Source: Sulfurimonas sp.
GTDB taxonomy: Bacteria > Campylobacterota > Campylobacteria > Campylobacterales > Sulfurimonadaceae
Reading direction: 5' to 3'
Assembly: GCF_019429335.1 (NCBI RefSeq)
Contig: NZ_JAHYJB010000002.1
Coordinates: 62,343-126,342, forward strand
Length of the DNA stretch: 64,000 bases
In this document: piece by piece, positions 1-64,000 of the stretch
How the letters are laid out: each line of letters starts with the position of its first letter
Position numbering within the stretch: the stretch's first letter is position 1
The notes under the pieces: generated by a model
Databases searched by the model: none
What the model saw: only the letters and a program-made list of their open reading frames with translations
What the model was told of the DNA's origin: nothing
Translations under genes and position numbers: made by a program

Positions 1-1905
1 GCTTTGTACATATGTTGCATCAAACAAGTTGTTTACACCGATTGTTATATCTGCATGCTTATTGATGGCATGTTTGATTTTTGCATTGTAGATGCTCCAT
101 CCGCTAAGCTCCTGCTCGCCATTGTCGCTGTCTATCGTATCCCATCTCTCAGATGCTTGCATCTCAAGAGTTACTTTAGAGTCGTTCATGTACTCATAGT
201 TAAATGCAACGCTTCCTCTAAGCGGTGCAATATCAGCCAAATCTCTATCACTTTGAGTTGGAGTAGATGCTTTTTTGCCTCTTTTGTATGATGCGCCGGC
301 GTCTATCGTCATGTTGTCGCTTAAAAAGTATGAACCGCTTAGTTCGGCACCGTAAACTGTAGCATCAATATTTTCAAAAGCGTATGTTGTTGCGCCTGTT
401 TTTTTGAGATAGATATAGTCTTCAAGTATTGAATAAAAAGTCTTTGCTTTAAATGTAAAGTTGTCGTATGAAGCCTCATAACCCAAATCAATCTCTCTGT
501 TTTTCGTCTGTTTTAGCTCATCATTTCCTGTAATGTTATCAACCACAGGATATAGTTCTCTTGCATCAGGTACACGCGCGGCAGAACCAAAACCTACAAA
601 AACAGAGTTCTGTTCATCAAGAGAGTATGTTGCAATAATGTTTGCGCTCATAGCGTTATAGTTGTTCTCTGCTTTTGTTGCATCATCCGGCGTTATATCT
701 GTTGTATCAAATCTGGCACCAGCTTTTAGGTTAAGCGCGCCAAATTTTTTCTCTAACGTTGCAAAGAGAGCCTTGTTGTCTGTTTGAGTATGAGTTAAAC
801 TTGTTTGGATAGATGCAGGGTTTATTACGCCTGTAGTCGCATTTGTACTGTACTTTTCACCCTCCCAAGTTCTCTTGCTTCCGTCAATGCCTACAAGCAG
901 TTTGTATGAATCTATATCGAAACTGTTTTTGAGCTTAACGCCCTGCATAGATGTCTTTAAGTGATTTGTATTATAGCTTGGCAAACCGCTCATTCTAAAT
1001 TTGGTATCCATGGGATGGTCAACATCGGAGTAGTAGTATTGGATGTTAAAGTTTTCGTAGCTGTTTGAGAGATTGTCTATATTGTACTCAATGCTGTAGA
1101 TGTTAGAGTCATCATATGCAGCGTCCATTTTTGAGTTGGCATAAAGCACGTCATCGCTTCTGTTGCCGGTATAACTCAAGCGCAACTCTTGGTCTTCTAG
1201 AGTTTTTACAAAAAGTTTTGTCATGATACTTTTTTTCGTATAAGCATCAATATCATGGTACTGTGGTTGGAATTTAGTTTTTTGAAGCTGCGCATTTGCA
1301 GGATATAGTGCTGCGTAATTGTCAATTTGCTCTGCTAATGTATTCCCATCACCGTCTTTATATTGTCCGCTGGATTCATGTGATGCGCTGATAAGTGCGC
1401 GAACGGTTTCTGTGCCGCCGCTAATAGTTGCGCCGATTTTTTTATAACCCCAGCTTCCAAGACCAAATGTCACCTCCATGTGAGGCTCTTTAGTCGGTTT
1501 TTTGGTCTTGATTTTAAGTCCGCCGCTCATTGTTCCGAAGTTTTCTACATCGTAAGGACCCTCGATTACCTCTATCTCATCTATTTGGCTGGCAAGAATG
1601 TGAGAAACAGGCGGGTCCATTCTGTTTACACATGCGCCACAAACTTTTGTTCCGTCAACTTCAACAGAGATGTTGTCTCTTTTTTGACCTCGAATGTAGA
1701 TATCATTTGCAATACCGCTGCGGCGGTTCATATCTATGCTAGGCACACTAGAGCTTAGCGCTTGAGCCAAATCGGCAGAGAGTTGAGCATTTTGGCTAAC
1801 TTCCGTAACAACAGTAGACTCAACGCTTATTTTAGGAAGTTCAATTTCATTTGCGCTTAAAACCGCAACGGCTACAATTGAGAGGGGAATAATTTTTCTG
1901 TACAT
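1..1905 (-). CDS. TonB-dependent receptor, OprC/NosA copper-receptor type (3' end runs off the window)
   Basis: Hand translation from ATG at 1905 (AAGG upstream): MYRKIIPLSIVAVAVLSANEIELPKISV...IYIRGQKRDNISVEVDGTKVCGACVNRMDPPVSH (plug with CxxxM). The same frame near base 1 reads ITIGVNNLFDATYVQS, a TonB barrel C-terminal motif. Missing from the ORF track because there is no stop in the window. Confidence 0.88.
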   Translation of the reverse strand, partial: MYRKIIPLSIVAVAVLSANEIELPKISVESTVVTEVSQNAQLSADLAQALSSSVPSIDMNRRSGIANDIYIRGQKRDNISVEVDGTKVCGACVNRMDPPVSHILASQIDEIEVIEGPYDVENFGTMSGGLKIKTKKPTKEPHMEVTFGLGSWGYKKIGATISGGTETVRALISASHESSGQYKDGDGNTLAEQIDNYAALYPANAQLQKTKFQPQYHDIDAYTKKSIMTKLFVKTLEDQELRLSYTGNRSDDVLYANSKMDAAYDDSNIYSIEYNIDNLSNSYENFNIQYYYSDVDHPMDTKFRMSGLPSYNTNHLKTSMQGVKLKNSFDIDSYKLLVGIDGSKRTWEGEKYSTNATTGVINPASIQTSLTHTQTDNKALFATLEKKFGALNLKAGARFDTTDITPDDATKAENNYNAMSANIIATYSLDEQNSVFVGFGSAARVPDARELYPVVDNITGNDELKQTKNREIDLGYEASYDNFTFKAKTFYSILEDYIYLKKTGATTYAFENIDATVYGAELSGSYFLSDNMTIDAGASYKRGKKASTPTQSDRDLADIAPLRGSVAFNYEYMNDSKVTLEMQASERWDTIDSDNGEQELSGWSIYNAKIKHAINKHADITIGVNNLFDATYVQS

Positions 1906-1937
1906 ATATAATAAACCTTAATTATTTAGATTAGTTG

Positions 1938-1970
1938 ATTGTATATGGTTTGTGTTACAAAAATGTTAAT
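1938..1970 (-). promoter_or_regulatory. Putative promoter of the TonB receptor with an 11-bp-period direct repeat over the -35 region
   Basis: TGTTACA (1953-1959) and TGTTAAT (1964-1970) are 11 bp apart; a minus-strand TACAAT -10 lies at 1938-1943. Confidence 0.4.
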
Positions 1971-2000
1971 TTTTTAAAGCAGATGTGATAAAATTCCGCC

Positions 2001-2141
2001 ATGAGTAAAATAGAAAAAATAAAACGAATAATATTGATAATTTTAGGTTTAAGCCTTTCGGCTTATTTGATGTATAGCGGCTTTGCCATCTTAGGAGAGT
2101 CGGACTCCGTCGGCAAAGTTCATGGTGACACAGTGAAGTGA
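2001..2141 (+). CDS. Small 46-aa single-pass membrane protein, probably leaderless
   Basis: MSKIEKIKRIILIILGLSLSAYLMYSGFAILGESDSVGKVHGDTVK. Basic N-terminus followed by a hydrophobic helix; TG-A-TAAAAT (1986-1994) ends 6 nt before the ATG. Confidence 0.5.
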   Translation: MSKIEKIKRIILIILGLSLSAYLMYSGFAILGESDSVGKVHGDTVK

Positions 2142-3086
2142 GCCGTGCTGTTTTATGAGTGAGAAGCAGTTGATGCCTATGATATCTTTGTCTGGAAATG
2201 TTTCTCTAAAGATTTCTAACGCTTCTTCATCTTGTTTAACTCCGTAAGTAGGGACTAAAACAGCGCCGTTTACAAACAAAAAGTTTGCGTATGTAGCTGG
2301 GAGTCTCTCACCCTCGAAGTAACAAGCATCGCTCATCGGGAGTGCTATAAGCCTGTATCCGTACTCCTTAGAGAATGCCATCAGTTCATCCTCCATAAGT
2401 TTTAACGCATCAAAGTGCTCATCAGCTGCATCGTCGCATTTGACATACATAATACTTTTTTCATCAATAAATCTCGCCAAAGTATCTACATGTGAGTCTG
2501 TATCATCGCCTGCCAAGTAGCCGTTATTTAGATATAAAATCCTGCTCATGCCGAACTCTTCTTGAAGTTTCTTGGTCATCTGATCTTTTTTAAGAGAGGC
2601 ATTTCTGTTTTTGTTAAGTACGCACTCAGAAGTTGTAAGTATCGTATCTACGCCGTTGCTCTCAATGGCACCGCCCTCTAAGATAAGGTCTATCTTTTTA
2701 AGCTCTTTGTCGTAGCATCTTTTTATTGCGCTGCTCATTGCGTCGTCTTTTGAGGCTTCAAATTTTGAGCCCCAGCCAGTAAATGTAAAATCAAGCAGTT
2801 TTACGGTGTTGCTCTCTTCAATGCAGAGAGTTGAACAATCCCTTGCCCAAGTGTCGTTTGTTTCATACTCGACAAAATAGAGGTTCTTGGTATCTTTAAA
2901 TCTGCTCTTTACGTCCTCAACACTGTCGCACACAACAAGGCACTCCTGATATTTTGTAATAGCGTTTATGATGTTTACGAAAGTCTCCTGAGCCTCTTCT
3001 AAATACTCTACCCAGTCACTCTTTGCGTGCGGAAATATAATTTGTGTAAAACTCTGTTTTTCAAACTCTGCTATTAGCCTTTTCAT
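2091..3086 (-). CDS. aguA: Agmatine deiminase / peptidylarginine deiminase family protein
   Basis: Motifs DTWARD, LEGGAIESNG, DDTDSHVD and GSLHCVT (catalytic Cys). Confidence 0.85.
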   Translation of the reverse strand: MKRLIAEFEKQSFTQIIFPHAKSDWVEYLEEAQETFVNIINAITKYQECLVVCDSVEDVKSRFKDTKNLYFVEYETNDTWARDCSTLCIEESNTVKLLDFTFTGWGSKFEASKDDAMSSAIKRCYDKELKKIDLILEGGAIESNGVDTILTTSECVLNKNRNASLKKDQMTKKLQEEFGMSRILYLNNGYLAGDDTDSHVDTLARFIDEKSIMYVKCDDAADEHFDALKLMEDELMAFSKEYGYRLIALPMSDACYFEGERLPATYANFLFVNGAVLVPTYGVKQDEEALEIFRETFPDKDIIGINCFSLIKQHGSLHCVTMNFADGVRLS

Positions 3087-3101
3087 CTGATATAATTCCT
3101 T

Positions 3102-4127
3102 ATGGCTTATATAATTTTAAATAAAAATAATTTTTTTAATAATCTCGACATTATCGCTAAAAGTACCAAAGGAAGAGATAAAATAGCTCTTGTTTTAAAA
3201 GATAATGCGTATGGACACGGGCTCCTTGAAATGGCTTCTATGGCAAAAGAGTATGGTGTGGAAAAAGCGGTTGTGCGCACTATAGAAGAGGCACAAAAGA
3301 TAGAGAGTTTTTTTGAATATATTTTGGTTTTGGGCAGGACTCAAACGGCTCTGAAAAGTCAAAAGATAAGATATACGATAAACGATATAGCGTCCATAGA
3401 TAAGTTTGAGCATGGCACAAAGGTGGAGCTAAAAGTTGACACCGGCATGCACCGCAACGGCATAGCCATGAGTGAGCTTGAAGAGGCTTTTTCGAAAATT
3501 AAAGAGGCAGGATTGATACTCGAAGCCGTCTTTACGCATCATAGAAGCTCGGATGAGCTTACAAGCGAGTGGTTTTGGCAAAAAGAGAATTTTGTGAATG
3601 TTAAAGAAAAGTCCCGTGAATTGGCTCTTGAGTTTGGTTTTGGCTCTCTTAGATTTCACTCCTCAAACTCCGCTTCACTTTTTAGGCAACTAGATTTTGA
3701 CGAAGATATGGCAAGAGTCGGAATAGCGGCTTACGGCTGTATAGAAGTGCCCGATGCGCTACATTTAAAAGAGTTAAAACCCGTCTTGTCTCTTTGGGCC
3801 TCTAGAGTCTCAACAAGAGAGATAAAAGCCGGTGATAGGGTAGGTTACGGCGGCGACTACGTTGCCGCAGAAGATTGCGTACTCGGCAACTATGATTTTG
3901 GTTATGGGGACGGCTTTTTAAGAGCATGTGCGTGCGGTTATAAAACTCCAGATGGAGCAGAGCTTGTAGGCAGAATCTCTATGGATAACAGCACGTTTAA
4001 AAGCGATAAAGAGAAAATTTTGGTTTTTGACGATGCAAGAGATGTCGCACTGTTTGCCAAAACTATAAGCTACGAGGTTTTGACCTCTTTAAAACCTGAG
4101 ATTAAGAGAACGGTTGCTGAATTTTGA
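3102..4127 (+). CDS. alr: Alanine racemase
   Basis: VLKDNAYGHG (PLP Lys), KVDTGMHRNG, GYGDG, GRISMD. Confidence 0.95.
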   Translation: MAYIILNKNNFFNNLDIIAKSTKGRDKIALVLKDNAYGHGLLEMASMAKEYGVEKAVVRTIEEAQKIESFFEYILVLGRTQTALKSQKIRYTINDIASIDKFEHGTKVELKVDTGMHRNGIAMSELEEAFSKIKEAGLILEAVFTHHRSSDELTSEWFWQKENFVNVKEKSRELALEFGFGSLRFHSSNSASLFRQLDFDEDMARVGIAAYGCIEVPDALHLKELKPVLSLWASRVSTREIKAGDRVGYGGDYVAAEDCVLGNYDFGYGDGFLRACACGYKTPDGAELVGRISMDNSTFKSDKEKILVFDDARDVALFAKTISYEVLTSLKPEIKRTVAEF

Positions 4128-4157
4128 TTTTTGATTGTAGATTTTGTTATCCCAGAA

Positions 4158-4550
4158 TCATGAATTAATTTTTATGATTGCGCTTGAGAATATAATACCG
4201 TCAACCCCAAGAAGTGCTAACTCCTCAATTTCATCCTCATTTTCAATCATAACCAATATCTTTGCATCAAAAAGATAGTTTTCAGCTACGTTTTGAGCGG
4301 TTTTTGCCAATGCTTTTTCCACAACTATATAAGAGGCGCCAAAAGATGAAGCATAAAGCAGTTCAGCGATGTTTTTTACCTCTATCGCGGTAGACATCAA
4401 GTTTAGAAGAGCGTGGTTCATTATGTCTAGATTTGCTTCGCTAAACTCAATGTATAGAGTCGAAGATGGAGGCGTGTTTTGTATAGCCTCAATGTTAGAG
4501 ATGTGGTAGAAACTCTCGCTCTCTATAAATCTGTGTCCAAAAAATATCAT
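4158..4550 (-). CDS. Conserved hypothetical protein (Campylobacterota)
   Basis: Open frame; likely start MIFFGHRFI at 4550, overlapping the upstream stop (ATGA). Confidence 0.7.
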   Translation of the reverse strand: MIFFGHRFIESESFYHISNIEAIQNTPPSSTLYIEFSEANLDIMNHALLNLMSTAIEVKNIAELLYASSFGASYIVVEKALAKTAQNVAENYLFDAKILVMIENEDEIEELALLGVDGIIFSSAIIKINS

Positions 4551-4780
4551 TTTCTTTTCTCCAAACACTCTTTGGAGCAGTAGTATTTGCCGTTGCTTAA
4601 AAGCGCATCCTCAAGAGAGCAGTAAATTTTACATGCAGAACACTCTACCATCTCGTCACTTTGGATTTCATCTCTTTTTTTTGCATCTTGATTTTTGTTT
4701 TGCACCTGCGGTTTTTTCTTTATAAATATAAAGTAAACTACAGCAATTAAAACAATAACAACAATCCATTGAGGGCTCAT
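4547..4780 (-). CDS. PP0621-like small membrane-anchored Cys-cluster protein
   Basis: N-terminal TM helix, then [10 protein letters not shown]...YYCSKEC; ATGA-coupled to rsmG. Confidence 0.75.
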
Positions 4781-5358
4781 AAATCTTCTCCGATAAGTAA
4801 ATAGTGTCTGTTTTGCGTTTTTATAATTTTGTGTTTTAAATTATGGGGGACTTCATCATAGACTCTCTCTCCTTTGTAAAAAAGAAGTTTTGAATCTGTG
4901 TCGCGAAAATTTTTGCTTAGTTCAAGAAGCATTCTTGTGTCTATTACCGCTCTTGAGGTTACTAGCTCAAAAATCTCACTCTGCATCTCCTCGACCCTCT
5001 TTTGTACCACTTTTACATTATCAAGCCCCAAGTCGGCTTTTATAAATTGCAAAAAACTCGCTCGCTTTGCCAAAGGTTCTACGAGAGTTACTTTAGTCTC
5101 CGGGAGTCCCATTGCTAAAATTAGACCCGGAAAACCTGCACCCGTACCGATGTCTAGTAGATTTTTGTATTTTGGCAGAAAAGTTATAGGGAAAATTGAG
5201 TCATATATAAACTCATCAATAGTCCTCTCATCTTTTGCGCCGGTTAAGTTGTGAATCTTGTTCCATTTAAAGAGATGCTCTTTATATTTTTGAATATTGT
5301 GAAAAAAGTTCTCAGGCAACTCTATCTTTTGCTCTAGAAGCGCGGTTTTTAAATTCAA
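4777..5358 (-). CDS. rsmG: 16S rRNA m7G527 methyltransferase
   Basis: [27 protein letters not shown]; probable TTG start at 5358 with AAGGA 7 nt upstream. Confidence 0.93.
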
Positions 5359-5374
5359 AAATATATCCTTTTTT

Positions 5375-5938
5375 TTAAAGCAGGTGCCCCATGTCATCTT
5401 TTTTTACGTTTAAATAAGCTTCGTTATACTTATTTGACTTCATAACTATCGGTAATCTCTCTACTATCTCTATGCTGCTGATAGATTTAATCTTGTCAGG
5501 ATTGTTAGTAAGAAGCTTTATTTTATGTATATTGAAATGGTGTAGAATAAACGTTACCATCTCATAGGTGCGCTCATCGGCTCCAAAGCCGAGCTGATGG
5601 TTTGCTTCTATGGTGTTTAGTCCTTTGTCTTGGAGGGCGTAGGCGTTTATCTTGTTTAAAAGTCCGATATTGCGCCCCTCTTGCCTTAGATATATAACCA
5701 TCCCGTTTATTTGCGAAACAAGCGTTAGTGCATATTCAAGCTGTGCGCCACAGTCACATTTCAAACTTCCAAGAGCATCGCCTGTTAAACACTCAGAGTG
5801 TACTCTTACTACAGGAATTTCGTCTAAATTTTCTTTAAAAATTACAAGATGTTCTTTGTTGCCCTCTTTAAAAGCTTTTACTTTAAAATCACCGAATCTT
5901 GTCGGTAAATTTGCTACTTCTGAAATCTTTATGTTCAA
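5375..5938 (-). CDS. ribA: GTP cyclohydrolase II
   Basis: [40 protein letters not shown]. Confidence 0.96.
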
Positions 5939-6008
5939 TTAATGTACCCTAATTTTAACTTTAAAACGGTAAAATATTTTTCAAAATTATAGCTAAAAAG
6001 GTTTAATA

Positions 6009-6980
6009 ATGTTTCAAAGATTTCGTAGGACTCGTTTAAATGGTCATCTTCGCTCACTTGTTCGTGAAACAAGTGTAAGCGTAAACGATTTTATCTATCC
6101 GCTTTTTGTCCGTTCGGGTGAGGGTATTAAAACCGAGGTTGCATCTATGCCGGGAGTTTTTCAGATGAGTATTGATGAGGTTTTGAAGGAGTGTGAGGAG
6201 CTGAAAAAACTTGGGCTTTACGCAATTATACTTTTTGGAATCCCTGATGTAAAAGACTCTATCGGCTCGGACTCTTTGTGCGAACACGGGATAATAGCAA
6301 AAGCCATCAGGGCTATAAAAAAATCCCATCCCGAGATGTTCGTGGTAACTGATTTGTGTTTTTGCGAATATACAGAGCACGGACACTGCGGAATTATAGA
6401 TGAGAAACTTCAAACCGTAAACAATGACGCTACACTTAAAATTTCCGCGCAACAAGCAATTATTCATGCAAAAGCGGGAGCTGACATGATAGCGCCATCT
6501 GGAATGATGGACGGAATTATACAAACACTCAGAGAGGCGCTTGATGGGGCAGGATATGAAAATCTACCTATTATGAGCTATTCGACAAAATTTGCTTCGG
6601 GCTACTATGGACCGTTTCGTGACGTAGCAGAATCAACGCCTACTTTTGGTGACCGTGCCTCTTACCAGATGGATCCTGCAAACAGAAGAGAAGCAGTTGC
6701 GGAGAGTATTTCAGATGAGCGTCAAGGTGCAGATATATTGATGGTAAAACCGGCTCTTGCCTACTTGGACATTGTTAGAGAGATAAAAGACAACACATCT
6801 CTTCCAATGGCGGTTTACAACGTAAGCGGCGAATATGCGATGCTAAAGTTTGCGGGAATGAATAACCTGATAGATTATAACAGAGTGCTAATGGAGACTA
6901 TGGTCAGCTTTAAGCGAGCAGGTGCGGATATTATTATCTCCTACCATGCAAAAGAGGTTGCAAAACTGTTACAAAAGTAA
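6009..6980 (+). CDS. hemB: Porphobilinogen synthase
   Basis: [40 protein letters not shown]. Confidence 0.97.
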
Positions 6981-7079
6981 CCCTTTGTCTTCCGTTGAAA
7001 AGTTTAAGATAACTTTTAGAAGCAATATTAAAGAAAATTACTATAGACTTAGGACTTATTTAAATTTTTGGGGAAAGAA

Positions 7080-8003
7080 TTGAGACATTTTTTAACGCTA
7101 AAAGATTTTAGCAGAGAAGAGATTTTAGAGATAATTGACATCGGGCTTGAGATTAAAAAAAATCTGAACTCAAAAATATATAACCATGAGCTGAAAAACC
7201 AGACTCTTGGGATGATATTTGAAAAAAGCTCCACAAGAACACGTGTGAGTTTTGAGGTTGGAATGTTTCAGCTCGGCGGACATGCACTTTTTCTCTCAAG
7301 CCGCGATATTCACTTAGGTCGCGGCGAGCCTGTAAAAGATACGGCGCGCGTAATCTCTAGCATGTGTGACATGGTTATGATAAGAACCTTTGAGCACTCT
7401 AAAATAGAGGAGTTCGCACGCTACTCAAAAGTTCCTGTTATAAACGGACTTACAGATTCATATCATCCGGTACAGCTTTTGGCGGATTATATGACTTTGG
7501 TCGAGTATGGCATGGAGAAAAATATTATTGCTGCCTATGTCGGTGATGGGAACAACATGACCCACTCCTGGATGATGCTTGCCGCAAAACTTGGCTTTGA
7601 ACTTAGAGTAGCTACTCCAAAGGGGTACGAAGTCGATGCTAAAATATTAGAAGAGGCACTTGCCTTTGCAAAAAAGAGCGGAGCGGTTATAAAGATTGTG
7701 AACGACCCAAAAGAGGCGATAAAGGGTGCAACGGTTGTTACGACCGACACATGGGTCTCCATGGGGCAAGAGGAAGAGAAAGAGGAGCGCATAAAGACTT
7801 TTAAAGGTTTTATGGTTGACGATGAGATGATGTCGCTTGCCAAAGAGGGTGCAAAATTTTTACACTGTCTTCCTGCATATAGAGGATTAGAGGTAAGCGA
7901 TAGCGTATTTGAAAAGCACTCCGAGATAATCTTCAATGAAGCCGAAAATAGGCTGCATGCTCAAAAGGGCTTAATGGTTTGGCTGGATAGAAAAAGAGGA
8001 TAA
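7080..8003 (+). CDS. argF: Ornithine carbamoyltransferase
   Basis: [27 protein letters not shown]; probable TTG start MRHFLTL at 7080. Confidence 0.96.
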
Positions 8004-9194
8004 ATGAAAAAATTATTAATTATTGCCATATTAGCAACAGTTGTGTTTGGAGCAAAGCCGGTTAAAATTGATGATAAATTTAAAGACTCAACAAAGTGTA
8101 AAGCATGCCATCTTCATATAGTAAATGAGTGGGAGCAATCTTGGCATGCAAAAAGCCATTATGAAAACAATGAATATTTTAGAGCTACTACGGAGTATGT
8201 AAGCAAAAAAACGAGAAAAAGCTTAAGCGGTGTGCAGGTAGAGTGCGCCGCATGCCATAATCCTAGGATATCTGTAACGAGTACGGGCATGGAACATGAG
8301 ATTTTATCTGTTATGGGGTTTGGTAAAAATTCAGAGGCCAAGAAAGCTCTGGAGAGTGATGTTATTAGTGAGGGTATAAATTGTGTTGTTTGTCACAATA
8401 TAGGTGTTATACACTCTGACAAAGATGATAAAGTCAGAGGGATAAACCGAGTTGAGTGGACAAAGTCCGGTGTAATGGTCGGGCCTTTTGATGATGCGAT
8501 GTCCCCGTATCATAAAGTTGAGCATAGAGACTATATGGATAAAGACCCAAATAAGCTCTGTTTTGTATGCCACGCAAATGACAGGTCCGTTTCTGATTTC
8601 GTTTTTGTAAATATGGAAAAAGAGTATGTTGAGGGCGGCAAGCTTTGCGTTGATTGCCACATGGGGTCAAAAAAACATGGTATAGCGGCAACTCTAAGAA
8701 TGGATAATAAAAAGCCAAAAGCCAGAGAAGTGAGAGGGCACGCATTTCCCGGTGCGCATACAGACACTATGTGGGAAGGAGCGCTAGATTTGGAGCTGCA
8801 GCTGAAGCAAAAAGAGATTTTTATATCTATTTTAAATTCAAATCCACATAACATACCTAGCGGTTTTGGCTCAAGAGAGATAGTTGCAGAACTTGTTTTT
8901 AAGAAGAAGGATAAGGTTTTAGAGACAAAAACACTCTCTTTGACGACTTATTATAAAGATAAAAGAGGCAAAGCGACAATTCCACATCTTGCCGTGAGCT
9001 CTTCTGATGATTTGAGTGTTCCTGCTAATCGAAAGAAAGTGCTAAAGACTCCAACTCAAAAGGGAGCAGATAGAGTTGAGGTGACACTCTATTACCGTCT
9101 TGTAAATAGTGAAGTTCACTCTCTATTAAAATTGGGTGAACCTATTTGGTCACAAAAATTCTTTATAGCATCTAAATCAATATCTTTAAACTAA
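8004..9194 (+). CDS. Periplasmic pentaheme c-type cytochrome (cytochrome c554/c552_4-like)
   Basis: Signal peptide plus five CxxCH motifs (CKACH, CAACH, CVVCH, CFVCH, CVDCH); C-terminal heme-free domain after GHAFPGAH. Confidence 0.88.
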   Translation: MKKLLIIAILATVVFGAKPVKIDDKFKDSTKCKACHLHIVNEWEQSWHAKSHYENNEYFRATTEYVSKKTRKSLSGVQVECAACHNPRISVTSTGMEHEILSVMGFGKNSEAKKALESDVISEGINCVVCHNIGVIHSDKDDKVRGINRVEWTKSGVMVGPFDDAMSPYHKVEHRDYMDKDPNKLCFVCHANDRSVSDFVFVNMEKEYVEGGKLCVDCHMGSKKHGIAATLRMDNKKPKAREVRGHAFPGAHTDTMWEGALDLELQLKQKEIFISILNSNPHNIPSGFGSREIVAELVFKKKDKVLETKTLSLTTYYKDKRGKATIPHLAVSSSDDLSVPANRKKVLKTPTQKGADRVEVTLYYRLVNSEVHSLLKLGEPIWSQKFFIASKSISLN

Positions 9195-10156
9195 TATTTT
9201 ATTCCCGTAGCGCTTCTTATCTTCTCAATGGCAGGGAGCGCTATCTCTCTTGCTTTGGCTGCGCCTGCCTTTAAAATCTCTCTAACCTCGTCCTGATGAG
9301 CTTCGAAGTACTCTCTCTTTTCTCTAAACTCTCTAAAATACTCCCACATTATCTCTCCGAGATAAACCTTGAAATGACCATGCCCCTCGCCGCCACTTTT
9401 ATATCTCTCTTGAAGCGCTTTTAAATTATCACCCTCCAAGAAGAGTTTTGCCATATTGTAAACATTACATGTCTCATACTCTTTTGGCTCTTCTAGCGCT
9501 ACATTCTGTGTAACTATTTTTTTTATCACCTTTAGCTGCTCCATCTCTTCGCCAAATATATTTACAACATTTTTGTAGCTCTTTGACATCTTCTGCCCGT
9601 CAATCCCAGGAACGGTGGCTACTTCCTCTTGAACTCTAAACTCTGGAACGGTTAATATCTCTCCGTATTGGTTGTTAAATTTGATAGCGATATCTCTAGC
9701 AATTTCAACATGTTGAATCTGGTCTTTTCCTACAGGAACAACATCTGAGTTAAAGAGCAGAATATCTGCCGCCATCAAAACAGGATATGAAAAAAGTGAG
9801 TGGTTTGCAGCGATCCCTTTTGCAGTTTTATCCTTGTAGCTATGCGCACGCTCTAACAGACCCATAGGCGTAAAGGATGAGAGAATCCAGTATAGTTCAA
9901 GCACCTCTTTGACATCTGATTGAACCCAGAAAACTGATTTTTGAGGATCTATGCCAAGCGCCAAAAAGTCTGTTGCGCACTGCATTGTCAGCTCGCCAAG
10001 ACGTTTACCGTCACTTACACTCGTCATGGCATGGTAGTTTGCAATAAAAGCAAAGGTTTTGCTTCGTGACTGAGCTTCTACCATCTGTTTTATCGAACCG
10101 AAATAGTTTCCGATGTGCAAATCGCCCGAGGGCTGAATACCTGTTAAAACTCTCAT
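9191..10156 (-). CDS. trpS: Tryptophanyl-tRNA synthetase
   Basis: TGIQPSGDLHIGNY (HIGH motif), VPVGKDQIQH, KMSKS. Confidence 0.97.
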   Translation of the reverse strand: MRVLTGIQPSGDLHIGNYFGSIKQMVEAQSRSKTFAFIANYHAMTSVSDGKRLGELTMQCATDFLALGIDPQKSVFWVQSDVKEVLELYWILSSFTPMGLLERAHSYKDKTAKGIAANHSLFSYPVLMAADILLFNSDVVPVGKDQIQHVEIARDIAIKFNNQYGEILTVPEFRVQEEVATVPGIDGQKMSKSYKNVVNIFGEEMEQLKVIKKIVTQNVALEEPKEYETCNVYNMAKLFLEGDNLKALQERYKSGGEGHGHFKVYLGEIMWEYFREFREKREYFEAHQDEVREILKAGAAKAREIALPAIEKIRSATGIKY

Positions 10157-10271
10157 TAATATAACTCCAAAATTTCTAAATATTTATCTGTGGTATTATA
10201 CATTTTTTAGCTTTATTTCGATATGATTAAATGAAATATGGTAGTCAAAACTGCCCAAAAAAGGATTTATT

Positions 10272-10601
10272 ATGAATTTACAAGTTCATGCAAAAGGTGT
10301 AACACTTCACGCAAATACAAGAGCTCATATTGAAGCAGCGGTAGAGAGTTTTAAAAAATATTCTCTAGATATCACTACGGTACATGTTAATTTAAAAACA
10401 GAGAAAAATGGTATATTGGTAGAGTTTGACATTCATATTGCGCATGCTCAGCCTGTGGTTATCAATCAAGTGGATGATGATTTGGATACGGCAATTGACT
10501 TGGCGATAGAAAGAGCTACAAAAGCGCTTCGCCGTCTTCATGACAAAGTAATTTCGCATAACGGGGCTTCTATTAAAGAGATGGAAGTTGTGATAGACTA
10601 A
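10272..10601 (+). CDS. Short ribosome hibernation factor (HPF/RaiA, S30EA family), paralog without the C-terminal domain
   Basis: DLDTAIDLAIERATKALRRLHDK matches the S30EA helix and resembles 37242..37784. Confidence 0.8.
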   Translation: MNLQVHAKGVTLHANTRAHIEAAVESFKKYSLDITTVHVNLKTEKNGILVEFDIHIAHAQPVVINQVDDDLDTAIDLAIERATKALRRLHDKVISHNGASIKEMEVVID

Positions 10602-10604
10602 TTT

Positions 10605-11027
10605 ATGTACAGCTGGATGCTCTGGTTTCACATAATCTCTTTGGTTTCATGGTTCGCGGCTCTTTTTTACATGCCGCGCCTTTTTGTCTACCACGCCGAA
10701 AACATCGATAATGAAGGCTTTGTAAAAGTTGTTAAAATTATGGAGATGAAGATTTATAAGTATATAGGTCTTCCTGCAATGTGGGCAACGCTGATTAGCG
10801 GTGCATATCTTGCGTATGAAATCGGTTTTGGCGGCAATGGCTGGCTACATGTTAAAATAGTTTTAGTTCTTATTTTAATGGGATACTTTTTTTCACTTGG
10901 GTTTTTTAGAGAGAAATTTTTAAAAGATGAGTGTAAAAAGAGCGGGAAGTTTTTCAGAGCTTACAACGAAGTTCCGACAATTCTGCTTCTTGCTATTGTG
11001 GCATTGGTTATAATAAAACCGTTTTAA
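10605..11027 (+). CDS. hemJ: Protoporphyrinogen IX oxidase HemJ
   Basis: FHIISLVSWFAALFYMPRLFVYHAE, WLHVK, FRAYNEVPT. Confidence 0.92.
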   Translation: MYSWMLWFHIISLVSWFAALFYMPRLFVYHAENIDNEGFVKVVKIMEMKIYKYIGLPAMWATLISGAYLAYEIGFGGNGWLHVKIVLVLILMGYFFSLGFFREKFLKDECKKSGKFFRAYNEVPTILLLAIVALVIIKPF

Positions 11028-11033
11028 AAACAT

Positions 11034-11148
11034 AATTTTATAACTATACGTAGTGAACGATTCTGCAACAAATGGGTCAAATTTTGTAATTCAAAATTTG
11101 GGGTACCCATCGTGAAGCCTAAGTGAATGAGTATTAGTTATAAAAATT
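11034..11148. repeat. MITE/REP-like palindromic element between convergent hemJ and der
   Basis: Imperfect terminal inverted repeats (aattttataacta-tac / gtattagttataaaaatt); central hairpin atgggt-caaattttg-taatt-caaaatttg-gggt-acccat; internal direct repeat agtgaaYga at 11052 and 11122. Confidence 0.6.
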
Positions 11149-11168
11149 TAGAAAGTAAAAAAGTTTTT

Positions 11169-12656
11169 TTACTTCTCTCCGCGTTTTTTAGCTTTAAAGA
11201 GAACAGGTGAGCCTGTAAAGTTAAAGGCTTCTCTTAGTTTGTTTGTCAGATATCTTCTGTATGTAAAGTGAAGACCTCTTGGTTTATTCATGATAATAGC
11301 GATTTTTGGCGGTCTTGTCTCATACTGTGTCGCATAGTAGATTCTAATTACCTGTCCGCGCATACTTGGAAGTTGATGGCGGATAAGCGCTCTCTCCAGT
11401 ACAACATTTAGTTCGGATGTTTTAATATGCTGCGTGTAGTTGTCGTTTATCTCTAAAATCATATCAAAAAGCTTATCGACACGTCTGTGTGATTTTGCAG
11501 ATAGCGTAATGATTGGCGCATATGATAAGAACTTAAATCTATCACGGACCTCTTGGATGATTTTGTCATAATCTTCTCTGTTTGCAATATCCCATTTGTT
11601 TAAAACGATAATACATGCAAGGCGGTTGCTGTCAACTAAACCTGCAATTTTCTCATCAAGGTCCAAAAGCGGCTCGCTCGCATCTAAAACAACAAGTGCC
11701 ATGTTGGAGTTTTCAAGCATCTCTTTTGTACGCATTAGAGCAAATTTCTCGATACCAACGATTTTGCCGCGTCTTCTTAATCCTGCAGTATCAACGAAAG
11801 TGAGCTGTTTATCTTTGTACTCGATGCTCTCATCAATCGGGTCGATTGTAGTTCCCGCAACGCTGCTTACAACAGAACGTTCTTCGCCTAAAAGTGCATT
11901 AAGAAGTGAGCTTTTACCGACATTTGTACGTCCGATGATAGAGATTTTTATATGGTTTGCATCTTCTGGATTGTACTCTTTGATTTTGTCGTTTTGCGCA
12001 AAAATGGAGTCATCTGCAAACTCCTCTTCCTCTTCATCCTCGTCTGTATAAAAAAAGTTGTCATCCTCTTCCTCTTCGTTATAAGCATCATTATCAAAGT
12101 CATATTCGCTATCATCTTCTTCTACGATGTTTACGTCATCCTCTTCACCCTCTTCTTTGATGATGTCTTCTTCGGGCAATCTGTCATAAATCCACTCTAA
12201 AAGAGAGTTTACGCTCCTGTTGTGAGAGACAGAGATTCCAAATATGGCATCAGTTCCAAACTCGTAAAAGTCCCAAAGATTATCTTTTAGCTTGTCGTTA
12301 TCGATTTTATTAACGACTAACGCTACCTCTTTACCTAGAGTTTGAAGCTCGTAAAAGAGTTTTTTGTCACCATCTTCCGGGATGCTTTTCCCATCCACCA
12401 TAAACAGAATGATGTCCGCTTTTTTTGCGGCTTCAAGTGATTTTTCTTTGATTTTGTCAAAAAGTTCGCACCCTTGATCAAGCCCGCCTGTGTCTAAAAG
12501 TAGTGCGGCTTTGTTTAAGATGACTACATCTCGTCTCTTAACATCTCTTGTTGTTCCTGCTAGATCGGATGTAATAGCGTCTCTTTTTTTGACAAGTCTG
12601 TTAAAAAGTGAGCTTTTGCCAACATTTGGACGACCGATTATTGCGATTTTTTTCAT
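11169..12656 (-). CDS. der: Ribosome biogenesis GTPase Der (EngA)
   Basis: Two G-domains (GRPNVGKS/DTGG and GRTNVGKS/DTAG) and a C-terminal KH-like domain; long acidic linker. Confidence 0.97.
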   Translation of the reverse strand: MKKIAIIGRPNVGKSSLFNRLVKKRDAITSDLAGTTRDVKRRDVVILNKAALLLDTGGLDQGCELFDKIKEKSLEAAKKADIILFMVDGKSIPEDGDKKLFYELQTLGKEVALVVNKIDNDKLKDNLWDFYEFGTDAIFGISVSHNRSVNSLLEWIYDRLPEEDIIKEEGEEDDVNIVEEDDSEYDFDNDAYNEEEEDDNFFYTDEDEEEEEFADDSIFAQNDKIKEYNPEDANHIKISIIGRTNVGKSSLLNALLGEERSVVSSVAGTTIDPIDESIEYKDKQLTFVDTAGLRRRGKIVGIEKFALMRTKEMLENSNMALVVLDASEPLLDLDEKIAGLVDSNRLACIIVLNKWDIANREDYDKIIQEVRDRFKFLSYAPIITLSAKSHRRVDKLFDMILEINDNYTQHIKTSELNVVLERALIRHQLPSMRGQVIRIYYATQYETRPPKIAIIMNKPRGLHFTYRRYLTNKLREAFNFTGSPVLFKAKKRGEK

Positions 12657-12779
12657 ATTTTTTTTGCCTAGGTGAAGAAAATTTATGTAGTTTATTTGGA
12701 ATTATACCGAAATATAAGAGGAATTTTAGATTCATAAAAAACTAGCTTATAGAGGATTATAAGCTAGCGGAAAAATTTC

Positions 12780-13358
12780 CTACTCTGTAGGAAAATCTTT
12801 TTCAAGTTCTTCTAGTGCATTTTTTGCTTTGAACTGCTGCCAGAGAGCTTGGTCGTTTTTGAAACTTGTTTTCATATTGTTTTTAATCTGCTCATTTGCA
12901 GAGTTTTGAGAAACTGTTACTAACATATAGATTGCGCCGGATGGAGCGGTCCACATATCAACAGCTTTTGAACCGACCAAGTCAACCTTAGCTACCTGCT
13001 TAGTTACAGTCTCGATTGCTTTATCAACAGTCTCGCCGCCTCCAACGCCCGTTGTTCCTGTGTAAATAGTGATTTTATCTTTAACTTGAGACTGAATCTG
13101 CTGTGCCAAATCCGAGCGGCCGTTTGCTAGAGCTACTCTTCTCATATGGTCCATTCCCGCAGCACTTTTCTCAGCTATGCCAACACCGGCGTAAGAGTCT
13201 TCAACAGTTGGTATACAACTCCATGTAGGAGCTGTTACGTTCTCTTGTTTACATTGAAAATCAGGTCTATCTTCTCCAACTTTAACTTCCTTGCTACAGC
13301 CCGTTATCGTAACAAAAAGCAGGGCTGCTAACGCAATTGACGACATGGTTTTAATCAT
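12780..13358 (-). CDS. LPP20-family lipoprotein
   Basis: Lipobox ITGC; ALANGRSDLAQQIQSQVK motif. Confidence 0.8.
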   Translation of the reverse strand: MIKTMSSIALAALLFVTITGCSKEVKVGEDRPDFQCKQENVTAPTWSCIPTVEDSYAGVGIAEKSAAGMDHMRRVALANGRSDLAQQIQSQVKDKITIYTGTTGVGGGETVDKAIETVTKQVAKVDLVGSKAVDMWTAPSGAIYMLVTVSQNSANEQIKNNMKTSFKNDQALWQQFKAKNALEELEKDFPTE

Positions 13359-13444
13359 TCTTAATCTCCTTTTTTTTCCAAAATCATTGTAGCAGTTTTC
13401 ATCTTAAACAATATTTACCAACTAAAGATGCCCTAAAGTAGCTT

Positions 13445-14425
13445 TTATTTCTCAAACCCTATAAAATCAAATAGGCTGAGCTTTTTTATTTTTCTCTTCA
13501 TGTCCGCAGAAGCATGCTCTTTTGCGTCTTGAAAATCTTTAGCCGACTGCCCGACAAACGTGTGTTGTCTAAACGCAAGCTGCTTATTTTCATTATCAAA
13601 GGTTGTAAATTTAATCAGCGATTTTGATTGTAAAAAGTTGTAATTTTGTACTTCGGATGTCTCAGAAGTTATAAGCAGTTTTACTGAGTTCTTGTCATCA
13701 AGCGAGTTCTTTGTGCTAAGACCCTTTTGCTTAATGGCAGCTCTTATATTGTGTGCAAAAATTCTTGAGTTTGCATCGGAGAGGAGATAGATATTTATGG
13801 CTGATTTTAGGTAGTCGTACTCATCTTTTATCTCTTTTAGGAATTTAAACTCGTTCTCTGCGTTGTATGAGTGGAGCAGAAATTTTTTATATCCGACAAG
13901 TGCCGCAACCCTTGGAAAATCCTCCATCAGCTCATCAAGTAGGGCAAATTTTTTTATGGTTATGCTTGTTTTGCGGAGAGTATACGCCTCTCTTAGTCGT
14001 AAAAACTGCAAATCGGAGATAGGTTTTATCTTCTCAAAGAGCTCAGCTCTTGGTATACTGATAAGAACAAGTTCTCTCCCTTTAAATCTTGTGGATTTCT
14101 CCAATTTTATATTTTGCAGCGAGAGTTTTTTTGATATCTCTAGGGTATGTTTGGAGATTTTTTCAAGTGTTTCATTCTCGAGAGGCTGCAGAGGATGCTC
14201 TTTATCTTTAAACTTACCAGCCACCTTTGCGCCTAAACTCTCCGCCATCGACTCAATTGCCGCTTTTGTTGAATTATCTTTACTATCAGAAGCACCGACT
14301 GCGTAGTAGAGTTTTGAATCACTCGGCACATTTGTATACCACTCTGGTGCAACCTCCGGCTTTGGAGCGGAACATCCGGCAATAATAGCGACAATAAATA
14401 GTGAGAGAAAAATATTTTTATACAT
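13445..14425 (-). CDS. LPP20-domain lipoprotein
   Basis: Start MYKNIF at 14425 with AAGGAG; lipobox IAGC; PEWY...YYAVGAS. Confidence 0.72.
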   Translation of the reverse strand: MYKNIFLSLFIVAIIAGCSAPKPEVAPEWYTNVPSDSKLYYAVGASDSKDNSTKAAIESMAESLGAKVAGKFKDKEHPLQPLENETLEKISKHTLEISKKLSLQNIKLEKSTRFKGRELVLISIPRAELFEKIKPISDLQFLRLREAYTLRKTSITIKKFALLDELMEDFPRVAALVGYKKFLLHSYNAENEFKFLKEIKDEYDYLKSAINIYLLSDANSRIFAHNIRAAIKQKGLSTKNSLDDKNSVKLLITSETSEVQNYNFLQSKSLIKFTTFDNENKQLAFRQHTFVGQSAKDFQDAKEHASADMKRKIKKLSLFDFIGFEK

Positions 14426-14486
14426 AAAATACTCCTTGTTTATAGGAAATTTTATCAAAAGAGTTTTAAGATTGTATAATGTCGCC

Positions 14487-14930
14487 ATGAAATATTACAG
14501 TTATGAAAATTTTAAAAACGATACAAAAATTCTGATAGACAAAGTTAGAGACTCTAACTTTGAAGCAATAGTTGCAGTAGCAAGAGGAGGGCTTACCCTC
14601 TCTCATGCAATATCTGAGAGTCTAGAGATACGCCAAGTTCAGAGTATTAGAACAGAACTTTACGACAAGAGCAAAAAAAGAGAAAATATCACTATCTTTG
14701 GAGCGTGCGAATTTAAAAATATAAAGCGCGTGTTGGTGGTGGATGATATCTCAGACAGCGGCGACACTCTTAGCGCGGTAATGAACTCGCTTAATGAAGA
14801 GTTTAAAGATATTGAGTTTAAATCAGCAACTCTTTTTTATAAAAAAACATCTATTTATGAACCTGATTTTTGGATAAATGAAGCTGAGGGGTGGATTGAT
14901 TTTTTTTGGGAGAGAGATTTTTTAAAATAA
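14487..14930 (+). CDS. Type I phosphoribosyltransferase (purine PRT-like)
   Basis: AVARGG and VLVVDDISDSGDT PRPP-binding motif; TATAAT (14475-14480) ends 6 nt before ATG 14487. Confidence 0.88.
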   Translation: MKYYSYENFKNDTKILIDKVRDSNFEAIVAVARGGLTLSHAISESLEIRQVQSIRTELYDKSKKRENITIFGACEFKNIKRVLVVDDISDSGDTLSAVMNSLNEEFKDIEFKSATLFYKKTSIYEPDFWINEAEGWIDFFWERDFLK

Positions 14931-14944
14931 TCTCTCGCTTTTTT
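14912..14944. terminator. Probable intrinsic terminator between convergent PRT and djlA-like genes
   Basis: Stem gagagatt (14912-14919) / aatctctc (14929-14936), followed by gc and a T-run. Confidence 0.5.
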
Positions 14945-14948
14945 AGAG

Positions 14949-15701
14949 CTATTTTTTGTGCGCCTTTATCATCTCGTATGCCTGATTTATCTCTTGTGTT
15001 TTTGCGGTTGCCTCTTGCATGTAAGCATCGTCTCTGCCTTGAGATTTTATGATGTCCGGATGGTACTCTCTAATTAGTTTTCTATACGCTTTTTTAATGG
15101 TATCTATATCATCGCTCTCATTTACGCCTAAGAGTTTATAGGCATCGCCCACATTTACTTTTGGCTTTATGTTGTGAACCATCTTTTCAAACTGCTCAAA
15201 TATTGCATGATAAGCATTTGGGTCAAACTCAAACGCCTCGGCGATTACCGCTAAAATCTCCTCTTCGCTTTTGCTAACCTCTCCGTCTACAAAAGAGAGC
15301 TGGATTAAAAATCCCATAAACTGATGCTGTTTTGCTCTGTCTCTTTTTATAGCACGGCCAAGAGTGCGAGCGATATCTTCTAAGTTGTCAAACCTATCTT
15401 TTTGTTTGTTAAATATCTCTTTTAAGATATCTTTTGTTTTTTGCGGTTCTGGAAATATGGCAGATATATCATCAAACATGATGCCAACCAGCTCTGCCTC
15501 AAGCGCATCAACTTTTCCGTCGGCTTTAGCAACTTTTGCAACGAGTGCTACAAAAAGACCTAAGTCGCTATGCTCAATCGACTCTTTGCTAATAGAGAAG
15601 TTTTTAAACGCCTCTTTTGAGTAGTCCGTATATTTTGAGTAGCTCTTAAATATCCAGTAAAAAAAGAGCCCTAAAATCGTAAATAGTACTATATTTCCCA
15701 T
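14949..15701 (-). CDS. djlA: DjlA-like co-chaperone (TM + TerB-like + C-terminal J domain)
   Basis: N-terminal TM; KVAKADGKV (TerB-like); AYKLLGV...YHPD J-domain. Confidence 0.82.
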   Translation of the reverse strand: MGNIVLFTILGLFFYWIFKSYSKYTDYSKEAFKNFSISKESIEHSDLGLFVALVAKVAKADGKVDALEAELVGIMFDDISAIFPEPQKTKDILKEIFNKQKDRFDNLEDIARTLGRAIKRDRAKQHQFMGFLIQLSFVDGEVSKSEEEILAVIAEAFEFDPNAYHAIFEQFEKMVHNIKPKVNVGDAYKLLGVNESDDIDTIKKAYRKLIREYHPDIIKSQGRDDAYMQEATAKTQEINQAYEMIKAHKK

Positions 15702-15739
15702 CTATATCCTTTTTTTGAATTTAAAATTATAAACCGTAA

Positions 15740-16531
15740 TCAGTTTGATATTTCGTGGCTGACTCTGATGGCCATCATCTTGCCAATCCAGAATATTTCA
15801 TCAAGCAGACCCTCTTTTAAAAAGCCGTCACTATCGTAAGCGATGAGAACATCCACTATCTTGTCATTTTTGTCCAGCGGTTCTACATGTAGATTATATA
15901 TATCTTGAACACCGCCGGAAAAGTTTGAGAGGGCAGCCTCTTTGTTTTGCCCCGAAAGACATCTGTACGAGATGTTATTTTTATCGTTATTCGCTCCGAT
16001 TGCTAAAAGAGTATGGTTTTTTTCTTCATCAGAGCAGCCATACTTGCTGTTTAAATATGCGCTTAGTGTGTCATTGCCTATAAATGTTTCAAGTGTTTCC
16101 TCTTTTTTTGATTTCTCTTCTACTTCTCGCGTGACAATTTGGAAGCTTTTTGTATCAAAGCCTGTTTTATTTACGATTTTTGTCTTCTCTTCAACAAGTC
16201 TGACCTCCTTGCTTTCATGGTCAAAGTAGTATGTCTGCACCCTATTTTCCCTTGTTGTATTTTTTGTTTTTATAAAAATATACGGAATATATATGCCGTT
16301 AATAATTTTGCCTCTGCTAGTAAAGGTCTCAACCCTTTTTTTTAAAAGTGCTGCTGCTATATCTATTGTTTTTGCTAGAAGGTTTGCTTCATACTCATCA
16401 CCGTTTTCACTAAGCGTAAAATCAGCATAGCCGACATGTCCAAACATAGTAACATGTACATCGTAGCGCATTGAGACTTCCCGCGCGAAAATAGAGCTTG
16501 TCAATAGAAGCAGAATAAGTAAAATTTTCAT
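15740..16531 (-). CDS. Exported hypothetical protein (DUF3108-like, tentative)
   Basis: Start MKILLILLLL at 16531 with AAGGAG; signal peptide; beta-rich sequence. Confidence 0.65.
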   Translation of the reverse strand: MKILLILLLLTSSIFAREVSMRYDVHVTMFGHVGYADFTLSENGDEYEANLLAKTIDIAAALLKKRVETFTSRGKIINGIYIPYIFIKTKNTTRENRVQTYYFDHESKEVRLVEEKTKIVNKTGFDTKSFQIVTREVEEKSKKEETLETFIGNDTLSAYLNSKYGCSDEEKNHTLLAIGANNDKNNISYRCLSGQNKEAALSNFSGGVQDIYNLHVEPLDKNDKIVDVLIAYDSDGFLKEGLLDEIFWIGKMMAIRVSHEISN

Positions 16532-16605
16532 AAAACTCCTTTTTAATAGATTTTGCATTATGCCTAAATATATATTTAATTATAATATAGGATTATAGAG
16601 ACGCG

Positions 16606-17658
16606 TTATTTATCTAATTTTCCAAAATAAAAATCAACATAAAAGTTCACTGCATAGTTTGCCTCATACTCATACTGTCTATGAAAACTGATTCCGGGTT
16701 GAACCTCAAGAGTAATCCATTTGCGAAAAATATTTTGGCGCCAAGATGCAAAAGTTGCATAGTTGCTTATCCCGCTATATGGTTCAGGTGCTATTTCGCA
16801 GACATATTTTGAGTTCCCCCAAAACTGCTGTGAGATGCTAAATCCTTTTTTTTTAGAGAGGGTAAGATAGTAGGAGAGTGCAGCTGAATAATCAAATCCA
16901 TCTATATGTGATTGCGTTTTTCTGTGTAGCGTTGTTCTAAAAATTGAGTTTGTTTCAAGACGTTTGTCAAAATATATATTTGTCTCTTCGCTCCACTCGG
17001 ATTTTATAGAGTACTTAAACTGCTGAGATGGCTGGATAAGCCACCCGATGGCACTAAAATCTTTAGAGTATCTGGCTTTGGCATAAGGGGTGAAACTGCT
17101 GATACCAATTGAATATTTTGATTTTATATCTTTGTAAACTGGCGCGAAGAAGTTGATTCCTACCTCGGTTTTTTTCTCTTTTACCTCGGTAGAGGTGGTT
17201 GTATCGAAGTAGTTTTTTTCAACATCGCCGACGAAAATCTGAAAGCTTTTTTTTGTTCTGCTAAGCGGTATTTGAGCTCTTATTTTGTATTTAAATTCAG
17301 CTGGTTCTTTTGATTGAAATTCAGAGCCTAAGCGTATGCGAAGAAAACTTGCCTCAGTATCATCAATAAATTTATCGCTTTTGAAAAATGCGTCTATTGA
17401 ACCTTGGTCTTGAAAAAAATCTTCATTAAGCTTGTTTGCAATATCGTCACATGTGATATTTTCATCATCATCATCATCTATCCAGCCGCTAATTCCGCTA
17501 TCAAGAGTGTCAAATAAGTTCGTGACCGTTTTTGAGAAATTTTTCTGGTTTTCATCAATATATTCAGCAAATGTTCGCTCTGAGATATTGTCATCTTGGG
17601 CTGCGTTAAGAAAGAGCATTGTTATATAGAAAAAAAGAGTTGCTAACCTCCACACCAT
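16606..17658 (-). CDS. Exported hypothetical protein, possible outer-membrane beta-barrel
   Basis: Start MVWRL at 17658 with AGGAGG; signal peptide; alternating aromatic strands ending YAVNFYVDFYF. Confidence 0.62.
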   Translation of the reverse strand: MVWRLATLFFYITMLFLNAAQDDNISERTFAEYIDENQKNFSKTVTNLFDTLDSGISGWIDDDDDENITCDDIANKLNEDFFQDQGSIDAFFKSDKFIDDTEASFLRIRLGSEFQSKEPAEFKYKIRAQIPLSRTKKSFQIFVGDVEKNYFDTTTSTEVKEKKTEVGINFFAPVYKDIKSKYSIGISSFTPYAKARYSKDFSAIGWLIQPSQQFKYSIKSEWSEETNIYFDKRLETNSIFRTTLHRKTQSHIDGFDYSAALSYYLTLSKKKGFSISQQFWGNSKYVCEIAPEPYSGISNYATFASWRQNIFRKWITLEVQPGISFHRQYEYEANYAVNFYVDFYFGKLDK

Positions 17659-17727
17659 TGAGCCTCCTACGCACATATAAATTATTATAGCCAATTTCAA
17701 TTAAAAAAGGTGGGTATACTTTCGCTT

Positions 17728-18615
17728 ATGAAACCAATAAGAGAATTAAACAGCGGCGTAAAATATATGCTCTTTGCATCATTTCTATTTGCAATTATGG
17801 GCGCATTTGCAAAACTTGCCTCTGAGCATATGAGCTCGCTTGAAGTTGTATTTTTCAGAAATATTTTCGGCGTAATATTTATAGGTTACGCTCTTTACAA
17901 AACTCCAATGGTGCAAAAAGGCGGAAGACCTTTTTTGCTTTTTTTCAGGGGCTTGATGGGATTTTTGGCACTTTTGGCATATTTTTATAATATTGCCCAT
18001 ATTCCCCTTGGAGATGCCGTTACATTTTCAAAAACAGCGCCCATTTTTACCGCTATTTTCGCTTGGCTTTTTTTAAATGAGAAGCTCACGCTAAACGCTT
18101 GGTTTGCGATTGTAATCGGCTTTTGCGGAATTCTTTTGATAACTCAGCCATCCGGAATAGGATTTACAAAGTATGACATACTGGGAATTTTCAGCGGAGT
18201 AGGTGCCGCGCTTGCATACACTTCCATTCGCGAGCTTAAAAACTACTACGACACAAGAATGATAGTGCTCTCTTTTACGTTTGTTGGGACAGTGGGTCCA
18301 ATAGCGCTTTTTATCCTCTCAAAATATTTCTATATCTCAGAACTTGATTTTATATTGGGTGAGTTTGTTATGCCCAGCGGAGTTGTCTGGTTCTATGTCA
18401 TCGGACTTGGAAGCTTGGGAACACTCTCTCAGTACTACATGACAAAGGCTTACAGCGAGACGAAAGCAGGAATTGTCGGTGCCGTAAGCTACACAAACAT
18501 AGTATTTGCGATTTTAGTCGGGCTAATGCTCGGCGACGCTCCTCCAAGCGCTGTGACCGCATGTGGAATAGCTCTTATAGTAGCGGCCGGAATTATGGTA
18601 GCAAAGGCAAAATGA
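17728..18615 (+). CDS. DMT/EamA family transporter
   Basis: About ten hydrophobic segments in two EamA repeats; TATACT ends 7 nt before ATG 17728. Confidence 0.88.
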   Translation: MKPIRELNSGVKYMLFASFLFAIMGAFAKLASEHMSSLEVVFFRNIFGVIFIGYALYKTPMVQKGGRPFLLFFRGLMGFLALLAYFYNIAHIPLGDAVTFSKTAPIFTAIFAWLFLNEKLTLNAWFAIVIGFCGILLITQPSGIGFTKYDILGIFSGVGAALAYTSIRELKNYYDTRMIVLSFTFVGTVGPIALFILSKYFYISELDFILGEFVMPSGVVWFYVIGLGSLGTLSQYYMTKAYSETKAGIVGAVSYTNIVFAILVGLMLGDAPPSAVTACGIALIVAAGIMVAKAK

Positions 18616-18624
18616 TTTTACTTA

Positions 18625-18633
18625 TGATATAAT
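18625..18633 (+). promoter_or_regulatory. Extended -10 promoter, probably driving kdsA-ribH-nusB
   Basis: TG-A-TATAAT perfect match. Confidence 0.55.
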
Positions 18634-18699
18634 CGCTTCCTATTTTTAATAACTGGCATTGCGCACTTTTTCATAAAAATGTGTAAAAATATATTTTAG

Positions 18700-18797
18700 T
18701 TCTCGAAAAACAAAGTTTTTCGTAGCTTTAGGGGGTTGTAGGGACTTTAGTCCCTGCCGCCTAAACGGACGTGTTCGTTTAGGTGCGTAACATCAGT
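18700..18797 (+). repeat. Structured three-hairpin interspersed element, copy 1 (in the kdsA leader)
   Basis: Near-identical to 20648..20744; core cgtagctttagggggttgtagggac...gtccctgcc...cggacg.gttcgttt...tgcgtaacatcagt. Confidence 0.85.
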
Positions 18798-18812
18798 TAA
18801 AAAGGCAAACAG

Positions 18813-19604
18813 ATGAAATTACTCGCCGGACCTTGCGTCATAGAGAGCGAAGAGAATATTTTTAAAATCGCTAAAGCTTTAGAGATTTATCAAAATGACA
18901 GTTCCATTGACTTTTATTTTAAATCCTCTTTTGATAAAGCCAATCGTACATCACTCGATAGTTTTCGCGGATTGGGCATAGAAGAGGGACTTAGAATTTT
19001 AGAAAAAGTCAAAAACGATTTTGGCTACAAAGTTGTAACGGATGTACATGAGTCGCATCAGGTGGCTCAAGTTGCCGAAGTTGTCGATATGCTTCAAATC
19101 CCAGCATTTTTATGTCGTCAAACAGACCTTTTGGTTGCATGTGCAAAAACTACAAAAGAGGTAAATATCAAAAAAGGGCAGTTTATAAATCCGCCAGATA
19201 TGCGCTACTCTATAGCAAAAGTGCTTAAAACCCGTGGCTGTGATGAGGTGAGTTATGAGGCTTCAAAAAAACACGGAGTTTATCTCTGTGAGAGAGGAAG
19301 CTCATTTGGCTACGGAAACATCGTCGTGGATATGCGCGCACTTGTTATCATGAGAGAGTTTGCACCGACTATTTTTGATGCAACGCACTCCGTTCAAGCT
19401 CCGGGTGCACTTGGCGGAAAAACTGGCGGAGACAGAACAATGGTTCCTTATTTGGCAAGTGCAGCGGCAGCAGTAGGAGTGGACGGTTTCTTTTTTGAGA
19501 CGCACTTTGACCCAAGTATCGCACTTAGTGACGGACCAAATATGATAAAATTAGACGAGCTGGAAGCTCTAATAAATAAAATTAAAAAAATACGGGAGAT
19601 ATAG
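18813..19604 (+). CDS. kdsA: KDO 8-phosphate synthase
   Basis: [42 protein letters not shown]. Confidence 0.97.
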
Positions 19605-19605
19605 A

Positions 19606-20070
19606 ATGAATTTAATCGAAGGCAAATTAAAAGTAGTAAATGGCAAGAAGATTGCTATAGTAAGTACGAGATGGAATCACTTTATTGTTGATAGACTTGT
19701 TGAGGGCGCAAAGGATGCATTCGCTCGTCATGGCGGAGATGATGCTGATTTGACACATGTTTTGGTTCCGGGAGCATTTGAACTTCCAATGATAATTGAC
19801 CGGCTTCTGGCTAGCAAAAAATATGACGCAATCTGTGCACTTGGCGCTGTTATCCGCGGAGCAACTCCTCACTTTGACTATGTTTCGGCCGAGGCAACAA
19901 AAGGGATAGCGACAATGAGCCTAAAGTATCAAAAACCTGTATCCTTCGGGCTTTTGACAACCGACACAATCGAGCAGGCAATCGAGAGAGCGGGCACAAA
20001 AGCAGGAAACAAAGGTTTTGAAGCGATGACGGTTGTTGTCGAGATGTTAGACCTTTATGAGAACTTATAA
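19606..20070 (+). CDS. ribH: 6,7-dimethyl-8-ribityllumazine synthase
   Basis: [31 protein letters not shown]. Confidence 0.97.
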
Positions 20071-20072
20071 AA

Positions 20073-20180
20073 GACACTAGTGTCGCGGGCTTCCTGCCGA
20101 AGGAAACCTAGCGTTAGCGTAGGTAGCGGAATTACTTCCGATACCGTGATAAAATAAATGAAGGGAACCCTTCATTTTTA
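20073..20180. repeat. Multi-hairpin (cloverleaf-like) element in the ribH-nusB spacer
   Basis: Palindrome gacactagtgtc; outer stem tcgcgg/ccgtga enclosing ttcct/aggaa, accta/taggt and cggaa/ttccg arms; then aaatgaaggg-aa-cccttcattt. Confidence 0.55.
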
Positions 20181-20199
20181 CGAAATAAAATAAGGAAAA

Positions 20200-20601
20200 A
20201 TGATGGCCACTAGACATCAAGCCAGAATGGCAGTTGTAAGCCTGTTGTACGCATTTGATTTGGGCAACGGAAACATTGCAGAGCATACGGATGAGATTTT
20301 AGAAGAGAAGAAGATTCGCAACAAGCAAAAAGATTTCGCACTTACGCTCTATGAGGGTGTTATGAAAAATATAGAGCCGGTTGACGTGGCAATAGTTAAA
20401 CATCTGAAAGATTGGGATTTTGAGAGACTTGGAGCTATAGAAAGAGCAACGCTCAGACTTGCAACTTATGAGATACTTTACGGCGAACTAGACTCTGCGG
20501 TGGTTATAAATGAAGCGGTTGAGATAACAAAAGCATTTGGAACAGAACAATCTCCTAAGTTTATAAACGGTGTTCTTGACGCAATTTCAAAAGATAAATA
20601 A
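20200..20601 (+). CDS. nusB: Transcription antitermination factor NusB
   Basis: ATRHQAR, IERATLRLATYE, VINEAVEITKAFG, FINGVLD. Confidence 0.96.
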   Translation: MMATRHQARMAVVSLLYAFDLGNGNIAEHTDEILEEKKIRNKQKDFALTLYEGVMKNIEPVDVAIVKHLKDWDFERLGAIERATLRLATYEILYGELDSAVVINEAVEITKAFGTEQSPKFINGVLDAISKDK

Positions 20602-20647
20602 CTGACCTTACGCACTTTTGCAAAAAAGTTCGTAAATACCTCTAATT

Positions 20648-20744
20648 TTCTCGAAAAGTACCCTTTTCGTAGCTTTAGGGGGTTGTAGGGACATTTGTCC
20701 CTGCCACTAAAACGGACGAGTTCGTTTTAGTGCGTAACATCAGT
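20648..20744 (+). repeat. Structured three-hairpin interspersed element, copy 2 (downstream of nusB)
   Basis: Direct-orientation homolog of 18700..18797, with compensatory stem changes and altered loops. Confidence 0.85.
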
Positions 20745-20824
20745 AAATAATTCTACCTCCTCAGAGGTAAGCTTCAGTGCCTAAGCGGCTAGCGTAGCAA
20801 ATTTGGGCTTAGCTCAAATTGCGT

Positions 20825-22469
20825 TCAAAAATAGAGTCTAATAGTAAAAACGGCTCCCTCTTGGGAGTTTTTTACACTTAGTTTCCCTCCCATTTTATCC
20901 TCAATAATCGTTTTTGCCAGATAGAGCCCGATGCCCGTTCCCTTGTCTTTTTTTGTGCTAAAGTAGGGGTCCAAATATCTTCTCTTTTAGTTCATCTTCT
21001 ATACCCAGAGCATTGTCGCAAACTTCAATAATGATGCTGCCGTTCTCTTCTCTTATGTTGATGTTGATTTTGCCATCTTGCACAGCTCTCTCCTCTATAG
21101 CGTCTTTGGCGTTGACGATGAGATTGAGCAGGACTTGAGAAAACTCATTTTTATTTGCAAAGAGAGCAGTTTTTTGCGAAGAGTTGATGGATAGTTTGAT
21201 GTTTGAGTGTCTTATGGGTTCACCGATGATATTTAAAACACTTTGCAGTGCATCTTCTATAAAAAACTCGGTTTTACTTGCATCATTTTTATAAAAATCT
21301 CTAAAGTTATCGACGGTGTTTGACATAAACTCTATTTGAGAAAGTGCGCTTTGCATGGAGTCGTTAAACATCTTATCGCTCATTTTTTCTTTTGTTTTAA
21401 ATGCTTTAAGGTTTTGAAGTATAAGAGAGACTCTTGTGAGCGGTTGCCTCCATTGATGGGCAATGTTTGCCACCATCTCTCCGAGTTCTGCAAGTTTGCT
21501 TTGGTTTTGAAGCAGTGTGTCGAGTCTTTGGGCTTGAAGTGCTACAAGATCAAATATATTTTTGAGTGCTTTTGTAAAGATAACGGTAAAGAGAAGTGCC
21601 ATAATGACGGCAAAAAGAAGGATAACGCCTATCATTTTATTGTTATAGTTTTTTGTTTTTTGCAGCGTTGCTTCATTTTCAACTAATAGCATATCTACTT
21701 TGTGCACCCCTACAAAAAGCGGCTGCAAAAGATGTTTTTTCTCTTTTGCTTCATCTTTTATGTCAGCTTTTGTCCACTCAAGCTCTTTTTCATGGTGCTT
21801 GATAAAGTAGCCCTCTTCGTTTACCAAAGAGATATCATAAAGTGTGGAGCTTATTATATTTTGTAAAAAGGCATCCATAAAAACATTTATGATCAGAATT
21901 CCTTTAAATTTTTCTTTAATGTAGACAGGCGTAGCAAACCGAATCACTGATTTATGCGGAATTTCAACCTTTTCATGTTCTACATTGAGGTCGATATTTG
22001 AGATAAAAACCTCATTTTGCTCCATTTTGGAGATCTCTTGAAAATAGTCTCTCTGTGCCTTGTCTTGCAGACTTTGCGTTTTTTTGATTTTTTGCGACTC
22101 TCTGTCTCTCTCAAACCTCAAAAGCTCCAAACCATTTTTATCTATATAACGCATCTGCATGTAATCTTTGTTCGCTTCCATAAGCGTTAAAAAGAGCAGA
22201 TCTACAAAATAGTTCTCTTTTGCTTTAAACGTAAAATCTAAAAACTGCTCATTTTGCGAAACGGCGAGTAGCGCATCTTTTTTCATCTTTATATGTGCAT
22301 CAAACTTCTCTTTTTTCTCACCGCTTTGAAGCTTTGCCTCTTTTAAAAACTGCTGTGTTTGCTGCTCTTTTGAAAAATAGAGATGCACAACGGCGATAGA
22401 GAGGATTAGGATAAGCGTAAAGATGATGTAGGAGAAAAAAAGCTTGATACCAAATTTTAGTTTATTCAT
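20825..22469 (-). pseudogene. Sensor histidine kinase (Cache-like periplasmic domain, HisKA, HATPase) with a +1 frameshift near the 3' end
   Basis: H-box NIAHQWRQPL; N-box QVLLNLIVNAKDA. The ORF stops at IFGPLL*. Removing one G at 20971-20972 restores [50 protein letters not shown] ending at 20825. Confidence 0.85.
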
Positions 22470-23118
22470 AGCTGCTTATCTTGTACCCTGCATTTCTTAC
22501 ATTGAGTATGAAGTTTTCTTGCAGTTTAGCGCGCAACTTTTTTATCTGCGTTCTTAGTGTGTTGTCCTGCACCTCTTTGTTGTCCCAAATGTAATCTTTT
22601 AAAATATCGGTGGTTATAATTTGGTTGATGTTTTTACTTAAAATATAAAGAAGTTTTTTTTCATGTCCGGTTAAATCAACTACTTCATCTTTGTAAAAAA
22701 GCCCCATAGTGCTAAGATTAAAATGATAATTCTCGCTGATTTTTACACTGTTTTTCGCCGTATCTTGATAAAGAATCTGACTGATTCTAAGCTCCAACTC
22801 TTCAAGCAAAAAAGGCTTTCTTACATAGTCGCTGCACCCTAAATCATACCCTCTTTTGACATGTTCTATATCACTTTGGGCAGTTATGTAGATTGCGGGA
22901 GTCATTATGTTTTCTTTGCGAATCTCTCTAAGCGTCTCAAAACCGTTTTTTTTAGGCGTGTTAATGTCGAGCAAAAATATGTCGTAGTTTTGCAAGAGAG
23001 CGTTATCTAAAAGCGCTTCCCCATCATGAAAATAGTCAACCTGATGGTCATTTAACTCAAAATAGTTTTGTATCTCTTTGCAGATAAATTCGTCGTCTTC
23101 TAAAAGCAGTATTTTCAT
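22462..23118 (-). CDS. OmpR/PhoB-family response regulator
   Basis: KILLLEDD, FLLDINTP (phospho-Asp), DYVRKPF, winged-helix end TLRTQIKKLRAKL...RNAGYKI. Confidence 0.93.
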   Translation of the reverse strand: MKILLLEDDEFICKEIQNYFELNDHQVDYFHDGEALLDNALLQNYDIFLLDINTPKKNGFETLREIRKENIMTPAIYITAQSDIEHVKRGYDLGCSDYVRKPFLLEELELRISQILYQDTAKNSVKISENYHFNLSTMGLFYKDEVVDLTGHEKKLLYILSKNINQIITTDILKDYIWDNKEVQDNTLRTQIKKLRAKLQENFILNVRNAGYKISSYE

Positions 23119-23135
23119 CTTTACCTAATCTCTCA

Positions 23136-23172
23136 GCACTTTAGCGGCACTTTTGTCTATTATCATTATAAT
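23136..23172 (+). promoter_or_regulatory. Divergent promoter with a GCACTTT-N4-GCACTTT direct-repeat operator
   Basis: gcacttt at 23136-23142 and 23147-23153 (11-bp period); ATTATAAT at 23165-23172 gives TATAAT on both strands. Confidence 0.65.
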
Positions 23173-23197
23173 GTAATCTCAAATGCAGGAGTAATTT

Positions 23198-25204
23198 ATG
23201 AAAATTATAACACTTATTTTCTTTTTATCTTTTTTTGTTCTCTTTAGGGAGTCGGCAACAGCTTCAAACAGCTTGGCTAAAGAGACATCGCCATACCTTT
23301 TACAGCATAAGGACAACCCAGTCGATTGGCAACCTTGGGGCGAAGAGGCATTTCTTAGGGCAAAAAAAGAGAACAAACTTATCTTTCTCTCTATCGGCTA
23401 CTCTACATGTCACTGGTGTCATGTGATGGCGCATGAGAGTTTTGAAAATGAGCATTTCGCAAAACTGCTCAACAAATATTTTATAAGCATAAAAGTGGAC
23501 AGAGAGGAGCTTCCGCATATAGACAGTTTTTATCAAAAGGTCTATGCAACTATGAACTCCAGAGGCGGCGGCTGGCCTTTGACGATTATGATGACGGCTG
23601 ATAAAAAGCCCTTTTTTAGCGGAACTTATGTTCCTTTGTCCGCAGGTTACGGTTCTCGTGGTTTAGTGGATATTATAAACAGCGTTTCAACAATCTCTCA
23701 TCAAAAATTAGCCCAGATGGGCGAAAAAGTGCTTTTGTCGGTTGAGCAGAGCCAAAAGTTTTCAAATCACAAAGCCCAGCTTATGTCAGGTCTTGCAAAC
23801 AAAACTATCAGCGACTTTAAATCATATTACGACTTTAATAACAGCGGTTTTTCAAATCGACCGAAATTTCCCGAGGCTTCAAAAATCATACTGCTTCTGA
23901 AACTTTACGAGATAACAAAAAACAAAGAGAGTCTTGACATGTCGCTTAGCGCGTTGGACGCTATGGCAAAAGGCGGGATTTACGATCAGATAGAGGGCGG
24001 TTTTTACAGATATACGGTCGATGAGAAGTGGCAGATTCCCCATTTTGAGAAGATGCTCTACACAAACGGAGAACTTCTTGAAGCCTACTCTTTGGCATAC
24101 AAACATACTAAAAACCCGCTCTATAAAAAAATCATAGATGAGACAATCGCCCAAATGGATAAAAGATTTCAAATCGGCGGCGTCTACATGAGCGCAAGCA
24201 ATGCCGATAGCAAAAACCGCGAAGGAAAAAATGAGGAAGGATTTTACTTTGTCTATGAGCACGACGAAGCGTTTGAGTATCTCAAAAAAAGAGGTTTAAA
24301 AGAGTCGGTGATAAACGCTGCACTTGGGTATCTGGGAATAACGGAAGATGGAAACTTTGAGGGGCACTTGAGCAATCCGCATATCACGGCAGATGTCGCG
24401 CCAAAAGCTCTTCAAAGGGCAAAAGAGCTGCTTTTGGAGATGCGCAAAACAAGAGAGTATGCTTTTGTGGCCAATAAGATAAACACCGCTTGGAACGCAC
24501 TCTACATCAAAGGGAAGTTTAAAGCCGCAATAGCGGATAAAAAGTACGTCATGCAAGCAAAAAAATCTCTTGATGCGCTGCTTGAAAAGATGTATGTAGA
24601 TAGTGAACTTTATCATCAGAGTGTTCCAAATGTAAAACCTACGCAAAAGGCTCTGCTTGAGGATTATGCTTTTTTGACAAGCGCTCTTTTTGAGGTGTAT
24701 CAGGCGACTTTGGAGCAGAGATATTTTGAGCTCTACAAAGAGATTGCTGAAAAAAGTATAACACTCTTTTATAGAGAGGGCAGATGGTTGGAGTCAAACG
24801 ACGGCTTTGTAACATACGCAGACATAAGCGAAAGAGCCTACGCAAGTGCGTTGGCACAGCAAAGTATCAACCTTTTAAATTACGCCACCGTTTTGGCTGA
24901 TATGAAAAAGTTTGCGATGGCAAAAGAGATAGTAGATAATTTTGCAAAATCGATAAACGCAAACCCCTCAAGTTATCCGACCGCCACGCTAGCATCTCTT
25001 ATGTTTGAATATGAGCCCATCTTTATAAAATCAACAAAGAGTAATTTGGATAGTTTTGATGCAAACGACATAAAGTACCCCTTTGTTTACAGGTATGTTT
25101 ATGATGCAGATGAGTATCTGGCATGCAAGATAAACAGCTGTTTTAGTTACGGTGCAGAGTTTGAAAAAGTGAAAAAAGATATTGAGTCTCTCTTAAAGAG
25201 GTAA
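23198..25204 (+). CDS. YyaL/DUF255 (SPATA20-like) thioredoxin-domain protein with six-hairpin domain and N-terminal signal peptide
   Basis: [74 protein letters not shown]. Confidence 0.92.
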
Positions 25205-25206
25205 AA

Positions 25207-25251
25207 GCACTTTGTAGGCACTTTAGACATGTACTATTGCTTAACTATAAT
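25207..25251 (+). promoter_or_regulatory. Second GCACTTT-N4-GCACTTT operator and -10 upstream of the RND operon
   Basis: gcacttt at 25207-25213 and 25218-25224; TATAAT at 25246-25251; AAAGGA RBS before ATG 25268. Confidence 0.62.
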
Positions 25252-25267
25252 AGTTAAAGGAATAATT

Positions 25268-28200
25268 ATGCTAGATTTAGCTTTTAAAAACAAACATCTT
25301 ATTGTTGTTTTGTCACTGCTTATCGCAGTTATTAGCGTTATTGTCACAGCGCGGCTTCCCGTGGATATTTTACCAAGCTACAATACCCCCGCGGTTCAGG
25401 TCTTAACGCTTTATCCTGGAATGCCTGCTGAAGTAATGGAAAAAGACATAACAAGTCGTCTTGAGCGCTGGACCGGCCAGTCAAACGGGATTGTAAAACA
25501 AGAAAGCAAAAGTATGATTGGGGTTAGCATTGTTAAAGATTTCTTTAGCGAAAACACAGACCCAAATACAGCCCTTTCGCAGGTTACTTCATTGGCAATG
25601 TCGGACTTGTACTATCTTCCGCCCGGAACCGTTCCTCCGATGGTTATGCCTTATGATCCGACGGCTTCAACTCCTCTGGCGCTGCTAGCGGTTAGCAGTG
25701 AGAGCATGAGCGAGAAAGAGCTTTATGATGTTGCCTATTTTCAATTGCGAAATTTGCTAGGTTCTGTTGATGGAATTATCGCTCCTGCCGTGTATGGAGG
25801 AAAACTTCGCCGAATTTTTATGTATGTCTATCCCCAAAAATTACAGGCATACAATCTCTCTCAAAGCGATGTTTTAAACGCCTTGCAAAAAAACAATGTC
25901 ATGATACCCACGGGCGATGTAAATATTGGAAATATCAACTATAGTGTTAATGCCAATGGAATGCTGCCCAAGGTGGATGATTTTAACGACATGGTTATCA
26001 AAATAGGCTCAAACGGCGCACCTATATTTCTCAAAGATATCGGTTACGCCAAAGATTCCAGCGCTATTCAAACCAATGTTGTTCATATCAACGGCAATCG
26101 GCAAGTTTACATTCCTATTTACAAGCGTACGGGTGCGAACACTATTGCATCCGTAAATGCGGTTAAAGACAAGCTCTCCGATCTTAAAGAGCGTCTGCCT
26201 GCATCCATAAATCTTGATGTCATCCTTGATCAGTCAAGCTATGTACGCAATTCGATTGACGGACTTATCAAAGAGGGCATTATTGGGCTAATGTTAGTCT
26301 CAGCGGCGCTGCTTCTTTTTTTAGGAAATATACGCTCTACCTTTATTGTTGCACTTAGTATTCCGCTCTCGGTAATGTTTGCCTTTATCGGACTCTATTT
26401 TACGGGCGACACTATCAATTCTATCACGCTGGGCGGTATCGCTTTGGTTATCGGATTGCTGGTGGATGACAGTATTGTTGTACTGGAAAATATCGACAAA
26501 CATCTAAAATTGGGCAAAACATCGGCTCAAGCGGCGTATGACGGAGCCAAAGAGGTTGCTCTTCCTGTACTGGTGACAACTTTGACTATTATCATTGTTT
26601 TCTTCCCGATTCTCTTTTTGACCGGTATCTCCAAGTTCTTATTCGCTCCCTTGGCAATCACTGTTTCACTAGTGATGATCGGTTCTCGATTTTTTTCAAT
26701 GACGCTTGTTCCCATCATGGCGGCTGCTTTTTTTAAAGGTTTCGACGAAAAGAAGAAGCCAAAAGGTTTTCTGGGTGCTTTTGAAAAAGGGTTTGAAGCC
26801 CTCACTCATGGCTATGTCCAAACCATGGACGGTGTACTTAAAATGCGATGGCTGATTTTAGGCATGGTTTTAGCACTGTTTCTCCTTTCTTTATTTGGAT
26901 TTCAAAAAATCGGACGAGAGTTATTTCCGCAAATGGATGTAGGTCAAATCTCTATGGATGTACGTATGGAAAGCGGAACAAGGCTTGAGAGTACGGAGAA
27001 GACTATAACAAGCATTGAGAATTTTATTAAAAAAGAGATAGGCGATGATGTAAATCTGATTGTCTCAAACATGGGAGTCCTCAATGACTGGCCCGCAGCA
27101 TACACCTCTAACTCAGGAACGCAAGACAGTACTATATCAGTACAACTCAAAGAGCATCATGCGACCAAAACCGTGGAGTACGTGAAGCGTCTGCGTGTAA
27201 AACTTAAAGAGGAGTTCCCCGGAGTCGGATTTATTTTTAACACAGGCGGGATTATAACGAGTGCACTTAACTTTGGACTTCCATCGCCGATTGATATACA
27301 AATAATAGGCAATGATTTGCATAAGGCTCATGAGATTGCAGTAAGAGTGCGTGAAATTGTTCAAAACATACGAGGCACTGAGGATGTTCGTATCCATCAG
27401 CGTTATGACCATCCGGAAATTAAAGTCGACATTGACAGAACAAAAGCGGCAATGTTGGGAATAAATGCAGACGAGGTTGTTAAAAATACAGTTTCAGCTC
27501 TCAACTCCTCGGTCAATTTTAAGCCATCGTTTTGGATAGATGAAAAAAACGGTAATCACTATTATGTCGGAGTTACTTACCCTGAAATAGAGTTAGATGA
27601 CCCAAAATCTGTTGAGAACATTACCATGATGGGAACAAACGGAAAAATAACACAGCTTAAAAATATTGCAACGACATCTCTTACATCGGCTCCTATTGAG
27701 ATTAATCATCTCGATTTGCAACGCGTTACAGATGTGTATGCTAATGTTGAGGGAAGAGACATCGGCTCAGTTGCAACCGAAGTAGAGCAGGAGCTCCAAG
27801 AGTTGCGCAAAGAGATTCCTGATGGGTATAAAGTAGAGATAAAAGGGGAGATACAAAGCATGAAGGAGAGCTTTAGTAACCTGGGTTTAGGTTTGGTGCT
27901 TGCTGTTTTTCTTGTCTATCTGGTTATTGTTCCGCTGCTGCGCTCATTTACTCTACCGCTAATTATTATCGCAGTTATCCCTTTGGGACTTATCGGTGTT
28001 GTTGCAATGCTCTTGGCAACAGATACTTATCTTAATATACAATCTATGATGGGGATCATTATGATGGTGGGAATTACCGTTGCCTATAGCAATCTGCTCG
28101 TTGATAAAATGAACAATCTTTACAATGAAGGCAAAAATCTGCACGAAGCAATTAAAGAGGGGGTTGCGAACCGCTTCCGCCCTATTATTATGACGGCAAC

Positions 28201-28378
28201 GGTTGCCATCTTGGCTATGGTGCCCATGGCGCTTGGGTACGAAACGGGCGGAGAAGCCAATGTTCCGTTGGCTCGCGCCATCATAGGCGGAGTTGCAGCT
28301 GCAACGGTTTTATCGCTGTTTATTGTGCCTATATTGTTCTTTTTATTTCATAAAAAATCTAATTCTCAAGGAAATTAA
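25268..28378 (+). CDS. RND efflux inner-membrane transporter (AcrB/CzcA superfamily)
   Basis: LPVDILP, GLLVDDSIVVLENI (proton-relay DD), RFRPIIMT; about 1036 aa from ATG 25268. Confidence 0.95.
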   Translation: MLDLAFKNKHLIVVLSLLIAVISVIVTARLPVDILPSYNTPAVQVLTLYPGMPAEVMEKDITSRLERWTGQSNGIVKQESKSMIGVSIVKDFFSENTDPNTALSQVTSLAMSDLYYLPPGTVPPMVMPYDPTASTPLALLAVSSESMSEKELYDVAYFQLRNLLGSVDGIIAPAVYGGKLRRIFMYVYPQKLQAYNLSQSDVLNALQKNNVMIPTGDVNIGNINYSVNANGMLPKVDDFNDMVIKIGSNGAPIFLKDIGYAKDSSAIQTNVVHINGNRQVYIPIYKRTGANTIASVNAVKDKLSDLKERLPASINLDVILDQSSYVRNSIDGLIKEGIIGLMLVSAALLLFLGNIRSTFIVALSIPLSVMFAFIGLYFTGDTINSITLGGIALVIGLLVDDSIVVLENIDKHLKLGKTSAQAAYDGAKEVALPVLVTTLTIIIVFFPILFLTGISKFLFAPLAITVSLVMIGSRFFSMTLVPIMAAAFFKGFDEKKKPKGFLGAFEKGFEALTHGYVQTMDGVLKMRWLILGMVLALFLLSLFGFQKIGRELFPQMDVGQISMDVRMESGTRLESTEKTITSIENFIKKEIGDDVNLIVSNMGVLNDWPAAYTSNSGTQDSTISVQLKEHHATKTVEYVKRLRVKLKEEFPGVGFIFNTGGIITSALNFGLPSPIDIQIIGNDLHKAHEIAVRVREIVQNIRGTEDVRIHQRYDHPEIKVDIDRTKAAMLGINADEVVKNTVSALNSSVNFKPSFWIDEKNGNHYYVGVTYPEIELDDPKSVENITMMGTNGKITQLKNIATTSLTSAPIEINHLDLQRVTDVYANVEGRDIGSVATEVEQELQELRKEIPDGYKVEIKGEIQSMKESFSNLGLGLVLAVFLVYLVIVPLLRSFTLPLIIIAVIPLGLIGVVAMLLATDTYLNIQSMMGIIMMVGITVAYSNLLVDKMNNLYNEGKNLHEAIKEGVANRFRPIIMTATVAILAMVPMALGYETGGEANVPLARAIIGGVAAATVLSLFIVPILFFLFHKKSNSQGN

Positions 28379-28379
28379 C

Positions 28380-29471
28380 ATGAGTTCACTTATAACATTT
28401 TTAACCATTACTATTCTATTTTTCAGTGGATGTACAAACGATGCTGCTCAAAAAGAGGTCGTGAAGACAGAAGAAAAAAGAGTGCCTACGGTTCTTGTCG
28501 CCAATCCTCAAAAACATGAGTTTGATGCCTCTATATCAATTGCAGGGAGTGCAAAACCAAATCAGCAGGTTAAAATATTTGCCATGAGTGACGGGTATCT
28601 CAAACAGACAACCGTTGATATCGGAGATTTTGTCCGTGGGGGAGATGTTGTTGCCGTATTGGACAACCCGGAACTGCTTAGCCAAAGAGCAAAGCTACAG
28701 GCGGAGTTTAACGGTAAAAAAGCACTCTATGAGAGACTTAGAAATGTTTATGAAAAAACGCCGCAACTTACCAGTATTTTTGATGTAGAAAATGCCAAGG
28801 CTGAGTTTGAAAGCCTTAAAGCAGAGCTGAGCGCCGTAGCGGTACAGATTGCTTATCTGAGCGTAAAAGCCCCTTTTTCGGGAGTGATAACTCAGCGTTT
28901 TGTCGACAAAGGGGCTATCATTCAAAATGCACTGAACAACGCAAACAGTGCCGCATTGTTTGAGATTCAAGATATTGATCCGATTCGTTTAAATGTCGAT
29001 GTTCCCGAGAGCGACGCACCGCTCATATATAAAGGGATGATTGCAAATATTGTTTTTCCCGAATTGCCAAATCAAGATTTCAGCGCGAAGGTCTCCCGTA
29101 CCTCTTTTGGCTTGGATGAGGCTACCAAAACCATGAAGGTGCAAATCGATATTTCAAACAAAGAGTTTACGATACGTCCGGGAATGTACGCCAAAGTCAA
29201 CATCTCAATCAACGGGCATAAAGATACACTCTCTGTCTTAAACGAAGCACTCGGCAATATAAAGGGGGAGTCCTTTGTTTACGTGGTTGAGAACCAAAAG
29301 GTTAGAAAAGTAGTCGTCAAAACAGGAATCCGAGACAACAAGTTTACAGAAATTCTAAACGGCGACATAGATGCTGAGGATGCGGTTGTCGTTCAGGGAA
29401 AAGAGTTCTGCTCTGATGGCGCATCGGTTGATGCCAAATCTTTGACAAACAAAAAGGAGCGACCGCTATGA
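28380..29471 (+). CDS. RND periplasmic adaptor (membrane fusion protein), lipoprotein
   Basis: Start MSSLIT at 28380 with AAGGA; lipobox FSGC; VDIGDFV, VKAPFSGVIT, IRPGMYA. Confidence 0.92.
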   Translation: MSSLITFLTITILFFSGCTNDAAQKEVVKTEEKRVPTVLVANPQKHEFDASISIAGSAKPNQQVKIFAMSDGYLKQTTVDIGDFVRGGDVVAVLDNPELLSQRAKLQAEFNGKKALYERLRNVYEKTPQLTSIFDVENAKAEFESLKAELSAVAVQIAYLSVKAPFSGVITQRFVDKGAIIQNALNNANSAALFEIQDIDPIRLNVDVPESDAPLIYKGMIANIVFPELPNQDFSAKVSRTSFGLDEATKTMKVQIDISNKEFTIRPGMYAKVNISINGHKDTLSVLNEALGNIKGESFVYVVENQKVRKVVVKTGIRDNKFTEILNGDIDAEDAVVVQGKEFCSDGASVDAKSLTNKKERPL

Positions 29472-30772
29472 AAACCATGAGATATGTTCTTGTTAGTGCT
29501 CTTTTTAGTGCGCTGCTTTATGCTGCCGAGACGGTCTCTGTTGACTTGCAGAGCGTTTTGCAATTGGGCGGTGCAAATAATCTCACCATCAAAGAGTTCC
29601 AATCAAAGCAGGAAGAGGCATTGAGGGATTTGGAAAAAACCAAAGAGTGGTGGCTGCCAAATATTTATGCAGGGGTAAAAACCCAGCAGTTATGGGGAGC
29701 CGCAATGAACGGCAACGGCAATTTTTATACCGATGTCGACAGCGACAATCTCTGGGGCGGAGTAGGGGTAAGGATGCGGCTTGACTTTGCCGAGGGCATC
29801 TATAAAACCAAGGCGGCACAATTAAGTGCAAAGGCGTACTCTTATGAGAGCGATGCCGAAAAAAACAGGGTACTTCTTTCATGTGTAAATGCTTACTATG
29901 ATATGGCGTTTGAGCAGTTGAAATACGGCGCATACAAAAATTTGGCAGAGCAATCCGATCTGCTTATGCAGCAGATAGGGCTTCAGGTGGAGGCGGGTCT
30001 GCGCTATCAGTCAGAGCTACTGTTGGCTAAAGGTAATCATGCACATCTGAAACTGGAGATGATGAACGCGCAATCCGACTATGGGCGTAAATCGGCAGAG
30101 TTGGTACGCCTTCTCAACCTTCAAAGCAGCGTCAAGCTCTCTAGTGCCGAAAACTTTCTGCTTCCTTTGGATTTTCAAGCAGGATCCGGTGGAGACGATG
30201 ATAGGGCGGAAACCAAAGCCATAGACACCTCGATTCTCTCATTACAAGAACAAAAAAAGAGTATTACCAAGGGTCTTTGGATGCCTGAGTTAAGCATTGA
30301 TACCTATGCATCCTATTTTGGAGGTTTGAGCGGTGATGTGACACCTGTAGTACCAAACCAAGGCTCAAAACAGCTCTACCCGACACAGGCTTTGAATGTC
30401 TCTTTGTTATGGAATATACCGCTGGGAGAGCTTCTTTATCGTTCAAACGAGGAGAGATACAATGCGAAAATCCAGACAGAGCGGGTAAAACTGCAACAAA
30501 TGAAAGCACAGATCAACGAAGAGGTTACCAATGCTACCCAAGATATAGAGTTGGGAAAAGAGAAAATAATTCTCTCGAAAGAGGCATTAAATATGACAGA
30601 AGAGGCATTGAGCCAAAGTATAGAACGCCAGAAACTTGGAACAGCAAAGCCATTTGAAGTGTTTCAGGTACAGCAGTTTTATTTGCAAGCACAGCTTAAT
30701 CACTTAAGGGCGATCAGTGATTACAACAAAGCTCAGTTTGCTTTAAAAGTAGCAAAAGGCGAGACGCTTTAG
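29468..30772 (+). CDS. TolC-family outer membrane channel
   Basis: Signal peptide; two OEP-like repeats; ends AISDYNKAQFALKVAKG; ATGA-coupled to the MFP. Confidence 0.88.
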   Translation: MKTMRYVLVSALFSALLYAAETVSVDLQSVLQLGGANNLTIKEFQSKQEEALRDLEKTKEWWLPNIYAGVKTQQLWGAAMNGNGNFYTDVDSDNLWGGVGVRMRLDFAEGIYKTKAAQLSAKAYSYESDAEKNRVLLSCVNAYYDMAFEQLKYGAYKNLAEQSDLLMQQIGLQVEAGLRYQSELLLAKGNHAHLKLEMMNAQSDYGRKSAELVRLLNLQSSVKLSSAENFLLPLDFQAGSGGDDDRAETKAIDTSILSLQEQKKSITKGLWMPELSIDTYASYFGGLSGDVTPVVPNQGSKQLYPTQALNVSLLWNIPLGELLYRSNEERYNAKIQTERVKLQQMKAQINEEVTNATQDIELGKEKIILSKEALNMTEEALSQSIERQKLGTAKPFEVFQVQQFYLQAQLNHLRAISDYNKAQFALKVAKGETL

Positions 30773-30781
30773 CTTCCCTAA

Positions 30782-30927
30782 AGTATTCCAAATGTAAAAC
30801 CTGTGCAAAAAGCTTTGCTTGAAGATTACTCTTTTTTGATAAGCACTCTTTTTGAAGCATATCAAGCTGTTTTAGCTACGATGCAGAGTTTGAAAAAGTG
30901 AAAAAAGATATTGAGTCTCTTCAATAA
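30782..30927 (+). pseudogene. Internally deleted remnant of a second yyaL/DUF255 3' end
   Basis: 30782-30867 matches 24620-24705 ([28 protein letters not shown] vs [28 protein letters not shown]). 30865-30920 matches 25136-25191 ([19 protein letters not shown]). Confidence 0.88.
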
Positions 30928-30996
30928 CCGCTGATTTAATTGAGTTTTCAAATTTTTTTGCTATTATCACACACAAGTATAAATGAGGATTGTGCT

Positions 30997-32928
30997 ATGA
31001 AAAATGAGATAGAAAAGTTTGATAAATATCTTAAAAAAATGAGTAAAAATAGGCTCAATGCCTTAGGCGAAGTTGGTTTTATACTTCTTGGTCTTATAAA
31101 AAAACAAGCTGACACAAATATGCAACCGCTTATCAACAGGATAACGGCAGAACAAGAGTTTGAATCTATTGAAAAAGCTAATATGTTCTTAAAGACATAC
31201 TTTGATTTTCACAATAAATTTATCAATTATACTTCTGCTATGTTTATGATAGAAGATGAAGAGAAGTTTGCTATGCGAATAGAAAACCTTGTGACTTATC
31301 TTTTAAAAAGTATGCCGATTCAAGAGCAAAAAAAGTTTATTGTCGACTTTGTAGACATGGTTTATGATGAAGTTTTTGAAGAGTTTGCGTTTAGTATTGC
31401 AGAAAATGAAGACCCTGCCCAAAGTATGGCAAAAGCTACAAAAATTTTTGGAAGTGAAGGGTTGGCTTTTCTGTTTTACTCATTAATCGGCATTACTCAT
31501 GAATTGGAAGAAGATAAAAGCATCACAACTCAAAAACAGATGACAGAACTAGCAACTCCCATATTTGTATTTTTGTTAGCTCTTAATGAGCAAAGAAAAA
31601 ATCAATTTTTAGAGCAAAATCAAACAAAAGAGAATCAATCTACTAAGAACTCTTTTTACAATGTAGGTAGAAATGACCCATGCCCCTGTGGGAGTGGGAG
31701 AAAATATAAAAAATGCTGTCTCAATAAAAATGAGCGAAAGTCAGATGCCATAACCGTTACCGAAAAACCCTTAAATGCCCGAGAATCTCTTAGTGAAAAA
31801 GAGATGGGAGAGTTTTACAATACTTGGACAAAGTTTTTTGAATTTGCATCGAAAATTTACTCCCAAATGTATGATTTGAAATATCAAAAATCATATATTA
31901 AAGATGAGTATGGAAGATTTACTCTTGATGAAGATGTGATTGATTCAAATTTAGCAAGTAATGCGAGGGGCTTTATTGCTATTAATTTTCAAAAACTAAG
32001 CGACGAATTTCAATCAACAAGAGCATCGAAAAAAGATAAAGAGATTATAGAGCAGATGAGCCTTTCTTATAAGTTTTCAAAGTTTTACATCTCCTCAATT
32101 TTTGGAGACGGAAGTGCGGTGCTTTTTGATACACAAAGCGAGATAAGCTATTTTGTACACTCTTTGTATGATCCTCTTGGTATAATGATTGAACCGTATC
32201 AGCTTTTTGAAACTACACTTCTGTTTTATAAAGGCAGAATTATAGCAGATGGGATTTACGCACTCTACAATATGCAGATAGGTGACAATATGAAACAAAT
32301 GCTTCAAAAAAGTTATGAAGAAAGTTCCCAGAACATACAGCTTGTTCTATCAAAAAATGAGATTAAACATAAAATTTATCAGCTCAAAATCAACATAAAA
32401 GGCTCAAAGCCAAATATCTGGAGAAAAGTACAAGTACCGGCAAGTTTAAGCTTTTACGGACTTCATACTGTTATTCAAACTCTTTTTGGTTGGTATGAGT
32501 CACATTTGTGGGAGTTTGTTACGGAAAATGGAAACTATTTGGATGAAGAAGAGGTTTCTTCACAAGCATTGTTTTCAGATAAAAAAGAGTTTCCGGCACA
32601 AAAATTTAGTATAGAACATGTTCTCAAAAATGAAAAAGAGAAGATGCTTTATGTGTATGATTTTGGAGATGATTGGGTGCATAATATAGTTTTGGAAAAA
32701 ATTATTATAAGCGATGAAGAGCTATTGCATCCAAAATTTATCAGCGGAAAAAGGGCTGCACCTTTTGAGGATTGTGGCGGGATATATGCTTATAATGAGA
32801 TAGTGCAAGCTATTGAAAACCCGACAGATGAGGGCAGAGATATGTTAGAAGAGTATGGCATAGAACCTTTTGATACTGATTATTTTGATTCAAAAAGATT
32901 AGCGAAACTTCTTGATGGAAACGGGTGA
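30997..32928 (+). CDS. SEC-C zinc-finger + plasmid pRiA4b ORF-3-like domain protein
   Basis: VGRNDPCPCGSGRKYKKCC; C-terminal IWRKVQVP...LHTVIQTLFGWYESHLWEF...YVYDFGDDWVH...APFEDCGG. Confidence 0.85.
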   Translation: MKNEIEKFDKYLKKMSKNRLNALGEVGFILLGLIKKQADTNMQPLINRITAEQEFESIEKANMFLKTYFDFHNKFINYTSAMFMIEDEEKFAMRIENLVTYLLKSMPIQEQKKFIVDFVDMVYDEVFEEFAFSIAENEDPAQSMAKATKIFGSEGLAFLFYSLIGITHELEEDKSITTQKQMTELATPIFVFLLALNEQRKNQFLEQNQTKENQSTKNSFYNVGRNDPCPCGSGRKYKKCCLNKNERKSDAITVTEKPLNARESLSEKEMGEFYNTWTKFFEFASKIYSQMYDLKYQKSYIKDEYGRFTLDEDVIDSNLASNARGFIAINFQKLSDEFQSTRASKKDKEIIEQMSLSYKFSKFYISSIFGDGSAVLFDTQSEISYFVHSLYDPLGIMIEPYQLFETTLLFYKGRIIADGIYALYNMQIGDNMKQMLQKSYEESSQNIQLVLSKNEIKHKIYQLKINIKGSKPNIWRKVQVPASLSFYGLHTVIQTLFGWYESHLWEFVTENGNYLDEEEVSSQALFSDKKEFPAQKFSIEHVLKNEKEKMLYVYDFGDDWVHNIVLEKIIISDEELLHPKFISGKRAAPFEDCGGIYAYNEIVQAIENPTDEGRDMLEEYGIEPFDTDYFDSKRLAKLLDGNG

Positions 32929-33018
32929 GTTGTAATTTTTGTGCTTGGTTTTGTTCTTTATCGCTTTGTTTTTAAAAAAAGGGTAAAATCCAATCATTAA
33001 AAAGAGAAACGGTTGGAA

Positions 33019-34068
33019 ATGAAAAGATTGACAAAAGAAGAGGCGCTTCATCTCATACGAAATGCAGACTTAAAAGAGCTCGGGCGTATGGCGACGGCTC
33101 GCAAAAAAGAGCTGCACCCAGACAATATCACCACTTTTGTGGTGGATAGAAATATCAACTATACTAACATCTGCTGGGTGGACTGCAAGTTTTGTGCATT
33201 TTACAGACATGAAAAAGATGCGGATGCTTACGTTTTGACGTTTGATGAGATAGACGCAAAGATTGATGAGCTGCTTGAAATCGGCGGTACGCAGATACTT
33301 TTTCAAGGCGGTGTGCATCCAAAACTCAAAATAGAGTGGTATGAGGATTTGGTTGGGCATATCCATACCAAATACCCCACAATTACCATTCACGGCTTTA
33401 GTTCAATCGAAATAGATTTTATAGCTAAAGTCTCGCGCATTAGCGTGGAAGAGGTTTTAGAGAGGCTGCATGCAAAAGGATTGGCTTCTATCCCGGGGGC
33501 AGGGGCTGAGATACTCTCCGACAAAGTTCGTGACATCATCGCTCCAAAAAAAATTGACAGCGAAGTCTGGGTTGATATTCATAGAAAGGCTCATAAACTC
33601 GGCATTATGTCGACGGCTACTATGATGTATGGAACTATTGAGAGCGACGAAGATATCGTAGAACATTTTGATATGATAAGAAAACTTCAGGACGAAACAC
33701 ACGGTTTTAGAGCATTTATCATGTGGAGTTTTCAAGGGCAAAATACGGAGTTGTTGAGGCTTATTCCAGACATGGAGAAACCTTCGTCAAACCGTTACCT
33801 AAGACTTCTTGCAGTTGCGAGACTCTATCTTGATAATGTGCCAAATATCCAAAGTTCATGGGTAACACAGGGTCCATATATCGGGCAGATGGCTCTTAGA
33901 TTTGGAGCAAACGATTTAGGTTCTACTATGATGGAAGAAAATGTCGTAAGCTCTGCGGGTGCAGCCTACAAAATGGCAAAGAGCGAGATGGTACACCTCA
34001 TAAAAGATATAGGAGAGATACCTGCGGTGCGAAATACGGCGTATGAGATTTTAGAGAAATTTGCATAG
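33019..34068 (+). CDS. mqnC: Dehypoxanthine futalosine cyclase (radical SAM, futalosine menaquinone pathway)
   Basis: VVDRNINYTNICWVDCKFCAF, GAGAEIL, IQSSWVTQG, GANDLGSTMMEENVV. Confidence 0.93.
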   Translation: MKRLTKEEALHLIRNADLKELGRMATARKKELHPDNITTFVVDRNINYTNICWVDCKFCAFYRHEKDADAYVLTFDEIDAKIDELLEIGGTQILFQGGVHPKLKIEWYEDLVGHIHTKYPTITIHGFSSIEIDFIAKVSRISVEEVLERLHAKGLASIPGAGAEILSDKVRDIIAPKKIDSEVWVDIHRKAHKLGIMSTATMMYGTIESDEDIVEHFDMIRKLQDETHGFRAFIMWSFQGQNTELLRLIPDMEKPSSNRYLRLLAVARLYLDNVPNIQSSWVTQGPYIGQMALRFGANDLGSTMMEENVVSSAGAAYKMAKSEMVHLIKDIGEIPAVRNTAYEILEKFA

Positions 34069-35352
34069 ATGAAGAAAATAGTTTTAATATTACTCGCTTT
34101 AGGAAATATAATAATGGCAGCAACAATAGAAGAGATAAAAGTTAAAGATACAAATATAACTGTAATTATCGAACAGGACAAAAGATTGCCCTTGGTAACA
34201 ATGCAGTTTGTATTTAGAAACAGCGGAACTATAACAGACACTACAAAAGCTGGCTTGGCAAAATTCAGTGCAAAAGTGATGAATGAGGGGACTAAGAAAC
34301 TCGGCTCAAGCGCATTTGCCGAGGAGCTTGAGAGCAAGGCTATTCATATATCCGCTTCAACAGGAAAAGAGACCTTTGTTATAGAGATGGGATGTTTAAA
34401 AGAGGAGCTTGACGAGGGGCTTAAATATTTTAACATGTTATTAAAAGAGCCAAATCTTACCGAAGATGCAATAGAGAAGGTCAGAACTACTACTCTAGGC
34501 TCGCTTGCACGCAAAGAGAACGACTTTGACTATATCGCTTCAAATGAGTTAAAAGCGCTTCTTTTTGATGGCAGCGTACTGGCAAATCCAGCTTCGGGAA
34601 CGGTGCAGAGCGTAAAAAGCATCACTTTAGAGGATGTGAAGAAGTTTATAAAAGAGAATATCGTAACGGCAAAACTCATAGTAGTAGTCGGCGGAGATAT
34701 TGAAGCCGAGGATGTAAAGGCTAAAGTCGCAAAAATTATAAAAGCAATGCCTCTTGGCCAAAACGGCGAGATAAAAAACTATCCTGTTTCAAAAGAGCCA
34801 AAAGAGAAGATAGTTATAAAAGAGACCGAACAGGCATATATATATTTCGGCTCACCTTACGACATAAGTGTTGATTCAAAAGATTACTATAAAGCAAAAG
34901 TAGCTACTTTTATCCTAGGAAGCAGCGGTTTTGGTTCAAGACTTATGGAGGAGATTAGGGTTAAGAAAGGTCTTGCATATTCGGCGTATGCAAAGGTTGA
35001 TGTAACTAAATCAAGCTCATATATGAACGGTTATCTGCAAACAAAGCTTGACTCTTTGGAAGAGGCTAAAAAAACAGTCAAAGAGGTTGTGGCTGAGTTT
35101 GTAAAAAAGGGAGTAACAAAAGATGAGCTTGAGCAGACTAAAAAGTTTATGCTCGGAAGCGAGCCTCTAAGAGTTGAGACGATGAGCCAGAGACTAAACA
35201 GAACTTTTATGGAGTACTATAACGGCCATGAGTTGGGGCATTCACTTAAGGAGCTAGAACTGGTCAAAGAGTTAAAATTAGGTGATTTAAACGAGTTTAT
35301 AAAAGCGCATACAGAGATTTTAGATATGAGTTTTGCGATAGTTACCAAGTAA
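34069..35352 (+). CDS. M16 family peptidase-like protein (non-catalytic type; no HxxEH)
   Basis: GSSGFGSRLMEEIRVKKGLAYS; signal peptide; the HxxEH position reads AKFSAKV. Confidence 0.85.
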   Translation: MKKIVLILLALGNIIMAATIEEIKVKDTNITVIIEQDKRLPLVTMQFVFRNSGTITDTTKAGLAKFSAKVMNEGTKKLGSSAFAEELESKAIHISASTGKETFVIEMGCLKEELDEGLKYFNMLLKEPNLTEDAIEKVRTTTLGSLARKENDFDYIASNELKALLFDGSVLANPASGTVQSVKSITLEDVKKFIKENIVTAKLIVVVGGDIEAEDVKAKVAKIIKAMPLGQNGEIKNYPVSKEPKEKIVIKETEQAYIYFGSPYDISVDSKDYYKAKVATFILGSSGFGSRLMEEIRVKKGLAYSAYAKVDVTKSSSYMNGYLQTKLDSLEEAKKTVKEVVAEFVKKGVTKDELEQTKKFMLGSEPLRVETMSQRLNRTFMEYYNGHELGHSLKELELVKELKLGDLNEFIKAHTEILDMSFAIVTK

Positions 35353-35423
35353 ATATTGCAAAACGCAATATTTTTAACATGTAGTTCATGAAAATAGGTA
35401 GTATTTGATACTAAGGATTTAAG

Positions 35424-37223
35424 ATGAACATAACAAAAGAGCAAGAAGAGAAGTTTAAAAAGCTGGACATCGGCAGCTGTTGCGAGTTTGCTCTTCTTAT
35501 CCCCTCCTCTTATGAAGATTTAAGAATCTCCGACGAACTTCAAACTCACGCCATGCAGCTCATCGACGCTACGGTTGAGTCGGTTTACAGAGCTCCAAAT
35601 TCTCTTCAGATAACTTTCTTTGCCCACAATTTCGGTCATCTCATCACGGGTGTACTGTTTCGCCCAAAACCCTACATGATGCATCAGTTTAAAGTAGGCG
35701 AGAGAGATTATTACTACGGGATGGTTGAATGTAAAGGCGGTTTATGCAGTATAAGCATGCCAAAAAAAGTGACAAATATCGGTGCGATTACTCCAAAGTA
35801 CAAATCAGTCTTGAGAAGTGATATTATGCTTCGGCTTATGCAAAGTTGTTTGACAAAAGAGAATTTAATCTCTGAGGGAATCAAAGAAGAGATTGCAAGA
35901 GAGCTTTTACATGTTCATTTTCCTGCGCAAAAAGTGCCTAATTTAAGAGATTTGGAACCAAAAACGATTAAGGCTCTTAAATATACGGAACTCTTTAGCT
36001 ATATGAAACAGCTCTCAAACAAGAGAAGATATTTTAAGGCGTTAACTTCTACATGTAATGATTATGAGAAGTGGGCGGAGAGTTTGCCTTTTAGATTAAC
36101 GAATGAGCAGATAAAGAGCATAGAGGAGATAAAAGCAGATTTTAGCAAAGAGGTCTCTGCAAGACGGATGATAGTCGGAGATGTAGGAAGCGGAAAAACT
36201 ATGGTAATTCTGGCGTCGGCTTTCATGATGCTTCCAAATCGTTCTGTTCTTATGGCTCCGACAACGATACTTGCGAATCAACTTTATGAAGAAGCAAAAA
36301 AGTTTCTTCCCATGATGAAGATAGCACTTGTAACAAACAGAACAAAAGCTATAAATCTTGACGCATATGACTTTATCATCGGTACGCATGCGCTGCTTTA
36401 TCGAGAACTCCCATGTGCCTTTCTTGTCATGGTTGATGAGCAGCACCGTTTTGGAACGGCGCAGAGAAATTTGCTTGAGAAGTTGGTAAGCTCAGGAGAG
36501 CTTAGACCCCATTTCTTGCAGTTTTCTGCAACACCAATCCCTAGAACTCAGGCGATGATAGAGACCGCGCACATAGATGTCTCACTTATTACAACTACAC
36601 CGTTTAAAAAAGATATAACAAGCAGAGTAATTCATAAAAGTGATTTTAAAGATTTATTGACGCATATAAAAAACGAAATAGCCTCAGACAATCAGATTTT
36701 GCTCGTATATCCGCTGGTTGAGCAGAGCGAACTTTTAGGCTATCAAAGTATTGACGAGGCGAGAGGATTTTGGGAGAATAATTTTAACAATGTTTATGTT
36801 ACCCATGGAAAGGATAAGGAGAAAGAGGAAGTTTTGCAGGAGTTTGACAAAAAAGGTGCGATTCTCATCGCCACTACCGTTGTGGAGGTGGGTATATCAC
36901 TCTCAAAATTAAGCACGGTTGTAATAGTCGGAGCCGAGAGGCTAGGGCTCTCCACGCTTCATCAGCTTCGCGGCAGAGTTAGCCGCAGAGGCTTAAAGGG
37001 CTACTGTTTCTTATATACAAACCAAAGTTCGTCCGAGCGATTAGATAGATTTACACAAACAGCAAGCGGTTTTGATATTGCAAATCTTGATTTGAAGTTT
37101 AGAAAAGGCGGTGATTTACTAAAAGGACACAATCAAAGCGGAAGCCAGTTTAGATGGATTGATTTGGCAGAAGATGAGGAGATAGTAAAATGTGTGAAAA
37201 TGGATTTAAGCAAAAGGAGTTGA
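35424..37223 (+). CDS. recG: ATP-dependent DNA helicase RecG
   Basis: GDVGSGKT, MAPTTILANQ, VDEQHRFG, SATPIPRT, LHQLRGRV. Confidence 0.95.
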   Translation: MNITKEQEEKFKKLDIGSCCEFALLIPSSYEDLRISDELQTHAMQLIDATVESVYRAPNSLQITFFAHNFGHLITGVLFRPKPYMMHQFKVGERDYYYGMVECKGGLCSISMPKKVTNIGAITPKYKSVLRSDIMLRLMQSCLTKENLISEGIKEEIARELLHVHFPAQKVPNLRDLEPKTIKALKYTELFSYMKQLSNKRRYFKALTSTCNDYEKWAESLPFRLTNEQIKSIEEIKADFSKEVSARRMIVGDVGSGKTMVILASAFMMLPNRSVLMAPTTILANQLYEEAKKFLPMMKIALVTNRTKAINLDAYDFIIGTHALLYRELPCAFLVMVDEQHRFGTAQRNLLEKLVSSGELRPHFLQFSATPIPRTQAMIETAHIDVSLITTTPFKKDITSRVIHKSDFKDLLTHIKNEIASDNQILLVYPLVEQSELLGYQSIDEARGFWENNFNNVYVTHGKDKEKEEVLQEFDKKGAILIATTVVEVGISLSKLSTVVIVGAERLGLSTLHQLRGRVSRRGLKGYCFLYTNQSSSERLDRFTQTASGFDIANLDLKFRKGGDLLKGHNQSGSQFRWIDLAEDEEIVKCVKMDLSKRS

Positions 37224-37232
37224 CCTCCTTTT
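37212..37232. terminator. Bidirectional intrinsic terminator between recG and hpf
   Basis: aaaaggag-ttgac-ctcctttt, with A/T tails on both sides. Confidence 0.7.
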
Positions 37233-37241
37233 ACATGCAGA

Positions 37242-37784
37242 TTAATATAGACCAAATCTTCCGTCATTTCTTTTGTATAGAACACGAGTTTTGCCCTCAT
37301 TGTCTATAAAGATTTCAAAGAGTTTTTTGTTCTCTTTGATGTCGTTTAGAACATCTTCAACTTCGCGAGGTTTGTAAAGAGGAAGCTCAACTGGGACAAT
37401 CTCGTCCTCCATAGCTTCGCCTGCTTCATGCAGGTCCACATTTGCACTAGCTTCACTTTTAGCTTCGTTTATGCCCTCTTTATAGTGGTTGCTCTCTTTG
37501 TCATGCATACGGCGCATAGCTTTTTGAGCTCTAGCAGTCGCCAAATCTATAGCAGCATAGAGGTCTTGGTCATTTTGTTTGATAACTATAGAATTTTTGT
37601 GAGCAAGGTTTATAACATACTCTATTACAGACTGCTCTTTCCCCTTTTTTGTTTGAGTTGATACGATAACATTGACGGAGATAATATCCATGTTGTACTT
37701 GCTAAGTGTTTCGATAGATGAATTCATATAAGTCTTGATGGGTTCTGTAAGCTCTAAATGTCTTCCTGTTAATGATATATTCAT
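37242..37784 (-). CDS. hpf: Long ribosome hibernation promoting factor (S30EA + C-terminal domain)
   Basis: ISLTGRHLELTEPIK, DLYAAIDLA...RRMHDK, C-terminal VLYKRNDGRFGLY. Confidence 0.88.
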   Translation of the reverse strand: MNISLTGRHLELTEPIKTYMNSSIETLSKYNMDIISVNVIVSTQTKKGKEQSVIEYVINLAHKNSIVIKQNDQDLYAAIDLATARAQKAMRRMHDKESNHYKEGINEAKSEASANVDLHEAGEAMEDEIVPVELPLYKPREVEDVLNDIKENKKLFEIFIDNEGKTRVLYKRNDGRFGLY

Positions 37785-37849
37785 GTTAAATCCTTTAGTC
37801 TCTAAATATGAATTATTATATCATTAAATGGTTTACAATATTTTACAAT

Positions 37850-38311
37850 TTAGAGTTTTTGGATGCTTCTTCTAAAGTAACGGATAGGTTCTGTGCTAAG
37901 ATTTTGGTCTGCTCTTACACTTACTGTCATATCCATTAACACAGAACCGTTTTGTTCCGGTGTCGCAACTTCAAAGTATGTTAGAGCCAAAGAGCATGGA
38001 GAAGGGTTTGTATAAATGTATTTTAAACTTACATTTACGTCATAAAAGCCATCAATTGTGTATGGAGCAATAGTTGTACAAGGTCCGCCTTGTGCTATAT
38101 CCAAAAGTGCCAACTCAGCAGCACTTTTTGCATGCAGTGCTACTTGTTCATACAGATACAAGTCTATGGTTCTTTTACTTGTTTGAGCTGTTAGAGCAAG
38201 AGAGAGAGCCATAATTGTAGAGATGATTAAAACCACTATTATCGCGGTAATCATCGCAAACCCTTTTTTTTGGCGAGGATACGCTTTTAGAATATAGTTT
38301 TTTCTTTGCAT
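37850..38311 (-). CDS. PilX/MshP-like minor pilin
   Basis: QKKGFAMITAIIVVLII: class III signal peptide lacking Glu5, typical of PilX/GspK-type pilins. Confidence 0.72.
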   Translation of the reverse strand: MQRKNYILKAYPRQKKGFAMITAIIVVLIISTIMALSLALTAQTSKRTIDLYLYEQVALHAKSAAELALLDIAQGGPCTTIAPYTIDGFYDVNVSLKYIYTNPSPCSLALTYFEVATPEQNGSVLMDMTVSVRADQNLSTEPIRYFRRSIQKL

Positions 38312-39201
38312 AACGAATAATCCTCCATTAAATCAGAATTTACACACACTTGAATTTTTACTATTGAACCGACAGCTTTAAACTGGAACGTACTTACGTC
38401 ATTCATAAGCACTACTTTTTTTGTGTTGGCATCACTATATTTTCCACCATTCCATGGCTGATAGTCATAGTAGAGCATAAGCGTGCCTGTGCTTGTCGAT
38501 GCATTGTAGTCAGTTATACCGACGGCGTACGCGGTCCATGCAAGCTGGTAGTACTCATATATATTTGCGCCGCTAAAATCAGTTGCCGTACTAGATTCAA
38601 ATTGAGTAGGTTCACCAGCAACGCTCTTTATTGGGTGCATAACGCTTGTGTTATGGTCGCTCAAAGTGCCACCGCCTATGGTCCAGCCGTATCCGTTTTG
38701 AATATCGCTGTCAGAGCCTACGAAGTAGAGAGCTGCATCATTAATGCCGCTACCACCGTTTGAGAGTACTCCTATTAGTGTATTTAGCGCTCCTGTGTCC
38801 GTTCCCGGAGAGGTTAATACAGCAGAAGAGGATGACTTGATGTCTATTATCCCGCTCCAGTGCGGTAAATAAACAGCTCCAGTGGGAGTATTGCCCCTAA
38901 AGCCGTCTACATCAGCTCCGACCCACTCCAAAATAGGGGCAGTTGCCGCCGTATAGCCTGGAAGTCCGCTAAATGTTCCATCAAGCTCTCTTGCTATGAC
39001 AGAGTCTTTTATGCGGTACTGCAGTCTTGAAGCTATAGATTCTACAGCCGCCGCGCTGTTTGCCTGCAGAGCGTTGTTTACACTTGAGAATATAAAGTTT
39101 TTATATGCTTGAGAAAGAAGTTCGACACCGTATTTGCTCAGAATTCCGATAACTACTATAACAAAGATGAGCTCTAAGAGTGTAAAGGCAGATTTACGCA
39201 T
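38287..39201 (-). CDS. Prepilin-type minor pilin (MshO/PilW-like)
   Basis: MRKSAFTLLELIFVIVVIG N-terminal methylation motif. Confidence 0.82.
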   Translation of the reverse strand: MRKSAFTLLELIFVIVVIGILSKYGVELLSQAYKNFIFSSVNNALQANSAAAVESIASRLQYRIKDSVIARELDGTFSGLPGYTAATAPILEWVGADVDGFRGNTPTGAVYLPHWSGIIDIKSSSSAVLTSPGTDTGALNTLIGVLSNGGSGINDAALYFVGSDSDIQNGYGWTIGGGTLSDHNTSVMHPIKSVAGEPTQFESSTATDFSGANIYEYYQLAWTAYAVGITDYNASTSTGTLMLYYDYQPWNGGKYSDANTKKVVLMNDVSTFQFKAVGSIVKIQVCVNSDLMEDYSLCKEKTIF

Positions 39202-39842
39202 CAAAATCTCCTCTTATAAAAATCTATCTCGCCGATGTTGGTGCTATAAACACTTAGCGCAGTAATATTATTGTCGTCAGAGTCAGTAACCGTAACAGTA
39301 ATTTTTTTAATATTATTGTCAGTCGCCCCTGTTTCATCAACATTTGAAATCGAAACAATACTGTAGTAATTGTTTTTATACCCTGTGGCATTTTTTGTAG
39401 CATCCGTAAAGATAAGTTCGCTTCCATGAGTAGCATCGTTTAAAGTTGGAAAAACTCCGCCTGAGGTGTTTGCAGGAATGTTTATTGCACTGCTATCCAA
39501 ACATCTTCTATGGTATGGCTGATTAACATGTCCCAGTCTTAGTCTGTAGTCGGGGTCAGAACTATTGTTTTCACATACACCGCCGATGTCTATTACTCTC
39601 TCTAAGTGACTGAGATTATAGTCATTCATAGAGTATGCATCCCAATAGTAAGATGTCGCTCCCATTAACTCTGCAGAAGCCGCAAAGATAGCCTCCTGAA
39701 CTATGTTCTCCTCGATGCCCTTTGAGGTAATCTGGGCCATCATAGGCAGAGTTATTACGGCAATGGAGATAACGACAATTGCAAATATGAGCTCTATCAT
39801 GGTAAAAGCAAATCTACCAAGAGCAGTTTTTCTATTTACCAC
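39201..39842 (-). CDS. Prepilin-type minor pilin (MshD/PilV-like)
   Basis: RFAFTMIELIFAIVVI motif; C-terminal KKITVTVT strand. Confidence 0.8.
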   Translation of the reverse strand: MVNRKTALGRFAFTMIELIFAIVVISIAVITLPMMAQITSKGIEENIVQEAIFAASAELMGATSYYWDAYSMNDYNLSHLERVIDIGGVCENNSSDPDYRLRLGHVNQPYHRRCLDSSAINIPANTSGGVFPTLNDATHGSELIFTDATKNATGYKNNYYSIVSISNVDETGATDNNIKKITVTVTDSDDNNITALSVYSTNIGEIDFYKRRF

Positions 39843-42800
39843 ATTATTCTCCTATTGGTTGTCGTTCCGTCTGGAGTTTTTGTAGTCGTGTCCGTATCAT
39901 GCTCCCCTGTCCAATCACCTGCGTTATCAAACTCAACTTGGAACTCATTTCTAGTAGCAAAAGGGTCGCTTTCGTTGTAGATGAGCCATGGAGATGCTTC
40001 ATTTTGCATAGTCGTTTTGTATGGGTAGCCTTTTGAACCGTTATATCTTAAAGTTGTTGTTTGTCGTATCGGGTTGGTATTTGTCACTGATGCTGTTTCT
40101 GTTACATGGGGTGTAGCAACCTTTTCACTAACAGCACCCACTATTCCATCATTTGGAAGCACATGCGCTTCATTTATATACCACCTTACGTCATCTGTTC
40201 TCATAAGATTTGGGCTAAATCCGTTAAGTAGAGTTTTGTCGCAGCCAGTTCCAAAACAGTAAGACTCAAAGTAGATGTTTGCATTTTTAACACAAGGAGA
40301 AGTAGTACAACTATATCTCTGTCTTGAAGCATGTGTGCGACCGTAAGCAAATGTAGCATTACTGTCAAGGGAATTATTGCCGGTAACGCTATCATTATCT
40401 TCAGCATCTATAGCTGTAACTACAACCATAAACGGGTTTACAACTTTTGTTAAATTTCTGTCAAAATTTATTTTGTAGTTGAAGTTCGCCGTTCCGTTTG
40501 TGTCGTTGCTGTCAAAATGTGTACTTAAAAATGGTATAACATATGGTGGTAGAGTTGTGTTTAAGTCTATCGAGCCATTAGTATCACCGTCATTATCATA
40601 ATGGTACCAAAGTAACTCTGTTAGTGAATTTGTAGGATTGATAACGATAGGCGCTAAAGCAAGTGTTATATTCCCATCCTTTGCATAACACTCCTGAGTA
40701 TAGTTTGAGGTAATGTTGTTATCTGCTTTTTGCGCTGAAACATTTAAGTCTAGCGATGCCGAAATATCACGGCTTAGAGTTGTGTTGTGCTCTTCAAAAT
40801 TTGAGAGGTATGTAAAACCGTTCGAACCGTTTGTTAGACCTCCTACTACCTCAAAATGGTCAGGGATTACTTTTATCTGTTGTGTATAAGGAGTTATCAG
40901 TCTATCTGCAGGATCTAGTGTGTCATCTGTATCTACAAGCGCAAATTCGTAACCCACTCTCTCTGCTATTGTCACATTAAAGTCGCCTACATTGTGAAGT
41001 GTGTAATCATCTGTGACTGCTCCATTTGTAAAATTAACAGATGGAGAGAAGTTGATGGAAGATTCTTGACATGTTTTAGAGCTATCGCTGATATTGACAT
41101 CGACAAAGAAAGAGTCATCCTCTACTTCATTATAGTTATTGGTCGGAGCACCTACGGAATTATCAGCTCTAAATGTAATAGTTTTAGGGTTACCCGCCGT
41201 AAAAATTTCATTAGGGGCTATTGTGGCATTGAAATCGTTTGGTCTGATGGCGAAGTCATCACTACTACATGCAGTTCCCGCATAAAAAGTACACATAAAA
41301 CAACCTAATGGACTATTAAACAATCCAGTTCCTGCCCCGTTGTTCTGTGATAAGCAAGGCTTACCGTATGTGTCGTTGATTGCACATCTCTCATAGGCAG
41401 TTTGACCGTATGCATCAACATACTGTACTGCACTATTTACACACTGACCAAGACCTTCTAAGTTTCCGGTAGTAGAACTCACTTCAACGCAGTTTTGAGC
41501 ATCTTCGTTTAATTTGCTTGTATCAACAATTATCATCTCTATTTTGGCATTTTTTGAAGCATTTGCAGGGATGATGACATCTTTTGTTTGAGAATAATCA
41601 GATGCTCCTGAGTCTTTAATGGTAAAAATAGCTTGCAGATTGGTAGCGGGATCAATGATTTGTTGCAGTAAAGATGAATTTGCAGACGGACATCCTCCTG
41701 TAGCATCTAAATCATTAAGCACCGGAATTGCAAACCATAGTTTTTTATCTACATCCCCACTTGAATTGTTATCATAATCTGCATTTACGCCAAAATCATT
41801 TAAGTAAACTGCCGTAAGCGGCGTAGTTTCAGATGCAATTTTGGTTTTAATAAACTTTAAACCTAAAGAACTGGTATCTGTACTTGCATTGTAAGCATTG
41901 CTTAAGGCAGCAGTATTAATGTTCGTATCAATAAAGTCACCATTGCCTAAGCCCTCTTCAATGTAACCTCCGCCTCCACCGCAAGAGCTAATCTTTTGAG
42001 CATAGTTCAAGCCATCTTTTGTATAAGAACCATAGAGAATGATATCGTCGAAATCACCGGAGGAAGACCATGTGTCTGAATCTGTTACAGTTTGATTTGA
42101 GTCTCCTGCAAAAGAGGGCCAAATATACTCATAGCCGCTATTATGATCGGGAAATCCGCTGATAGATCTGATAGATGGACCGTTGCAAGAGTCGCCGCCG
42201 GAACATGTTCCACTATTTGCATTTGAGTCATATATTTTAAAAACACTTACATTGCTTAGAGCATCACCATCTCTATTTACAATAGTCACTTGTGCATCAC
42301 AATCATGCGGTGTTTTGTTCGTTGCTGAGTAAAAAGCTCCTGCAAGTATACATTTTCCAGTGTTAATATTGTCTCCTGTTGAGCCGGCATAACAAAGTCC
42401 GTACTCACTATAAACAGAACCTATCGCCTCGCCATCGCTTATGGAGGCACCGTAAGCATTGTCTAAGAGAAGTTTAAACTTACCGCTTGCACCTGCTTTG
42501 ATGGTGACAGTAATATCTGCACTTATTTGCCCGGCAGGAACCATAAGCGTATTGTCAACAGCTATGTAGTCGACTCCAGCAACAGCAGTGTCGTTAAGAG
42601 TTTTGTAGTGTATGTAAGAGTCTGTTTCTATCTCTGAACTTAATGTTCCACTGAGAGTAACATTGAAAGTCATGATGGCGTCTTGTGTAGGTGACTGCAT
42701 GGAAGCATCAGCAACACTTACTGTTGGAACGGTAACATCATTGCCGCTACAAGGGTTTAGTATAACACGATAAAACTCTCCATTTTTGTAATATTCTGCA

Positions 42801-43237
42801 AATAGTTTAGTGGATGAGAAAAACTCACTCATCCAGTTGGTAAAAAAGAACTCACTTGTCCAAGTTTCTTGCACTTCTCCGTTAGACATTTGATGAAGAT
42901 AGTAGTTATACCCTTTATCAAACATTGAAAAATTTGGCATTCCCGTTCCAAAATTCATACTAATAAGTGAATTTCTTTCAGCGTCATCATCACCAACGGT
43001 AGCAGAAAAAGTGTTGCCATCTATGCCTATTGTCTCCATAAAACTAAAAGAAAAACCAGAAATTGCATAAATAATCTTTACATTTTCTAAGACAGTTCCA
43101 TTGTCTGTATGTTTTATTGGAATAATATTTTTCGTGAAAAAGAAGCCACTGTTATAAGGATTTTCATAACATAGGTCATCTGCATGAAGAGAAAACGTAA
43201 AAAACAAAACAATTAAAAAAGAGCGAAATAGATTCAT
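39836..43237 (-). CDS. Large exported adhesin-like protein with a Calx-beta domain, MshQ/PilY1-like tip adhesin
   Basis: Start MNLFRSF with GGAGG; signal peptide; Calx-beta-like TVSVADAS...YKTLNDTAVAGVDY; Cys-rich middle; C-terminal FAIRPNDF/IPDHF/YGR motifs reminiscent of MshQ. Confidence 0.7.
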   Translation of the reverse strand: MNLFRSFLIVLFFTFSLHADDLCYENPYNSGFFFTKNIIPIKHTDNGTVLENVKIIYAISGFSFSFMETIGIDGNTFSATVGDDDAERNSLISMNFGTGMPNFSMFDKGYNYYLHQMSNGEVQETWTSEFFFTNWMSEFFSSTKLFAEYYKNGEFYRVILNPCSGNDVTVPTVSVADASMQSPTQDAIMTFNVTLSGTLSSEIETDSYIHYKTLNDTAVAGVDYIAVDNTLMVPAGQISADITVTIKAGASGKFKLLLDNAYGASISDGEAIGSVYSEYGLCYAGSTGDNINTGKCILAGAFYSATNKTPHDCDAQVTIVNRDGDALSNVSVFKIYDSNANSGTCSGGDSCNGPSIRSISGFPDHNSGYEYIWPSFAGDSNQTVTDSDTWSSSGDFDDIILYGSYTKDGLNYAQKISSCGGGGGYIEEGLGNGDFIDTNINTAALSNAYNASTDTSSLGLKFIKTKIASETTPLTAVYLNDFGVNADYDNNSSGDVDKKLWFAIPVLNDLDATGGCPSANSSLLQQIIDPATNLQAIFTIKDSGASDYSQTKDVIIPANASKNAKIEMIIVDTSKLNEDAQNCVEVSSTTGNLEGLGQCVNSAVQYVDAYGQTAYERCAINDTYGKPCLSQNNGAGTGLFNSPLGCFMCTFYAGTACSSDDFAIRPNDFNATIAPNEIFTAGNPKTITFRADNSVGAPTNNYNEVEDDSFFVDVNISDSSKTCQESSINFSPSVNFTNGAVTDDYTLHNVGDFNVTIAERVGYEFALVDTDDTLDPADRLITPYTQQIKVIPDHFEVVGGLTNGSNGFTYLSNFEEHNTTLSRDISASLDLNVSAQKADNNITSNYTQECYAKDGNITLALAPIVINPTNSLTELLWYHYDNDGDTNGSIDLNTTLPPYVIPFLSTHFDSNDTNGTANFNYKINFDRNLTKVVNPFMVVVTAIDAEDNDSVTGNNSLDSNATFAYGRTHASRQRYSCTTSPCVKNANIYFESYCFGTGCDKTLLNGFSPNLMRTDDVRWYINEAHVLPNDGIVGAVSEKVATPHVTETASVTNTNPIRQTTTLRYNGSKGYPYKTTMQNEASPWLIYNESDPFATRNEFQVEFDNAGDWTGEHDTDTTTKTPDGTTTNRRIMW

Positions 43238-43379
43238 TGGGTCCTCCAAGTAAAAGCAAAAGCTTGACTTATTGATATTACATTATACTACCAGATGTAC
43301 TTAATAAGCGCTTAATGATTTTAGCGAGGCAAAGAGTTGCCGTGCTGTTAAATTATTTCTAAATCTTTTGAAAAAATAA

Positions 43380-43760
43380 CTACTTCTTTAAAAAATTAGA
43401 AATTTTTTCTGCAACACCATATTTTGTGGATTCTGAGAGGATGATTTGAGCAGCTTTGTTGTTGTCAGTGTTAAAAACCATAGGTCCTATAAAGTTTACA
43501 ACTGAATCTTCTATCGGTGATTGGATAAGGACAATATTTAAAATGATGAGATTTGAGTTTTTGTCTATGCCGAGCAGTTGTTGTGTATTGTCTGGAATTT
43601 CAAAGTCATAATCTATGAGAACAAAGGGATCAATCAGCGTAAAAGTTATATATTTGTCATCAACCGACTGCATTCTCATAAAAATATCGTCTATTTTTTC
43701 CAAGGTTACCTGTTTTACATTTTCAAAGCCTAAAATAGGTACACACACATCAAATTTCAT
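43380..43760 (-). CDS. fliW: Flagellar assembly factor FliW (CsrA antagonist)
   Basis: PILGFENVK, FTLIDPF, VNFIGPMVFN, AAQIIL. Confidence 0.9.
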   Translation of the reverse strand: MKFDVCVPILGFENVKQVTLEKIDDIFMRMQSVDDKYITFTLIDPFVLIDYDFEIPDNTQQLLGIDKNSNLIILNIVLIQSPIEDSVVNFIGPMVFNTDNNKAAQIILSESTKYGVAEKISNFLKK

Positions 43761-43882
43761 AAAAAGCCTTCTCGTATATTTTGTTAATTGTAGCACTTTA
43801 AGCATAAAATGTACCTAGTTTAATGAGTGTTATATATCTTTTAGATAAAATATCAACCTATTTATAAACAGGAATATATTTA

Positions 43883-44644
43883 ATGAAATTTAAAACTTAT
43901 AAGCTTATTGCTCTTTTGCCTATAGCACTTCTTTTTACAAACTGTTCAAAGAGCAGCGTTGGGGAGTATAACAAACCTGCTATGTATTGGTATTCCAAAA
44001 TAGTGGGAAATGTTTCTCGCGGTAATTTGGATCAAGCAGATTACTACTACAGCTCACTTCAAGGAGAGCATATAGGTTCTCCTTTGCTCCCAGAAGCTAC
44101 GATGATACTTGCGCTTGCCCACATGAACCACGAAGAGTATCTCTTAAGTGAGCATTTTTTGGATGAGTACATAAAGAGATATGCAACGCCGAATGAAAAA
44201 GAGGAGGCTGAGTTTTTAAAGATAAAAGCAAAATATAAAGCCCTTCCAAATCCAAGACGAGATCAAGCGCTTATAGACGAGGCAATAGAGCAGGGTGAGG
44301 CGTTCAAAAACAACTATCCAAACTCTATGTATGGCGAAATCGTAAACACAATGCTTACTCGTCTCTACCTTGCACAGTACGCGCTAAATGAGGAGATAGT
44401 AGACCTTTATGAGAGACTTGATAAGCCAAAAAGTGCAGCATATTACAAAAATGTAAATCCCCAGCCGTGGATAAAATCTGAGGAGATAAGCGGAGCGACT
44501 GCTCCTTGGTACCGCTCATGGTTTGAGGGAGACGGCACATCTAGCTGGTATGATTTTATGATACCTGATACAAAAAGCGTTGTTTCAAGAAACTCAATAT
44601 CAGAAGATGACGATATGGCGGGAGATGCTAATGAAGCTGAGTGA
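43883..44644 (+). CDS. bamD: Outer membrane protein assembly factor BamD
   Basis: Lipobox FTNC; TPR-like helices; YNKPAMYWY; conserved fliW/bamD-lon arrangement. Confidence 0.85.
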   Translation: MKFKTYKLIALLPIALLFTNCSKSSVGEYNKPAMYWYSKIVGNVSRGNLDQADYYYSSLQGEHIGSPLLPEATMILALAHMNHEEYLLSEHFLDEYIKRYATPNEKEEAEFLKIKAKYKALPNPRRDQALIDEAIEQGEAFKNNYPNSMYGEIVNTMLTRLYLAQYALNEEIVDLYERLDKPKSAAYYKNVNPQPWIKSEEISGATAPWYRSWFEGDGTSSWYDFMIPDTKSVVSRNSISEDDDMAGDANEAE

Positions 44645-47042
44645 TTACAGTAATTTTCCTGCAGATATACCGGTAATTGCCGAAGATGAGATTTTCTTAT
44701 ATCCGTTTATGATTGCTCCGCTTTTTTTAAGCGATGAGAGCAATATACAAGCAGCTACAAAAGCCATAGAAGAGGGTTCTTTGGTTATCGTCTGTCCTAC
44801 AAAGCCTACTCATGAGGGCGAGAGAGCATTTGAGTCTCTTTATGATGCCGGCGTAGCGGGTGCGATAATGAGAAAAGTTTCACTTCCGGATGGAAGAGTT
44901 AAAGTTCTTTTTCAAGGGCTTGCCCGTGCAAAGGTGATTGAGAAGATTTCAGAGAATCCTCTCATCGCACATGTAGATGTTATAAATGCTACAAATGTCA
45001 GCTCTCTAAAGATAGACGCAATATTAGAAATACTTCGCGAAAAAGTTAGAACGCTTGCAAATGTAAGTAACTATTTTCCGCCTGATTTGCTTAGAACAAT
45101 TGAAGAGAATCATGACTATAACCGTATTATAGACCTTATCTGCAGCACAATAAAGTTAAAAAAAGAGCAGGCTTACGGACTTTTTGTCGAGTCAAATACA
45201 GAGAAGAGATTTTTAGATTTGATAGAGCATATAATTGATGAGATTGAAGCCAATAAGCTTCAAAAAGAGATTCGCTCAAAAGTTCATACGCATATAGAGA
45301 AGGTAAATAAAGAGTATTTTCTAAAAGAGCAGTTAAAGCAGATTCAAAAAGAGCTCGGCAGCGATACCTCAAGAGATGAAGAGATGCAGGAGTACAGAAG
45401 AAAGCTTGATGCAAAGAAAGAGAAGATGAACGCAGAGGCTTACAAAGAGGTAAATAAGCAGATAGAGAGGCTTTCGCGCATGCATCCTGACTCTTCAGAT
45501 GCTTCTATGACACAAACGTATCTTGACTGGGCTTTAGAGATTCCTTTTGGAGATGAGAGCAAGAAAAAGCTCAAAATAAGCGAAGTGGAGAGCCAGCTGG
45601 ATAAAGACCACTTCTCTCTGGAGAAACCAAAGCAGAGAATAGCTGAGTTTTTTGCTGTCAAAGAGCTAATGGAGCTAAGAGGCGCAAAAGGAAATTCAGG
45701 TGCTATTCTCTGTTTTTGGGGACCTCCGGGAGTAGGTAAAACATCACTCGCAAACTCAATTGCTGAGGCTCTAAAGAGACCGCTCATTAGAATAGCGCTC
45801 GGCGGACTAGAAGACGTAAATGAGCTTAGAGGACATAGAAGAACTTATGTCGGCGCAATGCCGGGGCGTATAACGCAAGGTCTTATAGATGCTAAAAAAA
45901 TGAACCCTGTAGTTGTTCTGGATGAGATTGATAAAGTTGCAAAAACAGGAAGAGGCGATCCTACAGCCGCACTCCTAGAGATACTGGACCCAGAACAAAA
46001 CAGAGAGTTTCGCGATTACTATCTTAACTTTAATATTGACCTCTCAAAGGTTATTTTTATTGCAACTGCAAACGATGTGGGAAATATTCCGGCACCGCTT
46101 CGCGACAGAATGGAGTTTATCGGCATAAGTTCGTACACTCCCCAAGAGAAGTTTGAGATTGCTCAAAGATATCTTCTGCCGCAGGAGCTTAAAAAACACG
46201 GTCTTAGAAAATCAGAAGTTAATATCTCAAAATCTGCCTTAAAAGAGCTGATTCATAGTTATACCCGTGAAGCTGGAGTGCGTAACCTTCGCCGCCGTCT
46301 TGCAAATATGGCTAGAAAAGTTGCCCGTGAAATTCTTGAGAATCCTGAGGTTACTAAAGTCTCTCTAACACTAAAAAATCTCAAAGAGTACTTTGACAAA
46401 ACAGTTTTCGAGATAGAAAAAACAACAAAAGTACCGGTTGTTGGAGTAGTTAACGGTCTAGCTTGGACGGCAGTAGGCGGCGATGTTTTAAAAATAGAGA
46501 GTATCCGTATAAAAGGCAAAGGCACAATGCAGCTTACCGGCAGTCTTGGCGACGTTATGAAAGAGTCGGCGATAATTGCATACAGTGTTGTAAAAACATT
46601 GATAGATACTAAAAAATTAAAAATTGACGCTAAAAATATTCCGCTTTCTCCAAAAGAAATAGAGGACAAAATCAAAATTGACTCCAGTGAAGTTTATAAG
46701 CGTTATGACCTCCATATTCACGTTCCAGACGGAGCAACACCAAAAGACGGACCAAGTGCCGGCATAGCTCTTGTAAGCGCAATAGCTTCGATTTTAAGCG
46801 GCAGAAAAGTTCGCTCGGAAGTTGCAATGACGGGCGAAGTTTCACTTAGCGGGGATGTTTTACCGATTGGCGGACTTAGAGAGAAGCTTATCGCGGCACA
46901 CAAGGCGGAGATGAGTAAGGTGCTTATACCTGCAAAAAATTATGAGAGAGATTTAGAAGATATTCCTGATGAGGTAAAAGAGTCTCTTGAGATTGTTTCA
47001 GTAAGCAGGATAGAAGAGGTTTTAAACCATGTTTTGGTTTAA
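44631..47042 (+). CDS. lon: ATP-dependent protease La
   Basis: GPPGVGKTS, RGHRRTYVGAMPG, LDEIDK, PKDGPSAG (catalytic Ser), IGGLREK. Confidence 0.97.
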   Translation: MKLSDYSNFPADIPVIAEDEIFLYPFMIAPLFLSDESNIQAATKAIEEGSLVIVCPTKPTHEGERAFESLYDAGVAGAIMRKVSLPDGRVKVLFQGLARAKVIEKISENPLIAHVDVINATNVSSLKIDAILEILREKVRTLANVSNYFPPDLLRTIEENHDYNRIIDLICSTIKLKKEQAYGLFVESNTEKRFLDLIEHIIDEIEANKLQKEIRSKVHTHIEKVNKEYFLKEQLKQIQKELGSDTSRDEEMQEYRRKLDAKKEKMNAEAYKEVNKQIERLSRMHPDSSDASMTQTYLDWALEIPFGDESKKKLKISEVESQLDKDHFSLEKPKQRIAEFFAVKELMELRGAKGNSGAILCFWGPPGVGKTSLANSIAEALKRPLIRIALGGLEDVNELRGHRRTYVGAMPGRITQGLIDAKKMNPVVVLDEIDKVAKTGRGDPTAALLEILDPEQNREFRDYYLNFNIDLSKVIFIATANDVGNIPAPLRDRMEFIGISSYTPQEKFEIAQRYLLPQELKKHGLRKSEVNISKSALKELIHSYTREAGVRNLRRRLANMARKVAREILENPEVTKVSLTLKNLKEYFDKTVFEIEKTTKVPVVGVVNGLAWTAVGGDVLKIESIRIKGKGTMQLTGSLGDVMKESAIIAYSVVKTLIDTKKLKIDAKNIPLSPKEIEDKIKIDSSEVYKRYDLHIHVPDGATPKDGPSAGIALVSAIASILSGRKVRSEVAMTGEVSLSGDVLPIGGLREKLIAAHKAEMSKVLIPAKNYERDLEDIPDEVKESLEIVSVSRIEEVLNHVLV

Positions 47043-47056
47043 AACCGATTTAGATA

Positions 47057-47431
47057 TTAAATTGTAATCGAATCTATTTTCTGCATTAACTCCACACTTC
47101 TTATAGGCTTCATTAAAAAGTCATTAGCGCCAAGTTCTAAAGCCTCTCTCTTTTTAGTCTCATCTGTTGTTAAAACTATAATCGGAAGCTGCTCAATATT
47201 GTCGTCTGAGCGGACAACTCTCAGAACTTCTAGTCCGTTCATAATAGGCATGATAATATCTAAAAGGATAAGACTTATGTCAGATCTTGATTTGATATGA
47301 GTTATTGCATCTGCTCCGTTTTTTGCCTCTATCACCTCTTTTACATCTGGATTCCTCATTAGCATAGACTTTAAAAGCTTTAGATTTATTAAATCATCGT
47401 CGACCGCTAATATTATTAACTCTTTTGACAT
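47057..47431 (-). CDS. Single-domain response regulator (CheY-like receiver)
   Basis: LAVDDD, LILLDIIMPIMNG, DFLMKP. Confidence 0.9.
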   Translation of the reverse strand: MSKELIILAVDDDLINLKLLKSMLMRNPDVKEVIEAKNGADAITHIKSRSDISLILLDIIMPIMNGLEVLRVVRSDDNIEQLPIIVLTTDETKKREALELGANDFLMKPIRSVELMQKIDSITI

Positions 47432-47446
47432 CTGTTTTTTCCCTTA

Positions 47447-50400
47447 TTAAGCATATTTTGCAAACAGTGACTTTAAAAGGTCTCTGTTTACTACGTTGTT
47501 TATGATTTCATCTACATGTTCTTTTTTGCTTAAAGCATCTTTTTGTATAGAGTCGTCAACCAATACTATATGTGATTCAAGTCCGTTAGAAGCACTTAGT
47601 TTTCTGATACTTGAAGCCATATCTTCAACATCTAAGTCACTGTACTCTTTATCAAAAAGAACAACTTTGTAAGAGTAGTTGTTTATCAGTTCTTGGAAGT
47701 CAACCAAAGAGGAGGCAACTTCATATGTAAGCCCCTCCATTGCCTCAATTACTTTTATATATAGCCTAGTTTCAAAAGCGCTCTTTTTAGCTATCAATAT
47801 ATCTGCTCTATATTCAGGAGCCGTGCGACCCTGTGCCTCGCTTAGTTTTTCGACAAGAACGTCTTCTGCGCTTATGCTTTGTGGTTCACTAGCTTTTGCT
47901 TTTGGCATATCGGCAGCCTCAACAATGCAATCTGCAAGGAAGTTGTTAAGCATGGAGATTATCTCAGCACGGACAAGAGGCTTGGTTGTGTACTCATCAA
48001 GTCCTGCGGCAAGGAATTTCTCTCTGTCTCCTTTTAGGGCGTTTGCAGTAAGAGCAACAATAGGCGTGTGAGGCTGTTTGTAGTCATGCTCCCACTCTAA
48101 AATCTCCGCCGTTGCCTCAACACCATCAAGGAATGGCATCTGAATATCCATAAAAATAAGGTCAAATTTGCCGTCTTTTCTCTTTTGAAACGCATCTAGA
48201 CCGTTGTTAGCAATAGTTACGTTTAGTCCTAAATCTTCAAGCGTTCTTTTAATTAGTTTTTGGTTTATTATATTGTCTTCTGCAACCAAAACATCCGCAA
48301 CAAACTTAGATTTATTCAGGTCAAACTTTTTACGAGACTGTTTTTTAACAACTTGAGTAGCTGAATTTAATAAAACATAGTTTTCCAATGTCTGTTTAAT
48401 TTTTGAAGTATGTATGGGCTCATACAGGATTTTAAATATATTAAAACCAAGTGAATCTATTCTCTTCATCAGGTTTGATTTTGTAAGAACTACCAACTCC
48501 TGCGGGAATTTAGCAAGTTCGCGAAGAGACTCCTCGTTTATATAATCGTAATCAACAAAGAGAAGATTGTAGTTTGTCTCTTTTTGAAGAATCTCTATTT
48601 TGCCAATCTCTTTAAATGTTGTATATTCCACCCCATAGTAGTCAAGATACTCTCTTAGGTATCTGTCTTGTTTTTTAAGTTTTAGTGAATCACTCAAGAT
48701 AAGCGCTTTTAGGGTGTTGAAGCTATCTTTAGAACTCTCATTTAGCGTCTCAACCTCTTCAAAATCAATAGTAAAGTAGAAAGTAGTACCTTCTCCAATC
48801 TTGCTGTCCAAGTCAAGTTTTCCGCCCATAAGTTCAACGAAGTTGCTTGAAATTGTGAGTCCAAGTCCAGTTCCGCCATATTTACGAGTAATAGATGTAT
48901 CGGCTTGAGAAAATGCCTCGAAGATTTTAGACTTTTGTTCACTTGTAACACCGATACCGCTGTCTTGAATCTCAAACTTGACCCTTGTTTTGCCTATTTC
49001 GCTAGAGGTTACTCTTCTGATATTGACATTTATAGAGCCAACATTGTTTGTAAATTTAACCGCATTCGAGAGAAGGTTGATAATAACTTCTTTAAGTTTT
49101 GTAGGGTCTCCTTTAAGGGGAAACTCAAGACTAGGGTCGATGAAACAGCCGAGGTTGATATGCTTTTCGCTTGCACGAACCGCATAAACTTCAACAGCAC
49201 TCTCAAACTCTACAATAGGATTAAATGCAATATGTTCGATTTCAAGTTTATTGCTCTCAATTTTAGAGAGGTCAAGAATATTATTGATAATCTCAAGCAG
49301 GTTCTCCGAGCTTTTTTCAATAATATCAACAAATTCACGCTGTTCCTCTTGCAGTCCTGAATCTTTAAGAAGTTCTGTAAATCCGACGATACCGTTTAGC
49401 GGGGTACGGATTTCGTGCGACATGTTCGCCAAGAACATAGATTTTGCTTCACTAGCCTCTTGAGCAGAAATTTTATCTTTTTTGGTCTGCTCGATAATCT
49501 GCTCAAGAAGTTCATAAGCCAAGTCGGTACCCTGAGAAGTATGAAGATTGATATTTCTATCTTGAGAATCGTAATCCTCAGCAACTTTTTCAAGTACGCC
49601 CTCAAGGTGCTTGATGTTGCTTGTAATCTCTTTTGAGAGAATATAGCCAAGAATCGCAAGAATAATTGCTATGAGCCAGACTGACAGTGTGATGATAAGT
49701 GTTTGCATAGACTCTTTTTGAACCTCAGTTGCTCTACCGCTCATCGCGGTTAAAAGCAGATCTTCAGCCTCTGAAATAGTGTTGATTTTCTCGGATAGCA
49801 TCGTAAACCAAGCACCTGAAGAGATTTCATATTCTCCGCTGTCAGCTGCAGAAATAATTGCTGTTCTTTCGCTATTTATATCTTGAAACAACTCTTCACT
49901 CTCTTCTGATTTAAAAAGAGCATCAAGCTTGCGGAGAAGAACTTTATTCCGTATTCCTTCGTAACCAATCGAATCGGCTCTACCGATAAGAGCAATCCAG
50001 TTGTTTAAGTCATCACTTGAAAGTTCTGTTGAGCGAGAGATAATATATGCCATATGGCCTCTTTCAACTCCAGATGCCTCTTTGGCTTTTGCCATTGAGA
50101 TATACAAAGAGTAGAGCTCACTTATCTCTTTATCTATTTGGTTGTCCGCAATTTGTTCTAACTGTTTGATGAAGTTTTTTTGAATTGTAATGTAAACACC
50201 CATAAACATCTCTTCGAACTCTATTTTGCCCTCATCAATAAGAGATCTAACGACCCTTATCTTAGCCATGTCAGAGATAACATCGTCAATGCTTGCACAG
50301 GTAATACAATCTGTCTTGCCTATATTTTCTTTGTGGGTGTGCAGTGTCGTATTGTTTTGCGCATATTGAAGATATTTGCTGATTTTTTCATCAACAATCT

Positions 50401-50653
50401 TTCGCTGCTCAATAAGAGACTTTAATATATTTTCAGTTTTTTCACCGAGATACATTGCACTCATGCCACGTTCACGGGCAATGTTTCCGACGACATCGTT
50501 TAGATGTCTGTTCTGGTCTAGTTTTTCTTGAAGTTCTCTAGCTGCATCAAATGAGACATAGGAGTTATAAAGGTAATAACTTGTTAGTGAAAAGAGAATA
50601 ATAATAGGCAGAAGACTGATTAGCTTTAATCTATTTTTTAGCCCTAGCTGCAT
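47447..50653 (-). CDS. Hybrid sensor histidine kinase with periplasmic NIT-like domain and multiple receiver domains
   Basis: Two TMs around IARERGMSAMYLG and KEASGVERGH (NIT-like half-sites); H-box FLANMSHEIRTPLNG; YGGTGLGL; canonical REC VLVAEDN...MDIQMP plus two degenerate REC-like segments. Confidence 0.9.
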   Translation of the reverse strand: MQLGLKNRLKLISLLPIIILFSLTSYYLYNSYVSFDAARELQEKLDQNRHLNDVVGNIARERGMSAMYLGEKTENILKSLIEQRKIVDEKISKYLQYAQNNTTLHTHKENIGKTDCITCASIDDVISDMAKIRVVRSLIDEGKIEFEEMFMGVYITIQKNFIKQLEQIADNQIDKEISELYSLYISMAKAKEASGVERGHMAYIISRSTELSSDDLNNWIALIGRADSIGYEGIRNKVLLRKLDALFKSEESEELFQDINSERTAIISAADSGEYEISSGAWFTMLSEKINTISEAEDLLLTAMSGRATEVQKESMQTLIITLSVWLIAIILAILGYILSKEITSNIKHLEGVLEKVAEDYDSQDRNINLHTSQGTDLAYELLEQIIEQTKKDKISAQEASEAKSMFLANMSHEIRTPLNGIVGFTELLKDSGLQEEQREFVDIIEKSSENLLEIINNILDLSKIESNKLEIEHIAFNPIVEFESAVEVYAVRASEKHINLGCFIDPSLEFPLKGDPTKLKEVIINLLSNAVKFTNNVGSINVNIRRVTSSEIGKTRVKFEIQDSGIGVTSEQKSKIFEAFSQADTSITRKYGGTGLGLTISSNFVELMGGKLDLDSKIGEGTTFYFTIDFEEVETLNESSKDSFNTLKALILSDSLKLKKQDRYLREYLDYYGVEYTTFKEIGKIEILQKETNYNLLFVDYDYINEESLRELAKFPQELVVLTKSNLMKRIDSLGFNIFKILYEPIHTSKIKQTLENYVLLNSATQVVKKQSRKKFDLNKSKFVADVLVAEDNIINQKLIKRTLEDLGLNVTIANNGLDAFQKRKDGKFDLIFMDIQMPFLDGVEATAEILEWEHDYKQPHTPIVALTANALKGDREKFLAAGLDEYTTKPLVRAEIISMLNNFLADCIVEAADMPKAKASEPQSISAEDVLVEKLSEAQGRTAPEYRADILIAKKSAFETRLYIKVIEAMEGLTYEVASSLVDFQELINNYSYKVVLFDKEYSDLDVEDMASSIRKLSASNGLESHIVLVDDSIQKDALSKKEHVDEIINNVVNRDLLKSLFAKYA

Positions 50654-52242
50654 TATTTGCCCTCTGCCTTTGAGATTAGATTTAGTTTTGATGTGACACT
50701 TCTAACGAAATCTTCAACTCCTGACATATCAGATGAGTTAATGATAGCCTCAAGAGAGCTGTCAAAATCGTGAATTCTCATATTTTCACTCATCCCTTTT
50801 AGTTTTATTGCAGCACTTCTGCATCCATAAAGGTCGTTCTTTTCAACTGAAGTGTTCATTGATTTTGCAAGCTCTTTGGTTTCATTTAGATAGTCTTCAA
50901 AAAGTTCATTGAAGCTTCCTAAATCCAAACCGATATCGTGAGCTATCTTCTTTTTATCGTAGTGAAGAACGCTATTCTCTACCTCTTCTTTTATCTCATC
51001 TTGAGCACTCTCAATAGAATCACTAAGAAGCAGCAGCTCTTCACTCTCTGCCTCATCTTCATATTTTTTAGCGATTGCATCATGCTTTAAGAAGTCATCA
51101 TCTGCCAATTCAGGAATATCAATGGAGGCAGGAACATCTGAGTCGTCAATCTCTAGAGCGGGAGCAGTTTTTATTTTATCCGCTTTTTTTGTAGGAACAA
51201 AACTCTCATCCTTGAATGATAAAATAAAATCTTCCTCAACCTCTTTTGGTTTTTCTGTAACTGCCACGCTCTGAACGACTACATCTTCTTTATTTGAGAG
51301 TCTGCTTATAATTCTGTAGAGTCTGTCAAGATTTGTTTTAATCTCATTGTCATCGTCTGAGCTGTTGATAATAGTAAGGGCATCAAGGGCATCTTCAATT
51401 CTAAGGTTTGCAGCAACACCTTTTAGTTTGTGCGACTGAATCTTTAGATGATCCATGTTTCTGCTGCTTGCAGAGTCATAAAGATCCTTTTTGAAACTCT
51501 CCGCTTGAGCGATAAAATCTTGTATAAACTCCTCTACCAAATCAACCGGCAGACCTAAGTCGCTTGATGCAACAGCTGGGTCGTAGACATAGTGTGCAAA
51601 AGGAGACTGATCATCTTCTTTTTGCTCTATCTTTGGCGCAAGAGGTTTTTTAAGACTCTCTTCAAGAACCGGCTTTGGCTTCTCTTTTTTTTCTAGGACT
51701 TGAGGAGCCACTGCTAAATCATGCTTCTCCTCTTCTATCTCAACATCTCTATCGAGGCGCTTGTCAAGGTCGATTTCAAGACCGGCAGAAGGCTCATGTG
51801 ACTCATCTTCATATATATCTTTAACTATATTAGGGCTTAAGTTTTCGTACTTTGAATCAGTTGGGGTAGGTTTTTGAGCCACACTGCCTACTAGTTTTTC
51901 TTCTTGGGCTCGCGAAATCCCTCTTAGTCCTGAGAACTCTATAATATACGCTTTTTTTGTCGGGTTATCAGTAAGGAAGATAGTTCTTACCTCAATATTT
52001 GTGGTATAGCCTTTTCCCTTAACGTTAATAATGGCTTTTGAATCAACACCGGTGTCGTTACATGTAATATAATCAATCCAATGTACATGTTTAAAATTAT
52101 GAATAAAGCCCGGCGACTTAACAAACAGGTCCGCAAAATCTTTTGCTTCCGCACTAAGATCTGTAAGATTAGAGAGACCGAGAGCTTTTAAATCACTCTC
52201 ATCAATTCCCAAAAACTCTTTTTTATGATTGTAAATTAACAT
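50653..52242 (-). CDS. Hpt-domain phosphotransfer protein (N-terminal globular domain, acidic linkers, two Hpt-like domains)
   Basis: SHKLKGVAANLRI (His present) and AIKLKGMSENMRI (His absent). Confidence 0.8.
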   Translation of the reverse strand: MLIYNHKKEFLGIDESDLKALGLSNLTDLSAEAKDFADLFVKSPGFIHNFKHVHWIDYITCNDTGVDSKAIINVKGKGYTTNIEVRTIFLTDNPTKKAYIIEFSGLRGISRAQEEKLVGSVAQKPTPTDSKYENLSPNIVKDIYEDESHEPSAGLEIDLDKRLDRDVEIEEEKHDLAVAPQVLEKKEKPKPVLEESLKKPLAPKIEQKEDDQSPFAHYVYDPAVASSDLGLPVDLVEEFIQDFIAQAESFKKDLYDSASSRNMDHLKIQSHKLKGVAANLRIEDALDALTIINSSDDDNEIKTNLDRLYRIISRLSNKEDVVVQSVAVTEKPKEVEEDFILSFKDESFVPTKKADKIKTAPALEIDDSDVPASIDIPELADDDFLKHDAIAKKYEDEAESEELLLLSDSIESAQDEIKEEVENSVLHYDKKKIAHDIGLDLGSFNELFEDYLNETKELAKSMNTSVEKNDLYGCRSAAIKLKGMSENMRIHDFDSSLEAIINSSDMSGVEDFVRSVTSKLNLISKAEGK

Positions 52243-52254
52243 GTAAACCCTTTA

Positions 52255-52662
52255 CTATTTATTGTTAGCGTTTTGCTGAACTCTTTCATTTTCTTGAATA
52301 TTTTTTCTAGGGGAAGGCTTGCTTACGGATATATATCCAGTCTTTTGCCCTTTTATGTCGAATATAGGGGCAATTTCAATGTCAGTCCAGTAGTAGCGAC
52401 CGTCTTTGCGCAGGTTTTTTAGCATACCGTTGTATACTTGCCCGCTGCTTAGCGTATTCCACATCTTTTCGTATATCTCTTCGCTTACTTCTGGGTGTTT
52501 TATTATACTGTGGCTGGTATTGATTAGCTCATCAAGAGTATAACCTGATATTTCACAAAATTTTCTATTGACAAAAGTTATATTACCTTCCAAATCCGTT
52601 TGACTAATGGCCACCTTGCCATCAAAAATATACTCTTCATTTTTCGGCACAACTCTGCTCAT
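52255..52662 (-). CDS. Stand-alone Aer/CetB-like PAS domain protein
   Basis: ISQTDLEGNITFVNRKFCEISGY...KHPE...MWNTL...KNLRKDGRYYW. Confidence 0.88.
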   Translation of the reverse strand: MSRVVPKNEEYIFDGKVAISQTDLEGNITFVNRKFCEISGYTLDELINTSHSIIKHPEVSEEIYEKMWNTLSSGQVYNGMLKNLRKDGRYYWTDIEIAPIFDIKGQKTGYISVSKPSPRKNIQENERVQQNANNK

Positions 52663-52734
52663 AAAAACCTCTGTGTAATATAGTTAATATCATAAAACTT
52701 GACTAAATATATCATTAATAGTTTAAAAAAAAAC

Positions 52735-54537
52735 TTATAGATAAATATTTTTTATGATATTTGCATCTTTTAAATTTAAAACAGAGCTTATTTCCTCAAC
52801 AGTTGCTTTTTTAAGCGCGTCAAAGGTGCCAAAGTGCTTTATTAACTTAACAACTTTAGCTTGCGATATTCCTTTTAATGTCAAAAGTTTACTCTCTTTA
52901 TCGAGTTTCAGTTTTGTTTTTTTATGAAAGTTTATGGCACATCTGTGAGCTTCATCTCTTAATTTTTGTACCCATTGAAGCCTTTTGTCGCTCTCTAGAA
53001 GATTAAATGTGTCATCTTTGGTATGAATAATATCCTTTGCTCCTCCCTTTGCACGATGAGATTTTGCATCTATCTTCTCTTTTGATATGGAGATAACATC
53101 TATAAAAATTCCGCTTGATTCCAAAATATCAAGTGCAAGCTTTAAAAGTGTGCTTCCGCCGTCTAAAATCCATAAATCAGGCGGAGAATTTTTAGAAAAA
53201 CTCTCAACCCTCCTCGTTAACAGTTCTCTCATTTGTGAGTATTCGTCTCTTGCATCTAGGTGGTAGATGCGATAGCTCTTTTTATCAAATTGATTCTCGT
53301 CATATACCGCCATTGCTCCTACGGTTGCTACTCCCGACATGTGAGAGTTGTCAAAAATTTCTACGCGCAATGGAGCTCTTTGGAGTGAAAAAAGTTTTTT
53401 TATTTCAGGAGCTATATTGCTTTCATCTTCTTTATACTCTTTTTTTAAGAGCTCTGCGGCGTTTATTAGCGCCAAATCAATGAGCTGTTTTTTGTTTCCT
53501 GTTTTTGGCACTTTTATCTGCGCTTTTTTTTCAAAGAGTGTTGTTAAATAACTCTCAATTATATCTTTGCCTTCAAATTCTGATGCGACTAAAATGGGTG
53601 CAATGATTGGAGGTTTGCCGTTTGAGTAAAAATCCATAAGCACCCTTTGGTAGAGCTCATCTTCATCATACCCTTCGTGAAGCTGGATGTAGTCGTGTGA
53701 TGATGAGATAACTTTGCCACCGCGCATAAAAATACGCACTACTACGGCTCTGTGCTCTGTGTGTTCAAGCACAAAAATATCGTAGTTTTCATTGCTTGCA
53801 AAATCTATCTCGCTCTTAATCTCAGAGCGGCTTATCCTCTCGCATCTGTCTCTTATTTCACCAGCCTCTTCAAAACGGAGATTTTTTGCATAAAAAAGCA
53901 TCCTCTCCTCTAATTTCTTAAGAAGAACTTTTTTATCTTCAATCAACTCTTTTGCCGCATCAAGCTCTTTTTTGTACGCCTCTTTTGAGATATCAAGCTC
54001 GCATGGGCCAAGACACTTGCCTATCTGGTAGTAGAGACAGAGTTTTTTTGATTTCAGACACCCCTTTTTTTGGACAAGTTTGCATATCTCATAGACTGAG
54101 TCCAGTATATCTCTTGCACCCACTGAATACGGACCATAGTATTTAATATTTGAAGATTTTATGATTTTTCTTGTTATCTCAAAGCGCGGATACTCCTTTG
54201 AGTTGTCTATATAGATGTAAGGGTATGTTTTGTCGTCACGGAGCAGAATATTGTACTTTGGGCTTAACTGTTTTATAAGAGAATTTTCCAAAATCAGCGC
54301 GTCATGCTCAGAGTTTACTACTATGTAGTTCATTGAGGCTGTTTGGGAGATCATTTTTGATATTCTTGCCGAGAGATTGGGATTTGGCTTTAGCGAGGGA
54401 GCGAAGCTGAAATAGCTTTTTACACGTTTGGAGAGACTTTTTGCTTTTCCTATGTATAAAAGACGCCCCTCTTTGTCAAAATATTGGTATATTCCCGCGT
54501 TTTGAGGAAGCTGTTTTATACTCTCTTCAAGAGTCAT
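52735..54537 (-). CDS. uvrC: Excinuclease ABC subunit C
   Basis: GIYQYF...LYIGKAKSL (GIY-YIG), [24 protein letters not shown], HhH tail. Confidence 0.96.
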
Positions 54538-54985
54538 TGCTGTTTTTTTCTTTTATGATTTTTTGAATTGACATTACAAGCTCTCTGAGTTTCGTTTCGT
54601 GTATATTTATTTCAAAATTACCGCTAGAGCGCTCCTTGTAGAGAACTTTTATCTCTTTATACTCCTCTTTGCTTTTTCTTGGAGTATGCGTCACAAAAGC
54701 TTTTATCTCATCAAAGAGACTCTCTTGGCAATCTTTGCACTCATCGGGCATATAAAACTTTAAAGCACTTTTAATGGATTGTATATTATTATCAAACTCT
54801 TGTTTGCCGACGGGGTGATTGAAGACGAAAAACAGAGTTCTGTTTTTTATGTATGCAAAGTTAATCATTTTTTGTACGGGTGCAGTGAACATAGATTGTA
54901 CTATTTTGATACATTTATAATAAGATAGTTTAGAGAATTGAGGTCTGCTTTGGATAGAGTTTATAATTTGACTGGCGCTTTTCAT
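54527..54985 (-). CDS. DUF721/DciA-like protein
   Basis: [16 protein letters not shown]...QEF motif resembling DUF721; overlaps the uvrC start; TG-C-TATAAT ends 6 nt before the ATG. Confidence 0.6.
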
Positions 54986-55144
54986 TTAGTAATTATAGCA
55001 ATGTTTTTATTAAGTTTGAGTGGATGTGGATACAAGGATGATCCGTATTATTTAGAGAGCGCTCCGCAGGGCGATAATAATGTAAAGTTTATTATCAAAA
55101 AGCCAAACAGCGATAACAACGAAAGCGACAATGATAATAGATGA
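54938..55144 (+). CDS. Small lipoprotein (LptM/LppL-like, tentative)
   Basis: Lipobox LSGC followed by GYKDDPYY; the true start may be TTG at 54968; stop overlaps the nadB ATG. Confidence 0.65.
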   Translation: MRSALDRVYNLTGAFHLVIIAMFLLSLSGCGYKDDPYYLESAPQGDNNVKFIIKKPNSDNNESDNDNR

Positions 55145-56592
55145 AATATGACGTAATAATCGTAGGTGCCGGTGTTGCAGGTCTTTATGCCGCAATGCAT
55201 CTGCCTCGAAGCAAAAAAGTTCTAATCATAAACAAGAGAGAGACTTTTAAGTGCAACAGTTTTTATGCCCAAGGCGGCATAGCTTTGGCCATTGATAAAG
55301 ATGATATACCGACTCATATTCAAGATACGCTTGATGCTGGAGCAGGTCTTTGCGATGAAGAGGCTGTGAGGGTTTTAAGCGAGAGCTCAAGAGGAGCAAT
55401 CGATGATTTAATAGCGCGCGGATTTGAGTTTGACAAAGACAAAGACGGAAAACTGCTCTATACCAAAGAGGCGGCTCACTCAAAAGAGCGAATACTTCAT
55501 GCCGGCGGAGACGCAACGGGGAGATATCTTCACTACTTTTTATTAGAGCAGAATCCTCATCCGATGTTAACAGATGCCAGAGTAGTTGACTTGCTTATAA
55601 AAGATGGCGAGTGCTACGGGGTGACCGTGTTAGACCACAGGGAGAGTAGAAATATATATGCCGACAATGTAATAATTGCAAGCGGCGGAGTAGGCTCGCT
55701 TTACGAATACCATACAAATGCGCCTTGTATCAGCGCCGATATGCAGGGTCTTTGTGTTTTAAAGGGGATAGAACTCTCTGACATGGAGATGATGCAGTTT
55801 CACCCCACTGTCTATGTAGACAACAACTCCGCGCAAAAAATGCTTCTAACCGAGGCGTTAAGGGGAGAGGGCGCTACCATTGAAGATGAGAATGGCAGAA
55901 GATTTCTGTTTGATTATGATGAGAGAGGAGAGCTTGCTTCAAGAGATATAGTGAGCAAAGCAATATACGATTACAATAAAAAAACAGAGATGCAGATATA
56001 TCTTTCTTTTAAAAATTTTGACCTTGTATATTTTATGAAAAGATTTCCAAATATATATAAAAATCTGCAGCTACTGGGCTTTAATGCGCCTAAAGAGAGA
56101 GTTCCTATATCTCCCGCATTTCATTATGCAATAGGCGGGATAAAGACTGATGTAAACGGCGCGGTTCCAAGCGTCAAATCGCTTTATGCCGTAGGAGAAG
56201 TTGCATCAACAAAGGTTCACGGAGCTAACAGACTTGCTTCAAACTCCCTTTTAGAGGGACTTGTGTTTGGAAAAAGAGCCGTAGAAGAGATGTTAAAAAA
56301 AGAACATGTAAAAAAAGATATAAAATTTGAAGTCAGCGATGAGGTGATGAGTCTAAAAGAGGACAAAGAGAAAAAAAATCTTCTTCGTCGTATTATGTGG
56401 AAAAACGTCTCAATCGTAAGGACAAAAAGCGCTCTTAATGACGCATTGAACCAAATTAATGCTCTTTTGAATGAAAAAATTGGTAAACTTCTCAAATTTC
56501 GTTTACTTACTGCAAAAGAGATAGTGCTTGCAGCATTAGCCAGAGATGAATCAATAGGTGTACATTTTATAGAAAAGGATAATAATGATTAA
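55141..56592 (+). CDS. nadB: L-aspartate oxidase
   Basis: GAGVAG, NSFYAQGGI, EAAHSKERILHAGGDATG, QFHPT, TEALRGEG, HGANRLASNSLLEG. Confidence 0.95.
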   Translation: MKYDVIIVGAGVAGLYAAMHLPRSKKVLIINKRETFKCNSFYAQGGIALAIDKDDIPTHIQDTLDAGAGLCDEEAVRVLSESSRGAIDDLIARGFEFDKDKDGKLLYTKEAAHSKERILHAGGDATGRYLHYFLLEQNPHPMLTDARVVDLLIKDGECYGVTVLDHRESRNIYADNVIIASGGVGSLYEYHTNAPCISADMQGLCVLKGIELSDMEMMQFHPTVYVDNNSAQKMLLTEALRGEGATIEDENGRRFLFDYDERGELASRDIVSKAIYDYNKKTEMQIYLSFKNFDLVYFMKRFPNIYKNLQLLGFNAPKERVPISPAFHYAIGGIKTDVNGAVPSVKSLYAVGEVASTKVHGANRLASNSLLEGLVFGKRAVEEMLKKEHVKKDIKFEVSDEVMSLKEDKEKKNLLRRIMWKNVSIVRTKSALNDALNQINALLNEKIGKLLKFRLLTAKEIVLAALARDESIGVHFIEKDNND

Positions 56593-57967
56593 GTTATTAA
56601 TTATTATGTTGAGTTTTAGTTTTGCATTTGCAAGCTCAGGCGGTTCGGTTGATGCAATTCCGGACCTTACGTTTACATGGGTCGGATTTGCCGCTCTTGT
56701 CATATTTATAGCGGGGTACTACTTTGTCGCAACGGAGGAGAAATATCACATAGATAAAGCAAAACCGGCTCTTTTTATCGGTACGTTTATGTTTATCCTT
56801 ATAGCAATTTATTACATGTTGAATCATCTTGATATGAATCTTGTTCATACTCAAGCGCAACATCTTATACTTGAGATTGCAGAGATATTCTTCTTCCTGT
56901 TTGTCGCAATGACATATATTGAGACGCTTATCCACATGAATGTTTTTGAGAAGTTGAAATATAACCTGATATCCAAAGGGTACAGCTATAGAAAACTCTT
57001 CTGGCTTACCGGTTTTTTAGCATTTTTTCTCTCGCCGATTGCCGACAACTTGACAACAGCGCTTATTCTCTCAACTGTGTTAATAACAATAGAGCGTGAA
57101 AAAATATCGTTTTTGGTCCCCGGTGCTATCAACATAGTCGTTGCGGCGAATGCAGGCGGCGCTTGGAGTCCGTTTGGAGACATCACTACTCTTATGGCTT
57201 GGACTGCAGGCAAAGGGCAGTTTATGGATTTTATGTTTCTCTTTCCTGCATCAATCAGCGGATACCTTGTAACAGCATATCTGCTAAGTAGATTTGTGCC
57301 TGAGACTCAGCCTGATTTTGACGTCACAAAAGAGAAAGTCCCTGAACTTATGCAGGGTGCAAACAGAGTAATTGCTCTTGGTATTATAACAATTGCTTCA
57401 GCGGTACTCTCTCATCAGCTGCTTCACCTTCCTGCAATGTGGGGTATGATGTTTGGTTTGGCGCTTCTTAAAATGTACCAATACAGACTTAAGATAAAGT
57501 ATGACTCACATCTCAATATCTTTGAATCTATGAGTAAAATAGAGAACAATACGCTTCTCTTTTTCTTCGGAATACTCGCTGCTGTCGGCGCACTCTATTT
57601 TATAGGCTGGCTGGCGCTTGCGGCGGTGGTTTACGACCCATCGGTTCTAGGTCCTACATGGTCAAATATAGGTGTTGGTTTCCTCTCAGCGATAGTAGAT
57701 AACGTTCCAGTTATGTCGGCAGTGCTTAAAGCAAGCCCTGAAATGGGTCTTGACCAGTGGATGCTTGTTACTTTGACGGCTGGAGTGGGCGGTTCGCTTA
57801 TCTCTTTTGGTTCCGCGGCAGGCGTAGGCGTTATGGGCAAACTTCCTGGAATCTACACTTTCGGTTCGCATATGAGATACTCGTGGACCATCTTTATAGG
57901 CTATGTTGCATCGGTTTCAATCTGGTATCTGCAATATGAAGTATTAGGTCTATATATTAAACATTAA
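56585..57967 (+). CDS. nhaD: Na+/H+ antiporter NhaD
   Basis: FFLSPIADNLTTAL, AANAGGAWSPFGDITT, SAIVDNVP, GGSLISFGSAAGV. Confidence 0.9.
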   Translation: MIKLLIIMLSFSFAFASSGGSVDAIPDLTFTWVGFAALVIFIAGYYFVATEEKYHIDKAKPALFIGTFMFILIAIYYMLNHLDMNLVHTQAQHLILEIAEIFFFLFVAMTYIETLIHMNVFEKLKYNLISKGYSYRKLFWLTGFLAFFLSPIADNLTTALILSTVLITIEREKISFLVPGAINIVVAANAGGAWSPFGDITTLMAWTAGKGQFMDFMFLFPASISGYLVTAYLLSRFVPETQPDFDVTKEKVPELMQGANRVIALGIITIASAVLSHQLLHLPAMWGMMFGLALLKMYQYRLKIKYDSHLNIFESMSKIENNTLLFFFGILAAVGALYFIGWLALAAVVYDPSVLGPTWSNIGVGFLSAIVDNVPVMSAVLKASPEMGLDQWMLVTLTAGVGGSLISFGSAAGVGVMGKLPGIYTFGSHMRYSWTIFIGYVASVSIWYLQYEVLGLYIKH

Positions 57968-58056
57968 TCTTAATTATTGTATCCTTTCATCATCGAAAGG
58001 GTGCGCCCTCTTAAAGCCATTTTGGCACTTCAATACACTCTTAATAAAGGTACTTT

Positions 58057-59607
58057 ATGACAAATGTTAGCATCATAGTTTTAGACTTTGGCTCCCAATA
58101 TACCCAACTTATTGCTCGTCGTCTTCGTGAAGATAAAATCTATTGCGAAATTCTTCCTTATCACACAAAAGTAGAAGATATTAAGTTGAAAAACCCAAAA
58201 GGGGTAATACTCAGCGGCGGTCCATCTTCTGTTTATAACAAAGATGCTTATGAGGTAGATCAGGGCATATACAAGATGGGAATTCCCGTTCTTGGCATCT
58301 GTTACGGTATGCAGAGAATTGCCGTAGATTTCGGCGGAAGTGTTATCCGCTCATCACACCATGAGTACGGAAAAGCTGAATTGAAAATTATAAATACTGA
58401 AGAGGGGTGCTCGCCTCTTCTAAAAGATTGTGACGACGGCAGAATCGTATGGATGAGCCACAGCGATAAGGTTGACGTGCTTCCAGAGGGCTTTACGCCG
58501 ATAGCTACTTCGGCAAACTCTCCTTATGCTGCTGTTGCAAATGAAGAAAAACGCATATATGCAATGCAGTATCATCCTGAAGTTCAGCACTCAGAAGAGG
58601 GATATTTAATGCTTCGCAACTTTGCAAGAACTATCTGCGGAGTAACAGAGAAGTGGAAAATGGAACACTTTTTAAAAGAGCAGATTAAGATTATTCGTGA
58701 AAAAGTGGGAAGCGCAAAAGTTCTATGCGGACTAAGCGGCGGGGTTGACAGCTCTGTCGTTGCCGCTATGCTTTATGAGGCAATCGGCGATCAACTGGTT
58801 CCGGTTTTTGTAGATAACGGACTACTGCGCAAAGGCGAGAGAGAACAGGTTGAAGAAGTTTTTAAAATCAATCTTAAAGTGCCTTTGGTAGTGGTAGACG
58901 CAAGAGAGAGCTTCTTGGGCAAGCTTGCGGGTGTAAAAGACCCTGAGAAAAAACGCAAGATTATCGGGCATACGTTTATAGAGGAGTTTGAAAAAGAGGC
59001 TAAAAAGCATGACGGTATCAAGTTTTTGGCTCAGGGAACCCTCTATCCTGATGTTATAGAGTCTATCTCCGTAAACGGTCCTTCAGAGGTTATAAAATCT
59101 CATCACAATGTCGGTGGTCTGCCTGATTGGATGGACTTTGAACTGATAGAGCCTCTTCGTGAACTATTTAAAGACGAAGTTCGTAAAATCGGTCTTGAGC
59201 TTGGACTTCCTGAAGCTATGATTAATCGTCATCCGTTCCCTGGACCGGGACTTGCAATTCGCATCATGGGTGATGTAAATGAGGCAGATTTGACACTTTT
59301 GCGTGAAGCAGATGTTATTTTGCTTGATGAGTTAAAAGCTGGCGGATATTATGCTAAAACTTGGCAGGCTTTCGCAGTTTTATTAAATGTAAAATCGGTT
59401 GGCGTTATGGGCGACAACCGTACTTATGACAACACTGTTTGTGTAAGGGTTGTTGAGGCAGTTGACGGCATGACGGCAACATTTGCACATCTTCCGCATG
59501 ATTTGTTAGAGAGAATTAGCAGAAGAATCATTAACGAAGTTGACGGTATTAACCGCGTAGTGTATGACATCTCCTCCAAGCCTCCGGCTACGATTGAGTG
59601 GGAATAA
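58057..59607 (+). CDS. guaA: GMP synthase (glutamine-hydrolysing)
   Basis: [45 protein letters not shown]. Confidence 0.98.
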
Positions 59608-59616
59608 AATCAGTAC

Positions 59617-60255
59617 ATGCAAAAAAAAATCTATCTCTTTGCAACGTCAAAAAGCAAAGATGCTATCAATATAAAATCTTTGGATGTCAGGTTCTTAAAA
59701 CCAGAGATTGATTTTTCAAAATACGACTATCTTATTATTACATCAAAGCAGACAGTAAAAGCATTAGAGCAGTATGACACAAAAGATTTTATCGATATTC
59801 CCGCACTTTGTGTCTCCCCGAAAACTGCAAATTTATATAAAGAGTTCGGTGGCAAAATTTTGGCAGTTGGTGATGGGTATGGGGATAATTTGGCAAAAAG
59901 CATAAAAGAGTATAGAAGTGAGACGAAGTGGCTATATCTCAGAGCAGAACTCATTGCTTCTGGTTTCGTGCAAAAAAGCAGAGATGATGGGTACAAAATT
60001 GATGAAAAAATCCTTTACGCAAGTGAATGCTCTAAAGAGATTTTGGATGTCAGGGTAAACGATGATTCTACGCTTATTTTTACATCTCCGTCATCAATAG
60101 AGTGCTTTTTGAAAAACAACACTATCCATCCTGATGCAAAAGTTATCGTTATCGGTACAACAACCGCCAACTGCTTGCCAGAGGGAATTAGCTATATAGT
60201 TAGCCAAAATACCTCAATTGAGAGCTGTGTGGAGTTGGCACACAATATAAAATAG
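59617..60255 (+). CDS. hemD: Uroporphyrinogen-III synthase
   Basis: LIITSKQTV, LIFTSPSSIECF, VIGTTTA. Confidence 0.82.
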   Translation: MQKKIYLFATSKSKDAINIKSLDVRFLKPEIDFSKYDYLIITSKQTVKALEQYDTKDFIDIPALCVSPKTANLYKEFGGKILAVGDGYGDNLAKSIKEYRSETKWLYLRAELIASGFVQKSRDDGYKIDEKILYASECSKEILDVRVNDDSTLIFTSPSSIECFLKNNTIHPDAKVIVIGTTTANCLPEGISYIVSQNTSIESCVELAHNIK

Positions 60256-60300
60256 TGTTTTATAAAAGAAAATCAAGAATTATTTTGTATAATAGTATCT

Positions 60301-60498
60301 GTAGTCTGGGTAGTTCGATATATCGCCTATGAGGGTTCTACACATGAATACAGCGAATTAGTAGGACTTGCGTGTGTTGGTGTTGTCGTTTGAGATACGT
60401 TAACTCTGTCAAGACAATGTCGCCGATAGCAAGCTCTCTCTTCGCCCAAATACGGCTTTTAGAACCAAGCCAAACGCGAGACGGCTATCTGGGCTACA
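60301..60498 (+). ncRNA. ssrS: Probable 6S RNA
   Basis: About 200 nt non-coding; the ends pair (gtagtctgggtagt 60301-60314 with gctatctgggctac 60484-60497); TGTATAAT -10 just upstream. 6S RNA lies next to purD in Helicobacter and Campylobacter. Confidence 0.75.
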
Positions 60499-60501
60499 TG
60501 T

Positions 60502-60590
60502 ACAAAGCAGTTACACTGTCTTTGTTTTGACCTTAAACAAAGGGCACCTCTAAAAATCCTCACTTAATCGGGGCTCTTTAGAGATGCTCT
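60502..60590. terminator. Hairpins downstream of the 6S-like RNA (terminator and/or repeat)
   Basis: acaaagcag-ttaca-ctgtctttgt followed by Ts; long imperfect stem agggcacctctaaa (60541-60554) / tttagagatgctct (60577-60590). Confidence 0.45.
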
Positions 60591-60620
60591 AAATATTTTT
60601 AACTAATTTATGGAGAGTTG

Positions 60621-61886
60621 ATGAAGATTTTAATATTAGGCAGCGGCGGCAGAGAGTACTCTATAGCTCGTGCAATTTTAAACGAAAAAGAGGCACACCA
60701 GCTCTTCTTTATGCCTGGAAACGGCGCAACCTCCTCCCTCGGAACAAATCTAGATATTAAAGATTATGATGAATTGGCAAAATTTGCAAAAAGCAGTGGC
60801 ATTGAGCTGACTATTGTTGGACCGGAGGTTCCGCTTGTTGGTGGTGCTGTAGATATATTCAAATCTCATGGAGTTACAATTTTTGGACCGAGCAAAGAGG
60901 CTGCAAGGCTTGAGGGTTCAAAAGTATATATGAAAAACTTTCTTGCAAAGTACAATATTCCAACAGCGCGCTACATAGAAACATCTTCAATCGAAGACGC
61001 GTTTAGATTTGCAGAGAAGCTTTCTACCCCGATTGTTGTAAAAGCGGACGGTCTTTGCGGTGGAAAAGGCGTTATTATCGCCCAAACTCATGATGAGGCA
61101 AAAATTGCAATCTCTGAAATGTTAAGTGGAAAAAGTTTTGGAGAAGCTGGAAGAAAAGTAGTTGTCGAAGAGTTTTTAGACGGCTATGAACTATCAATGT
61201 TTGCGGTTTGCGACGGAGAGGATTATATACTTCTTCCGGCAGCGCAAGACCACAAAAGACTTATGGATAATGACCAAGGACCAAATACAGGCGGAATGGG
61301 TGCTTACGCTCCTACACCTCTTGTTGATGAGCATCTTTACCAAAAGGTCAGAGATAGAATTATACGTCCTACCCTTGATGGTATGAAGAGAGAGGGAGCG
61401 CCTTTTGAGGGTGTTTTATTTATTGGAATCATGGTAGTAAAAGGCGAGCCTATTACGCTAGAGTTTAATGTTCGTTTCGGAGATCCTGAGTGTGAAATTC
61501 TTATGCCTTTGATGACATCAAGCGTAAGTGATATGTTTTATAAAGCCGCTACAAACAGACTTGGCGAGATTAAAGTAGAGTTTTCTAAGAAGTTTGCAGT
61601 CGGCGTTGTTATGGCAAGTGGGGATTATCCATATAAAAATTCAACTCCAGCGGAGATAATAGTAGATAATGTACATCATGAAGAGATAGAGAAATATACC
61701 CACATATCATATGCAGGAGTGAGCATGATTGAGGGTAAACTTTACGCTGATGGTGGCAGAGTTCTTGTTTGCGTAGGCATTGGAGATACGATAAAAGAGG
61801 CGAGAGACAGAGCATATATGAGATGTGGGCAAGTTCACTTTGCAGGCAAAAAACTTCGTACAGATATAGCTTATCAAGCGCTTTAA
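60621..61886 (+). CDS. purD: Phosphoribosylamine-glycine ligase
   Basis: [56 protein letters not shown]. Confidence 0.97.
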
Positions 61887-61897
61887 GAAGAGATGAA

Positions 61898-62347
61898 GTG
61901 AACGAAAAGATACAAGATATACTTCATCGCGAGGGAATGAGTTTGGCGCCTGTAAAGAAGAGGGCGATGGCCTTTTTTATAGATGAGATGCTGCTTTCGC
62001 TTTTGCTTATTTTAGCTTTAGGAAACTCTTTTTTTGAAGCTAAAACAGTTGAGGAGATGATTATCCTTACAAACACTTTTGTTTTGGAATATATGGCGAT
62101 GAAGTTTTTTTACCAAGCCTTTTTTGTAATGCAGTACGGTGCGACGCTCGGCAAGCTTTTTATGAAAATCAGGGTAGTAGAGGTAAAAACATTGCAAACG
62201 CCAAATGTTATTGTTTCTCTTAATCGCTCAATCGTAAGGGTGGTGAGCGAGATGCTTTTTTATCTCGGATTTTTATGGGGCGTATTAGACCCTGCTCGTC
62301 AAACTTGGCATGATAAAAGCGCTAAGACTTTGGTTGTAAATGTTTAA
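61898..62347 (+). CDS. RDD family membrane protein
   Basis: KRAMAFFIDE, GATLGK, WHDK; probable GTG start at 61898. Confidence 0.85.
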   Translation: MNEKIQDILHREGMSLAPVKKRAMAFFIDEMLLSLLLILALGNSFFEAKTVEEMIILTNTFVLEYMAMKFFYQAFFVMQYGATLGKLFMKIRVVEVKTLQTPNVIVSLNRSIVRVVSEMLFYLGFLWGVLDPARQTWHDKSAKTLVVNV

Positions 62348-64000
62348 GCTACTAATATTTTTAATCCTGATTACTACGCATGTAGTCGGTAATGAGAAGG
62401 TTGAAGTATATGCCACTGCAATGGACACAAAAGATAATATCGTTACCGCAGACGGTGAAGTTGTCGTAATATACCAAGACTATCAGTTAAGTGCTAAAAG
62501 AGCTCGCTATGACAGAAACAACGGCGATTTGGAGCTATTTGGAAATATTAGAGCAAGCCAAGGCGAGAATATCCAGCTCCTCGGAGAGTATGCAAAACTG
62601 AACATAGCAAACAAAGAGAGAACATTCAGTCCTTTTTTTATGCTTGAAAAAACATCAGATGTTTGGTTGAGCGGCGACAACGGATACGCAAAAGATAAAG
62701 AGGTTGAGATAACTTCTGGTGTAATGAGCGGATGCGATCCAAATGACCCTCTTTGGAAGATGGAGTTTACATCATCTGAGTATAATACAGACACCATGTG
62801 GTTAAATCTATACAACGCTAGGCTTTATCTTTATGATATCCCCGTTTTTTACACACCATATTTCGGATATTCACTAGATACAACAAGGAGAACTGGTATT
62901 TTGCCTCCAATGGTAGGTTTTTCAGAAAAAGAGGGACTATACTATGAACAGGCACTCTATATTGCAGAGCAAAATTGGTGGGATTTAGAGCTTAAGCCAC
63001 AATTAAGAACAAATCGCGGTTCCGGTTTGTATAGCACTTTTAGATTCGTAGACAGCAAGATATCAAAAGGCTCTCTTAGTGCAGGGTATTTTAAAGAGAA
63101 GCAAAAGTATTTTGATGATAGTAAGCTGGCAAACAAAAAACACTACGGTTTTAATTTTCTCTATGACAACAGTGACGTAATAAATGAGTGGTTTGGCACA
63201 AACTTGAAGGGACAGTCTGGTCTATATATGGACATTGTTAACATGAATGACGTAGACTATATTAATCTTTCAACAAACGACACTACGAAAAATGCGACAA
63301 CAACGCAGCTTCTCTCAAGAATAAACCTCTTTTACAATACTGATGATAACTATATAGGGGCCTATTTTAAACACTATAAAGATTTAAATTTAGATAGCAA
63401 CAAGAGGACTCTTCAAGACCTTCCTGCTCTGCACTACCACAGATATTTGGATACTCTTCTTGAAGACCATTTCTTATACAGCTTGGATGTGAAAAGTGAC
63501 AACTACTACAGAGCGCTTGGAAAGAGTGCTACGCAAACAGATATAAACATCCCTCTGACGCTGCAAACATCGCTTTTTGACGAGTATTTAAATATTGCAT
63601 ATAAAGCAAATATCTATGCGCAGCATACAAGCTTTAAAGGCGAAGAGGAGATACCCACAGCAAATGAGTATAACAGCGGCTATTTTGCAAGAAATTATCA
63701 TGCATTTTCGGCATCAACTCAGTTGACAAGGGCGTTTGAAGAGTTTACTCATGTAGTTGATTTCGGTGCGCAGTATCAGGTGGATGGCTCTAAGCTTGAA
63801 GACGGATATTATGATGAGCAAAGAGATTATTGTTCGATTAGAGTAAATCAATCAAAGCCTATTTGTGAGTTTTATAATATTACAGAGATAGAGAAGAATC
63901 TGCAGCTCTACTTTTCACACTATCTATATGATGTGACAGGAAAACAGATAGTTTACCATAGGCTTGCGCAAAATATCTCTTATAAGGAGATTGGTGGCGG
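62340..64000 (+). CDS. lptD: LPS assembly protein LptD (3' end runs off the window)
   Basis: Hand translation MFKLLIFLIL...TADGEVVVIYQDYQLSAKRARYD...SGCDPNDPLW; same frame reads HRLAQNISY at the window end; purD-RDD-lptD order as in Campylobacter. Confidence 0.9.
   Translation, partial: MFKLLIFLILITTHVVGNEKVEVYATAMDTKDNIVTADGEVVVIYQDYQLSAKRARYDRNNGDLELFGNIRASQGENIQLLGEYAKLNIANKERTFSPFFMLEKTSDVWLSGDNGYAKDKEVEITSGVMSGCDPNDPLWKMEFTSSEYNTDTMWLNLYNARLYLYDIPVFYTPYFGYSLDTTRRTGILPPMVGFSEKEGLYYEQALYIAEQNWWDLELKPQLRTNRGSGLYSTFRFVDSKISKGSLSAGYFKEKQKYFDDSKLANKKHYGFNFLYDNSDVINEWFGTNLKGQSGLYMDIVNMNDVDYINLSTNDTTKNATTTQLLSRINLFYNTDDNYIGAYFKHYKDLNLDSNKRTLQDLPALHYHRYLDTLLEDHFLYSLDVKSDNYYRALGKSATQTDINIPLTLQTSLFDEYLNIAYKANIYAQHTSFKGEEEIPTANEYNSGYFARNYHAFSASTQLTRAFEEFTHVVDFGAQYQVDGSKLEDGYYDEQRDYCSIRVNQSKPICEFYNITEIEKNLQLYFSHYLYDVTGKQIVYHRLAQNISYKEIGG

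Follow-up and report, generated by a model that had tools for sequence, protein, structure and literature searches.

Two structured repeats at the kdsA-ribH-nusB locus of Sulfurimonas are probable MITE copies with IS701-family termini

Results

The window, a stretch of 64,000 nucleotides of Sulfurimonas DNA, contains kdsA, ribH and nusB in the same direction, together with two copies of a repeated element that had been described in a sequence-only reading as direct 98-nt repeats (Table 1). The positions and the direct orientation of the copies were confirmed in the sequence, whereas their length was not, since the left start lies ~47 nt further out. Both ends of each copy carry 14-nt inverted repeats, CTGACCTTACGCAC and GTGCGTAACATCAG, which are complementary at 12 of 14 positions, and a further hairpin, hairpin 0, adjoins the left end within each copy. 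The element is intergenic, consists of hairpins and linkers over 142-144 nt, and has no coding capacity.

Table 1. Features of the kdsA-ribH-nusB locus, in positions of the window.
Feature	Position	Strand	Remarks
Extended -10 box TGATATAAT, putative kdsA promoter	18625-18633	+	Conserved in G005, G008 and G017 (alignment)
Left target duplication of copy 1, TTAATAA	18646-18652		Equals 18797-18803 at 6/7 positions
Element copy 1 (144 nt), kdsA 5' leader	18653-18796	+	CM R1, 156.2 bits
Copy 1, left terminal inverted repeat	18653-18666
Copy 1, hairpin 0	18661-18684
Copy 1, hairpin 1	18704-18722
Copy 1, conserved linker	18723-18739
Copy 1, hairpin 2	18740-18755
Copy 1, hairpin 3	18758-18785
Copy 1, right terminal inverted repeat	18783-18796
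Right target duplication of copy 1, TTAAAAA	18797-18803		Length of the relatives' empty site fits a 7-bp duplication
kdsA (3-deoxy-8-phosphooctulonate synthase)	18813-19604	+	NF003543, 381.9 bits
ribH (lumazine synthase)	19606-20070	+	TIGR00114, 187.8 bits
Family B insert, second, unrelated dispersed repeat, between ribH and nusB	20071-20198		Missing in G005, G008 and G017
nusB	20203-20601	+	TIGR01951, 138.5 bits
Left target duplication of copy 2, TAAATAA	20595-20601		Final 3 bases form the nusB stop codon
Element copy 2 (142 nt), between convergent nusB and sensor-kinase gene	20602-20743	+	CM R1, 154.1 bits
Copy 2, left terminal inverted repeat	20602-20615
Copy 2, hairpin 1	20652-20669
Copy 2, linker	20670-20686
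Copy 2, hairpin 2	20687-20702
Copy 2, hairpin 3	20705-20732
Copy 2, right terminal inverted repeat	20730-20743
Right target duplication of copy 2, TAAATAA	20744-20750		Identical to 20595-20601
Family C, third small dispersed repeat, just past copy 2	20762-20831		Missing in G008

As first read, copy 1 lies inside the predicted kdsA leader, between the TGATATAAT box and the kdsA ribosome-binding site, and copy 2 in the 3' region of nusB, where it adjoins the stop codon. The box probably acts as a kdsA promoter element; in the closest relatives (genomes G005, G008 and G017) the kdsA ATG follows it at a distance of ~35 nt. These three relatives carry kdsA-ribH-nusB at 83-91% identity and both copies of the element are missing from them. 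The empty site of copy 1 is intact, and the filled site minus the empty site equals exactly the element plus 7 bp. The two copies thus appear to be independent, recent insertions, made after the lineage diverged from its closest sequenced relatives. Copy 1 would be transcribed within a kdsA leader that has grown from ~30 nt to ~175 nt.

Two other dispersed repeats occur at the locus. The relatives also lack the family B insert, and in them the ribH stop codon is ~5 nt from the nusB ATG; this repeat has ~8 partial copies in the Sulfurimonas genome under study and matches in many relatives. Family C is present in ~11 partial copies in the same genome.

The pair had been described as bracketing kdsA-ribH-nusB. 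The results do not support a functional bracketing of the operon, as the copies belong to a dispersed element and were inserted independently. If the pair were cis-regulatory RNA structures specific to this operon, controlling kdsA-ribH-nusB from its leader and its 3' side, this would account for the sense orientation of both copies and for their places in the kdsA leader and after nusB. The idea is contradicted by the empty sites in the three nearest relatives and by some 40 other copies that lie beside unrelated genes in both orientations; we consider it extremely improbable.

In the 2.06-Mb Sulfurimonas genome, a converged nhmmer search found 42 copies and BLAST gave 46 matches, on both strands, so that the repetition greatly exceeds what chance would produce. 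The copies are nearly all intergenic, with only 7 of the 42 nhmmer matches overlapping a predicted ORF of at least 90 aa. No strand bias was seen relative to neighboring genes (16 co-directional sense, 13 antisense, 11 convergent and 2 divergent). Genomes of relatives hold up to at least 22 copies each. Of 141 genomes sampled from the same taxonomic family, 67 carry the element, and across Campylobacterales it occurs in 9 of 26 families. No published MITE was found for Sulfurimonas, Sulfuricurvum or Sulfurovum in the literature searched, nor any description of the present family. The MITE family is apparently undescribed so far, and spans at least nine families of Campylobacterales.

Insertion sites differ between close relatives, with approximately 8 of the 15 copies in G008 corresponding to empty sites in the genome under study. 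At three shared sites, orthologous copies gave no sign of host-level constraint: at two of them conservation does not exceed that of the genes on either side, and one site proved to hold an independent insertion in the opposite orientation. Sites are hit repeatedly and independently, so in comparative genomics shared positions of these insertions cannot be relied on as markers of common descent. Old copies decay in the core, as seen for the copy on contig C53 of the Sulfurimonas genome compared with G008, which argues against a host function at each site. Genomes with a single copy were considered as carriers of a source gene for the interior and rejected, as their five copies lie at five different loci and are all decayed MITEs.

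Among 111 distinct elements bounded by the terminal inverted repeats (TIRs), the 7-bp flanking repeats are perfect in 47 and differ at one position in 20, and no flanking repeats of any other length were found in this set. The duplicated sequence is AT-rich and palindromic, with the consensus TTANTAA. Among core-bearing copies the right end is kept about twice as often as the left. A search for TIR pairs 250-6000 bp apart in 118 loci, as candidate parent insertion sequences (ISs), gave chance pairs only, and the parent was instead located via its transposase. In genome G073, an IS of 1102 bp (L175:1486-2587) has the TIR CTGACCTTACGCACC, identical to the 14-nt TIR of the MITE, and is flanked by a perfect 7-bp TTAGTAA duplication. 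Its 350-aa transposase matches the IS701 family model NF049921 at 342.5 bits (cut-off 250). Genome G081 has the same TIR.

The Sulfurimonas genome itself carries a 1203-bp IS (C33:593-1795) with an intact 355-aa transposase, likewise of the IS701 family (NF049921, 264.8 bits, cut-off 250). Of its 31-nt TIR, only the first 11 nt are in common with the right end of the MITE, and no target duplication of its own was found for this resident copy. The partner transposase has a DDE_Tnp_1 domain (PF01609, 44 bits). Relatives of this transposase occur in 10 of 151 genomes of the taxonomic family, far fewer than carry the MITE, and G008 has at least 19 MITE copies with no relative of the transposase. 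A contig-end repeat resembling the TIR (AATGGCTAAAATCAGTT, 13/17) was set aside, as it sits within a longer unrelated repeat.

A match to an IS-end family had been named beforehand as grounds for refuting the first interpretation, and such a match was found, since these termini are those of an IS701-family IS. A search for an associated HUH/RAYT transposase had also been proposed; such an enzyme is not the partner, which is a DDE transposase. Some features would suit an element of the REP or IS200/IS605 type, which a tyrosine (HUH/RAYT) transposase would process as single-stranded DNA: hairpin 2 is preceded by GTAG, a feature of REP sequences, and a Y1_Tnp gene is present at C70 of the Sulfurimonas genome. 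However, inverted terminal repeats with 7-bp duplications are not made by tyrosine HUH transposases, and the hairpin GTAGGGAC...GTCCCT was found 13 times inside MITE copies and never outside them. Furthermore, the distributions differ: the element occurs in G008, G164 and G090, which have no Y1_Tnp, and in one genus 11 of 16 genomes have Y1_Tnp but not one of the 16 has the element. None of 30 Y1_Tnp loci contains the element. The duplications, the distributions and the 30 loci together contradict a REP/RAYT cargo, and this reading is almost certainly wrong.

Three to four local hairpins make up the interior, and the linker that joins them, GTAGCTTTAGGGGGTTGT, is nearly invariant. The original description was confirmed for the three hairpins, for the invariant linker TAGCTTTAGGGGGTTGT, for the tail CGTAACATCAG and for the compensatory swaps between the two copies (A-T to G-C for hairpin 1, two double swaps for hairpin 3). 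Because RNAalifold placed the hairpin 1 variants of the MAFFT alignment A1 in the wrong register, the structure was set by hand and a covariance model was used. With these, covariation in the stems with free loops holds on both 17 MAFFT-aligned and 105 model-aligned copies. In the 17-copy alignment (A2), 94.5% of cells are paired and 9 pairs show double changes, compared with 3.6 after shuffling and 1-3 in slid controls. In the 105-copy alignment (A3), 92.2% are paired vs 74.5% in shuffled alignments, with 641 double-change cells vs 165. Across these 105 copies, hairpins 1 and 3 are ~96% paired while their stems take 58 and 75 distinct sequences, respectively; the linker and hairpin 2 (invariantly AGGGAC-loop-GTCCCT) hardly vary. 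The hairpins have thus been maintained via compensatory change over hundreds of copies in many genera.

Both copies of the window fold stably as RNA (copy 1, -51 kcal/mol, z -6.05; copy 2, -53.4 kcal/mol, z -6.88). The motif, which had not been recognized as a known family on first reading, falls outside the Rfam families: no match reached the gathering score, and with the search extended to E 10 the best was a chance-level 16.2 bits against a gathering score of 58.6. Consensus scans for an outward promoter or terminator in the element stayed at chance level, and similarity of the interior to three IS copies was no better than that of shuffles.

Discussion

Together the results make it very likely that both elements belong to a MITE family mobilized by a transposase of the IS701 family. 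The element, ~143 bp long, gene-less and bounded by the 14-nt TIRs, would be acted on in trans by a DDE transposase encoded in an IS701-family IS whose termini match its own. Insertion would take place in AT-rich palindromic 7-bp targets (TTANTAA), which are duplicated in the process. Such a target often holds a TAA stop codon or falls in an A/T-rich stretch ahead of a ribosome-binding site. In a compact genome only intergenic insertions would survive, and so copies would come to lie flush against gene ends. Copy 1 landed between the kdsA promoter and ribosome-binding site, and copy 2 on the nusB stop codon. The acting transposase is probably an IS701-family enzyme with MITE-type termini, an assignment made from the shared termini and the duplication length only.

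For annotation, it is important that the structured motif not be taken for a regulator of kdsA or nusB. Instead, the kdsA leader would recently have become longer by 151 nt of mobile DNA, with the other copy on the nusB stop codon. For the biology of mobile elements, the results point to an apparently undescribed MITE family whose parent clearly belongs to the IS701 family and whose 7-bp target is palindromic.

The MITE is of an ordinary kind, and what sets it apart is a folded interior that has been preserved unusually well. The ends are all that a DDE transposase requires, so the strong conservation of the interior is not accounted for by the MITE model itself. One explanation is that the interior is cargo within the MITE, a functional structured module of RNA or single-stranded DNA, which we regard as possible but rather unlikely. 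Such a module would be an addition to the MITE interpretation, which would still hold. The candidate module would be a multi-stem junction with conserved joining segments, acting as a processing or stability signal for the transcripts it lands in or as an enhancer of its own transposition. The interior is conserved in the manner of a folded RNA, in that variable stems with many independent compensatory changes stand beside nearly invariant single-stranded linkers. The same core was present in 14 of 15 elements sampled by their termini alone, extra hairpin-forming inserts recur at a single point, after GTAGCTTT, with the rest undisturbed, and the interior shows no relationship to the parent IS. 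Additionally, the plus strand folds better than the minus strand (-51/-53 vs -34/-49 kcal/mol for the two copies), and G-U pairs exceed A-C mismatches in hairpin 2 (79 vs 9) and hairpin 3 (119 vs 18).

In contrast, the excess of G-U pairs comes mostly from two inherited positions, and the invariance of the core is in part ascertainment, since loci L031-L148 were retrieved using the core 24-mer itself. The mixed orientation toward neighboring genes (16 sense, 13 antisense) means that there is no consistent transcribed strand. The decay of fixed old copies in the core and the lack of any Rfam match at E up to 10 also count against such a module. We put forward only tentatively that hairpin 1, GUAGCUUUAGGGGGUUGU, hairpin 2 and hairpin 3 form a functional folded module that has spread through Campylobacterales on IS701-type ends. 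If so, the RNA element may shape the processing or stability of the host transcripts that it enters. Alternatively, the structure may be needed by the transposition machinery to bring the ends of a 143-bp DNA into contact, since so short a DNA does not bend easily.

The compensatory changes could also be a mutational by-product, in which quasi-palindromes are 'corrected' to perfect hairpins by template switching during replication, without structural selection. Template-switch correction of quasi-palindromes is an established mechanism in bacteria, and the hairpins are DNA palindromes that occur in many copies, with short stems of 8-12 bp. This mechanism does not explain a near-invariant linker and hairpin 2 beside the complete turnover of the hairpin 1 and hairpin 3 stems, and fixed G-U positions persist that have not been corrected to Watson-Crick pairs. 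We find it improbable as the source of the covariation.

Within the MITE interpretation, the structure is probably kept by selection on element lineages that are still transposing, and not by service to each neighboring gene. The interior is conserved better than a selfish element should need, and whether structured cargo aids the transposition of short elements is testable.

The candidate partner ISs resemble other members of the IS701 family (NF049921; ISGka1/ISGka2, PMC8024623) in having DDE enzymes, short TIRs and AT-rich targets. They differ in the target duplication, which in the family is usually reported as 4-5 bp, with 4-9 bp for ISGka1 and ISGka2 of Geobacillus (PMC8024623), and which for the partner IS and the MITE is consistently 7 bp and palindromic (TTANTAA); the usual length is not strictly defining of the family. 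The partner ISs are short, at 1.1-1.2 kb, and the MITE is far more widespread than they are.

Bacterial MITEs mobilized in trans by resident ISs include RUP of Streptococcus pneumoniae, moved by IS630-Spn1, as well as Nezha and Chunjie. The Sulfurimonas element is similarly small and non-coding, with TIRs identical to those of an autonomous IS and a target duplication of fixed length. Like them it has tens of copies between genes, and close relatives differ in its insertion sites. Unlike these elements, it is partnered by an IS of the IS701 family that duplicates 7 bp, and its interior, rather than being an IS with an internal deletion, is an unrelated, strongly conserved structured sequence.

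Correia elements of Neisseria duplicate TA, and we know of no transposase identified for them. Correia/NEMIS and ERIC/BOX repeats are co-transcribed with neighboring genes and form stable RNA folds. The present element is like them an intergenic repeat of ~100-150 bp with inverted ends, and it shares with BOX a modular make-up with optional segments. It has no sequence relationship to any of these repeats, and its fold is not a single long hairpin but a set of three to four local ones, with conserved linkers in between.

Results

The two repeats described by the sequence-only reading as twin 98-nt elements, at 18700-18797 and 20648-20744, were read directly and match that description, and the genes placed around them (kdsA, ribH and nusB) are borne out. 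Their extent was set too short, as a repeat finder places the start of similarity further left, at 18648 and 20597; the same tool showed the two ends of copy 2 to form an inverted repeat. The element is a MITE of 142-144 nt, in which the left terminal repeat, CTGACCTTACGCAC, is followed by hairpin 0 (overlapping that repeat), hairpin 1, an invariant linker, hairpins 2 and 3, and the right terminal repeat, GTGCGTAACATCAG. The GCACTTT heptamers at 18663 and 20612 are part of the left terminal repeat and hairpin 0 (TTACGCACTTTT).

Positions in the window of the MITE copies and of neighbouring or separate features
Feature	Position	Length (nt)	Remarks
MITE copy 1	18653-18796		
MITE copy 2	20602-20743		
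Extended -10, TGATATAAT	18625-18633		kept in the relatives
Family B repeat	20071-20198	~128	palindromes GACACTAGTGTC and GAAGGGAACCCTTC; lies between ribH and nusB
Family C repeat	20762-20831	~70	follows copy 2; absent from G008
purD RNA motif (RF01069)	60361-60494		66.6 bits; gathering score 41

The element is mobile. The three closest relatives in our genome search, G005 and G008 (~91% identity over kdsA-ribH) and G017 (83-87%), have the same gene order and lack both copies. Across the copy 1 site, where the relatives read CCTATTTTT(C/T)A(A/T)AAGGCAAAC, alignment gives 151 extra bases in this genome, exactly one element plus a 7-bp duplication. At the copy 2 site of G008, the nusB stop and the downstream gene lie within a few bases of each other. 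Reciprocally, about 8 of 15 copies fetched from G008 occupy sites uninterrupted in this genome, and 3-4 share their intergenic space with an element here. At one common site (own C67:16090-16223; G008:C3:60828-60971, locus L202) the two copies have opposite orientation and belong to different subfamilies, and therefore represent two independent insertions.

For the duplication count, elements were gathered by their two termini, giving 111 distinct elements. The flanking 7 bases are identical in 47 of these and differ once in 20 more; other duplication lengths give no match in this set. The consensus of the duplicated heptamer, TTANTAA, is palindromic. Copy 2 is flanked on both sides by a perfect TAAATAA, the left one providing the nusB stop codon, and copy 1 by TTAATAA and TTAAAAA. 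This target accounts for the many copies found next to a TAA stop, whichever the strand, or 15-25 nt before a start codon. Among core-bearing external copies, the right terminal repeat was recognisable in 80/123 and the left in 44/123, a roughly twofold difference. Locus L187 (G096:C3:20593-20746) has both terminal repeats and a 7-bp flank matching at 6/7 positions around a wholly different 154-nt interior; thus, MITE ends can carry other cargo.

BLAST gave 46 matches on both strands of this genome (2.06 Mb, 73 contigs), and iterated nhmmer converged on 42 copies. About one third are full length; the others have lost sequence, usually at the left, or contain small nested insertions. Nearly all are intergenic, with a predicted ORF of at least 90 aa overlapped by 7/42 hits. 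Relative to flanking ORFs, 16 are co-directional sense, 13 co-directional antisense, 11 convergent and 2 divergent, so that no transcribed strand is preferred and divergent promoter regions are avoided. With a covariance model, the element was detected in 67/141 sampled genomes of the family (12/23 genera, per-genome counts reaching at least 22) and in 25/141 genomes sampled across the order (9/26 families). The core 24-mer is present in contigs labelled Sulfurimonas, Sulfuricurvum, Sulfurovum and Sulfurospirillum.

The compensatory stem changes proposed from the two copies were upheld in larger alignments. In a 17-copy MAFFT alignment whose structure was set by hand, 94.5% of cells were paired, and both-side changes occurred at 9 pairs, compared to 3.6 in shuffles and 1-3 with partners slid. 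A covariance model built from it was used to align 105 copies from ~100 loci. Here 92.2% of cells were paired (74.5% shuffled, 39-51% slid) and double-change cells numbered 641 against 165 in shuffles; this alignment, having been fitted to the model, is biased in its favour, but the margin is large nonetheless. Hairpins 1 and 3 were 95.7% and 96.9% paired over 58 and 75 distinct stem sequences, whereas the linker and hairpin 2 hardly vary. Since external loci (L031-L148) were fetched by the exact core 24-mer, their core is invariant by construction. Two less biased samples give the same picture: own-genome copies have a core column identity of at least 90-95%, and a termini-only search recovered the core in 14/15 elements, the fifteenth having a different 154-nt interior.

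A single position, between GTAGCTTT and AGGGGG, holds an additional hairpin-forming insert in some copies. Its length is 33 nt in four own-genome copies (C33:57459-57624, C2:62877-63022, C28:37521-37668 and C12:15446-15569) and 24 nt in a G084 copy (L196). An 18-nt segment, AAACGAAGTTTCTTTAGA, recurs in either orientation within hairpin 3 or after hairpin 1.

Two DDE_Tnp_1 genes are present in this genome. One, on C33, sits in a 1203-bp IS whose 31-nt inverted repeats start CTGATGTTACGA and are identical to the MITE right end over 11 nt. The gene encodes a 355-aa transposase of the IS701 family (NF049921, 264.8 bits; cut-off 250), relatives of which are rare (10/151 genomes of the family). In G073, a 1102-bp IS with ends CTGACCTTACGCACC / GGTGCGTAAGGTCAG, exactly the MITE left repeat, has a perfect 7-bp duplication, TTAGTAA, and is nearly filled by another transposase of the IS701 family (350 aa, 342.5 bits), which shares 37% identity with the C33 protein. 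G081 contains an intact relative with the same ends. Judged by their termini, we would regard these two intact ISs as decisive for the parent assignment. With the C33 IS matching its right end and the other two its left repeat, the usual MITE copy thus combines both types of end; some copies have CTGATG at both ends. In local alignments the interior scored no better against all three ISs than shuffles did, and is therefore not a deleted IS. An ISAs1-family transposase gene (own C65:~38897-39979; NF033564, 137.4 bits) has no link to the MITE.

The proposed association with a REP/RAYT (HUH) transposase fails, since the GTAG-hairpin here is confined to MITE copies, Y1_Tnp genes are common (62/151 genomes) with a distribution not shared by the element, and 0/30 Y1 loci carry it. 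The Y1_Tnp gene at C70:27130-27462 (261-aa frame, contig end) likewise has no link to the MITE. No Rfam family matches the element, which the earlier reading had not recognised as a known family, and promoter and terminator scans of it stayed at chance level.

Conservation of the extended -10 in the relatives suggests that kdsA transcription probably begins near 18640 and that the transcript includes copy 1 in the sense orientation, which would lengthen the leader from ~30 to ~175 nt. The same 2.4-kb stretch has acquired two more small dispersed repeats, between ribH and nusB (family B) and after copy 2 (family C). At the family B position the ribH-nusB gap is ~5 nt in the three nearest relatives. 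This genome holds ~8 partial copies of family B, which also has matches in most relatives of the genus; family C has ~11 partial copies elsewhere in the genome, and the word TAGCGTAG is common to both. Thus, what had been read as a bracketing of kdsA-ribH-nusB would reflect an insertion-tolerant region and not a designed pair. Separately, seven contig ends (C2, C9, C67, C22, C25, C55 and C56) share at least 90 nt (…AAGTAAATCAGCCAAAAAACTGTAAAATTACAGGCAATGGCTAAAATCAG…), a multi-copy repeat at which the assembly broke and which is unrelated to the MITE.

Discussion

Several observations argue for constraint on the interior beyond drift: stem sequences have fully turned over next to an unchanged linker, optional hairpin-forming inserts enter at one fixed point, and G-U exceeds A-C in hairpins 2 and 3, though largely through two inherited positions. 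The + strand is also predicted to fold better. We propose that selection would act on element lineages that can still spread, in which the structure may serve either transposition or tolerance within transcripts. Template switching that corrects palindromes may contribute without selection. Service to each neighbouring gene is opposed by the occurrence of both orientations, by old copies gaining core mutations at about the flank rate, and by the single copies in five genomes, each of them a decayed remnant at a different locus.

Our literature search turned up no account of an element of this type, and the family is apparently undescribed, while the MITE kind itself is well known. IS701 elements usually generate duplications of 4-5 bp, and 4-9 bp is reported for Geobacillus ISGka1/2 (PMC8024623); the 7 bp seen here is therefore unusual for IS701 yet inside the reported range.

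Follow-up and report, generated by a model that had tools for sequence, protein, structure and literature searches.

The locus described here lies within a window of 64,000 nucleotides of Sulfurimonas DNA, the whole stretch that was analysed, and its features are collected in Table 1. A divergent OmpR-type regulator/kinase pair, a yyaL/DUF255 gene and an RND-MFP-TolC set had been called by an earlier, sequence-only reading, and matches to Pfam and NCBIfam profiles bear out all of these calls. The repeat GCACTTT-N4-GCACTTT, which the same reading saw ahead of both yyaL and the pump, is indeed exact at both places: we call the two copies box 1 and box 2.

Table 1. Features of the locus, in coordinates of the window.
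Feature	Position	Strand	Basis
Sensor histidine kinase	20825..22469	-	Pfam: PF21623 periplasmic sensor domain, HisKA, HATPase_c
OmpR/PhoB-family response regulator, receiver + winged helix	22462..23118	-	Pfam Response_reg, Trans_reg_C
Box 1, GCACTTT-AGCG-GCACTTT, proposed regulator operator at yyaL promoter	23136..23153	+	Sequence, genome count
Candidate -10 elements for yyaL: TATCAT 23161-23166, then TATAAT 23167-23172	23161..23172	+	Sequence
YyaL/DUF255 protein, signal-peptide-like leader, 668 aa	23198..25204	+	PF03190, PDB 7TKV match
Box 2, GCACTTT-GTAG-GCACTTT, now ahead of pump	25207..25224	+	Sequence, homology to L172:5653 and L173:1980
Candidate -10 elements for pump operon: TACTAT 25232-25237 or TATAAT 25246-25251	25232..25251	+	Sequence
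RND permease, 1036 aa	25268..28378	+	ACR_tran, 714 bits
MFP (membrane-fusion adaptor) lipoprotein, lipobox FFSGC	28380..29471	+	TIGR01730, 178 bits, above cut-off
Outer-membrane factor, OEP/TolC family	29468..30772	+	PF02321, 109 bits
Remnant, second yyaL 3' end	30782..30920	+	Identity to yyaL segments

The regulator has an N-terminal receiver (PF00072, 79 bits) and a C-terminal winged helix (PF00486, 54 bits), and scores below every equivalog cut-off in the NCBIfam profile search. In the kinase, HisKA and HATPase_c are both present (Pfam), the latter split in the assembly by a +1 frameshift: one extra base, a C of the + strand at 20971-20972, breaks the gene into 20958-22469 and 20825-20986. 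On the minus strand the window reads ATATTTGGACCCC, and three relatives, ATATTTGACCCC (alignment). The kinase is unbroken, at 545-547 amino acids, in loci G008, L055 and L172, the last having a kinase 84%, and a regulator 83%, identical to the window's pair. If the frameshift is real, the regulon would be silent or decaying in the window's strain.

The YyaL protein matches PF03190 at 218 bits, with a CHWC motif in its thioredoxin-like N-domain and a six-hairpin C-domain (Pfam). Its residues 22-511 align with PDB 7TKV (E 3e-81), and its C-terminal part has a weak GH127-like match. A hydrophobic leader of 23 residues precedes the domain, and is missing in the cytoplasmic-type paralogue on contig C62; the cytoplasmic-type copy occurs throughout the genus, and the window's YyaL, an accessory paralogue, shares only 39% identity with it. 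The remnant beyond the pump is made up of two pieces of this gene, between which about 430 bp are lost. The first, 30782-30867, matches 24620-24705 at 84% identity, and the second, 30865-30920, matches 25136-25191 at 96%. The remnant is found again in L055 (98.8% identical), is absent from G008, and is a scar left by the recombination through which the locus was assembled.

We place the start of the RND gene at 25268, correcting an open reading frame that starts at 25229, since the Pfam match begins there, as do the homologues from Bacteroidota. The MFP gene, called identically in L055, starts 1 nt past the RND stop, and the OMP gene overlaps the MFP stop by 4 nt: permease, adaptor and outer-membrane factor are encoded together (ACR_tran, TIGR01730, OEP), which is what defines a tripartite RND efflux system. 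The class of the permease is less sharp, as it stays below the cut-off of all NCBIfam models. A heavy-metal efflux RND (CusA/CzcA, TIGR00914) was considered and rejected, the score being 452 bits for a cut-off of 701, and TM4 reads LVDDSIVVLEN, with its Asp-Asp pair; the reference TM4 motifs are DFG..DGA..VEN for the CzcA type, and for the CusA type come with Met clusters. The best of the multidrug HAE-1 models (NF033617, NF000282, TIGR00915) gives 619 bits for a cut-off of 1250, the Asp-Asp pair being present, and the PDB matches MdtB, MtrD, ZneA, CusA and AcrB are about equidistant.

The origin of the pump is easier to trace. The RND protein is 78-84% identical to RND or RND-MFP fusion proteins of Bacteroidota and Ignavibacteria, and the nearest named relatives of the pump outside Sulfurimonas all belong to these two groups, while no orthologue was found in 300 sampled Campylobacterales genomes. 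At 42-45%, its G+C content exceeds that of the genome (38%), and the homology with the presumed donors begins at the ATG. The pump thus appears to be a recent inter-phylum acquisition of Bacteroidota type, a direction that is read from the distribution of named hits and not from a rooted tree.

We now turn to the boxes. The exact pattern occurs only twice in the whole genome of 2,060,673 bases, where its 467 GCACTTT heptamers would predict about 0.05 occurrences, and only four sites elsewhere in the genome have one mismatch: two copies are far above chance. The duplicated 3' end of yyaL might suggest that duplication or recombination produced the two repeats incidentally, or that they match by chance, with no regulatory role in either case. 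But the duplicated segment stops at 25191, 16 nt before box 2, only the heptamers agree between the boxes, their spacers and flanks being different, and the box is kept beside orthologous regulators in other genera. Together with the genome count, these observations leave this explanation strongly disfavoured, to the point that we give it almost no credence.

The TATCAT candidate of yyaL stands 7 nt past box 1, with TATAAT directly after it; box 2 begins 3 nt past the yyaL stop, and the TACTAT candidate of the pump operon stands, again, 7 nt past it. A box followed after 7 nt by a TAnnAT hexamer is found in 11 of the 13 sites that we tabulated, which come from several genera. An OmpR/PhoB operator is marked by direct repeats in tandem, with a period of 11 bp, at or near the -35 position, and the 7-4-7 repeat is of this form. 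Box 1 recurs unchanged in G008, L055 and L046, and L172 too has an exact copy, there with AGCA as spacer; more widely, the heptamers are kept and the spacers vary (AGCG, GTAG, CAAA, GAAG, TGAG, GCAG, AGAA, ACAA, ATAG). Orthologous two-component systems have the box alongside in at least six other lineages, and it adjoins orthologues of the sensor pair in Arcobacter, Sulfurospirillum-like and other Campylobacterales genomes. At one such locus, L083, the regulator and kinase find their best match in the genome in the window's pair (62% and 48% identity; the next regulator, 36%). The recognition helix DNTLRTQIKKLR is common to the regulator and its box-associated orthologues, and not conserved in an unrelated regulator (alignment). 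Outside these promoters, no box at one mismatch or fewer occurs in about 240 kb of other fetched loci, and the Bacteroidota pump loci examined have none. Given the 7-4-7 repeat, the fixed distance to the -10 element, the orthologous neighbours, the free spacers and the conserved recognition helix, it is very probable that the adjacent OmpR-type regulator has the box as its operator.

What the regulator does at this operator is a separate question. The boxes could be repressor or autoregulatory sites, at which it blocks a constitutive promoter, with box 1 serving mainly the divergent regulator-kinase operon. Box 1 is also 18-35 nt upstream of the regulator's start codon, between that codon and a palindromic CATTATAATG -10 candidate, and would then be in the regulator's own leader. 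At the pump, TAGACA (25224-25229)-N16-TATAAT is a near-consensus sigma-70 promoter, with 11 of 12 matches, that touches box 2: it could drive constitutive expression, and so strong a promoter abutting the box suits repression. We nevertheless find repression distinctly improbable: about 12 promoters from several genera have a fixed N7 to the -10 and no -35, as in activation of the Pho-box type, and the majority of box-bearing promoters point at structural genes, not at the regulator gene. The earlier proposal that the two-component system induces both yyaL and the pump is thus retained in part: sequence comparison supports a shared operator, very likely read by the adjacent system, and we infer activation, rather than repression, only from the position of the box and the absent -35 element.

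Comparison with other genomes shows what used to follow box 2. Two other Sulfurimonas contigs, L172 and L173, are the most informative. The order in L172 is kinase, regulator, box 1, yyaL (82%), box 2 and a cytochrome gene, and in L173, yyaL, box 2 and a 792-aa cytochrome with 12 CxxCH motifs. The alignment of the window with L172 runs through GGTAAAAGCACTTT(G/A)TAGGCACTTT and breaks off directly past box 2, which is homologous to a box ahead of the 12-haem periplasmic cytochrome c in both contigs. All nine loci for which the region is available (L083, L085, L086, L087, L091, L092, L095, L172 and L173) have a box, with 0-2 mismatches, ahead of the cytochrome gene; L086 has further boxes ahead of a thioredoxin/cytochrome c operon and of an OprD-type porin gene. 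The proteins of L083 and L173 both have 12 CxxCH motifs. The best NCBIfam match of the cytochrome is ExtM (NF040943), at 217 bits for a cut-off of 800: it is a homologue, not an equivalog. No relative of solved structure was found for this cytochrome, and the window's own genome has none of the kind. In that genome and two close relatives, S. crateris and one further Sulfurimonas MAG, the only three genomes in which the pump form is seen, the RND-MFP-OMP operon occupies the cytochrome position directly past box 2. This comparison shows that box 2 ancestrally stood at the cytochrome promoter, as its putative operator, and that the pump took the cytochrome's place immediately after it, capturing a putative regulator-dependent promoter.

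This replacement bears directly on the proposal that YyaL and the pump form a dedicated pair, with YyaL acting in the periplasm on a metal or thiol-reactive compound, by binding or chemical alteration, and the pump exporting what results. The two are adjacent, with an operator in common and no terminator predicted between them. Elsewhere, YyaL orthologues (at least 77% identity) abut RND genes in L047, where the RND gene is convergent, and in L049, where it is directly upstream on the same strand, but these are of unrelated types, with 23-24% identity; some RND gene lies within 10 kb in 4 of 15 YyaL loci with wide flanks. The neighbourhood check had been set beforehand as one that could refute a conserved functional pair: outside the window's clade, yyaL and this RND type co-occur in none of nine YyaL orthologue contexts (58-82% identity), and the claim is essentially refuted. 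This RND type is beside yyaL only in three near-identical loci; in its source phylum the pump has no yyaL partner, neither yyaL nor this sensor pair being present in the two Bacteroidota/Ignavibacteria pump loci examined. The conserved neighbour past box 2 is the 12-haem cytochrome, whose own partner is a putatively exported YyaL in Sulfurimonas, and in Arcobacter and other genera, small periplasmic thioredoxin-fold proteins that take YyaL's place, with no pump. A dedicated pair is therefore unlikely. Since the pump replaced the cytochrome behind box 2 in the window and its relatives, it is the cytochrome that we take as YyaL's conserved partner. The hope that the locus would provide a functional context for YyaL is thus answered, though not by the pump: the useful context would be the sensor pair, YyaL and the ExtM-like cytochrome.

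We propose, with a probability of about 0.72, that the locus is a two-promoter regulon of a two-component family found across Campylobacterales, in which the pump replaced the cytochrome in the window's lineage. The PF21623 domain of the kinase would sense a periplasmic signal and lead to phosphorylation of the regulator, a dimer of which would bind the 7-4-7 direct repeat. Standing in for a -35 element, 7 nt upstream of the -10 hexamer as in a Pho-box-like promoter, the bound repeat would switch on yyaL through box 1 and the downstream operon through box 2. YyaL would then belong with the sensor and its signal, not with the pump as such. A toxicant that is reducible or thiol-reactive may induce this periplasmic response, with export in place of reduction; the original idea of periplasmic detoxification is plausible.

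There is also the possibility that the module is inactive in the window's strain: with a real frameshift the regulator would never be phosphorylated, and the boxes would be relics. Such decay is already visible in L046, where 34 regulator codons remain, box 1 is exact and box 2 degenerate, and pump and cytochrome are both missing. The extra base takes the F and G2 boxes out of the main kinase frame, and the yyaL remnant indicates a recombinationally unstable locus. But the kinase frames are otherwise open, and the tail of 53 codons shares 86-92% identity with the tails of the intact relatives. Neither box has lost its exact sequence, and a single-base insertion may be an error in a draft assembly of 73 contigs. 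We hold this decay to be possible but somewhat doubtful; it would be compatible with a regulon in the lineage as a whole.

Among known systems, CusRS-CusCFBA, CzcRS-CzcCBA, BaeSR-MdtABC and AdeRS-AdeABC likewise place an OmpR-type two-component system beside a putatively induced tripartite RND operon. Here, in contrast, the gene order is RND-MFP-OMP, and the pairing is secondary, the pump having replaced a cytochrome behind a pre-existing operator. The regulator falls far short of the cut-offs of these families (106 bits with TIGR01387, whose cut-off is 279), and the pump lacks the heavy-metal efflux motifs known to us. As for the operator, the Pho boxes of E. coli stand 10 nt from the -10, and the box described here, 7 nt. 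Direct repeats of 7 bp with a strict 4-bp spacer are an established dimer architecture of the OmpR/PhoB family (M. tuberculosis PhoP, PMC4832192), and the Pho box of PhoB/PhoR and the sites of this PhoP share the 11-bp period and the -35 position; the heptamers differ, CTGTCAT or TCACAGC in those systems, and GCACTTT here. The only experimentally studied OmpR-family system of Sulfurimonas is SulRS of S. hydrogeniphila, in which SulR footprints two direct repeats from -51 to -17 of its target promoters (PMC12936845). It responds to thiosulfate and targets sox clusters through TTACA repeats (consensus TTTAYATTTAKKAGWTACAMTTA; PMC12936845); with GCACTTT as operator and no adjacent sox genes, the window's system is not SulRS. 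The ancestral target, of about 790 aa with 12 CxxCH motifs, resembles the 12-haem ExtM of the Geobacter sulfurreducens cluster extHIJKLMNOPQS (PMC5877670), and the porin gene with a box in L086 is a further likeness, but the partners ExtKL, N, O, P and S are not alongside the cytochrome here. The link of that cluster to selenite and tellurite reduction comes from an extI mutant, not from ExtM (PMC5877670). Finally, the thioredoxin-like N-domain with CxxC and the six-hairpin domain are shared with YyaL/SPATA20/DUF255 proteins (PF03190; PDB 7TKV, 3IRA) and Chlamydia DsbH, and unlike these proteins in general, the window's copy has a signal-peptide-like leader and appears to be under a dedicated sensor.

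All six genes named in the sequence-only reading, that is, the kinase, the regulator, yyaL and the three genes of the efflux pump, were located between nusB and a gene with PRiA4_ORF3 and SEC-C motifs (see the table below). Two details have to be amended: the RND gene begins at 25268 and not at 25229, and the kinase frame is not intact, since the assembly has one extra base with respect to three intact relatives, which shifts the F and G2 boxes out of the main frame. YyaL starts with a hydrophobic leader of 23 residues. Because this leader is missing in the second YyaL of the genome (contig C62, 39% identical), the YyaL of the window is an accessory copy, probably exported.

Features of the locus and its borders, in window coordinates
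Feature	Position	Orientation	Remarks
nusB	20200-20601		left border
Sensor kinase	20825-22469	minus	PF21623 sensor domain, HisKA, HATPase_c
OmpR-type response regulator	22462-23118	minus	
Box 1	23136-23153		exact GCACTTT-N4-GCACTTT
yyaL/DUF255	23198-25204	divergent from regulator	PF03190 at 218 bits; CHWC motif
Box 2	25207-25224		exact GCACTTT-N4-GCACTTT
RND permease	25268-28378	same direction as yyaL	
MFP lipoprotein adaptor	28380-29471		
Outer-membrane factor (OMP)	29468-30772		
Second yyaL 3' end	30782-30920		deleted remnant
PRiA4_ORF3/SEC-C gene	30940-32928		right border; 662 aa
CofH/Mqn-like radical-SAM gene	33013-34068		

Layout and boxes are identical in Sulfurimonas crateris, the closest relative in the search. 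The 230-nt segment 20602-20831, from nusB to the kinase end, is missing there, with the kinase stop 14 nt from nusB; in the window it has an inverted repeat (20594-20616 / 20729-20751), and part of it coincides with one of twin 98-nt elements. The PRiA4_ORF3/SEC-C gene, which lies 3' of the yyaL remnant and has a 95% identical copy in L055, a further Sulfurimonas MAG with the pump, is also missing in S. crateris, where the pump adjoins the radical-SAM gene.

The repeat reported before both yyaL and the pump is indeed exact at both places, and no further exact copy occurs in the genome (73 contigs, 2.06 Mb), where about 0.05 copies in all would be expected from the heptamer frequency. The boxes have only the two heptamers in common: spacers (AGCG and GTAG) and flanks differ, and the duplicated stretch of the yyaL 3' end stops at 25191, 16 nt short of box 2, so the boxes are not a simple duplication. 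Four sites with one mismatch were rejected as further regulon members of this genome, as they lack the -10 arrangement at N7. One of the four, GCACTTTCTGGGCATTTT, on the minus strand of contig C63 (41040-41100, site 41085), sits within an inverted repeat, AAAGTGCCTTAAA...TTTAAGGCACTTT, and resembles a hairpin more than a site for a regulator.

Orthologues of the sensor pair, with regulators 49-69% and kinases 32-52% identical, are found in other Campylobacterales: Arcobacter sp. YIC-310 and BM504, the genomes G359, G329 and G099 of one family, G161 and G298 of further families, a Campylobacteraceae MAG and a Sulfurospirillum arcachonense MAG. For the pair of one of these box-bearing loci, L083, the best match in the window's genome is the window pair (62% and 48%), the next regulator being at 36%. 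The regulator gene of BM504 (L092:7313-7969) has an internal stop in one frame, which may reflect a pseudogene or the choice of coordinates.

The promoter regions adjoining the orthologous systems have boxes with at most 2 mismatches, and the recognition helix DNTLRTQIKKLR is kept among the box-associated regulators, whereas an unrelated OmpR-type regulator lacks it. At 11 of the 13 sites tabulated across genera, a hexamer TAnnAT follows exactly 7 nt 3' of the box (TATCAT and TACTAT in the window; TAGAAT, TAAAAT, TAATAT, TATAAT, TATTAT, TACAAT and, twice, TAAGAT elsewhere), while the four bases of the spacer vary freely. The distances from box to TATAAT, which are 8 nt apart between the two promoters of the window, raise no conflict, since a TAnnAT lies 7 nt after each box. 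Outside the sensor-associated promoters, roughly 240 kb of other retrieved DNA had no box with one mismatch or fewer. In the Pho-box design, the box stands where the -35 element would be. Dimers of the OmpR/PhoB family are established to read direct repeats of 7 bp whose spacer is strictly 4 bp long (PMC4832192). Given the boxes across genera, the conserved helix, the 7-4-7 architecture and the Pho-box position, we take the box to be the operator of the adjacent regulator and, less firmly, an activator site. This comparison of genomes gives good support to the proposal that the adjacent sensor controls both yyaL and the pump.

The usual content of the regulon is of another kind. In other genera, the box stands before the gene of a periplasmic c-type cytochrome that has 12 CxxCH motifs and is about 790-810 amino acids long. 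Among protein families it comes closest to ExtM, at 217 bits for a cut-off of 800, so it can be called an ExtM homologue only; ExtM is the cytochrome with 12 haems from the ext cluster of Geobacter, a cluster that has been linked to selenite/tellurite reduction (PMC5877670). The PDB has no relative of the cytochrome at E<0.01, which rules out MccA or any other solved octahaem enzyme. The genes beside it encode exported thioredoxin-fold proteins of small size (two belong to the Thioredoxin_2 type; another, of Thioredoxin_7/DsbH type, itself scores above the threshold for DUF255) and a cytochrome c with a single haem. One genome adds a porin of OprD type, whose gene has a separate box. A more remotely related sensor system (L171, G102:C1:486000-503000; kinase 32% identical) also has GCACTTT-type boxes, one near 6600 between the genes of a TAT-exported molybdopterin oxidoreductase and of the regulator, the other near 9050 before a NapC/NirT cytochrome gene; the downstream genes encode a DsbH/DUF255-like thioredoxin (140 aa), CcsBA and HemA.

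Two Sulfurimonas contigs carry both yyaL and the cytochrome. The order in L172 is kinase (84% identical to the window's), regulator (83%), box 1, yyaL (82%), box 2 and a multihaem cytochrome gene; in L173, it is yyaL, box 2 with one mismatch, and the gene of a 792-aa, 12-haem cytochrome. The alignment of the window with L172 runs through the end of yyaL and GGTAAAAGCACTTT(G/A)TAGGCACTTT, and the two sequences diverge right after the box. No copy of the cytochrome was found in the window's genome, and no orthologue of the pump among 300 sampled Campylobacterales genomes. Outside Sulfurimonas, the nearest named relatives of the pump all belong to Bacteroidota or Ignavibacteria, at 78-84% identity; the homology starts at the start codon of the pump, and the pump operons examined in these phyla have neither yyaL nor box. 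Many of these relatives are RND-MFP fusions, and this accounts for the unusual RND-MFP-OMP gene order. Most are single polypeptides of 1390-1435 aa (L056:8001-12305, L057:8001-12179), and an ORF of conserved size, 131-134 aa, without Pfam match, precedes the pump genes there. The G+C content of the window's pump genes is 42-45%, versus 38% for the genome. The yyaL remnant behind the pump is a recombination scar, found in L055 and not in S. crateris, and identity to S. crateris is a mosaic: RND 99.6%, regulator 99.5%, YyaL 96%, kinase 93%, MFP 81% and OMP 80%.

Read in the simplest way, these comparisons mean that an acquired efflux operon took the place of the cytochrome gene directly behind box 2, and would thereby have inherited its regulator-dependent promoter. 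It would be a clean case of promoter capture, in which an efflux operon from another phylum is set exactly behind a resident operator, and a reductase gives way to a pump. A further locus, L046, with 34 regulator codons, an exact box 1, a degenerate box 2 and neither pump nor cytochrome, shows the same module decaying.

The idea of a dedicated partnership between YyaL and the pump finds no support. This pump type and yyaL occur together only in three near-identical loci, those of the window, S. crateris and L055, and a neighbourhood check for yyaL, RND and sensor found this RND type in none of eight distant (40-47%) and none of nine closer (58-82%) YyaL loci; such a lack of co-occurrence is what the sequence-only reading had itself named as refuting it. 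There are weak hints to the contrary: two other YyaL orthologues adjoin unrelated RND genes (L047, L049), and some RND gene lies within 10 kb in 4 of 15 YyaL loci with wide flanks. In L049 (6768-12000), an ENA Sulfurimonas-like contig, the YyaL orthologue (77%) is 14 nt 3' of its RND gene, and a diverged repeat of that gene's 3' end follows yyaL, mirroring the duplicated yyaL 3' end of the window; the two repeats suggest that circular intermediates were integrated by a single crossover. A further, different context for exported YyaL is L053 (1687-5341), where the orthologue (67%) closes a TonB-ExbB-ExbD cluster with a stop/start overlap, near znuABC and fur.

Gene neighbourhoods indicate that the conserved partner of exported YyaL is the 12-haem cytochrome, and that YyaL occupies the slot held elsewhere by the small thioredoxin-fold proteins. 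This suggests a periplasmic thiol-redox role for YyaL, tied to the cytochrome or its substrate. The fact that a pump could fill the slot of the cytochrome lends some indirect weight to detoxification. From the resemblance to ExtM, one may guess that chalcogen oxyanions are the inducer. It is conceivable, if rather unlikely, that sensors of this family detect a periplasmic toxicant that is both reducible and thiol-reactive, with selenite or tellurite as the leading guess, and that exported YyaL, like DsbH-type thioredoxins, handles the compound or its adducts. If true, this would be the first defined biochemical role for DUF255/SPATA20, and the swap of cytochrome and pump would be a natural experiment in which one sensor can have either reduction or export as its output. 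The YyaL/DUF255 family is widespread and, to our knowledge, without known function; an exported member under a dedicated sensor, beside a 12-haem cytochrome, narrows the search for its substrate.

The design is that of an ordinary OmpR/PhoB-type regulon, and its mechanism is unsurprising. A sensor adjoining an RND pump is a familiar layout, as in CusRS, CzcRS, BaeSR and AdeRS, but the window's regulator scores below the cut-offs of all these families. By its score and its TM4 motif, the pump is not recognisable as a heavy-metal or multidrug type, and a heavy-metal assignment is ruled out. No paper was found on the GCACTTT box, on the present sensor family or on the function of bacterial DUF255/YyaL. 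The system is not SulRS, the one characterised Sulfurimonas OmpR-family system, whose operator and targets both differ; it is a previously undescribed regulon, apparently shared across Campylobacterales genera, whose operator and promoter follow a precise design, and its interest lies in this cross-genus operator, in the apparent capture of a cytochrome promoter by a pump, and in a testable context for DUF255.
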